NCBI GenBank assembly: GCA_002269645.1
Contig: NIVC01000535.1
Span: 1-64,000, forward strand
Reading direction: 5' to 3'
Source: Macrostomum lignano
Lineage: Eukaryota
DNA: 64,000 nt
A program made the translations under genes and the position numbers. Within the stretch, counting starts at the first letter, position 1. Every line of letters starts with the position of its first letter. The notes below the pieces were generated by a model. It made no database searches and was not told where the DNA came from. It was given only the letters and a program-made list of their open reading frames with translations. Positions 1 through 64,000 of the stretch are shown one piece after another.

Positions 1-170
1 CGTGGGCGTCGGAATCACGACTTAAAGCTTGGGGGTTCGATTCTCGATCCCACTGGAACAATTTGTATCCTTGAGCAAGACAATTACATGTAGCTCTGCA
101 GTGCTTCCCAGCTATAAAATTGTGCGCTTAGCATTCTCTCGAGAATGCGCAGGGTTTCGGGCCATAGACT
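1..170 (+). mobile_element. tRNA-derived SINE copy (5' part cut by window edge)
   Basis: B-box-like GGTTCGATTC followed by GAACAATTTGT..CCTTGAGCAAGACA; same block occurs in reverse orientation at ~44340-44400 and ~53125-53180. Confidence 0.7.
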
Positions 171-473
171 GGGTTTCGCTTTTTTAGATCATCGCCGGAA
201 AATTAACGAAATTACCGAAAAATTAACCATAGACTATTGATTGATTCTTTACCATGCCTTTTCAAAGTGCATCTGACAGAGCAGAAGAGTTGACTAGAAA
301 TCCGTCAACAATCATAGTTCATACAAAAGGGTACAATAACGACATGGACAGATTTTTCCAATTTAAAATCCATTTAGACAACACAACTTTATTTTGAGCA
401 TTGCGGCTCTCAAAAATCAATTAGTTTTTCAATTCTTTTTCTTAACACACTTGCTTCATTCATTTGCAATTTG

Positions 474-759
474 GAGTCCAGAGTGCCAGACATTGCAAGA
501 ATTTAGTGCTTTCTGAGTCCAGAGTGCCAGACATTGCAAGAATTTAGTGCTTTCTGAGTCCAGAGTGCCAGACATTGCAAGAATTTAGTGCTTTCTGAGT
601 CCAGAGTGCCAGACATTGCAAGAATTTAGTGCTTTCTGAGTCCAGAGTACCAGACATTGCAAGAATTGAGTGCTTTCTGAGTCCAGAGTGCCAGACATTG
701 CAAGAATCGAGTGCTTTCTGAGTCTAGAGTGCCAGACATTGCAAGAATTGAGTGCTTTC
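474..759. repeat. 41-bp tandem repeat, ~7 copies
   Basis: Unit GAGTCCAGAGTGCCAGACATTGCAAGAATTTAGTGCTTTCT read directly. Confidence 0.95.
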
Positions 760-1435
760 TGCAGCGCAAGCATTCCTCGTTTAATCCTCAACAGCTGATC
801 AAATACGGTTCGAAGTTGATCAGATTTTCCAATCAGAGCCCTGTCCACGCGCCTCCCAGTAACAGAGCTACTCCAGCTGTCTCACAACATTTTTTTCGCT
901 TAAACTCCAAAAACACTACACGGCTAACCTTTGCTTCTTTGTTGGAGAAGCAGAACTAAAACAAAAATACAGTATCTTTCTACATCACTTGAGCTCAATG
1001 TGCTCAAGGGTCAACGGAATGGACATGAATGCTTGCCTCCGATCTCGGTCTGCGAGTCAACTCTCTACTTGACAACTCCATGACAGGTGGTCATGGACAC
1101 TCATTAGTTAATCAAATCGCTTGCCTGCCTGTTAAGATTTAAGAGAGTAATAAAACTAAAATGCCTGTCTGAGAAAGTTCCATTGAAACTTTATTCAGCT
1201 GAATAAAAGTACAATTCAGCATAGAGACAAAATATTACGTCTCATCGGTACCAGTGCACAAGTAGCAGGTGTACAGCGTGTTGTATAGCTTTATTGCGCT
1301 TTGAATCCTAAGACCCAGCTTGCAGGTGAAAGACCAACTTCTGCACGACATATACAGTATTAGTGACAATATTGGGCATTGAGGACCGGGTAGTGCGAAT
1401 CTGTAATATACTGTGAGAGTGCTCTGTTAGTATGA

Positions 1436-1504
1436 TGGACAGACAGACAGACAGACAGACGAACAGACACTAAGACAGACACTAAGACAGACAGACAGAC
1501 AGAC

Positions 1505-1567
<63 letters not shown>

Positions 1568-1570
1568 CTA

Positions 1571-1615
<45 letters not shown>

Positions 1616-1734
1616 CTAAGACAGACAGACACTAAGACAGACAGACACTAAGACAGACAGACACTAAGACAGACAGACACTAAGACAGACAGACACAGAC
1701 GGACAGACAGACAGACAGACACAGACAGGCACAT

Positions 1735-1789
<55 letters not shown>

Positions 1790-1882
1790 CAGACAGGCAC
1801 ATACAGACAGACAGACACAGACAGGCACATACAGACAGACAGACACAGACACACAGACAGACAGACAGACAGACACAGACAC

Positions 1883-1943
<61 letters not shown>

Positions 1944-1968
1944 CAGACAGACAGACAGACACAGACAT

Positions 1969-2035
<67 letters not shown>

Positions 2036-2056
2036 CAGACAGACAGACAGACAGAC
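1436..2056. repeat. (GACA)n microsatellite with AGACACTAAG variant units
   Basis: Direct inspection. Confidence 0.97.
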
Positions 2057-2114
2057 TGGCAGCCCCACGGCTACCCCGCCCAGACTCAGGCCAGGCTGCG
2101 CTCTCTCAGTCGTC

Positions 2115-2413
2115 TCAGACCGCGGTTGACGCCGCTGCCGGGGGCGCCTGCACGGGCAGGAAGGCGTCGCACCTGCGGCAGTACTCGTACTCGTCCTCGC
2201 TCCAGATCACCTCCACTTCGCTCAGGTCGCCAGTCGAGACGGCGGAGGCTCCGCCGCGGCGACTCTCGGCGGGATCAGCGGCCCGGACGAATAGTTCTAC
2301 TCGCCGTTGCTGAGGCAACAGAGGAATGCGGCGTAGACTAAAGCGAGGCCGACCAGGAGGCAAGCGGCGAGGGCGAGGATTCTGTCGCCGGGGAACAGAT
2401 GCCAGTCGGACAT
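2115..2413 (-). CDS. possible small single-pass membrane protein (needs a 1-nt frame correction)
   Basis: ATG at 2413 gives [38 protein letters not shown] (hydrophobic helix, CC); an overlapping frame continues [12 protein letters not shown]...[14 protein letters not shown]...AV* to 2115. GC-rich island like the other exons. No homolog recognised. Confidence 0.3.
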
Positions 2414-2599
2414 GGCTCTTCGATTGACTGATCCGCTTTGCTGCTTTGTCTATTGCAGAGGTGACTTAATTATGAATCCAGACTGTCATAGTAAATCCGA
2501 CTAGACTGTCCTGCATATACAGGATGAGGTCGAGACTTTGGCGAATCAGAGAAGCTCAATCACCGGGGGGATGGTTTTATTGGATGCGGAGCTCAAATG

Positions 2600-4445
2600 A
2601 GCGACTGGCTAAATGACTGAACTCAGTGACTGGCTGAATGGCTGAACTCAGTGACTGGCTGAATGGCTAAACTCAGTGACTGGCTGAATGGCTGAACTCA
2701 GTGACTGGCTGAATGGCTGAACTCAGTGACTGGCTAAATGGCTGAACTCAGTGACTGGCTGAATGGCTAAACTCAGTGACTGGCTGAATGGCTGAACTCA
2801 GTGACTGGCTGAATGGCTGAACTCAGTGACTGGCTAAATGGCTGAACTCAGTGACTGGCTAAATGGCTGAACTCAGTGACTGAATGGCTGAATGGCTGAA
2901 CTCAGTGACTGGCTAAATGGCTGAACTCAGTGACTGAATGGCTGAACTCAGTGACTGGCTGAATGGCTGAACTGTGACTGGCTGAATGGTTGAACTCAAT
3001 GACTGGCTGAATGGCTGAACTCAGCGACTGGCTGAATGGCTGAACTCAGTGACTGGCTGAATGGCTGAACTCAGTGACTGGCTAAATGGCTGAAATCAGT
3101 GACTGGCTGAATGGCTGAACTCAATGACTGGCTGAATGGCTGAACTCAGTGACTGATTGGCTAAATGGCTGAACTCAGTGACTGACCGGCTGAATGGCTG
3201 AACTCAGTGACTGGCTGAATGGCTGCACTCAGTGACTGGCTGAATGGCTGAACTCAATGACTGGCTGAATGGCTGAACTCAGTGACTGGCTAAATGGCTG
3301 AACTCAGTGACTGGCTGAATGGCTGAACTCAATGACTGGCTGAATGGCTGAACTCAGTGACTGGCTAAATGGCTGAACTCAGTGACTGATTGGCTAAATG
3401 GCTGAACTCAGTGACTGGCTAAATGGCTGAACTCAGTGACTGATTGGCTGAATGGCTGAACTCAGTGACTGGCTGAATGGCTGAACTGTGACTGGCTGAA
3501 TGGCTGAACTCAGTGACTGGCTGAATGGCTGAACTGTGACTGGCTGAATGGCTGAACTCAGTGACTGGCTGAATGGCTGAACTCAGTGACTGGCTGAATG
3601 GCTGAACTCAGTGACTGGCTAAATGGCTGAACTCAATGACTGGCTAAATGGCTGAACTCAGTGACTGATTGGCTAAATGGCTGAACTCAGTGACTGGCTA
3701 AATGGCTGAACTCAGTGACTGGCTAAATGGCTGAACTCAGTGACTGATTGGCTAAATGGCTGAACTCAGTGACTGGCTGAATGGCTGAACTCAATGACTG
3801 GCTGAATGGCTGAACTGTGACTGGCTGAATGGCTGAACTCAATGACTGGCTGAATGGCTGAACTCAGTGACTGGCTGAATGGCTGAACTCAGTGACTGGC
3901 TGAATGGCTGTACTCAGTGACTGGCTGAATGGCTGAACTCAGTGACTGGCTAAATGGCTGAACTCAGTGACTGAATGGCTAAATGGCTGAACTCAGTGAC
4001 TGGCTGAATGGCTGAACTCAGTGACTGGCTAAATGGCTGAACTCAGTGACTGATTGGCTAAATGGCTGAACTCAGTGACTGGCTAAATGGCTGAACTCAG
4101 TGACTGGCTAAATGGCTGAACTCAATGACTGGCTGAATGGCTGAACTGTGACTGGCTGAATGGCTGAACTCAATGACTGGCTAAATGACTGAACTCAGTG
4201 ACTGGCTGAATGGCTGAACTCAGTGACTGGCTGAATAGCTGAACTCAGTGACTGGCTAAATGGCTGACTCAGTGACTGGCTGAATGGCTGACTCAGTGAC
4301 TGACTGGCTGAATGGCTGAACTCAGTGACTGACTGGCTGAACTCAGTGACTGACTGGCTGAATGGCTGAACTCAGTGACTGACTGGCTGAATGGCTGAAC
4401 TCAGTGACTGGCTAAATGATTGAATTCATTGACTGACTCAGTGCC
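2600..4445. repeat. ~25-bp minisatellite, ~1.8 kb
   Basis: Unit TGGCTGAATGGCTGAACTCAGTGAC with TGA(T/C)-insertion variants. Confidence 0.97.
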
Positions 4446-6083
4446 TGACTAAACAGTCGCAGTGTTGTATGATGCCAATTTTTAAAATTGTGCGTTAATT
4501 GAAACCGTAAATAAAATAGCAAAAAGTGAAATCCCAGGCCTTGGTGGATAATTTACGGGCCTCACAAACATGATGACCATTGACCCAAACTGGCGATACC
4601 ATAGCAACTACAATCGGTTGTATTCAGGCGATAAATAAGCAGAATCTAGCGCGTATGTTAATATGAATTTAGTAAATTGTTATATTAAATATTAATTAAT
4701 AATTCAAATAACATAAGGCCAGAAACGCACGCGCAAAAAATGCAGGCATATAGAAAGCCAACCAAATAGAAAAAAAATTTTTTGGAGGCCAAAGCTAAGA
4801 AACAGATTACAACTGTATTATATAAGAGATACGTGTGTTTACAAGAAAACAAAGAATATGCAGCATTTATGAACAGAAGCTATTTAAATATAAGGACGCA
4901 ATAACTAGGACAGAGGCACCGCGAATTTCAGAAGGGCAAGCTGCAATATGACAAGCACAATGGCAGGGGTCATGACTTGCGCATTTCATTTGTATTTGGC
5001 CGTTATTTAAGGTCATGGGTCATAAAAAATCATGAGGTCATTTAAGGTCACGGGGTAAAAAAGTGATGTGACCATTAAAGGTCAAGGGGTCAAGGAGGCC
5101 ATTTAGTCACGGGGTCAAATGTCATAGGTTATAAAAGGTCATTTAAGGTCACGGTTGATAAAAAATTCGGGGGCATTTAAGGTTAAGGGTCATTAAAGGT
5201 CGCGAGGCCTTTTAAGGTCACTAGGTCATTTAAGGTCATTAGGCTATTTAAGGTGATCACGCCACTGAGGTTATTAAGCTTTTCAACGTCATATGACCTT
5301 TATAGGCCCTGAGGACTTTAGTTTAAGGCCCCAAAACTAGGCTACTCAAGGTCACAAACAGATTTTTAAGGTCAAGAGAAAAATTCAAATACAAGGTCAT
5401 TAGGATGAGTAGAGCCTGCCACTAGAAATTGAGATTCTAAAAAAATAATAATAACTTTAATCTAATCTAAACGCTAACCGCCCGTTGCATACATAAAAAA
5501 ACATTGACAGAAAATCGATAAGTTAAAATTTAACTTAATTTTAAGATATGTCGATACACCGTACTACATGTACTACTTATAAAAAGCCAATAAGATAGCA
5601 GAACTATTTGTAAGACACAATATTATTAGCTTACTAAATACAGTAAAGTACACAAAATGTACGCTAAAATCTGTACACTAGGCGGTATTGTATGAAGCAG
5701 GGTTGGGAACAAACTACGCGCGCAAAAGCAGACAGGTAAAGGCAATAAATTTACTTTCAGTGATGAGAGAAGAAGTGACTAGCAGTTAAGATATAAGTTT
5801 AGTAGTATATAACCGCAAAGAGAAATCACAGTGCCAAACAGAACAGGGGCTGGAGCTTCAATATCCTTCGCATGAATTCCACATTTAGTAGGGACTTCTA
5901 GGACTAGAGACTTAGCTAGTTAAGCTTATTTGCACGGGGCTGTGGACAAAGCAAAGCAGCAAATCAACTCGACAGTTCGCTGATCAGCAGCCATCGACGA
6001 GGCTAGCAGTAATGGTCAATCAGCAGATCCCGGACAACGGACACAGGTGTGTACGCAGGGGGAGTACAATTCACTCCCGATGA

Positions 6084-6312
6084 TTTAGTTTAGGGTTTAG
6101 GTTGCTAGAGCTAGGCTTTAGGTTGTTAGGGTAAGGTTTTAGGTTAAGTTCATAGTTTATGTTAGGTTTGAGGCTTAGGTTAGGGTTTAGGTTAGGTATA
6201 GGATTAAATTTGGGTTAAGGGTTTAGGTTAGGTTTAGGATTTAGGTTAGGTTTAGGTTAGGTTTAGGGTTTAGATTAGATTTAGGGTTAGGTTAAGGGTT
6301 TAGATTAGGGTT
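6084..6312. repeat. degenerate telomere-like (TTAGGG/TTTAGG) interstitial tract
   Basis: Several exact TTAGGG plus TTAGG/TTTAGG variants. Confidence 0.7.
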
Positions 6313-6555
6313 AGAGTGGGCAGTTAATAACGCAGACAGGCACTCGCGCTGGTCCAGAGTCTATATAGCGGCCCTGACTCTTTTTAGATTCAGCCAGTAT
6401 ACTTACTGTACGCGACAAGCTCCATAGTAGAATCTGCAGCAGCAGATATCCATAGTTCCAGCTACTAATAGTAGTGCAATATGTACAGTCCAAAATAAAA
6501 CAGCATCGACATGAAAATCCGAATTTAAACGCTATTAAAAGATTTTTTAAAACAT

Positions 6556-8784
6556 TCAGGACAGCACGAAAGGCGCCGGCGCTTGCTGCAGCTGCTGACA
6601 CGACGCGGCCCGCCTTACTCTAGCAGCCTGAATCACTGAAGCAGCCGGCTTTGCTGTTCCACCGCTGCTACTAGAAGCAGCCGCGGGTACAGCAACAGCC
6701 GATACCTGCTGCTGCTGCTGCTGCTGCTGGACCGAAGCCTGTTGCGGCCTGGCGGCCGAGCTGCCGGAGAATTCCCGGCCGAGGCCGAGGCAGGCGGCTC
6801 GATCGCGCGTCAGGCGGCCGGCCGGCTGCCCCATGCCGTGCGCAGTTACAAGACTGCGCAGTTCAAAGTAGTATCTGTTGGGGAGTAGTGAGATGATAGG
6901 CAGATTCCTACACAGATTTCTGGGGTAGACAGGTTAGAATTGTATAGGTAGACTTCTTAGTAGGGTAGATTCCTAGGGTAGGGTAGATTCCTAGGGTGGG
7001 GTAGATTCCTAGGGTAGGGTAGATTCCTAGGGTAGGGTAATTTCCTAGGGTAGGGTATATCCTCTTTAGGGTAGATAGATTAGTTAGGGTAGATTCTTCG
7101 GTAGGGTAGATTCTTCGGTAGGGTAGATTCTTTGATAGGGTAGATTCTTTGGTAGGGTAGATTCTTTGATAGGGTAGATTCTTCGGTAGGGTAGATTCTT
7201 TGGTAGGGTAGATTCTTTGGTAGGGTTGATTCTTCGGTAGGGTAGATTCCTCGGTAGGGTAGATTCCTCGGTAGGACAGATTCCTCGGTAGGACAGATTC
7301 TTTGGTAGGACAGATTCTTTGGTAGGACAGATTCCTCGGTAGGGTAGACTCATAGGGTCAGATTTCTAGAGGCTCATTCTTAGGCAGGAAAATCACAAAC
7401 GCAAAACAATGACCCAACCTTGCATAGACAGGCGCGGGCACATTGATATTGAACTGTATCAGCTCCAGGTATTTCCGTTCCAGTTCGTTCATATCCTCCA
7501 CTTTGGCGTCCTTGAGTATCTGGCAGTAATCAACGTTCCACACTGCCTGATCGTCCCACACTTTGCTTGCCAGCAACACGGAGCCCAGCAGACAGCGGCG
7601 CCAGTTGCCGGGGTACAGGTCGATCTCCGCTGCAGCCAACAGGCGCTCCAGGTACACCAGGGAGACCACCGCGCATTCGGCAGTGAGCTGGGCGGCGCAG
7701 AACAGAGTGCGCACGAATCTGCATCCGCGAGGGATGAAGGGGGCGGTTGAAACAATTAAAACTCATTGATTACAACTAGTCATTGTGGAGCACAAGTAGT
7801 CACTCTGGAACACAACTAGTCACTCTGGAACACAACTAGTCACTCTGGAGCACAACTAGTCACTCTGGAGCACAACTAGTCACTCTGGAGCACAACTAGT
7901 CACTCTGGAGCACAACTAGTCACTCTGGAACACAACTAGTCACTCTGGAACACAACTAGTCACTCTGGAACACAACTAGTCACTCTGGAACACAACTAGT
8001 CACTCTGGAACACAACTAGTCACTCTGAAACACAACTAGTCACTCTGGAACACCCACCTGTACACAGCCCGATGGTCCGGCTCTCTGGCAGCCGCCTCAG
8101 CAGCTTCCGGGCCAGCCTGCAGCGGGTGCAAGACCTCGTCGAAGATCTCCAAATAGCGCCCTCGCTGCGGCCTGGCGGTCCGTCTGTGCCTGACGTGGAA
8201 GAACACGGCCAGAGCGAGGCCGCGCACTGCGGGCTTCAGAGCCGGCTGCCACAGAGTTGAATCGTCTGTCACCAGATGCGAGGTTGAACTGGACGCCCGA
8301 GAAGACGCGGGGGCGTCTGCTGAAGTTCCCGAACGTCGGGCGGCGCACAACTGGCGAAGGCCGCGCAGAAACAGCGGCCTGACCGCGGCGTTGGTGCTGG
8401 GATCGCAGTTGTCCTCGGCCGGCTCGCGATCGTTGATGTGCTCAATGGCGACGCCCGGGGCTGCCGAGGACTGCTGGCCGGGAGGCGGCATCAGATTGGG
8501 AGGCTGCATTGTCATCATCAGGCTGTTGCTTGAGTCGTAGGGTCCGCCAGTAGGCGGCCATTTACCGTTGCCAAATAAAACTTGCTGCTGCTGCTGGTGA
8601 TAATGCTGCTGATGAAGCTGATGCTGCTGCTGATGCTGGCGCAGGTAATGCAGCTGCTGATGGTGCTGCAACTGCTGCTGATGCAGCGGAATCTGGGGAT
8701 GAAGATAGCGATCGCACGGAGCCGCGGATTCCGGGGAATGGCGCCGTCCGACCGCAGCTGACAGCAGGACAGGCTGTTGCCCAT
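6556..8784 (-). CDS. CCNY: Cyclin-Y; exons 8784-8058 (1-nt frameshift near 8710-8720), 7718-7419, 6874-6556
   Basis: N-terminal MGNSLSCC (myristoylation/palmitoylation-type, cf. MGNTTSCC), [35 protein letters not shown]|[37 protein letters not shown]|YYFELRSL, C-terminal RRAAS..PFVLS. Both introns GT-AG, phase 2. Confidence 0.95.
6930..7350. repeat. ~17-bp minisatellite in CCNY intron 2
   Basis: Unit AGGGTAGATTCTTCGGT and variants. Confidence 0.92.
7787..8052. repeat. 20-bp minisatellite in CCNY intron 1
   Basis: Unit CACAACTAGTCACTCTGGAA, ~13 copies, running up to the donor site. Confidence 0.95.
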
Positions 8785-8974
8785 TGTGAAATGGGGAACG
8801 GCTGGGTCGCGGTTGTCAAGGGTGACACGAGGAGGAGCGCGCCGGGATCACGGCGGCGCCTGACCTGGCGGCTGGGGGCAGCGGCGGCGGCTTCGGTGGC
8901 TGCGCATGCAATGCCGAATGAATTATGATTGTCGAGTCAACTAGCGAGATACCTCGAGAGTCCCGAGCGAGATC

Positions 8975-9775
8975 CCGAGAGTGGGATTTGAGTGAAGGGT
9001 GGGATTTGAGTGACGGGTGGGATTTGAGTGAAGGGTGGGATTTGAGTGAAGGGTGGGATTTGAGTGAGGGGTGGGATTTGAGTGACGGATGGGATTTGAG
9101 TGAAGGGTGGGATTTGAGTGAGGGGTGGGATTTGAGTGACGGGTGGGATTTGAGTGACGGGTGGGATTTGAGTGACGGGTGGGATTTGAGTGACGGATGG
9201 GATTTGAGTGAAGGGTGGGATTTGAGTGAAGGGTGGGATTTCAGTGTCGGGTTGGATTTGAGTGACGAGTGGGATTAGAGTGAAGGGTGGGATTTCAGTG
9301 TCGGGTTGGATTTAAGTGACGATTGGGATTCGAGTGACGCTCGGTATTGACAGAGTGCCGGGTGGGATTGATGGAGTGCCGGGTGGGTTTTATGGAGTGC
9401 CGGGTGGGATTGATGGAGTGACGGGTGGGATTGATGGAGTGCCGGGTGGGATTGATGGAGTGCCGGGTGGGATTGATGGAGTGCCGGGTGGGATTGATGG
9501 AGTGCCGGGTGGGATTGATGGAGTGACGGGTGGGATTGATGGAGTGACGGGTGGGATTGATGGAGTGCCGGGTGGGATTGATGGAGTGACGGGTGGGATT
9601 GATGGAGTGACGGGTGGGATTGATGGAGTGCCGGGTGGGATTGATGGAGTGACGGGTGGGATTGATGGAGTGACGGGTGGGATTGATGGAGTGCCGGGTG
9701 GGATTGATGGAGTGCCGGGTGGGATTGATGGAGTGACGGGTAGGATTGATGGAGTGACGGGTGGGATTGATGAAA
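8975..9775. repeat. compound 18-bp then 21-bp G-rich minisatellite upstream of CCNY
   Basis: GGGTGGGATTTGAGTGAA grading into GGGTGGGATTGATGGAGTG(A/C)C. Confidence 0.95.
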
Positions 9776-10324
9776 TGAAGCAAATGAATAACATCTGTCA
9801 CTATTCTTATTAAAAATGAATCTTGAGGTGAAACTGGGACAGCGCGAGAATTGGTAATTCAGAAATTTTCATTGATTCAGGACACGTTAATTGCTGATCT
9901 ACTTACTGTAGTGAGTAGTAAATATTGAATGAAAATAAAAATTGCCGCATGTATTTTGATAGTACGCAGAGATGCAAAACTAGCATACTGATTAACTAAT
10001 ATAGAAAGATTACCTGTTGTACGAGATGGCATAGAACACATAGAATTGTTTGAATACACAAACTTAGTATTTCAACTTTGAAACCGGAATATATATATAT
10101 TTAATGTTTTCAAATAAAAATCGAAATCTACAAAGAAAGCATCAAATGGGTGGCAAATCAATTATGAAATCGAAAGTGTCAGAATCAACTCAACTTATTT
10201 GCGTTAAACAGATAATAATTCAAGAATATTTCTCTGCGAGAATGACAATGTTGTATAGTACAGCTCTTTTAGCCTTTTAGCTTTTTCCAATGAACTACCG
10301 AGGATACGAGTATTAGCCAGGAGA

Positions 10325-11190
10325 CGACTGAGTCACACCTGTCACCATTCTTAGACATTTGGTCACACCTGTCACCATTCTTAGACAGTTGATCACACCT
10401 GCCACCATTCTTAGACATTCAGTTACACCTGCTACCATTCTTAGACATTCAGTCACACCTGTCACTATACTACAGCATTCAGTCACACCTGTCACTATCC
10501 TACGGCATTCAGTCACACCTGTCACTATCCTACGGCATTCAGTCACACCTGTCACTATCCTACGGCATTCAGTCACACCTGTCACTATCCTACGGCATTC
10601 AGTCACATCTGTCACTATCCCAAGGCAGTCAGTCACACCTTTCACTATCCTAGGACATTCAGTCACACTTGTCACTATCCCAAGGCAGTCAGTCACAATT
10701 GTCACTATCCTAGGACATTCAGTCACACCTGTCACTATCCTACGAAATTCAGTCACACCTGTCACTATCCTACGGCATTCAGTCACACCTGTCACTATCC
10801 TACGGCATTCAGTCACACCTGTCACTATCCTACGGCATTCAGTCACACCTGTCACTATCCTACGGCATTCAGTCACACCTGTCACTATCCTACGGCATTC
10901 AGTCACACCTGTCACTATCCTACGGCATTCAGTCACACCTGTCACTATCCTACGGCATTCAGTCACACCTGTCACTATCCTACGGCATTCAGTCACACCT
11001 GTCACTATCCTACGGCATTCAGTCACACCTGTCACTATCCTACGAAATTCAGTCACACCTGTCACTATCCTACGGCATTCAGTCACACCTGTCACTATCC
11101 TACGGCATTCAGTCACACCTGTCACTATCCTACGGCATTCAGTCACACCTGTCACTATCCTACGGCATTCAGTCACACCTGTCACTATTC
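10325..11190. repeat. 30-bp minisatellite just downstream of the USP8 stop
   Basis: Unit CATTCAGTCACACCTGTCACTATCCTACGG. Confidence 0.96.
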
Positions 11191-11209
11191 CTGAGCAGTC
11201 AGACTGCTC

Positions 11210-14200
11210 TCACAGCGATGAAGACACTTGAAAAGTATTTGCCAGCCTGCTGTAGAACAGAATATAATTAGACACCGAACGAATCTCGCCGCTGCGCATC
11301 TCCGTAACCGTTTCGTCGTCGAATTTAAACCAGCGATTCAAATTCGAGTTGCGACAGAACGCAGTGTAGTGGCCGCACTCCATGCTGCCGAAGTGGTTGG
11401 ACACTCCGTACAGATTGTAAACCAGAGAGTGCTTTGGCCTGGCCTCGGAGCTGTGATAGGCTGACATGTCCAAGTTGCTGATGGGATAGTCAACCAAGGT
11501 GTTGAGCTTTCTGCCGCGACTGCTCAACCGATCGCAGCTGAACCGCTTGAAATGGATTAGCAGATAGGGCGGCAGGCGCCAGATGTCGATCTTCTTCACG
11601 GCGCTCTGATCGCGACGGCAGCGGGGGCAGAACCAGCGGCTGCTGCCTGACAGACGCTCCGGCTTTAGGAAGGCCTGGAGACAGTCCTGCGGATTTTGTG
11701 TATGAAGGGCGGGCATCTCTACTATAAGTAGAATAGGATTATTTAAATTGTTTAGTTAGCTGGCAGACGGGGGAGCAATAACTGAATGGTTGCGATTTTA
11801 ATGTAGCCGCGCTGGGAATCGAACCCGGGGCTACTGTGCCTTCCCCTACCCTTTAACTATTTGATTTGCAGGCTTGCAATTTACTTTTACTCAACATGAG
11901 CCCCTATCTTTTATAATTAGAGGCCTGAATCAACGCGGCCCAGCAGCAGGTCTTACGGATAGTCGGCAAGAAGTATCGCTGACCACAGGCAGGCTGAGGT
12001 ACATAAACGCGTCAAATGTGATTGACTTGTAATGGCACTGCTCGCATACCAGAGTTGACTTGAACTGGCCCTGTCAATGTTGAATAATGCTGAACATGTT
12101 AGTGAAGTGCACTGACCCAATTCTTAATACACTGTGCAATGCAATGACCCAATCTCCAAAACACTGACTCAATCCCAAATGCAATGACCCAATCCCCATG
12201 CAATGACTCAATCCTCAATACACTGATCCAATCTCCAATGCAATGACCCAATACCCAATACACTGACCCAATCCCCAATGCAATGACCCAATCCCCAATG
12301 CACACTGACCCAATCCCCAATGCACTGAACGAATCCCCAATGCACTGACCCAATTCCCAATGCACTGACCCAATCTCCAATGCACACTGACCCAATCCCC
12401 AATGCACTGAACGAATCCCCAATGCACTGACCCAATTCCCAATGCACTGACCCAATCCCCAATACACTGACCCAATCCTCAATGCACTGACCCAATCTCC
12501 AATACACTGACCCAATCCCCAATGCACTGACCCAATCTCAAATACACTGACCCAATCCCCAATGCACTGACCCAATATCAAATACACTGACCCAATCCCC
12601 AATGCACTGAACCAATCTCAAATACACTGACCCAATCCCCAATGCACTGAACCAATCCCCAATGCACTGACCCAATCCCCAATACACTGTCCCAATCCCC
12701 AATGCACTGACCCAATCCCCAATGCACTGACCCAATCCCCAATACACTGTCCCAATCCCCAATGCACTGACCCAAATCACTGATAAAAGCCTAACCCAAC
12801 CCTTGCCAAATTTACCCTCGCAGATGAGCATACTCCCGCACTAACCTGAAACAGCTCCACCATAATGCTCTCGTTGATAAGGCAGTGCCTGGCCCAGGCC
12901 CGCTTCGCTCGCTCAACATCTGGCAGGCTCTCCTTGTCTTCCAGCTCCGGCGGAGGCCGCCGCCTACGCGCCCGATTCAAATCCTCGTGCAGGCCGTCAA
13001 GGAGGAACAGTAGAAACTCCTGGGAGTCCTGCTGCTCGTTGCCGGCGAAGGCCTCGGCGTGCCGGCCGATGGTGTGCTTGAAGTCGTACGGGCTGACGCA
13101 GGCGTAGCGCCCGGCCCACAGAGCTTGGACCACAACAGAGAACTGTTCTGCCACGTCGCCTTGGTGACCCAGAGGATTGGATTTGTTCACGTGTTCGCGG
13201 AATGTTCTGCGGAAGGGAATTAGGCGAATGCATTGCTGGGATACTATTTAAATTTTGCTTACAATCTCCTGCTCATTCATCGATCGCTAAAAATTACTGC
13301 GTATACACATCCTGCTCATACGCCTATCGCTCATACACTCCTGCTCATACACCTATCGCTCATACATTCCTGCTCATACATCTATCGCTCATACACTACA
13401 GATCATACACTCCTGCTCATACACTATCGCTCATACACTACTACTCATACACTACTGCTCATACACTATCGCTCATACACTACTGCTCATACACTACTGC
13501 TCATACACTACTACTCATACACTACTGCTCATACACTATCGCTCATACACTACTGCTCATACACTATCGCTCATACACTACTACTCATACACTATCGCTC
13601 ATAAACTACTACTCATACACTACTGCTCATACACTACTGCTCATACACTATCGCTCATACACTACTACTCATACACTATCGCTCATACACTACTACTCAT
13701 ACACTATCGCTCATACACTACTACTCATACACTATCGCTCATACACTACTACTCATACACTACTGCTCATACACTACTGCTCATACGCTATCGCTCATGC
13801 ACTATCGCTCACACAAGTCTAGTTGGTCATAGACAATCGCAGCCCATATGGAGCGAAATAAACACGAAATGCAAAATAAATCGATCTCACCCTTGCAAGA
13901 AATAAGAAGCCAGCACAGGCGTATTGCTGAGACATTGCACAGTGCTATTCAAATAGCAGGTATTGCCAAGATTCCGCAGACCGGTAAGGCCGTGCGGCAC
14001 GCTGCCGTATTCCGGCGCCATTCGGTTGAGCGTGTGCGCGTCGAACGAGCTGAACGGGCGGACTACGGCGGCGACGGAGCTGCCGCCGCCATTGGCTACG
14101 CGAGGCGGAACCTGCGCCTGCGCCTGTTTAACAGAGGAGGATTCCGAAGAAACACCGGAACTGGGGCCCGGTGTTGGTGCCGGTGGTGCCGGGGTGGCGG

Positions 14201-14487
14201 AGGCGGCAGAGGCGGCAGAGGTGGCGGAGGCTTTATCGCTGTCCGGCTTGGAGCGCTGCTTGGCCAGGTTTGGCTGCGAGGCCACCCGCTTCAGGCCGCT
14301 GGTGGAGGCGGGGCTGGCAGACGAGGAGGGACCAGCAGCGAGGGCGGCGGCGGGGGCAACTTCGGAAGCCGCAGGAGCGGTGTTGGCTGGCGGTCCGGAT
14401 GGTGGAGCTATCGCTCTGAAGTCGGTGGACACAAACATTTGATGAAGATTAAGAAAGACAGACAGACACATAGACAAGCAGACAAGC

Positions 14488-14536
<49 letters not shown>

Positions 14537-14579
14537 CACAGACAGACAGACAGACAGACACATAGACAAGCAGACAAGC

Positions 14580-14663
<84 letters not shown>

Positions 14664-14713
14664 TGATAGACTGATAGACAGACAGACAGACAGACAGACA
14701 CAGAGACAGACAC

Positions 14714-14744
<31 letters not shown>

Positions 14745-14765
14745 CAGAGACAGACAGACAGACAC

Positions 14766-14808
<43 letters not shown>

Positions 14809-14809
14809 C

Positions 14810-14870
<61 letters not shown>

Positions 14871-14895
14871 GAGACAGAGAGACAGACAGAGAGAC

Positions 14896-14928
<33 letters not shown>

Positions 14929-14929
14929 C

Positions 14930-14992
<63 letters not shown>

Positions 14993-14993
14993 C

Positions 14994-15024
<31 letters not shown>

Positions 15025-15025
15025 C

Positions 15026-15098
<73 letters not shown>

Positions 15099-15103
15099 GA
15101 GAC

Positions 15104-15164
<61 letters not shown>

Positions 15165-15165
15165 C

Positions 15166-15196
<31 letters not shown>

Positions 15197-18100
15197 CTCA
15201 CGGTTTCTCCGGTCGCGGTGTCGGTGCCGGAGCTGCGGCAGGCGGGTCGGCAGGCGGCGCAGGAGTCGCAGGCTTGGGCGGCGGTCTCTCCAGCGAATCC
15301 AGCACATCGTCGGGCAGATCCCAGTACATCTTGCAGGTCTGCGTGTCAACATAGAAATAGCGGCCGTTCTCGTTGCCAACGTGCCAGCCGGGAGGCAGTC
15401 GCAGGCCGGGCTTCACCATCGCCTGCGATCCAGCAGCCGCGGCGCCGGCCATAGAGCTGCCCGCAGTCAACGAGGCCGGAGCCTCCGACGATTTCGGCGC
15501 CTTCGTCGGCTTGTTGCTCCGATCAACTCGAGGACGGCTGTCGCTGCCGACGCTTCCCCCGCTGGCGGCGCTGCCACCACTGCCGCCGCTGCCTCCGCTG
15601 GCGACTTCCCCGGAGGTGACCGCGGCAGTTGCCGATGCAGCAGCAGCAGCTGGAGCAGGCTGGGGCTTCAACGAACTGAAGTTTAGGAAGGGCTTCAGCT
15701 ATACACTGTGGTGTACATGCTTTCAGCTGGGTGGAGAGACTAAGAGACTAAGAGACTAAAAGAGACCCAATAAATGCATCTATTTAACTTATGTAGCTTC
15801 ATGGAGATGCAGGGAGGTGCAGGGAAAGATTTGCAGGAAGGGAAGATGCGGGGAGGAAGATGAAGTGAAGGAGGCAGGCAGATGCAGGGAGGAAAGATGC
15901 AGGTAGGCAATATGCAGGGAGGAAATATGTAGGTAGGGAAGATGCAGGGAGGAAAGATGCAGGGAGGAAATATGTAGGTAGGGAAGATGCAGGGAGGAAA
16001 GATGCAGGTAGGGAAGATGCAGGGAGGAAATATGTAGGTAGGGAAGATGCAGGGAGGAAAGATGCAGGTATGGAAAATGCAGGGAGGAAATATGTAGGTA
16101 GGGAAGATGCGGGGAGGGAGGAGCAAGGAAAGATTTGCAGGTAGGGAAGATGCAGGTAGGGAAGATGCAGGGAGGGAAGATGCAGGGAGGGAAGATGCAG
16201 GTAGGGAAGATGCAGGGAGGGAAGATGTAGGTAGGGAAGATGCGGGGAGGGAGGAGCAAGGAAAGATTTGCAGGTAGGGAAGATGCAGGTAGGGAAGATG
16301 CAGGGAGGGAAGATGCGGGGAGGGAGGAGCAAGGAAAGATTTGCAGGTAGGGAAGATGCAGGGAGGGAAGATGTAGGTAGGGAAGATGCAGGGAGGGAAG
16401 ATGTAGGTAGGGAAGATGCAGGGAGGGAAGATGTAGGTAGGGAAGATGCAGGGAGGAAAGATGCAGGTAGGGAAGATGCAGGGAGGAAATATGTAGGTAG
16501 GGAAGATGCAGGGAGGAAAGATGCAGGTAGGGAAGATGCAGGGAGGAAAGATGCAGGTAGGGAAGATGCAGGGAGGAAAGATGCAGGTATGGAAAATGCA
16601 GGGAGGAAATATGTAGGTAGGGAAGATGCGGGGAGGGAGGAGCAAGGAAAGATTTGCAGGGAAAGAAGATGCGGGGAGGAAGATGAAGTGAAGGAGGCAG
16701 GCAGATGCAGGGAGGAAAGATGCAGGTAGGGAAGATGCGGGGAGGGAGGAGCAAGGAAAGATTTGCAGGTAGGGAAGATGCAGGGAGGGAAGATGCAGGG
16801 AGGGAAGATGTAGGGAGGGAAGATGCAGGGAGGGAAGATGTAGGTAGGGAAGATGCAGGGAGGGAAGATGTAGGTAGGGAAGATGCAGGGAGGGAAGATG
16901 TAGGTAGGGAAGATGCAGGGAGGGAAGATGTAGGTAGGGAAGATGCAGGGAGGGAAGATGCAGGTAGGGAAGATGCAGGGAGGAAAGATGCAGGTAGGGA
17001 AGTTGCAGACAGGGAAAATGTGCCCCCATTAGAGTGAATCTCACTACAAGCCCAAACTAAAAACTCAATGAATTAAAAAGATGATCTCATACTCACCGAT
17101 TCACAGCCGGCACAGTAGAAGAACTCGGAGCCGGCGCTTTGTCGCGCTCCGCTCGTTCAGCCGCCTCTTTAGCCGCCGCCGCCGCCGCAGCCGCCGCTTT
17201 CTGCGCCCGCTGCTCTTCTTCAAGTTTCTTCTTCTGCTCGGCCGCCTTTGCCTCCGCCTCGGCAGCGGCGGCGGCAGCAATTCGAGCTTTCCGTTGCTCT
17301 TCGAGTTTACGACGAGACTCGTCTTCTAGGGAAGGATAGGCTACAATGCTTGCCAGGCCACCGCCGCTGCCGCCTCCCTTGCTGCTATCGGGACCTTGAT
17401 AAGCCGGGTCCGTTGTCAAGGTCGGGTAGGCCAGAAGGACGCCCTGATGGGTGTTTGATGTGTCATGCATATAAATATATACTGTAGATAGCAATGTTAA
17501 TGTAGATGCATTTAGCAGCTGGGATTGTAATTCCTGAATGAACAACATTCAAATCTAAATAAGGAAGGGATAAATATCCAATCCCAAATAAACAGGGATC
17601 AGGATCCCTGGATAAAAGATTCCCCAATCCCAAATAAGCAGGGATCAGGATCCCAAGGATAAAAGATTCCCCAATACCAAATAAGCAGGGATCAGGATCC
17701 CAGGATAAAAGATTCCCCAATCCCAAATAAACAGGGATCAGGATCCCAGGATAAAAGATTCCCCAATCCCAAATAAGCAGGAATCAGGATTCCAGAATAA
17801 AGGATTCCCCAATCCCAAATAAGCAGGGATCAGGATCCCAGGATAAAACATTCCCCAATCCCAAATAAGCAGGGATCAGGATCCCAGGATAAAACATTCC
17901 CCAATCCCAAATAAGCAGGGATCAGGATCCCAGGATAAAACATTCCCCAATCCCAAATAAGCAGGGATCAGGATCCCAGGATAAAACATTCCCCAATCCC
18001 AAATAAGCAGGGATCAGGATCCCGGGATAAAAGGTTCCCCAATCCCAAATAAGCAGGGATCAGGATCCCTGGATGAAACAGTCCCTAAATCCCAAATAAG

Positions 18101-19752
18101 CAGGGATCAGGATCCCTGGATGAAACAGTCCCTAAATCCCAAATAAGCAGGGATCAGGATCCCGGGATAAAACATTCCCCAATCCCAAATAAGTAGGGAT
18201 CAGGATCCCTGGATGAAAGGTTCCCCAATCCCAAATAAGTAGGGAGGGATCAGGATCCCGGGATAAAGCATTCCCCAATCCCAAATAAGCAGGGATCAGG
18301 ATCCCTGGATAAAAGGTTCCCCAATCCCAAATAAGTAGGGATCAGGATCCCTAGATGAAACAGTCCCTAAATCCCAAATAAGCAGGGATCAGGATCCCGG
18401 GATAAAAGGTTCCCCAATCCCAAATAAGCAGGGATCAGGATCCCGGGATAAAAGGTTCCCCAATCCCAAATAAGCAGGGATCAGGATCCCTGGATGAAAG
18501 GTTCCCCAATCCCAAATAAGTAGGGAGGGATCAGGATCCCGGGATAAAACATTCCCCAATCCCAAATAAGCAGGGATCAGGATCCCTGGATAAAAGATTC
18601 CCCAATCCCAAATAAGTAGGGATCAGGATCCCGGGATAAAAGATTCCCCAATCACAAATAAGCAGGGATCAGGATCCCAGGATAAAAGATTCCCCAATCA
18701 CAAATAAGCAGGGATCAGGATCCCAGGATAAAAGATTCCAATCCCAATTTGCCAACTTCGCACTGAAAAGAGTATAAGCACCCACTGCCCTCAGCACACC
18801 TGCAATCCTCGCTGCAGCAGTAGCGGCTCGCTCTTTAATGTTCCAGCCGAGTCCCACTTGAAGATGGCATCTTTGAACACCTGGACTGGGTGCTGCGGAT
18901 TCAACGATCTGTCATTGGAGCGCCAGTCCATGATGATCACGTGGGTCATTGCTCGACGCGCTTTCCACAGTGTCTGGCCTTCGGGCGGTACGAGAGCTTC
19001 AACTCCGCTGACACTGCAGCTGGAAGGATATTGGCGCAGAGTGGAGCGGCTGGATCAAAGAATATGGGGAATATAGGGAAGCTGGGAGTGAAAGGAGGAT
19101 GGGGAGGGTGGAAGCCGGGAGTGAAGGGAAGCTGGGGAGGGTGGGAGCGGAGAAATGAAGAGAGGATGGAGAGGGTGGAAGCGGGGAAATGAAGGGAGGA
19201 TGATGAGGGTGGAAGCGGGGAATAAAGGGAGGATGGGGAGGTGGAAGTGGGGAATAAAGGGAGGATCAAAAAATCAACTTTAATCGTCAATAGGGAATAG
19301 TAAGAAGCCCGCTCTAACCCCGGCTTGATCAGTGAGCCGTCAATATTAATCAGACAGTCGTGGCGTAGACGGCAGGCGCTGAACTCGCCGGGAGGACGAA
19401 GGTCGAACACCAGCACGTTCGGCGACGCGTCAGGCGATTTCAACAATTTGTAGAGCGCGGCCGAGTCCAGCTCTCCTGCGGCCGAGGTAGCCGTGGCCAA
19501 CTTCTTGTCGGCGGCTGAACTGGTTGACTGCTTGCCACCGTCGCTGCTGCCGCTAGACTTCGACGTTGTGTCGACTGCTGCAGCGTCCAACTGCTTGGCC
19601 AGCTGCTCGGCTTCGATGCGCTGGTAGCTGCAGGATGGGGGAGGGCGGAGAGTATCAGTGACAGACAGACAGACAGACACACTAAGACAGACAGACAGAC
19701 AGACAGACAGAGACAGACAGACAGAAATATAGATAAAGACAGACAGACAGAC

Positions 19753-19809
<57 letters not shown>

Positions 19810-20393
19810 GACAGACAAACAGACAGACACACAGACAGAGACAGACAGACAGACAGACAGAGACAGACAAACAGACAGACAGAGACAGACAGACAGACAG
19901 AGACAGACGAACAGACAGACAGACAGACAGACAGACAGAAAGTCAGAAGCGAGAGTAATGAGTTGAGACACACCGAGGAGCAAACGCAGAACTGGGAAAG
20001 AACCCCAAGCAGCTGCAGCGGCGGCAGCAGCAGACAGACATAAACCTGTATGCAACACGGAAAATAAAAGCTAAAAACTCACCGCTCTTTAAGAGAACTC
20101 GACAGCCTCTCCGCCTGATCAGTGGCCTTCTGCATCTCTTTAATCATGCGAAAGTCGCTCTTTTTAAAATCGGGCATCTTTCTAACCCGATCGTACACAA
20201 ACAGGGTGCGCATGAACAGCACGTAGGCGCGCTCCTCGTCTCGATCGATGGCAGCCTTCTCCGCCGCCTGATAGGTTTTGCTCATAGAATTGAGGCCAGC
20301 CCGGGCGCTGTTGATATTCTTGACATTCTCTTCAGCGCGGGCGTTAAGCTCTTGCATGGACTTGCTCATGTACAGTTCAACTGGGTCTCCCAT
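11210..20393 (-). CDS. USP8: Ubiquitin carboxyl-terminal hydrolase 8 (UBPY); exons 20393-20083, 19627-19319, 19019-18800, 17443-17097, 15675-15202, 14415-13891, 13206-12846, 12070-11957, 11686-11210 (3138 nt, ~1045 aa)
   Basis: MIT/dimerisation [19 protein letters not shown]; rhodanese-like [24 protein letters not shown]; WW LPPGW..YFYVD..YWDLP; Cys box [10 protein letters not shown]; QQDSQEFL; CEQC/CPRC zinc ribbon; His box [17 protein letters not shown]. All 8 introns GT-AG with consistent phases. Confidence 0.97.
12105..12780. repeat. ~20-bp minisatellite in USP8 intron 7
   Basis: Unit CCAATCCCCAATGCACTGAC. Confidence 0.93.
13310..13815. repeat. 14-bp minisatellite in USP8 intron 6
   Basis: Units CTCATACACTATCG / CTCATACACTACT(G/A). 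Confidence 0.93.
14455..15197. repeat. (GACA)n microsatellite filling USP8 intron 5
   Basis: Starts directly after the donor GTGAGT on the minus strand. Confidence 0.97.
15800..17010. repeat. 15-bp purine-rich minisatellite in USP8 intron 4
   Basis: Units GCAGGTAGGGAAGAT / GCAGGGAGGGAAGAT. Confidence 0.95.
17575..18745. repeat. 46-bp minisatellite in USP8 intron 3
   Basis: Unit CCAAATAAGCAGGGATCAGGATCCCAGGATAAAAGATTCCCCAATC. Confidence 0.96.
19655..19940. repeat. (GACA)n microsatellite in USP8 intron 1
   Basis: Direct inspection. Confidence 0.95.
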
Positions 20394-23348
20394 GCTGACT
20401 TTACTGCAATTCATAGAATTCAGATCTGTTTTGTGAATGGCTGGTTAAATAGCTTAGACTGTAAGCAAGGGGCTGTGTGCACTCCAGCAAACTTTAAGCG
20501 GCATTGTTAGTTGTTACACAACCAGTGAGAGGCATTACTGCCCATTCCTCCAATTCTCATGAGCAGGCAAAATAGTACATTGATATACATGCAGTCATAT
20601 ACACATCTATTGCATTTTGCCTAGTACATAAGCAATAAAGATGCTAAGCAATTTGGCAATAAAAATTCAATGAAAAAGATTCACCATACACAAATTTGGC
20701 AAAAGCAAAGTTGGCAACAATCTAATCAAAATAGGTAACAATGAAGAAGAACAAATATATATAATCTTATCAATTCTTTTAGTAAAATTATACTAATCAA
20801 TACATATTAGCATTACATTTTAACTATGTTTGTTTTAGCCATTATCCTGTGTTTTTCGAATGTGCTTTCCAAGAAATGTTTATTCATTCTTGAAGATGCA
20901 AGATATGTAGCTCATAATTTACTTCAATTGAATATATTTTTTATATCTACTTGGTCATATATGGGCTTTAGACCTTAGTATGTATTACATGTGGCAAGTA
21001 GAGCCCAACTGAGATCCCAATCCTGATCCCAACTTGGTTGGGACTTGGGTGTTTTTTATGATTCCCAGCCATGTCGGGAGTAAGTATTATGAGTTGGGAA
21101 AAGTTGGGTGGGTGGGACTAATAAAAAGTTTCCTTGTGGCTTGCACATCTTGCATTACAACAATCCAATTAACAAGGAATTCGGTAAGAAGAAGGAAATA
21201 AAAGGAAATTATAAATTAGGATTGCACAAGAGGAGTCTCGCCTCTAACCTAATTAATGGGAGTCTTGCCCAAGCACAATTAAGGGAAATAGGAATTAAGG
21301 GGAATTACTATAAATCAACCTTTTGCACAATTGAGCATTTCTTTTAATATCAAATTCATCAACCTTTAAGTATAATTTACTTGGTATCCTGACTCAATTC
21401 TTTAAATCTAAATAACAGAATTAGGGTAAGCAGGAACCTGGTGGCATTGAACTAGGCCTACCAAAATCTAAAACTAGTAAAATCCACTAGTAAAAATCCT
21501 TAGCAATAGAGAACCAGTAGCCTAAACTGCGAGGAATGCCTATTCCATTAAAATATGTTCACTTAAATGAATAAATTAATTTAATCAAACAAAAAGTAGG
21601 CCCTAATTGAAAAGCAAGATTTTGTGCTAAAACTAAAAGTGTCTGTTGAGAATCTATTATTATTGGAAATACTAATGAAATGAAAAATATTAGGCCTAAA
21701 GTTTAGTGCAAAAATATGACAAGAGTCAAATAGAGCAAGGTTGAGGTTTGAAATTCATTAACTACTAAATTTTCATTCTATTTGACTACTCAAAAAAACT
21801 CAACTTGAATACTTAGCTCAAACCTTAAAGCTTGGTCAAGTAGGGGCCTACTTGACTTGACCAAAACCTGAGTTTGTCTGGGCTTTACACTCTAATAGTA
21901 CTTATACTAAACTACAAGTTAGGCAAATATTGTAGTAATAATATTACTGGACTATTAATATTAATTAAAACACATGCCTATATATTATAATAAATGCATC
22001 TGTGCAGGGCCCCTCCCAATTCTAATGTAAAATTAATAACCATATAACTCATTTTGAATGCATGCCAAATCTAGGAAAACACATTTGTTATAGCGAAATT
22101 ATATATTCAATAGAAAGTGGGATGTCTTTGATATGCAACTTTTTCGATTGTAGGAATATCCTTGATACATATCCAATTTTTATGATCTTCTAAAGAAGCT
22201 TGTTTGTACAAAAATGATGGAAAAAACCCCAATAAAATTACAAGCATTATCTGTTTACCTTTTTTAGAAATATCAGAGGACATTCCTGCAACCAAGAAAG
22301 TTACATATTGGAGACTTCCCACTTTCTATTAGATATGTAATTTGTTAAGTGGGATAGAATATTTGACTTAGCATAGCAATAATGAAGCAATAAACAATAC
22401 AAGTTAAAAACATTTTTTCCAAATTATTCATGATATCTTCCTATTTTTTCGTTACATAAGATTTTCACAAAGAATCCATGCAACTGAGCAAATTTGTCAA
22501 CAATATGCGCGCAAGTGCACAAGTTTTTTTAGTGTGCATAGAATGAATTGCACTGCACTGCACAACGTCCCTAATTCGGTTTGTAATTTTTGTAGCCTGA
22601 TTAGGTTTTGATTTTGTTTCTACGAGTATAAGTGATATTACAAATAAGCTTATGGCATTAGTAAACAGAATGTTAATGTGAAACAAAAGATCGAAAAAAA
22701 TAATGACTCATTTGTGAGTAATTTTAATACGGTTAAATTCTATTTTGTCAAGGCCGATTTCGTTGAAACCAAGTTTAAAATTTTTGTTTATGACAAAATG
22801 TATATAACAAATTGAGTTAACATTGTACAACTTTAAACGAAAAAAATATTGATCAAAAAACAACTTTAGCGCTAAATAAAACTATAGAAATAACAATAGA
22901 TAACTTAGCCTATAGTATAGCTTATTATTATTTTATGTGTTTCACTGGTTCAGATCGGTTTCAATAGGATGTTCCTGCATTATTACGATCGAATTAAGTG
23001 CAATGCAAGGTTCATACTACTCATTGACTTGGCACTCGAACTTTTTAACTGTTGAGTTTGATGCAAGGGACTTCTTAAACCACCGACTGTTATCATTTTA
23101 TATGCTCAGATTGTCGAAAGATTCATGTCTCTAAATCAAAGTTTTGACCATTAACTACGAATTTTTTACTTTTGTGATGGGCACCTCTTATTTGTAAAGA
23201 TTGAAGGGATTACACATCCGTGTTGCGAGTATACGCTCGTACATAGTGCAAGTGCAAACTGATTAAAAAACTGACAACTGAAAATATATACCCGTTTTTA
23301 TCCCCCGTGTATATAAATATTTTTGCATCTTTGTACATGTACGTACAT

Positions 23349-26603
<3,255 letters not shown>

Positions 26604-26769
26604 GTAAGGGTTTCTGATTGCATACACAACTAGCTACGTGTTTGTCTCAGGTAAGGCACCCAGTAAATTTCCGTTTGGCTCTCTGCGTTTGAACTGTTTT
26701 CAGAAGTCAGAATTTAGAAGTTCAGAAGCTTTTCTGCGGTAAATGCTTATTTTTTTGGCAATAATTTTA
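26604..26769 (+). repeat. right copy of ~170-bp direct repeat flanking the LINE
   Basis: Identical to 23349-23518 except T-run lengths. Confidence 0.95.
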
Positions 26770-27324
26770 TTGTGCCTTGTAGTGCGACGATATTTTTCGA
26801 TATTTACGATAGTTTTTTTCGAGGCAAATGTAAAATGTCAGCTGCCGCAAATTGCTCTCTAGCGAAAAAGCATCAATGAAATAGCAGCCATGCACCATGC
26901 AAAGAGTTTATGGGAACTTTATATAGCTTTTTCCATGGTGTGTAGCCATTGGTAAAAAATAAAGGAAAATATTCACGCATGCACACGCTGCTTCAGCAAG
27001 GGGAGAAATCTGATTCAAACAAAACAGCCTTCGGCACGCATAGAAACTTTTGTGGACCTTTGATAATGGTCTTAAAAGTTTGACATGAAAATATCATCGA
27101 GGGCAATATTGCTGCAGCTGCGGACTGCTGCATGGCAATGCGTCACTGATCACGGTTGGTTTCTCGACATTTTCAGAGAGTAATTTTAACATTTAGTTTT
27201 GCGATTGATTTTCAGCGCACAAATTAGATCCTTACCAACAGTAATCAAAAGGCTGTAAGGGGCGTAGGCAAAGAGGGGTTCAAGAGGGTTGTGCCATGGC
27301 CCCCTTTATCATTGCCGCTGGTTG

Positions 27325-28290
27325 TTGGTTGCACTGGTTGGTTTCACTCTATTAGGTTGGTTGGTTTCACTCTAATTGATTGGTTGGTTTTTACTCTAGG
27401 TTGGTTGGCTTCACTCTAATAGATTGGTTGGTTTCACTCTAGGTTGGTTGGTTTCACTCTAATAGATTGGTTGGTTTCACTCTAGGTTGGTTGGTTTCAC
27501 TCTAATAGATTGGTTGGTTTCACTCTAATAGATTGGTTGGTTTCACTCTAGGTTGGTTGGTTTCACTCTAATAGATTGGTTGGTTTCACTCTAGGTTGGT
27601 TGGTTTCACTCTAATAGATTGGTTGGTTTCACTCTAGGTTGGTTGGTTTCACTCTAATAGATTGGTTGGTTTCACTCTAATAGATTGGTTGGTTTCACTC
27701 TAGGTTGGTTGGTTTCACTCTAATAGATTGGTTGGTTTCACTCTAGGTTGGTTGGCTTCACTCTAATAGATTGGTTGGTTTCACTCTAGGTTGGTTGGCT
27801 TCACTCTAATAGATTGGTTGGTTTCACTCTAGGTTGGTTGGTTTCACTCTAATAGATTGGTTGGTTTCACTCTAGGTTGGTTGGTTTCACTCTAATTGAT
27901 TAGTTGGTTTCACTCTAATTGATTGGTTGGTTTCACTCTAATAGATTGGTTGGTTTCACTCTAGGTTGGTTGGTTTCACTCTAATTGATTAGTTGGTTTC
28001 ACTCTAATAGATTGGTTGGTTTCACTCTAGGTTGGTTGGTTTCACTCTAATTGATTAGTTGGTTTCACTCTAATAGATTGGTTGGTTTCACTCTAGGTTG
28101 GTTGGTTTCACTCTAATTGATTAGTTGGTTTCACTCTAATTGATTGGTTGGTTTCACTCTAATAGATTGGTTGGTTTCACTCTAGGTTGGTTGGTTTCAC
28201 TCTAATTGATTAGTTGGTTTCACTCTAATTGATTAGTTGGTTTCACTCTAATTGATTGGTTGGTTTCACTCTAGGTTGGTTGGCTTCACT
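27325..28290. repeat. alternating 20/23-bp minisatellite
   Basis: GGTTGGTTGGTTTCACTCTA and ATAGATTGGTTGGTTTCACTCTA. Confidence 0.95.
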
Positions 28291-28567
28291 CAATAGGTTA
28301 GTTGTCTCAGACTTCGACAAGTTCCTCCCTTATAAAATTAAAGCATGGGTATCATTGCACTTGTGCACAGCTAGCTTAAGAGAAAAAAATAGACAAATCA
28401 GAAACTTCTTTCTTGCTCGTGTTCAGACGGGAACGGACGGTGGGGTTGGAAATTCATTCGCCTATCGCTTAACAGAAACAGTGTATAAATAGAAAACTGG
28501 CTTGCATAGCAGCTACAGAAGGAATATCTAGTTATAGTTAACACTAACCGTGTCAATCAATAACAGA

Positions 28568-36125
<7,558 letters not shown>

Positions 36126-37429
36126 CTGGAAGAGTTAGTGCGATTATGCTTGAAATTTCAACAAAACACATGATGTTGTGCTGTTGAGGCAAACTGAGAC
36201 AACCTGACAATTAAAGACCCATGACTTAGTATATAAGCGTACTAGCTGTACTTTTTACACTTACCCGAATAATCCGATCTATAGCTTACTGTATTTATTT
36301 ACTAAAAAAGAACTGATTGTAACGTTTGATGATGATGTTCCAGTTTTGACATAATTAACCCATTGGTAACGCAGCCTAAGATTAGTAAGTTTAATGGCTT
36401 TCTATATGGAAGTGTCGGTAGAAAACCTTCAGAAGTTAATTAAAAAGCTCAAGTGCGGGAAGAGCATCGGGAAAATGTCTGCTATTTCCAGTTCTGGTGC
36501 AGGTCTGGTAGTCTATATATTGCTTTGTTGGGTCAAAGATGTTGTTCACAAATGAGTGATCGGGTACATTACGAACGCCAATGCAAACATATAAATGTTT
36601 TAGTAGCCAAACGCCAAAACTGAAATCTCCTGGCCTTACTTCTCCGATCCCTAGCAAACAACTAACATTATTTTCATAAAGTTTCAATGCTTCGCGCAAC
36701 TAGGCAAAATGTATTTGCAAAAACACTTTTTTAAATCATATCAGAATTTGATGGAGAATGAACGAGACCTATCTGGTTCATTTAACTCCTGAGGTATTTA
36801 ACATACTGCTTACAGTCATCCTTGCTTATACATTCATATGTGCATCTACAAAATATTTTATGACGAGCACCTTGGAAAAGAAATCGAAAAAATATATTTA
36901 GCTAAAAATTCTTTCAAAGTACGCGAGCTTTTTCGTCTTCATTGGGGGCATTCCCATTTGAGGGAACTACGAAAAATGACGACGAAAATGGAGTTTTTTA
37001 GACTTTTGCAACCGCTATACATACATGGTTACATGTACAATACACAGCGGTGTCGGAACATTTTTCAAAGTGGGGGGAGGCTATTGGTGGGAGGGCACAT
37101 TGCATATACATTTTTGTAATCTAATGGCACCCTAACACTAGCTTTTATGTCAGTTTGTGACATTGTGTCAGCCAGGCCAATAATCAATTCTGTGTTGGAA
37201 GTCTGAAAATGCTCGAATTTTCAACTGATTCAAACATCGCGCAACTGTACTGCACTATCAATTTATTTAGTAATATCCAAATGAATGAAAATTGCAAGGG
37301 CAAGACCAATCAGTTAATATTCTGGATCTCTTGGCTCCCAAGCATTTTAGTCATTTCGCTTGCATCACCAACAGCGGTTTAAGTCTTGGGATTGTAGCAG
37401 ACTCGACAACACGAAAACAACAGAATACA

Positions 37430-38900
37430 CGTTCAGCATCACAGGGCGCGCCTCAGGGCCAGGTCGCGAACGAATGCCACGCATGGATCCGGGCCGGCGT
37501 CAGCCAGCAGGCAGTCGACGAAGCGCCGAGTGCGGGCCTGCCTGCTGCAGAAGCACCTGCACCGGCTGTGGGCAGTACGACACGGTGCAGATGATGTGGC
37601 CTGCACCAGCTGGAGTCGCCGACGTCGCAACAGGTCGCTTGACGGACCAGGCCGGCGCGATAATACAAAGCCGCGTTGGTCACTCGCTCGGAGCCGATCT
37701 TGAAGGCGACGGGGTCAAATTGTTGCTGGAATCGTTAACATCCAGATCTCGACTTTGTACAGGCAGTACAGCAGGACGGTCTTGATCACCGCTTGGAATA
37801 ACGCCACCCTCTGGCGGTCAGGCAGGGCGTCGGACTGCAGGACAGCCTCACAGAACGAAAGAACGAACGAAAGGAACCATGCAAATCTTCGCGGACGCCG
37901 GGAACCAGACCACCGAGGTAGACGAACTGCTGACAATGCGGGAACTCCATTTCCTGTCCTGCAGCGCCTCAGCACAAAGTCGTTTTTTCACTGGGCGCCC
38001 TCGACAGTTAAGAGGACAGCAGGGCGAGATCGTCGGCCTTGCCAAGTACGCTAAGCCGCCTCTTCGGTTTGTGTCGACCCAGGCGTCGCTGCAACAGAAA
38101 GCCGTCGTCGTTGGTAGGAAGAGCGGTCCGCAGCAAGCAGTCAAGCACCAGAACGAAGAGGAACGGCCCAAGCGTATCTCCCTGTCAAAGCACACCGGAG
38201 GGTCTCAAAGAAGTCCGGTGTTAAAACAGCAGCTTTCGTATCACGGTACATCACCAGATGGCGGAAATCAGCTGCTCTGGCACGTTGTACGCACGGAGCA
38301 CCTTGGGAGCACAGACCTGACGACCGAGTCGAATGCCTTCTTGAAATCTATGAAGATAACAATCAGGATCGACTGGCGTGTCCGCGCCTCCTCGATGACT
38401 CGGTGAAGAGCCAGGATCTGCGTCACTGTGCCGCGATGGGGCGATGGGGCCGCGGAAAGCCTGTCTGCTCAGGATGCAGGTACGGATCCAGCACGGGCTG
38501 CAACCGCGATAGCAGCATCCGTTGAACAGCTTCGCAGCGCAGGACTGAAGGCAGATACCTCGATGCTCCTCAAGCCTTGTGGTGCCTGGCTTTTTAGGAA
38601 ATTGTGACGATGTGCGCCGTGGTCCATTCGTTGGGTGCCAATTCTCAGCGAAGAGCTAGCACGCGATTCATTACTCTGGCGGGTACTGGCCACACAGTGG
38701 AGCAGCGCCTCGATGGGCACCTCGTGCGGAATCAGCGCTTTCCCACCCGGTGACTGTTTTGGGCGAGCCTCACAATGTCGGCTGTGCTGACTGGCGCTAG
38801 CTGAAACTCTCCTCTGCTGGCAACGGCATCTGCAGCGGCAGCGTCAGATTGCCTGGCAGACTTGAAATTTCGATCAGAGACGCCAAAGTAAGCGCTAAAC
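37430..38900 (-). mobile_element. degenerate RTE-like LINE (RT fragment)
   Basis: Minus strand FIDFKKAFDSV, QGD..PFLFVLVLD, FQAVIKTVLLY, RRRRLQL..RTRRFVDCLLADAG..FVRDLALRRAL; several frameshifts. Confidence 0.8.
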
Positions 38901-40429
38901 ACTAGGCTTAGGCACATTAGATAAAAATTGTAGGAAATGGATGCATGTACATGTAGAAATGCACATAATACATGTGTAGCTCGTATACACACAAATTCTT
39001 ATTATTTATTTATGCGAAATGGTTTTGTTACCTAAAAAGTCTTTTATTCTATAGTCGATGTAAATCTTTCACAATGCATTTTTCTGTCTAAACTATAATT
39101 TTTCCGTCATAATTTGTCACGACTAATTAACAATGCTCTTATGTCCAGAGTGAAATTAGCTCCTATTAGGCTGTTTTTATGATAAACTATGTGTGTATTA
39201 TGTAACAAAAAAATCTTTTGTAATAAATAATTTCTGTTAAGGACTACTATCCAACAATAATTTGTTAATCTGCGATACCACACGCTCGTAGTTCAAAATT
39301 TTTTTCAGGGAAGCAATGTTCACTCGTGGCCAACGAAACGTGACGTGTCTGTGTCAGTCGTGAGTCGTAGTGTTGTGTACTCGAATCTGTTGTCCGAGAT
39401 TCGGACAGGCTATAATCATCATTCCATTAATCAGACATAGTCCCTGTCATAATTGAGATCAAAAGTAAAATAAAAAACAGTTCTTTCGTAGTATGTTCCA
39501 GATCACGATTTGATTTCATAAGTCGGCTAGTCCTAAGGGAATTAAAAGCGAACCTTCTAATTCTTCTAAAATTCAAAATTTAAACCAATGTTTTATGTGG
39601 TATATTTGGAGTACAATAAACACGTCATTTTACAGAGACCTTAGCTTTTCACGAGCTTTACCGTTACCACAAAATCGCTTGAACTTTTCTTATTTCGTTT
39701 TTCTAGATATTTTAGTAACAGTAACCACTAAGGTTACAACCATTTTGCACGGACTGTATAGCCAAAACACTTCCTTTCAAAGGTTGTTCTTGTCTCCGTT
39801 GTTAACCACATCTAAAGCTCTTTTCTGGGAGTTATAACCAACAGTTCTCTAGTTCCATTAAATTTTTTTATTGAAAATCAGGAAAATTGATTTACAGATA
39901 CATATTTTACAAATAGTTATCTCGGATAAGAAAATATCTGGAACTGAATTGAAGGTACTTATGATTAAGATAAAATCTTAATCTATATTTCCTCGGAGAA
40001 GTACCCTTAGTACCGTTAACTAAGGTCTTGGTCTTAGCCAAACCTAAAGGTTCTTTTTTCGTCATAACATCACTGGAAGCGCTTGAAAGAAATCGCATAC
40101 TTATATCTTTAAAGGGTTATACCATTATAATTTATAAGATGCGAAAAGGACTTTAAAGGTAGTACAAGTGTTATAATAAGATGTGGCAGATACGTATCAA
40201 TTAATAATTAAATGTACTTAAGAACATAACATTGTGAATCAGTGATAAACTCGTTATGCATGTATGTTGAATCAAAACAATAATGTTACGTGTAAAAAGG
40301 TCTTGAAAGGCCTTTGGGGTTAAAGTAGATATTTATGTGCTTTGGTCTTTACGTTAATAAAATTCAAGAAAAGTTAGTGAGCTAACTGAGTTTATTTGTC
40401 TCGTAAGTTGACGATTTCAGAAATGTTGA

Positions 40430-43237
40430 CCAGGCCGTTCCGCCTAGTTACGTTTATGTAGCGTTGTTGTTACAGTTGAGGATCACTGAGGTCACGCAGC
40501 TTGGATGGCGGAGGAGGTGGCTGCCTCGTTGGAGGCAATGGCCAGCAGTCGGTCGGGTCGCCGCTTGCTTCACCACCGGCGATAAGCCCGCCTAGCACCA
40601 CCCCGCGGCACCATCGATTAGCCAGCCCAGCGTCCTTTTCTCGCCGGCTGCGATGCCGCCTTACCAGCAGGCTGTGGCTGCCGTCAGCGTCAAAGCCCCG
40701 CCATTCTATCGCAACAACCCAGACGCTTGGTTCCAGACGCTGGAATCTCAGTTTAAGTTAGCCCGCATCACATCCGAGGAAACAAAGTACCATCACCTCG
40801 TGTCCAACCTGCCAGAAGACGTCGCATCTGTTCTCCTGTCGTCTGAGACTCCTGCCAACTACACTCTACTGAAGACCAGCGTCTGCAACATGATGCAGAA
40901 GAGTAAGCAGGAGAAGATTAACGAACTTCTGGCGACATCGGACCTCGGCGGCGACAAGCCCTCGATTTTTCTACAACGCCTCACAGCCAAGATGTCGCAA
41001 TGCGGGATACAACCAGCCAGCTGCCCGGACATGGTCAAAGCCACGCTGTTGCGCTGCCTACCGAGCGAATTCCGCCTGGCCTTGTCTGGATTCCAGGAAC
41101 AGACTCCAGCACAGCTCGCCTCCATCGCCGACTCGATGTTCGCCGTCCAGAATTCATTCGGTCGGGTCAACGCAGCGCAACCAGAGCTCATCGCGGCTGT
41201 ACCAGCAAAACCAACCGGTGACTTCAACAAGGCTCGGAAAACTAGAAGCAATGGGATGAAGCCGTTCAAAGCAGGTCAACGCCCCGTCATCTGCCGCACT
41301 CATATCTTCTACGGCCAACAAGCGCGTACCTGCCGCCACTGGTGCCAGTTTCCAAAGGCACCCAGGCACTTCCGCGCGTCCTTACGAACAACGAGGCGAC
41401 GCCAGCGCAATCGCGATCATCGTCACCAACGCGAAACAGCCCAACTCCGGGAAACTGGACGACGCTGCCCAACACGCCGCAGTGAGCAGCGTCAGCCGAG
41501 GAAATGCGGCGACGAAGCACTTCCTGGTGGTGGACCTCACATTCAACGGTCAATGTCTGTCCTTCCTCGTCGACACAGGAGCCGCTGTGTCCATCATTCC
41601 GCCAAAGTATCTCCACCAGGCTCTTCAGGCTACCGGTTACAGATTGACTACCGCCACCGGCACGTCCATTCCGGTTTCTGGAGAGATCACTCTCACCGTC
41701 TCCATCCGAGGACTTCGTTGATCCTTTCAGTGGACCTTCCTCGTCGCCGCCGTCATCCAGCCGATCCTTGGTTATGACTTCCTATCCCGGTACGGTCTTT
41801 TAGTTGACTGCAAGGCACGACAACTGGTGGATCCAGAAACTACGCTGCACACGCAGACTCTACCCGTCACCAGCCTGCAGCTTGACAGCTTCGCCGTCTC
41901 CTTGGCATATCCGAGCATTGCGATCCGAGAGTGCAACAGCTCATCGATCGTTTTGCCGACACCTTTTCGTACGTCGAAGGTGGTCGCCTGCCTAGAGCTG
42001 AGGAGGTTAAACACAACACGAAGCACCACATCATCACCAACAAGCATCCTCCGACACATGCCAAAGCGCGACAGCTACATCCCGAGAAGCTTGCCATAGC
42101 CAAGGACGAGTTCCAGCAGCTGATCGACGCAGGATACCTTCGGCCTTCCGCCAGCAACTGGGCATCAGCTCTTCATATGGTCCCCAAGAAGGACAACGGT
42201 GTACCTAACGGAAAATGGCGACCCTGCGGTGATTACCGGCAGCTCAACAAGTTGACCAAACCGGACAACTATCCTATTCCGCACATCCAGTGCTTCACAA
42301 GGAGTCTTCACGGTGCAAGGATCTTCTCGAAGCTGGACCTCGTACGAGCGTACCACCAGATTCCGATCGCCGATGAAGATATTCCGAAGACCGCCATTAT
42401 TACGCCATTCAGCCTCTACGAATGGACCCACATGCCATTCGGGCTGCGGAACGCAGCGCAGACATTCCAGCGCTTCATCGACAGCGTCCTGCGGGGTCTT
42501 CCATATGCGATAGCCTACGTTGATGACCTCCTGATCGCATCGCCAAACGAGGAGGATCACCTGCGACACCTGGAATCAGTCCTGACTCGTCTATCGGAGC
42601 ACGGACTCAAGGTACAGCTCAGCAAGTGCACCTTCATGCAGCCGGAGGTAACCTTCCTGGGACATCAGGTGTCAGCCGAGGGCATCAGGCCGCTTGCCTC
42701 CAAGGTCGACACCATCCGGCAGTGGCCGATTCCCAAGGATGCCAACGCACTGCGTAGGTTTATCGGTGTCATCGGCTTCTACCGCCGTTTCATCCCGAAA
42801 TTCGCTGACATCGCCGCGCCTCTGCAGGATCTCGTTACTACATCTCTGCAGTCTCCACGATCCTACAGATGGAACTCGGTTCATCAAGAAGCCTTCGACA
42901 AGCTCAAGGCTGCCTTGGCAGAGCGGTTGCTGTTGCAGCACCCGGATCCGAATTGCAACGCCTATAGCCTTGTCACAGATGCTTCGTCTTACAGCGTCGG
43001 CGCAGCTCTTCATCAAACGACTGGCAATGTCGCGACGCCCATCGGCCTGTTCAGCAAGAAGCTGACAGCAACGCAGCAAAAATACTCAGCTTTCGACAGG
43101 GAACTCCTCGCAGTGTATCTCGCCGTTCTGCATTTCCGGAGCCTGATCGAGGGACGTGAAGTAACGGTTTTCACGGACCACAAGCCCCTAGCTCAGGCGT
43201 TCCACAGCAACAGCGGCGGAACTTCCGACCGGAATCA
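40430..43237 (+). mobile_element. Ty3/Gypsy LTR retrotransposon, degenerate and 3'-truncated (gag, protease, RT, RNase H; no integrase)
   Basis: Gag KAPPFYRNNPDAWF..LESQF; protease FLVDTGAAVS; [39 protein letters not shown]; RNase [21 protein letters not shown]; abrupt switch to AT-rich DNA at ~43237. Confidence 0.93.
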
Positions 43238-44149
43238 ACTATTTAACTTTGTTGAATGTTTGACTGCCTTAATAGCCTCACTTTGCACAATTTTTCACTT
43301 TCTTATTGGCTATTGCCATTCATTAATCACAATTTTAAAGCACTAAATATCCCTCTAGTCTAGTTTAGGAGACAAAAAGTTAATACATTACAAATTGGTT
43401 CTGGTTCTAGAACCAGAACAAGCAATATAGAAAGCCTCAAAGAATAAATTTTAATATGTGATATGCATTATAATTAATGCTATTATTTCAATCATTATCA
43501 AGATTGTTAAAATTTATTATTTATTGTGAAATTAAACGGAATGGCATAATGTCCTAATAGTCTACTGTAATACTCTCATATGCGATTAGCCTAGGCTTGA
43601 TTTGCTTCTAAGTGCCATTATAATAAATTGGAACTAAATTGGAATCTAAGTTAAGTAGGCTTGCTTATATAAATAATGCTTTTAAAGGGCTATTCCCCAA
43701 GGCATAATAAAGTTTATATCCCTAATTATAAAATAGTTAAAATTATATACTCCTGTATGAGTATATGCCTATGCATAAGACTATACATGTTATAGGCTAA
43801 TAATGACCTATTTTTTGGCAATGGCTCATGGAAGGGGGCATAGTCTCATTGGCCCCTTTCTTTAGGTCTACTTTTGCATAGCCCTGTTCCTTATATTCAA
43901 TAAAAAATAATAGTAGTGTATCATAGTTTTGTTACTGTCCCAAATCTAAAGTCTTTTATGAAAATGATCCCTTATAATAAATATTCAGCACTTGATTCTG
44001 CAACAACTCTGAATGAATAAGAGTTTCATAACAAATAATAATAATATTAAATTATAAAAAAGGCAATAATAATTTCTATTGTTGCCTTATGAAATACTAA
44101 GGAAAATGTTAGAATATGAAACCAAGGCCTACTATGTAGTCAAACTTGT

Positions 44150-44410
44150 TAATCTATTTACAAACTCAGATATTTTTCTTGCAGACCTGCACTGTACTTT
44201 CTATTGGATTCACCTGTTTGTGCAGCACTTCTGAAGGCTATGTATGGCTGTTCAGGCCAAAGACTAGAAGGGGTTGCCACACACACCTTGCTGGTACCAA
44301 TTTTTATAGCTCAGAGAATAGAAGCTATGCGGAGTTAAATGTCTTGCTTAAAAACACAAATTGTTTTGAGTGAATCAAGAATCAAACCCCGACCTTTCAT
44401 TTGTGAGTCT
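44150..44410 (-). mobile_element. tRNA-derived SINE copy (body), head interrupted by 18-bp array
   Basis: Aligns by eye with 52990-53225 (CTGAAGGCT..GGCTGTTCAGG..CAAAG; GTCTTGCT..CACAAATTGTT; AACCCCGACCT). Confidence 0.7.
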
Positions 44411-45810
44411 AGGCTATAACCCCCTACTAGGCTACAACCCACTACTAGGCTACAACCCCCTACTAGGCTACAACCCCCTACTAGGCTACAACCCACTACT
44501 AGGCTACAACCCACTACTAGGCTACAACCCACTACTAGGCTACAACCCACTACTAGGCTACAACGCACTACTAGGCTACAACCCACTACTAGGCTACAAC
44601 CCACTACTAGGCTACAACCCACTACTAGGCCAGAACCCACTACTAGGCTACAACCATACAACCCACTACTAGGCTACAACCCACTACTAGGCCACAACCC
44701 TACAACCCACTACTAGGCTACAACCCACTACTAGGCCAGAACCCACTACTAGGCTACAACCCTACAACCCACTACTAGGCTGCAACCCACTACTAGGCTG
44801 CAACCCTAAAACTCACTACTAGGCTACAACCCACTACTAGGCCAGAACCCACTACTAGGCTACAACCCTACAACCCACTACTAGGCTGCAACCCACTACT
44901 AGGCTGCAACCCACTACTAGGCTGCAACCCACTACTAGACTGCAACCCACTACTAGGCTGCAACCCACTACTAGGCTGCAACCCACTACTAGGCTGCAAC
45001 CCACTACTAGGCTGCAACCCACTACTAGGCTACAACCCACTACTAGGCTACAACCCACTACTAGGCTGCAACCCACTACTAGGCTGCAACCCACTACTAG
45101 GCTGCAACCCACTACTAGGCTACAACCCACTACTAGGCTACAACCCACTACTAGGCTACAACCCACTACTAGGCTACAACCCACTACTAGGCTGCAACCC
45201 ACTACTAGGCTGCAACCCACTACTAGGCTGCAACCCACTACTAGGCTACAACCCACTACTAGGCTACAACCCACTACTAGGCTACAACCCACTACTAGGC
45301 TGCAACCCACTACTAGGCTACAACCCACTACTAGGCTGCAACCCACTACTAGGCTGCAACCCACTACTAGGCTGCAACCCTACAACTCACTACTAGGCCA
45401 CAACCCACTACTAGGCTACAACCCACTACTAGGCTACAACCCACTACTAGGCTACAACCCACTACTAGGCTGCAACCCACTACTAGGCTGCAACCCACTA
45501 CTAGGCTGCAACCCTACAACTCACTACTAGGCTACAACCCACTACTAGGCCAGAACCCACTGCTAGGCTGCAACCCTACAACTCACTACTAGGCTACAAC
45601 CCACTACTAGGCCAGAACCCACTGCTAGGCCAGAACCCACTACTAGGCCAGAACCCACTACTAGGCTGCAACCCTACAACCCACTACTAGGCTGCAACCC
45701 ACTACTAGGCTACAACCCACTACTAGGCTGCAACCCACTACTAGGCTACAACCCACTACTAGGCTGCAACCCACTGCTAGGCTACAACCCACTGCTAGGC
45801 TACAACGCCT
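44410..45810. repeat. 18-bp minisatellite derived from SINE A-box
   Basis: Unit CCACTACTAGGCTACAAC; ends with ACAACGCCT, the SINE 5' start. Confidence 0.96.
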
Positions 45811-46552
45811 TCAAGATGAAGAACAAGGGGCTGATTTTCGCGAAAACACCTATGTTGAAAAACTGATTTCCTTTTTAGTAGGCCAGATTTCTATCTTGAT
45901 TTACAATACTTGGCATTGTTACTGAATTTGTTATATTACATTATTACCCAATTTTCAGTAACATTACTTAATTCAAGTATAATTATGTCCCTTTCACCCT
46001 ATAGTTTCTCCTATCAGCAAAGACAGTAATCGATCTGATAGATCGCCCCCTCTTCTTTTTTAGTCGCTGTGCACGCTGTTCTTGCGTGGCAATGTCAGCT
46101 GCTGCTATTTAACTATATGAAAGCTATTGCCTAGACTCAGATATGGAAATATATCAATAAGAGTATAAAATAATTTGGGGAAAACATTTTCTAACTGGAC
46201 TGGGAATAAAAGAGGAAAATATGCTCAGCGCGTGACACTTGAGAACTGGTGCTCAACTGGATTCCCTTGTCTAACTAATCTTTTTGTTCACTTTCTATTT
46301 TTAGCTCTAGTATGTATTTAATCAAACAGATTATTCTCAATATCGTCCTTTCTGGCTTATAGCCTAAATGCTGGTGCATGCTGTCATGTAGAGCACGCGT
46401 GACTGCACTTTTATTTGCTGATTCGGAGAGGCCGGATTCGGCGATCCAGGGAGCGGAGACCCAGAGGCAGATTGAAATGTAGATCTACTAGTGCAAAAAA
46501 TGTTCAAACTGTCTTAATACTAATAAAACATTGACACAGGGATCTTGACATA

Positions 46553-47100
46553 GAGGCACATTCTCAAGGACTGAGGCAGCGGAGAGGCACATTCTCAAGG
46601 ACTGAGGCAGCGGAGAGGCAGATTCTCAAGGACTGAGGCAGCGGAGAGGCAGATTTTCAAGAACTGAGGGAGCAGAGAGGCAGATTCTCAAGAACTGAGG
46701 GAGCGGAGAGGCAGATTCTCAAGGACTGATGGAGCGGAGAGGCAGATTCTCAAGGACTAATGGAGCGGAGAGGCAGATTCTCAAGGACTAATGGAGCGGA
46801 GAGGCAGATTCTCAAGGACTAATGGAGCGGAGAGGCAGATTCTCAAGGACTAATGGAGCGGAGAGGCAGATTCTCAAGGACTGAGGGAGCGGAGAGGCAG
46901 ATTCTCAAGAACTGAGAGAGCGGAGAGGCAGATTCTCAAGGACTGAGGGAGCGGAGAGGCAGATTCTCAAGAACTGAGAGAGCGGAGAGGCAGATTCTCA
47001 AGAACTGAGAGAGCGGAGAGGCAGATTCTCAAGAACTGAGAGAGCGGAGAGGCAGATTCTCAAGGACTGATGAAGCGGAGAGGCAGATTCTCAAGGACTA
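46553..47100. repeat. 31-bp minisatellite
   Basis: Unit GAGAGGCAGATTCTCAAGGACTGAGGCAGCG. Confidence 0.95.
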
Positions 47101-47214
47101 ATATAGGCAGGATAAGGAGAATGGGCTAATAAGCCTGCTTCATGTGTTACAAATTTGTACATGCAGCAGATAGCATTTACCTTATGTAACACCCTCTAAC
47201 ACCCCTCCCGACAG

Positions 47215-50200
47215 CTCCAGCTGTGGGATACGGCAGGCCAGGAGCGCTTCCGCCAGTCAATGCTGCCGCACTATTATCGCAACGTGCACGCAGTTGTGTT
47301 CGTCTATGACGTCACTAAACTAACGTCCTTTAATAATCTTGGCGGCTGGCTGCGTGAATGCGATCAGCACTATCTGCCGCCCGAGGTGCCCCGGCTGCTT
47401 ATTGGGAACAAGTGCGACGAGACGGCGCGTGTTAGCACTCAGGTGAGCTTATACCATCCAGTGCAGTTCCCTTAGGGAAGCTTTACCATCCAGTGCAGTT
47501 CCCTTAGGGAAGCTTTACCATCCAGTGCAGTTCCCTTAGGGAAGCTTTACCATCCAGTGCAGTTCCCTTAGGGAAGCTTTACCATCCAGTGCAGTTCCCT
47601 TAGGGAAGCTTTACCATCCAGTGCAGTTCCCTTAGGGAAGCTTTACCATCCAGTGCAGTTCCCTTAGGGAAGCTTTACCATCCGGTGCAGTTCCCTTAGG
47701 GAAGCTTTACCATCCAGTGCAGTTCCCTTAGGGAAGCTTTACCATCCAGTGCAGTTCCCTTAGGGAAGCTTTACCATCCAGTGCAGTTCCCTTAGGGAAG
47801 CTTTACCATCCAGTGCAGTTCCCTTAGGGAAGCTTTACCATCCGGTGCAGTTCCCTTAGGGAAGCTTTACCATCCAGTGCAGTTCCCTTAGGGAAGCTTT
47901 ACCATCCAGTGCAGTTCCCTTAGGGAAGCTTTACCATCCAGTGCAGTTCCCTTAGGGAAGCTTTACCATCCAGTGCAGTTCCCTTAGGGAAGCTTTACCA
48001 TCCGGTGCAGTTCCCTTAGGGAAGCTTTACCATCCAGTGCAGTTCCCTTAGGGAAGCTTTACCATCCAGTGCAGTTCCCTTAGGGAAGCTTTACCATCCA
48101 GTGCAGTTCCCTTAGGGAAGCTTTACCATCCAGTGCAGTTCCCTTAGGGAAGCTTTACCATCCGGTGCAGTTCCCTTAGGGAAGCTTTACCATCCGGCGC
48201 AGTTCCCTTAGGGAAGCTTTACTATCCAGTGCAGTTCCCTTAGGGAAGCTTTACCATCCGGCGCAGTTCCCTTAGGGAAGCTTTACTATCCAGTGCAGTT
48301 CCCTTAGGGAAGCTTTACCATCCAGTGCTGAAGCTTTACCATCCAGTGCAGTTCCCTTAGGGAAGCTTTACCATCCGGTGCAGTTCCCTTAGGGAAGCTT
48401 TACCATCCAGTGCTGAAGCTTTACCATCCGGTGCAGTTCCCTTAGGGAAGCTTTACCATCCAGTGCAGTTCCCTTAGGGAAGCTTTACCATCTGGTGCAG
48501 TTCCCTTAGGGAAGCTTTACCATCCGGTGCAGTTCCCTTAGGGAAGCTTTACCATCCAGTGCTGAAGCTTTACCATCCGGTGCAGTTCCCTTAGGGAAGC
48601 TTTACCATCCAGTGCAGTTCCCTTAGGGAAGCTTTACCATCCAGTGCAGTTCCCTTAGGGAAGCTTTACAATCCGGTGCAGTTCCCTTAGGGAAGCTTTA
48701 CCATCCAGTGCTGAAGCTTTACCATCCGGTGCAGTTCCCTTAGGGAAGCTTTACCATCCAGTGCAGTTCCCTTAGGGAAGCTTTACCATCCAGTGCTGAA
48801 GCTTTACCATCCGGTGCAGTTCCCTTAGGGAAGCTTTACCATCCAGTGCTGAAGCTTTACCATCCGGTGCAGTTCCCTTAGGGAAGCTTTACCATCCGGT
48901 GCAGTTCCCTTAGGGAAGCTTTACCATCCAGTGCTGAAGCTTTACCATCCGGTGCAGTTCCCTTAGGGAAGCTTTACCATCCAGTGCAGTTCCCTTAGGG
49001 AAGCTTTACCATCCAGTGCAGTTCCCTTAGGGAAGCTTTACCATCCGGTGCAGTTCCCTTAGGGAAGCTTTACCATCCGGTGCAGTTCCCTTAGGGAAGC
49101 TTTACCATCCAGTGCAGTTCCCTTAGGGAAGCTTTACCATCCAGTGCAGTTCCCTTAGGGAAGCTTTACCATCTGGTGCAGTTCCCTTAGGGAAGCTTTA
49201 CCATCCAGTGCAGTTCCCTTAGGGAAGCTTTACCATCCGGTGCAGTTCCCTTAGGGAAGCTTTACCATCCGGTGCAGTTCCCTTAGGGAAGCTTTACCAT
49301 CCAGTGCAGTTCCCTTAGGGAAGCTTTACCATCCGGTGCAGTTCCCTTAGGGAAGCTTTACCATCCAGTGCTGAAGCTTTACCATCCGGTGCAGTTCCCT
49401 TAGGGAAGCTTTACCATCCAGTGCAGTTCCCTTAGGGAAGCTTTACCATCCGGTGCAGTTCCCTTAGGGAAGCTTTACCATCTGGTGCAGTTCCCTTAGG
49501 GAAGCTTTACCATCCAGTGCAGTTCCCTTAGGAAAGCTTTACCATCCGGTGCAGTTCCCTTAGGGAAGCTTTACCATCTGGTGCAGTTCCCTTAGGGAAG
49601 CTTTACCATCCAGTGCTGAAGCTTTACCATCCGGTGCAGTTCCCTTAGGGAAGCTTTACCATCCAGTGCAGTTCCCTTAGGCAAGCTTTACCATCCGGTG
49701 CAGTTCCCTTAGGGAAGCTTTACCATCTGGTGCAGTTCCCTTAGGGAAGCTTTACCATCCAGTGCAGTTCCCTTAGGGAAGCTTTACCATCCAGTGCATT
49801 TCTCTTAGGGAAGCTTTAACATCCAGTGCTGAAGCTGTACCATCCGGTGCAGTTCCTCATAGTAACTCATTACACGCAATAATCATGGGCCAATCCAGGC
49901 TGCTCAGCGCTTCGCCGACCAGCACAGCATGCCGGTATTTGAGACCAGCGCCAAAGACGACTCCCGGTCCGACCACGTTGAATCGATATTTTTAACCCTG
50001 GCCCACAAGCTTGTTACTAGCAGGCCGCTGATGACTCGCTCCTATAGCGAAGTGATGAACGATTCCAGCGTCAGTCTGCACAAGCATCGCAACGGTAGCG
50101 GCGGTCGTCGGCGAAGGTCAACGTCGGCGTCTGTCAATGGACGAGGCGTGAACGACACTTCGGCCTACTATGCGGTTGAATCGTCAGAAGAAGAAGAGGA

Positions 50201-50216
50201 ATTCTGCGGTTGCTAA
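47215..50216 (+). CDS. RAB33: Rab33 small GTPase, 5'-partial; exons 47215-47442 and 49899-50216
   Basis: [71 protein letters not shown]-terminal CGC prenylation motif; phase-0 GT-AG intron. G1/G2 exon not located. Confidence 0.9.
47450..49855. repeat. 32-bp minisatellite (with 21-bp deletion variants) filling the Rab33 intron
   Basis: Unit CCATCCAGTGCAGTTCCCTTAGGGAAGCTTTA. Confidence 0.97.
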
Positions 50217-50423
50217 AATATATACTCGTTTTAGCCTACTTGACTAGTAGCAATGACAATATTTTTTTCGCCAAAGTATTGGTATCTAACTGAAGGAGTA
50301 TTGTGCTTCTATGAAATCTTGCTGCTTTTAATCTGTGCATTATTTATATATTAGATGTATAAGGCCAAAGACAGTTTACTGTACGACTGTACTGTACGAG
50401 TCCTTTGGACGTTAGGCTTTTAA

Positions 50424-51930
50424 ATACACTATTAGATAGAATGCTTGGGTCATACACTATTAGATAGAATGCTTGGGTCATACACTATTAGATAGAATGC
50501 TTGGGTCATACACTATTAGATAGAATGATTGGGTCATACACTATTAGATAGAATGATTGGGTCATACACTATTAGATAGAATGATTGGGTCATACACTAT
50601 TAGATAGAATTCTTGGGTCATACACTATTAGATAGAATGATTGGGTCATACACTATTAGATAGAATGATTGGGTCATACACTATTAGATAGAATGATTGG
50701 GTTATACACTATTAGATAGAATGATTGGGTCATACACTATTAGATAGAATGATTGGGTCATACACTATTAGATAGAATGATTGGGTCATACACTATTAGA
50801 TAGAATGATTGGGTCATACACTATTAGATAGAATGATTGGGTCATACACTATTAGATAGAATGATTGGGTCATACACTATTAGATAGAATTCTTGGGTCA
50901 TACACTATTAGATAGAATGATTGGGTCATACACTATTAGATAGAATGATTGGGTCATACACTATTAGATAGAATGATTGGGTCATACACTATTAGATAGA
51001 ATGATTGGGTCATACACTATTAGATAGAATTCTTGGGTCATACACTATTAGATAGAATGATTGGGTCATACACTATTAGATAGAATGATTGGGTTATACA
51101 CTATTAGATAGAATGATTGGGTCATACACTATTAGATAGAATGATTGGGTCATACACTATTAGATAGAATGATTGGGTCATACACTATTAGATAGAATTC
51201 TTGGGTCATACACTATTAGATAGAATGATTGGGTCATACACTATTAGATAGAATGATTGGGTCATACACTATTAGATAGAATGCTTGGGTCATACACTAT
51301 TAGATAGAATGATTGGGTCATACACTATTAGATAGAATGATTGGGTCATACACTATTAGATAGAATGCTTGGGTCATACACTATTAGATAGAATGATTGG
51401 GTCATACACTATTAGATAGAATGATTGGGTCATACACTATTAGATAGAATGATTGGGTCATACACTATTAGATAGAATGATTGGGTCATACACTATTAGA
51501 TAGAATGATTGGGTTATAGACTACTGGAACGAATGATTGGGCCATAAAGTATTAGATTGAATGATTTGACCACAGACTATTAGATAAAATAATTGAGCCA
51601 TCGACTATTAATTAGAATGATTGGGCATAAGCCTTAGACTATAGGATAAAGATTGAGCCATAGACTATTAAATAGAATAATTGGACCATAGACTATTGGA
51701 TAGAATGATTGGACCATAGACTATTGGATAGAATGATTGGACCATAGACTATTGGATAGAATAATTGGACCATAGACTATTGGATAGAATGATTGGACCA
51801 TAGACTATTGGATAGAATGATTGGACCATAGACTATTGGATAGAATGATTGGACCATAGACTATTGGATAGAATGATTGGACCATAGACTATTGGATAGA
51901 ATGATTGGACCATAGACTATTGGATAGAAT
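50424..51930. repeat. 28-bp minisatellite, two sub-blocks
   Basis: TACACTATTAGATAGAATGATTGGGTCA then TAGACTATTGGATAGAATGATTGGACCA. Confidence 0.96.
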
Positions 51931-52989
51931 GATTTGCTATAGACTAATTGATAGAGATAGGCTATTGCATACTATTGTATAGTGATTGGGCCAAAGACTT
52001 AAGAGTGTTTTATAACTTTTGCCCGCTTATTATTGGTTGATTTAGTGTTAAAAAGTTCTGTACAGTTTCAGTTTCATTTCATTCTATAAGTATCAATGTT
52101 TATTCCATTAAATTTTAACACGTTTTTTGTTTAAAATGAACTTGTAGCATCTGCTTGAATGTTTCACTCACTACTTCTGGTAGCATGATGTGCTTATTTT
52201 ATTCAGTAACATATCGGTTTCACCTTGAGCTTAGGAATGTCACCCAGTGTAAAATTGTCTTAAACTTGGCGAAAATCATGCTATTGTCACAATCCTTACT
52301 GACTATTCCATAGCGTCGTTTTTATTTTAAAATTCAAGCAAACTTTATAAACTTTTTTCACTACTCGGTTCAAAATTGCTAATTAATTTGCGTATTTTAC
52401 TGCATTTATAGCAATTTATATTTATTCTCGTGCCTACTACTTATGGTCATTAGTAAATCAGTAGTAGACGCGTGTTTGCCCACTTTTTTCTATTGGTAAT
52501 GCAGGTAATGCCTTGATCTATTTGCCTTTTGGAAATCCGGTTTTCTTCTTATCTTCCAGAGCTATCGTGTTGATTTTTTATGCTGCTGTTCCTTGTCAAT
52601 TTTTTATGAAGTTATTAATCCCCTTGTAAATTCTTGTCGCTAATAAATTTTCTAATTTCCTTTTTTATTGTCTTTCTTCATATGTTGTTGTTTTACTGCA
52701 TAAGTAAATATTAGTTCTGATTGGCAGTTCTTAGCAGCACCATTTTTTTCGTTTGTTCTTTTTTTCTCTGTCGTTCACTATTGTTAATTAAACTGTTTAA
52801 ATTGTTTAAAATCATTTTCAAGTACAGTTCGGCATTGACATTTTAAATAAAAAATCCGCTCGCATCTCTTTACAAGCAATTTTTCCTGCTAGCCTACTAT
52901 AGAGTAGGCTTTGTAGTTTATTATTCTTTTGAGTCTCGTTGGATTGGTTAGGATTTAGTTAGTAACATAAAAGCAGCAACTGTAGCAGC

Positions 52990-53225
52990 ACAAAAGATGC
53001 TGCTCTGAAGGCTGCGTACGGCTGTTCAGGACAAAGTCTTGGGGGGGGGGGTTCGCAACACACCCTCAGTTACTCCAGCTGGCACTTATTATACAGCTGG
53101 TTGAACTGAAACATTGCAGAGTTGCGTGTCTTGCTCAAGGGCACAAATTGTTCGGATTGGGTCGAGATTCGAACCCCCGACCTCTTGTTTTTGAGTCTGA
53201 CACTGGCCACTAGGCTACAACGCCT
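52990..53225 (-). mobile_element. tRNA-derived SINE, best-preserved copy
   Basis: Minus strand GGCGTTGTAGCCTAGTGG (A box TAGCCTAGTGG), GGTTCGAATCT (B box), then CCTTGAGCAAGACAC CORE-like block. Confidence 0.8.
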
Positions 53226-53229
53226 TTAC

Positions 53230-54230
53230 TGGGCTACAACCCCTCACAAGGCTGCAACCCCTTCACTAGGCTACAGCCCCTCACTAGGCTACAACCACTC
53301 ACTAGGCTACAACCCATCACTAGGCTACAACCCCTCACTAGGCTACAACCCATCACTAGGCTACAACCCCTCACTAGGCTACAACCCATCACTAGGCTAC
53401 AACCCCTCACTAAGCTACAACCCCTCACTAGGCTACAACCCATCACTAGGCTACAGCCCCTCACTAAGCTACAACCCCTCACTAGGCTACAACCACTCAC
53501 TAGGCTACAACCCATCACTAGGCTACAACCCCTCACTAGGCTACAACCCATCACTAGGCTACAACCCCTCACTAGGCTACAGCCCCTCACTAGGCTACAA
53601 CCCATCACTAGGCTACAACCCCTCACTAGGCTACAACCCATCACTAGGCTACAACCCCTCACTAGGCTACAACCCATCACTAGGCTACAACCCCTCACTA
53701 GGCTACAACCCATCACTAGGCTACAACCCCTCACTAGGCTACAGCCCCTCACTAGGCTACAACCCCTCACTAGGCTACAACCCCTCACTAGGCTACAGCC
53801 CCTCACTAGGCTACAACCCCTCACTAGGCTACAACCCCTCACTAGGCTACAGCCCCTCACTAGGCTACAACCCCTCACTAGGCTACAACCCCTCACTAGG
53901 CTACAACCCATCACTAGGCTACAACCCATCACTAGGCTACAACCCATCACTAGGCTACAACCCATCACTAGGCTACAACCCCTCACTAGGCTACAACCCT
54001 CACTAGGCTACAACCCCTCACTAAGCTACAGCCCCTCACTAGGCTACAACCCATCACTAGGCTACAACCCCTCACTAGGCTACAACCCATCACTAGGCTA
54101 CAACCCCTCACTAGGCTACAACCCATCACTAGGCTACAACCCATCACTAGGCTACAACCCATCACTAGGCTACAACCCATCACTAGGCTACAACCCCTCA
54201 CTAGGCTACAACCCTCACTAGGCTACAACC
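53230..54230. repeat. 18-bp minisatellite derived from SINE A-box
   Basis: Unit CCC(C/A)TCACTAGGCTACAAC-type, abutting the SINE 5' end. Confidence 0.96.
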
Positions 54231-54404
54231 TCGATATACTCAGGGCTGAAACTTCATCACATTGCTTCTCTGACCGAAAGTCGAACCCGGGGCACGTCTG
54301 TACGAAAGCCGCAACTACAAGCTGTGAAGGGTCTCTGTGGGATCAATTTCTTTTGAAATTTGCTCAAGCCGATTCTGGATACTCTGCACTGTTACTTCCG
54401 CTTC

Positions 54405-57400
54405 ATGGCGGGCTTCACTCTGCAGCAGCCAATTGAAGAGCAGCTGCGCACACCGGCTCAGCTAGCCTACATCAAGGAGCTGCTCAATGGCAGACTGTTT
54501 GCTCCTAGTAGCAGTAGCGGCGGCAGCACAGGTGGGCTCAGCTTCGATCCCGAGCGGTGCTCCGTCCTGCTGCTGCACGCGGGCCCGATTCGTCGGGAGA
54601 GTCAACAGCCGGCCGCTTCCTCGTCGATGCTGGCAGCTGCGGCTAGCGGCAACGACGCGCCAAGGATTGGCGGCGGCGTTTTGGAGATGGATTCGTCAGT
54701 CATGTCGATGTCGGACGTTGACGACGATCTTGACGACGATCAGCGTGGGCCGCTTCGATTGAATAAAATCGCCGACCTCAGCGGCGTCGGGCCCTGTCTG
54801 GAGCCGCCGGCTACGCCTGCCGATGGACTCGGCGACGATCCCGATGCTGCCGCAGGCGACGACTCGATGGCCAGCCTGGCCGACCAGCTGAGCGCCCGGC
54901 TGCCCTTCAGGCCGCTCAGCCTCGCCGCGGCCAATGTCGCCCTGGCCGAGCGGGCCGCCGCCCTGGCCAGTGGCAGCGGCGTCCAGCAACAGGTCTGTTG
55001 TGTTTATGACCCTCTGTTGTATTTATGACCCTCCGTTGTATTTATGACCCTCCGTTGTGTTTATGACCCTCTGTTGTGCTTATGACCCTCCGTTGTGTTT
55101 ATGACCCTCTGTTGTATTTATGACCCTCTGTTGTGTTTATGACCCTCTGTTGTATTTATGACCCTCCGTTGTATTTATGACCCTCTGTTGTGTTTATGAC
55201 CCTCTGTTGTATTTATGACCCTCCGTTGTATTTATGACCCTCCGTTGTGTTTATGACCCTCTGTTGTGCTTATGACCCTCCGTTGTGTTTATGACCCTCT
55301 GTTGTATTTATGACCCTCTGTTGTGTTTATGACCCTCTGTTGTATTTATGACCCTCCGTTGTATTTATGACCCTCCGTTGTGTTTATGACCCTCTGTTGT
55401 GCTTATGACCCTCCGTTGTGTTTATGACCCTCTGTTGTATTTATGACCCTCTGTTGTGTTTATGACCCTCTGTTGTATTTATGACCCTCCGTTGTATTTA
55501 TGACCCTCCGTTGTATTTATGACCCTCCGTTGTGTTTATGACCCTCTGTTGTGCTTATGACCCTCCGTTGTGTTTATGACCCTCCGTTGTATTTATGACC
55601 CTCCGTTGTGTTTATGACCCTCTGTTGTGCTTATGACCCTCCGTTGTGTTTATGACCCTCTGTTGTATTTATGACCCTCTGTTGTGTTTATGACCCTCTA
55701 TTGTGCTTATGACCCTCCGTTGTATTTATGACCCTCCGTTGTATTTATGACCCTCCGTTGTATTTATGACCCTCCGTTGTATTTATGACCCTCCGTTGTA
55801 TTTATGACCCTCCGTTGTATTTATGACCCTCCGTTGTATTTATGACCCTCTGTTGTATTTATGACCCTCCGTTGTATTTATGACCCTCCGTTGTATTTAT
55901 GACCCTCCGTTGTATTTATGACCCTCCGTTGTATTTATGACCCTCCGTTGTATTTATGACCCTCCGTTGTAGTTATGACCCTCCGTTGTATTTATGACCC
56001 TCCGTTGTGTTTATGACTCTCCGTTGTATTTATGACCCTCCGTTGTGTTTATGACTCTCCGTTGTATTCATGACCCTCCGTTGTCGTTGTGTTTATGACA
56101 CTCTGTTGTGCTTATGACCCTCTGTTGTGTTTATGACTCTCTGTTGTGTTTATGACCCTCTATTGTGCTTATGACCCTCTATTGTGCTTATGACCCTCTA
56201 TTGTGCTTATGACCCTCCGTTGTATTTATGACCCTCCATTGTGCTTATGACCCTCTGTTGTGTTTATGACCCTCTATTTTGTTTACGACCCTCTGTTGTG
56301 TTTATGACCCTCTGTTGTGCTTATGACCCTCTATTGTGTTTACGACCCTCTGTGTGTTTATGATTCTGTTGTGTTTATGAGCCTCAGTAAGCTTTTCCCA
56401 CCCTCAACATTTGCAGTCTTATTATATTATCCTTTCTGAAGTACATCTGTATAATACTATTAAGTATGAGCCTTAATTAACTGGCATATGGCAACTCTCC
56501 GCGCACTGCTCAGCAGGTCATTCTGGCGCTCTGCTTGGCTGAGTCTCCCACCGACCCGCTGCTCCGCGGCCTCATTGTGGAGCCGGGCAGGCGGGCCACC
56601 GTTGCTGCCGCCTCAACTACTCAACCGCCTGCTCAGCAGCCGCCGAAGACTCAGCAGGTTCGAATTCTCAGCCTGCGAGAACTGGCCTGCGCTCAACCGC
56701 GAGACCGCCTGCCCAGCCTCGATGAGCTGCTTGATCGACTCGCCGGAGCGCCGCTGCTGCCCGCGCCGCAGTTCGACGTCCGCGCCACCTACCTGCTGTT
56801 CAGCTCCGGCGATCACGACGGCACCCAGGTGACGTTCTGCGCCACTTATCCCGGAGCTCATTGTGCCAGGCTGTTCGAGCCGCCTCCCAGGCTGTGCAAT
56901 CCGCTCGGCTGTTTGAGCGTGCGGCCTCGGCCCTGGTTACCGGGCAGCTGCGCCAGATACCTGGCTGCCCACCTGGCCGTGTTGAAACAGCTCCACGGAG
57001 CCGTTGAACGAGAGGAGCGCGTCTGGAGTCTCACTGGTCGGGCTGCTGGCACTTTCCAAAGCTTTGCTACTCGATTGGCTGGACTGCTCAGGTGAGTCAG
57101 GCTCGTCAGTTCGATGATTGTCTGACATTGATTTTGTCAGATTTAAATTTTTGTTGGCATTTGTTTTGCCAGATTTATTCAATGTGTCAAATCAACAAGC
57201 CTATGATTGTCAGTCAGGCATTTGATTGTCAGCCAATGTCATGTAGGACCCATGCAATTGTCAGACGATGTCATGTCAGACCCATGCGATTGTCAGACGA
57301 TGTCATGTCAGACCCATGCAATTGTCAGACGATGTCATGTCAGACCCATGCAATTGTCAGACGATGTCATGTCAGACCCGTGCGATTGTCAGACAATGTC

Positions 57401-60200
57401 ATGTCAGACCCATGCAATTGTCAGAGGATGTCAGGCCGCCAGTACCAAAAAAGCTACGCCCAAATCCCGCAGATCACTGAACATCGAGGTGCCGCCTCAG
57501 CTGTTGTCAGCGGCCGAGGCCGGCAGCGGAGGTGGCGCAGACGCTCAGCCGCTCGGCGACCTGACGAACAACTTGAACAACGCTTCAGTGGTGAGTCATC
57601 TGCCCACCGGCCACGCCGCCGCCCCGTCCGCCAACGCCGCCGTCGCTGCGGCTGCCGCTGCCGCTGCCGCTTCCGGCGGCGGCATTGAAGAAGAATTCGA
57701 AGCGGATGGCGACGGCGAGATTTGTCGATTGCTGCGCAGTAGAAAACCGGATTTGGTTGAGCTGCTTTGGCTGCTGGCCAGGGATGTGCAGTGCGCCGCC
57801 AGTCTCAGGCGCTGCTTTGAGCTCTACCTGCGGGTGGTCAACACCTGCTCGGGTGAGTTCCGTAGCTTAGAAAGGTCTAATCTCTGGGCATCTCCTTTGT
57901 TATCTCACTGAATCAGTTTATCTCTGGCATTCTCCATTAACAGCTTTGAGAATCTCTATCGACAGTTCTGGAAGTCCCTATTCGTAGACTTAGAAATACC
58001 TTACGACATCTCTGGGAATCCCCATCCACATCCCTGGGAATCCCCATCCACATCCCTGGGAATCCCTATCGACATTTTTGGGAATCCCTATCGACATCTT
58101 TGGAAATCCCTATGGAAATTTGTGGGAATCCCCATCCAGATCTCTGGGAACCCCATCCACATCCCTGAAAATCCCCATCCACATCCCTGGGAATCCCTAT
58201 CGACATTTTTGGGAATCCCTGTCGACATCTTTGGGAATCCCTATCGAAATTTGTGGGAATCCCCATCCAGATCTCTGGGAACCCCATCCACATCCCTGAG
58301 AATCCCCATCCAAATCCCTGGGGATCCCTATTGACATTTTTTGGAATCCTCATTCACATACCTGGGAAACCCCATCCACATCCTTAGGAATCCTCATCCA
58401 CATACCTAGAATCCCCATCCACATCCCTGGGAATCCCCATCCACATACCTGGAATTCCCTACCTACATCTCTTGGAATCCCCATCCACATCATCTCTGGG
58501 AATCCCTATCGAAATTTGTAGGAATCCCCATCCACATCCCAATCGACATCTTTGGAATTCCCAGCAGTAACTCAGGAAATCTCTAATACCCCAAAATGTG
58601 ATGTCAGTTTGCAGTGTAGCTGTTCCCCCTTTAAGGCTTTCGCTCCGCCTACCAGCTGCACCAGCGCAACTGGACCCAGCTGGCCCGCTGCGTGCGCTCC
58701 CAACAGTCCAGCCTGGACTCATTCAGCTGCCCGCATCTGCTGCTGCAACTGGGCGCCTATCGGCTGCAAGAGAGCCTGGTGCACCTGCTGGTGTGCGCCC
58801 ACCCCATGCTGGACACCCAGCAGCTGGCCGAGTTCGCCGCCGGCCCAGCTTTCGACTGCGCCATCCCGGCCCGGCTGGAGCGGCTGGACCGCCTGCTGCA
58901 TCTCTGCGAGGCCGCCTTCTCTCTGGCTAGGAGCTGCCTGCCGGCCGCCAGGTGAGACAGACGCTAAGGCAGACACTAAGGCAGACACTAAGGCAGACAC
59001 TAAGGCAGACACTAAGGCAGACACTAGGACAGACACTAAGGCAGACACTAAGACAGACACTAGGACAGACACTAAGGCAGACACTAAGACAGACACCGCA
59101 ACAGACACTAAGACAGACACTAAGGCAGACACTGCAACAGACACTAAGGCAGACACTAAGACAGACACCGCAACAGACACTAAGACAGACACTAAGGCAG
59201 ACACTAAGACAGACACTAAGACAGACACCGCAACAGACACTAAGACAGACACTAAGACAGACACTAAGGCAGACACTAAGACAGACACCGCAACAGACAC
59301 TAAGACAGACACTAAGGCAGACACTAAGACAGACACTGCAACAGACACTAAGGCAGACACTAAGACAGACACTGCAACAGACACTAAGGCAGACACTAAG
59401 ACAGACACTGCAACAGACACTAAGGCAGACACTAAGACAGACACTAAGGCAGACACTAAGACAGACACTGCAACAGACACTAAGGCAGACACTAAGGCAG
59501 ACACTAAGACAGACACTAGGACAGACACTAAGGCAGACACTAAGACAGACACTAAGACAGACACTAAGGCAGACACTAAGGCAGACACTAAGGCAGACAC
59601 TAAGGCAGACACTAAGGCAGACACTAAGGCAGACACTGCAACAGACACTGCAACAGACACTGCAACAGACACTAAGGCAGACACTAAGACAGACACTAAG
59701 ACAGACACTAAGGCAGACACTAAGACAGACACTAAGGCAGACACTAAGGCAGACACTAAGACAGACACTAAGGCAGACACTAAGACAGACACTGCAACAG
59801 ACACTAAGGCAGATACCCTTGCTCCCCCCTCAGAGTGGGCAAGCTCGTGCGCGAATTCCTGAGCCTGCTGGCAGCCGGCCGGGGCAACCACTTGGAATTC
59901 ACCGCCGACGTCGAAGCCAACGAAGCCGGCTGTGAGCTGCCGCTGCGCTGGGAGCTGCTGGCCGACCAGCGCGCCGGCCGGGCCTGCCAGGCCAGCCGCG
60001 TCGTTATCGAGGCCTGCCGACGTCGCCGCTTCCGTCAGCGCGCCGGCCGTCAAGTTGGCAAGATTGACGACATCATTGACGGCGACTGCGGTGTCGTCGG
60101 AGCCGGCGCTGCTGCCGTCTACCGCTGCTCGGTGGGCACCGACTGCCGGCTGGCCGCGCGCTCCGGCGGCGCCCTGCCCGCCGATGTTGTCGACGAATGA
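54405..60200 (+). CDS. ZWILCH: probable Zwilch (RZZ kinetochore complex); exons 54405-54992, 56517-57091, 57425-57852, 58636-58951, 59834-60200 (2274 nt, ~757 aa)
   Basis: Phase-consistent GT-AG model; C-terminal half resembles Zwilch from memory: PDLVELLW..SLRRCFELYL (cf. DLDFAEQLW..LVKCFTLII), LHQRNWTQLARCV (cf. LHSGSNSLLSKLI), LLQLGAYRLQES (cf. LLEIGLDKLKKD), RLERLDRLLHLCE, P-x-RW. Not confirmed by search. Confidence 0.6.
54995..56380. repeat. 19-bp minisatellite in Zwilch intron 1
   Basis: Unit TATTTATGACCCTCCGTTG, starting right after the donor. Confidence 0.96.
57235..57432. repeat. 32-bp minisatellite at the 3' end of Zwilch intron 2
   Basis: Unit GATGTCATGTCAGACCCATGCAATTGTCAGAC, ~6 copies. 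Confidence 0.9.
58010..58560. repeat. ~22-bp degenerate minisatellite in Zwilch intron 3
   Basis: GGGAATCCCCATCCACATCCCT-based units. Confidence 0.88.
58955..59812. repeat. 12-bp minisatellite filling Zwilch intron 4
   Basis: Units AGACACTAAGGC / AGACACTAAGAC / AGACACTGCAAC. Confidence 0.96.
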
Positions 60201-60833
60201 CAAAATGAAGATTGGTCCTATAGAAATTTGTGCTTTACAAAGTTAACTACGCAACATATCGTTAGTTTAAAAAATCCTAATGTCTATCGCAGTCGAAAGC
60301 TTCAGAAACTTTATTATAACTCAACCAGCTGTTTTCCAACTCATTAACGCATACAACGTGTTGCATTTTGTTATAATTTATTTAACTAAAGCTACAATCG
60401 GTTTGCAATTATTATATTATTTTTATTACAATTTTCGCATTTTTGTTTACCTTCTATTTTGGTTCATTCTAGCAACATAATATTTATGGGTTTGACGATT
60501 TCTAATCTGCAGTCTATGCGCTTAATTTATTTATCTGTATCTACGGCTAGCTTTTCTCTGCCAGATTTGCTCGCTCTATTCTTTACCTGCACATGATTCG
60601 GGAATCGCATTGAAAAGTTAACACCAAGACGGTCACAACTCAATAATTAATGCTCTTGTTGTCTGTGTGTCATTTTGTCTCTTAAAATCTTGATTTGTTA
60701 ATTTAGCTGACTGGCTATCCAGCCACAGTATAGTTTACCCAGACGCAGCTACATGTATCTATCAATTGGGTAAAAGCTGCATAGCTTGATGTAGATGCAA
60801 ATTCGCCGACCGTTTTTCCCAATTCCAGTCCGA

Positions 60834-61154
60834 ATGCGCCTCAGCCTCTCTCTGTTCGCCCCAGTTGGCCAGGAGTTGAAGCGCGGCCGCTTGGGCCCGC
60901 ACTATCCTCGGCTGCGCAGAAGCTACCGCATGCTAGCTGGCGTGGCCTTCGTTGGCTGCAGCTGCATAGCCGTATATGTCGGCAGTCTGTTGCGCGCAGA
61001 CGTGGCCGCAGCCACTGACGAGGCGGAAGCCTTGCGAAGACTGGAACGCGACTTTTCTAGGGGTCGGGATCGATCACTAGATGCCGGGCCCTTCAAAACT
61101 CCGCTGCACTTTCGGCTGAGCAATGCGGTTGACGAAGATATTAAGATTCGTTAA
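60834..61154 (+). CDS. single-exon ~106-aa predicted single-pass membrane protein, unknown family
   Basis: GC-rich ORF in AT-rich flanks; basic N-terminus, hydrophobic MLAGVAFVGCSCIAVYVGSLL, charged helical tail; acceptor-like TTTTTCCCAATTCCAG 5 nt before ATG. Confidence 0.6.
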   Translation: MRLSLSLFAPVGQELKRGRLGPHYPRLRRSYRMLAGVAFVGCSCIAVYVGSLLRADVAAATDEAEALRRLERDFSRGRDRSLDAGPFKTPLHFRLSNAVDEDIKIR

Positions 61155-62483
61155 TAAGACTTGAATAATTAATTCGTTCTAATCGTACTTTTTAGCTCGT
61201 ATGTAAAAGTCATTCGCGAAGTAGCTTAATACTAAAGCAGCAACACATGTTGTATATGTAGATAACATTAACTTTGCCACTATTCTATTCAAGTCCATGG
61301 AATGTACATGCTTGCAAAAAATACATATCCTCGTGCACGTTGACTCTAGCTAAAAGTGTATGCATGTCAAATTGGATTTGGATTTGATATCTATACAGTC
61401 TATACATTTATACAGAAACGTCTTTTCTTAGCTATATATTATATTTTGATATCAATTAGTGCTGAGCTGAAGTAATTTCCCTCCTTTCCTAGCCTATAGA
61501 TCATTAGCAACATTGCGTAATAACAAACAAAACGTGTTATCAAAACAGTACTGCAACTTGTCGCAACAGATGTGTTAAAACGGGTTAAAAAAAAGTGGGT
61601 AATTGCGATTAAACCTGGGAAATAAAGTAATTTTTAAAGCATTTAATGATCGATTAGCTTTTTTCATAAAAGTTATTGTTGTCATTCAGCGTTTTGAAAA
61701 TAGTTCCGTCCGCGCGGCCGAGGATAAAAATATTCCTGAATCATTAAGTCTATTAATCCTATATAAAGAACTATAGGTCTAATTCACTTATTCATATAAT
61801 TCATTCAGCTAGCTCTTACCTAACTCCAACTCTGAATAAACATAGCCTAAGTGGCGAGATTTTCGGTGTTAAAATTATATTTTTATAAAAAAAACAAAAT
61901 ACACAATTTTTTAATGCAAAACGATTGAAATAGACGAAAGAATGTTTTATAAAAACAAATAATTATTTTTTTACTTGAAAAAATAGTTCGCTCTGCGTTT
62001 TTTAAAAACACCCAGAAGCATTACTTTGCATATTTTAATTACAACATCTGCATTTCTAGAAATTCCGTCAGTCAGTCGACAGTAAGCTGTTCTGAATTAT
62101 AATGGTTCTTTTTACTTTGTAAAATTATCTACGAGCCTATTATCTGCAGGAATAATTGACTGCGAGCCAACTGCATGCTGTAGAATGGCTTTTTAGCACA
62201 TCCCCAAGCCAATGTTGGCTCGAACAATCGATGACGATGACACGACCGCCGACCGGGTCGACCCCACTCGAGTAATTGTAATTGTAATGCAAATTGTAAT
62301 TTTGAAGTAGATGAAATGTAAATTGTAAGATGTAATTATATTGCTTATAGAAAATTATTGTACAAACGATTGATTATTGTTATCTGGAAGTGTTAGGCAA
62401 TCTTTAAGATATGCATAGGCCTAGGCCTACCATATAATATAAGCAGCTATGCATATTGCATACCCCCATAGGCAGTTGTTATT

Positions 62484-62605
62484 GCAGGCAATTTTCGCTG
62501 CATGCCATTAGCATTGCTTGCAGGCAATTTTCGCTGCATGCCATTAGAATTGCTTACAAGCAATTTTCGCTGCATGCCATTAGAATTGCTTGCAGGCAAT
62601 TTTGA
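62484..62605. repeat. 36-bp tandem repeat, ~3.5 copies
   Basis: GCAGGCAATTTTCGCTGCATGCCATTAGCATTGCTT. Confidence 0.85.
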
Positions 62606-63759
62606 ACTAGCAATTGTGAATTTGATTAAACTGATTTAATTTAACTATAAATTTAATTTTTAAAAATGCAGTTTTTGTCATGCACATCAAACAAGTGACA
62701 AGATTAGCCTAAATGCTTATAAAGATATCATAGGCCCCCAAAGTGATAGAAGGTAAACCCCAAACCCAAAACACTGACTCTGAAACCAAAACCCAACTTG
62801 GACCCTGTACCTAGAACCCAGAACTCCACCTGGACCTAAACCTACCCAACCAACCCTAAACTTTTCCTAAGAGGAGAATATTTTATCTTAGGCTTTTTGT
62901 AATAATCTTTTATAAATGACAATTGAACTTGAAGGGAATTATTCATCCTGAGATACCTCTAGTAGTCTACTTCTTGCTCTCTAGTTCTGACTCCCTAACT
63001 CCTAGGCCTATTCTAGTTATTAGCTTAAGTCTTTATTCCTTTCTTCTCTATAATCTAATCTAACTTCTTAAGATCTTATTCAGTTATTCTTAGCATTGAC
63101 TTTAATATCTACTTAGAAGAGGGGCTATCATTATTTTTACCAACTTGGGTTTAAGTTATCATTGTTAGTGCAACATCTAAATCTACCTTAATGAAGAATT
63201 TAAAAAAATAGGTATAAATAAGCTAATCTTTAATTTTTTAATTAAAAATTTACATCTACTCCAAAAACAAAAAATGACCATTATTTATTATTATAATTAT
63301 TAATAATTATTGCATAGCATAGGTTTAACCAAATGAGGACTATATGTAATAGGCGCAGTTAAGAAGACTTGGCAATTGGCATTGATGAGCAATCCAACTA
63401 TACTAAATGTCTAAGATTTGTCTTCCTCCCATATACTAAAAATAGTTTGTTGGTAGGTAGGTACCTATGTGATAAATTAGAGAAAAAATGGCTTAACCAA
63501 TTTTCATGAGACTTGCATAGTTGCACCAGTTGTTCAATTAGAAATTTTCTGGTGATAGTACATGTGTCTTGACTAAGAAATTGCTTGATGCTAAAGGGAT
63601 TAAATACTCAAAAACATGCTTTTTAGCAAAAGTCAAGCAAACTTTTTGACTTGAAATGCTTTGTAAGAATGCTAGAAAAAACTGACTGGTTGAATTTTGA
63701 TTCTAAATTAAAATTTTAATGTCAAGAAAAGTAAAATACTTTTTAAAAAGAAGTGTCAT

Positions 63760-64000
63760 GTAAAAATCATAGAAACATCAGGTAAACAATCATAGAAGTG
63801 TCATAAAAAATCATAGAAGCATCATGTAAAAAATCATAGAAGCGTCATGTAAAAAAATCATAGAAGTGTCATGTAAACAATCATAGAAATATCATGTAAA
63901 CAATCATAGAAGCGTCATAAAAATTATAGAAGTGTTTTGCCGAAAGTCATAGAAGTGTCATGTGAAGAATCATTGAAGTGTCATATAAACAATCATAGAA
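63760..64000. repeat. ~23-bp degenerate tandem repeat running off the window
   Basis: AATCATAGAAGTGTCATGTAAAC-type units. Confidence 0.85.

Follow-up and report, generated by a model that had tools for sequence, protein, structure and literature searches.

Genomic context of the two arrays

The window, as the whole 64,000-nucleotide stretch of Macrostomum lignano DNA analysed here is called, contains the last two exons of Rab33, a further gene downstream of it, three copies of a putative tRNA-derived SINE family, and two arrays of 18-bp units, array 1 and array 2, each of which adjoins one of the SINE copies (Table 1). Array 1 and SINE1 are located in a long intron of Rab33, while SINE2 and array 2 are found 3 kb beyond the stop codon of this gene. 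The two arrays are on the same strand, about 7.4–9 kb apart.

Table 1. Location of the features in the window and in related contigs of the same organism (positions refer to the window unless a contig or locus is named)
Feature	Position	Strand	Description
Window	NIVC01000535.1, 1-64000	forward	Macrostomum lignano, Mlig_3_7 assembly (GCA_002269645.1)
SINE3	1..142	+	Third SINE copy of the family, truncated in its head where the contig begins
SINE1 body	44220..44408	-	3' module as in SINE2; about 15 nt of the head deleted at the array junction
Array 1	44409..45810	-	About 73-74 units of 18 bp, nine of 26 bp; consensus GTTGTAGCCTAGTAGTGG
Rab33, last two exons	47209-47442 and 49899-50216	+	
SINE2	52985..53225	-	Putative old CORE-type tRNA-derived SINE with intact head; 3' boundary approximate (end of the homology to SINE1)
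CORE-domain match, SINE2	53118..53145	-	TGTGCCCTTGAGCAAGACACGCAACTCT, aligned to the MIR core TGTGACCTTGGGCAAGTCACTTAACCTCT
Pol III box B, SINE2	53165..53175	-	GGTTCGAATCT, 10/11 to GGTTCGAANCC; starts about 50 nt into the element
Pol III box A, SINE2	53207..53217	-	TAGCCTAGTGG, 11/11 to TRGCNNAGTGG; nt 8-18 of the element, start corresponding to tRNA position 8
Array 2	53226..54231	-	56 units of 18 bp (TRF, unit maps, exact-core count)
Downstream gene	54405..60200	+	PAA81370.1, BOX15_Mlig008676g5; annotated as partial from 54417; orphan protein
Region copy L002	NIVC01002579.1		About 97.6% identical to the window; both arrays present
Region copy L005	NIVC01001210.1		Mostly 87-94% identical to the window; both arrays present
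SINE4	L003, 21722-~21975		Clean copy in a paralogous Rab33 locus; single head

Macrostomum lignano is a regeneration model with an unusually large share of simple and tandem repeats in its genome. In the Mlig_3_7 assembly, these make up 15% of the genome, and 180 Mb lie in duplicated blocks at least 95% identical to each other (PMC5730564). TRF analysis assigned 36% of the bases of the window to tandem repeats and revealed 28 large arrays, with periods ranging from 4 to 73 bp; none of the 26 large arrays other than arrays 1 and 2 has a period of 18 bp. Minisatellites in this genome are made from many kinds of sequence. SINE heads account for about 0.1% of the window, yet they are the seeds of 2 of its 28 large arrays. 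SINE-head arrays were found at two loci in the window, each of them present in three duplicated copies of the region.

Array 2 had been predicted from the letters alone to lie about 170 bp upstream of the start codon of a Zwilch gene and possibly to affect its promoter. The distance holds, since 174 bp separate the end of the array from the ATG at position 54405. However, L002 and L005, the two other copies of the region, have CTG in place of this ATG, which corresponds to Q in a UniRef model, while the complete gene model available for the third copy of the region starts with a methionine about 150 codons further in. In addition, one public gene model splices the last Rab33 exon onto the downstream gene, across SINE2 and array 2. 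The poor conservation of the ATG and the existence of this read-through model make the promoter argument weak.

The assignment of the downstream gene to Zwilch, a subunit of the RZZ kinetochore complex, was not upheld. Searches of its protein against Pfam returned no family at E<=0.1 (P0001, P0002) and, at E<=1, a noise match to PAC1 alone (P0124, P0126), and a PDB sequence search gave a single match with E=9.2. Among 1.84 billion representative sequences, the sole relative was its own paralogue; the concatenated exons downstream of the array had two protein matches, both from Macrostomum lignano. The AlphaFold model, with a pLDDT of 37, was too poor for a fold search. The gene may be a very diverged Zwilch. 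Protein look-ups with the 107-aa downstream gene returned nothing but the window's own contig, and found neither of the two transposon ORFs of the window (a 381-aa RNase H and a 374-aa gag-like protein) on record.

The carrier element

The head of SINE2 reads (A)GGCGTTGTAGCCTAGTGGCCAGTG..., that is, A-GGCG-TTGTAGCCTAGTGGCCAGTG..., and includes matches to box A and box B of the Pol III promoter; the boxes are at tRNA-like positions in SINE4 as well. ARAGORN predicted no tRNA genes at the SINE2 head, and an Rfam search of positions 52900–54450 revealed no tRNA match at the gathering score or at E<=10. Decayed SINE heads are often missed by tRNA models. Judged by the two boxes and their spacing, the carrier is most simply classed as a tRNA-derived SINE. 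The same Rfam search produced a match to mir-875 (25 bits versus a gathering score of 84), which was attributed to a hairpin in the SINE body and not to a miRNA. A box B-like sequence, GGGTTCGACT, at positions 54270–54340 was considered as a second SINE head beyond array 2 and set aside, as neither the SINE profile nor the tRNA tools supported it.

The presence of a CORE domain was assessed by alignment to the published MIR core oligonucleotide (PMC6344866), with 500 shuffles as a reference. In SINE4, where the domain reads ...TTGTGTCCTTGAGCAAGGCACTTAACTCTGCATTGCTTCAGTTCACCCAGCTGTAAAATGGG..., 25 of the 29 positions of the oligonucleotide matched, and the alignment score was 40 versus a shuffle maximum of 31. 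The SINE2 domain scored 32 versus a shuffle maximum of 28, while that of SINE1 is too decayed (22 versus 25 in shuffles). By these scores, the element is a CORE-SINE with a MIR-like core. No description of a Macrostomum SINE or of a flatworm CORE-SINE was found in the literature searched.

A profile built from the copies detected three of them in the window (SINE1, SINE2, and SINE3); together with SINE4, four distinct copies are known in about 100 kb. SINE4 begins with A-GGGGG-TTGTAGATTAGTGGTTAGAGCG (TTGTAG after the G-run), ends in an (ATT)n-like tail, and is flanked by a 9-bp target site duplication (TSD), TACAATTAA, which fixes the 5' end of the SINE at A-GGGGG-TTGTAG. An A followed by a G-run opens SINE4 immediately after the TSD, the SINE2 head, and the outermost units of both arrays. 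SINE1 and SINE2 have a 3' module in common, and SINE3 and SINE4 carry others. The identity between SINE1 and SINE2 is 68–70%, no closer than that of either to the other copies; SINE3 and SINE4 are 86% identical. Box B of SINE1 has decayed to GGTTTGATTCT.

Structure of the head arrays

For array 2, TRF reported a repeat at positions 53208–54230 with a period of 18 bp, 56.8 copies, 93% matches, 0% indels, and a score of 1755, a span that takes in the first 17 nt of the SINE2 head. Splitting the sequence on the core of the repeat resulted in 56 units plus the head; 52 of the units are 18 bp long, two are 17 bp, and two are 19 bp. Their consensus is GTTGTAGCCTAGTGAGGG, GATGG being a frequent variant, and the rotated unit can be written as A-GGGG-TTGTAGCCTAGTG. 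In the window, 80 exact occurrences of the 13-mer GTTGTAGCCTAGT were counted, versus 0.00 expected from shuffles, and all of them are on the minus strand within arrays 1 and 2. The outermost unit of array 2 opens as ATCG/A-GG-TTG. The unit corresponds to nt 1–17/18 of the SINE and is in register and contiguous with the head, after which the full head and body follow. This organisation bears out the original prediction in several respects, namely an 18-bp array of about 55 copies directly 5' of a head with intact A and B boxes, units taken from the 5' end and box A of the element, and a second copy of the same SINE subfamily as the carrier. The spacer bases also differ between the arrays as had been proposed, each array having a consensus of its own (Table 1 for array 1) that is stable in three copies of the region.

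The outermost unit of array 1 likewise retains the 5' end of the SINE, A-GGCG-TTGTAGCC, in the context TTGA/A-GGCG-TTG. At the inner edge of this array in the window, the unit is A-GGGGG-TTGTAGCCTAGT, and the main unit is A-GTGGG-TTGTAGCCTAGT. On the simplest reading of the two sequences, both arrays would repeat the initial ~18 nt of the SINE in tandem and include no flanking sequence. The phase of the tandem unit is partly ambiguous, and its start at nt 1 is deduced from the array edges and the A before the G-run.

The mean identity of the units to their consensus is 0.93–0.97, which points to homogenisation within loci. Alternating and three-unit higher-order patterns differ by copy of the region, with (BA)n and (AAC)n in the window and (AC)n in L002. 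Single-strand DNA folding of four-unit stretches revealed ordinary behaviour of both strands of array 2 (z = 0.9 and 0.15), while the G-rich strand of array 1 is mildly structured (z = -2.2). A hairpin was considered as a driver of slippage; folding gave no structural driver for array 2, and none was adopted.

Translations of the array in its reading frames (GCSLVR, LGYNPS, and TRLQPL) had one match among 5.8 billion proteins, a spurious one, and a search of JGI metagenome contigs with a two-unit pattern yielded no matches.

Three copies of the region

From the same assembly, the region was retrieved twice more through Rab33 and members of its protein cluster. Array 2 comprises 56 units in the window, 70 in L002, and 57 in L005, and array 1 comprises 73, 72, and 41 units, respectively; as all three contigs come from one long-read assembly, these exact numbers may carry assembly error. 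L003, the locus of an older Rab33 paralogue, shows no synteny for arrays 1 and 2. Because both arrays are present in L002 and L005, they are older than the duplications of the region and thus old.

Long homogeneous arrays are error-prone in long-read assemblies, and a PacBio mis-assembly or a collapsed repeat could in principle produce such a structure. Nevertheless, the array with the same outer flank was recovered in three separately assembled contigs, the units at its inner edge are identical in the window and L002, and the contigs differ by substitution-type unit variants and not by length alone, so that the probability of an artefact is next to negligible.

Between the window and L002, about 8 outer and about 17 inner units of array 2 are the same, while the interior is reshuffled. 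The GATGG unit is counted 31 times in the window and L002 together and is found in none of the 57 units of L005; L005 also lacks the array 1 unit GTTGCAGCC. Nevertheless, each array has retained its own consensus spacer in all three copies, and no exchange between arrays 1 and 2 is detectable since the copies split. The expansion of array 2 is local, most of its length arose after insertion, and its turnover is ongoing.

The junctions between arrays and SINE bodies have changed as well. An intact head, GTTGTAGCCTAGTGGTTACAGCGCCAGACTCACAAATG... (GTTGTAGCCTAGTGGTTACAGCGCCAGACTCAC), adjoins array 1 in L005, while the head at this array has lost about 15 nt in the window and L002; the segment missing from SINE1 of the window and present in L005 is TGGTTACAGCGCCAG. 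Conversely, array 2 of L005 meets the SINE body directly (...GTAGCC/TCCGAACAATTTG); deletion has removed the diverged inner units and the entire head with its box B. The array–body junction is deletion-prone. Since the head is intact at array 1 in L005 and at array 2 in the window, both arrays were ancestrally located directly 5' of an intact head. The original prediction had noted a different position of the two arrays relative to the head; this is correct for the window, where array 1 adjoins a head shortened by ~15 nt, but the difference is secondary and results from a lineage-specific deletion, as the intact head in L005 demonstrates.

Origin of the arrays

Origin of both arrays from SINE heads, followed by local expansion, is close to certain. 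Segmental duplication of one SINE together with its array had been named beforehand as the alternative to be checked, and it does not account for the pair: the SINE bodies are 68–70% identical and the flanks have no homology at E<0.01, and hence the two loci are not copies of a single duplicated segment. The independence of the arrays, which the original prediction had supposed, found less support. They have in common the 18-bp period, the use of the 5'-terminal segment, and the ancestral position, and this identical design makes two chance origins unlikely and a common cause more likely. Array 2 is probably not independent of array 1, and a head origin, local expansion, and a non-independent seed, all taken jointly, form a probable history of the locus.

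Were the arrays independent all the same, each SINE copy would have duplicated its own head by slippage after insertion, and each duplication would then have expanded. Several observations agree with such a history. The junction trinucleotides differ between the arrays and have been stable in each of them since the three copies of the region diverged, the SINE bodies are very diverged and their flanks unrelated, and the 28 large arrays in 64 kb, derived from many sequences, demonstrate how readily arrays form here; one 32-bp array has 2.6 units in L005 and about 75 in the window. The price is a triple coincidence of a period of 18 bp, seen in none of the 26 other arrays, of the 5'-terminal segment as the unit, and of the position 5' of an intact head, along with the disproportion between the small share of SINE heads in the window and the number of arrays that they seeded. 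Two independent slippage events are therefore considered unlikely.

One could also propose that the design passed from one neighbour to the other, 8.8 kb away, by ectopic gene conversion or unequal recombination between like-oriented heads, or through an old duplication confined to the SINE and its array. The location of both arrays on the same strand, 7.4 kb apart in a genome of ~760 Mb, and their common period and design would fit a transfer. It is nevertheless very unlikely, because the SINE bodies are ~70% identical, with SINE1 and SINE2 no closer to one another than to other copies, no homology extends into the flanks, and the separate spacers in three diverged copies leave no detectable exchange since.

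A third possibility, already put forward in the original prediction, is seeding at retrotransposition, when the LINE reverse transcriptase would jump or re-prime and recopy the 5'-terminal ~18 nt, and the array would expand later. The unit indeed reads as an exact 5'-terminal stretch from the first base of the element, the differing junction bases could be non-templated additions, and the design recurs on two insertions. The TSDs expected around a SINE and its array were sought as had been suggested earlier. For SINE1 and SINE2 with their arrays, exact k-mers, local alignment, and shuffles revealed nothing above chance, while the TSD of SINE4 was recovered as a control. SINE4 itself is a clean insertion with a TSD and carries no duplication, and most of the array is demonstrably post-insertional. 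To our knowledge, template jumps go to the 3' ends of RNAs and not to an internal position 18, which also counts against this mode of seeding. Taken together, it is improbable, and re-priming at the end of reverse transcription could at most explain a short seed.

A variant of the jumping mechanism, in which the reverse transcriptase jumps repeatedly onto the 3' ends of ~18-nt fragments of 5' SINE or tRNA heads and insertions are born with (nt 1-18)n, has a very slight chance of being correct. Such fragments would be similar to tRF-5, with the cleavage site in the D loop directly behind AGT(G). If this were the case, the SINE family would supply 18-bp minisatellites throughout a genome of which tandem repeats make up 15%.

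The explanation that we tentatively favour, at somewhat less than an even chance, is that the seed was inherited, a short duplication of the head being already present in the source of the SINE1/2 subfamily. The starting point would be a tandem duplication of the first ~18 nt (the A, the G-run, and box A up to AGTG) directly before an otherwise intact element, so that the source element of the subfamily would carry 2–3 head units. Pol III tolerates a second box A located 18 bp further from box B, and a duplicated head could consequently be transcribed and inherited. Each insertion would then receive the head duplication, and each locus would expand it separately. At the locus between Rab33 and the next gene, the recipient would be the old CORE-type tRNA-derived SINE on the minus strand, and array 2 would have grown there to tens of units, with replication slippage or unequal exchange continuing to reshape it; slippage or unequal exchange may also be the molecular process of array growth in general.

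Several observations count against an inherited seed. The bases at the junctions differ between the arrays (TAGT-AGNGG versus TAGT-GAGGG), and a shared seed needs two substitutions or a pair of indels at the junction, together with homogenisation. Moreover, SINE4, the copy with a clean TSD and a different 3' module, has a single head, and the search for TSDs enclosing SINE1 or SINE2 with their arrays was negative, as described above. The original prediction had seen the SINE 5' end as a SINE-to-satellite factory that may account for part of the minisatellite load. Among the three SINE copies with a readable 5' end, two have head arrays and one has none, and 2 of the 28 large arrays of the window derive from SINEs.

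Significance

The locus is a clear and datable example of the seeding of an array, with the head of the parent SINE still attached, and the three diverged copies of the region display both the turnover of the arrays and the decay of their junctions by deletion. Should 18-bp head arrays prove to be a regular feature of the SINE1/2 subfamily, the subfamily would represent a defined and heritable source of minisatellites, and SINE-derived tandem repeats would be extended from squamates and mammals to flatworms. Arrays 1 and 2 are likely to be usable as VNTR markers. At the same time, they put at risk the assembly of the region, the design of primers, and the gene models for Rab33 and the adjoining gene.

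Comparison with known systems

The generation of minisatellites and satellites from SINEs is already established, and the SINE-head array is a case of this known conversion of transposons into minisatellites. Array 2 has the characteristics of a minisatellite, with an 18-bp unit in tens of copies whose number varies among three contigs of one assembly. Particular to this locus are the flatworm phylum of the host, the CORE-SINE as the carrier, the restriction of the unit to the first 18 nt with box A, and the identical design on two SINE copies.

The carrier element, as distinct from the array, can be compared with the CORE-SINE superfamily, which includes MIR, Mar1, AFC, BflSINE1, octopus OR1, and BivaCORE-SINEs (Gilbert and Labuda 1999; PMC4824008). 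CORE-SINEs, whose 3' modules are interchangeable, occur in vertebrates, lancelet, octopus, and bivalves (PMC4824008). The carrier is similar to them in its tRNA-like head with A and B boxes, in the CORE domain that follows (..TGTG-CCTTG-GCAAG-CACTTAAC..CTGTAAAATGGG..), and in the interchangeable 3' modules.

Tandem repeats with a tRNA-like Pol III promoter sequence are also known in amphibians, namely PolIII/TAN, Hy/PolIII, and Xenopus satellite 1 (PMC10702118). Their units of 200–750 bp include the whole tRNA-like region, and a real link to SINEs is doubtful (PMC10702118), whereas array 2 consists of a fragment with box A only and is physically attached to its parent SINE.

In mammals, minisatellites derived from human Alu and the unstable VNTR derived from mouse B1 have been described (Jurka and Gentles 2006; Ahmed and Liang 2012; Bois et al. 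1998; as summarised in PMC9659126). Like array 2, they result from amplification in place of a short SINE segment, and their copy number varies; according to the table of that review, they arise from middle or 3' parts, from A-rich regions, or, in B1, from a GAGGCA dimer. In contrast, array 2 goes back to the 5'-terminal 18 nt, a seed that contains the Pol III box A and is found again on a second SINE copy.

The closest parallel is provided by the sSat repeats of squamates, whose tandem units represent part of a tRNA-derived SINE (Vassetzky, Kosushkin, Ryskov 2023, PMC10702118). As in array 2, the last unit of an sSat array is longer and extends to the terminus of the SINE, the subvariants are locus-specific and often alternate, and the units differ less from one another than copies of the SINE do; a non-random genesis of these repeats from SINEs has been argued for by the authors (PMC10702118). 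The sSat units are much longer, for example 67 nt covering positions 42–108 with box B (PMC10702118), while the unit of array 2 is 18 bp long, comprises the extreme 5' end and box A only, and forms an array of minisatellite size. The host is a flatworm and the carrier a CORE-SINE, and, while sSat arrays are typically subtelomeric or heterochromatic, the arrays described here are located on an unplaced contig, one in the intron of a gene and the other between genes.

Tandem Repeats and Differences between Copies of the Region

Tandem repeats account for 36% of the window (1–64000), which carries 28 large arrays with periods of 4–73 bp and units unrelated to one another, many of them housed in the introns of Rab33 and of the gene downstream. 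Two further genomic copies of the region, L002 (NIVC01002579.1) and L005 (NIVC01001210.1), were available for comparison. The 32-bp array in a Rab33 intron comprises about 75 units (2.4 kb) in both the window and L002 and only 2.6 units in L005, and the 19-bp array has 73 units versus 13. These look like the same loci in a proto-array and an expanded state.

Array 1, the 18-bp array on SINE1, includes nine 26-bp units, each with an additional GTTGTAGG octamer. In its L005 counterpart, the 26-bp units built a different higher-order repeat with periods of 62–88 bp, in which a CCTAATAGTGG variant is present.

The Rab33 intron of the window and L002 also contains an LTR retrotransposon piece. It is absent from L005, in which positions 9685 and 10371 correspond to 39316 and 43439 of the window. 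The duplicated copies are polymorphic for this insertion.

Coordinates of the features discussed
Feature	Sequence	Position	Strand	Details
Further RNase H ORF	Window	25367–26512
LTR retrotransposon piece	Window	39331–43439		ORFs 40653–41777, 41931–43346; gag-like DUF7041; RT and RNase H
26-bp units of array 1	Window	44600–45600
Array 1	L005	12324–13177
32-bp array	Window	47446–49856
32-bp array	L005	15000–15082
mir-875 match	Window	53054–53124	-
B-box-like motif	Window	54270–54340	-
Presumed start ATG	Window	54405–54407
Same codon	L002	~24828
Same codon	L005	~19843
P0001 gene	Window	54417–60200
19-bp array	Window	54997–56385
SINE4, clean CORE-SINE copy	L003	21722–21975	+	9-bp TSD
Called gene with endonuclease/exonuclease/phosphatase match	L003	22703–24412

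The Gene Downstream of Rab33

The presumed start ATG of the downstream gene is CTG in L002 and L005 and reads CAG in a UniRef model. An 845-aa UniRef model fuses the gene with the final exon of Rab33, spanning SINE2 and array 2 (the 18-bp array directly 5' of the SINE2 head), which hints at read-through or polycistronic transcription. The product of the downstream gene, P0001, is an orphan: a search of 1.84 billion representative proteins detected no relatives besides its own paralogues in M. lignano. Although UniRef labels it 'UDENN domain-containing', a Pfam search of P0001 gave no match.

Just past the outer edge of array 2, a B-box-like GGGTTCGACT occurs in the stretch ..GCTTGTAGTTGCGGCTTTCGTACAGACGTGCCCCGGGTTCGACTTTCGGTC.. 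and is kept in L002 and L005. This motif is without support from any tRNA or SINE call and may be due to chance.

SINE Bodies and a Possible Partner LINE

Rfam gives a weak mir-875 match in the SINE body, scoring 25 bits where the gathering score is 84. It stems from the hairpin CAGCTG...CAGCTGG and is not credible as a miRNA. At L003, the older Rab33 paralogue locus, a gene called about 750 bp downstream of SINE4 encodes a product matching the endonuclease/exonuclease/phosphatase family; this gene may represent a fragment of a LINE ORF2 and a candidate partner LINE.
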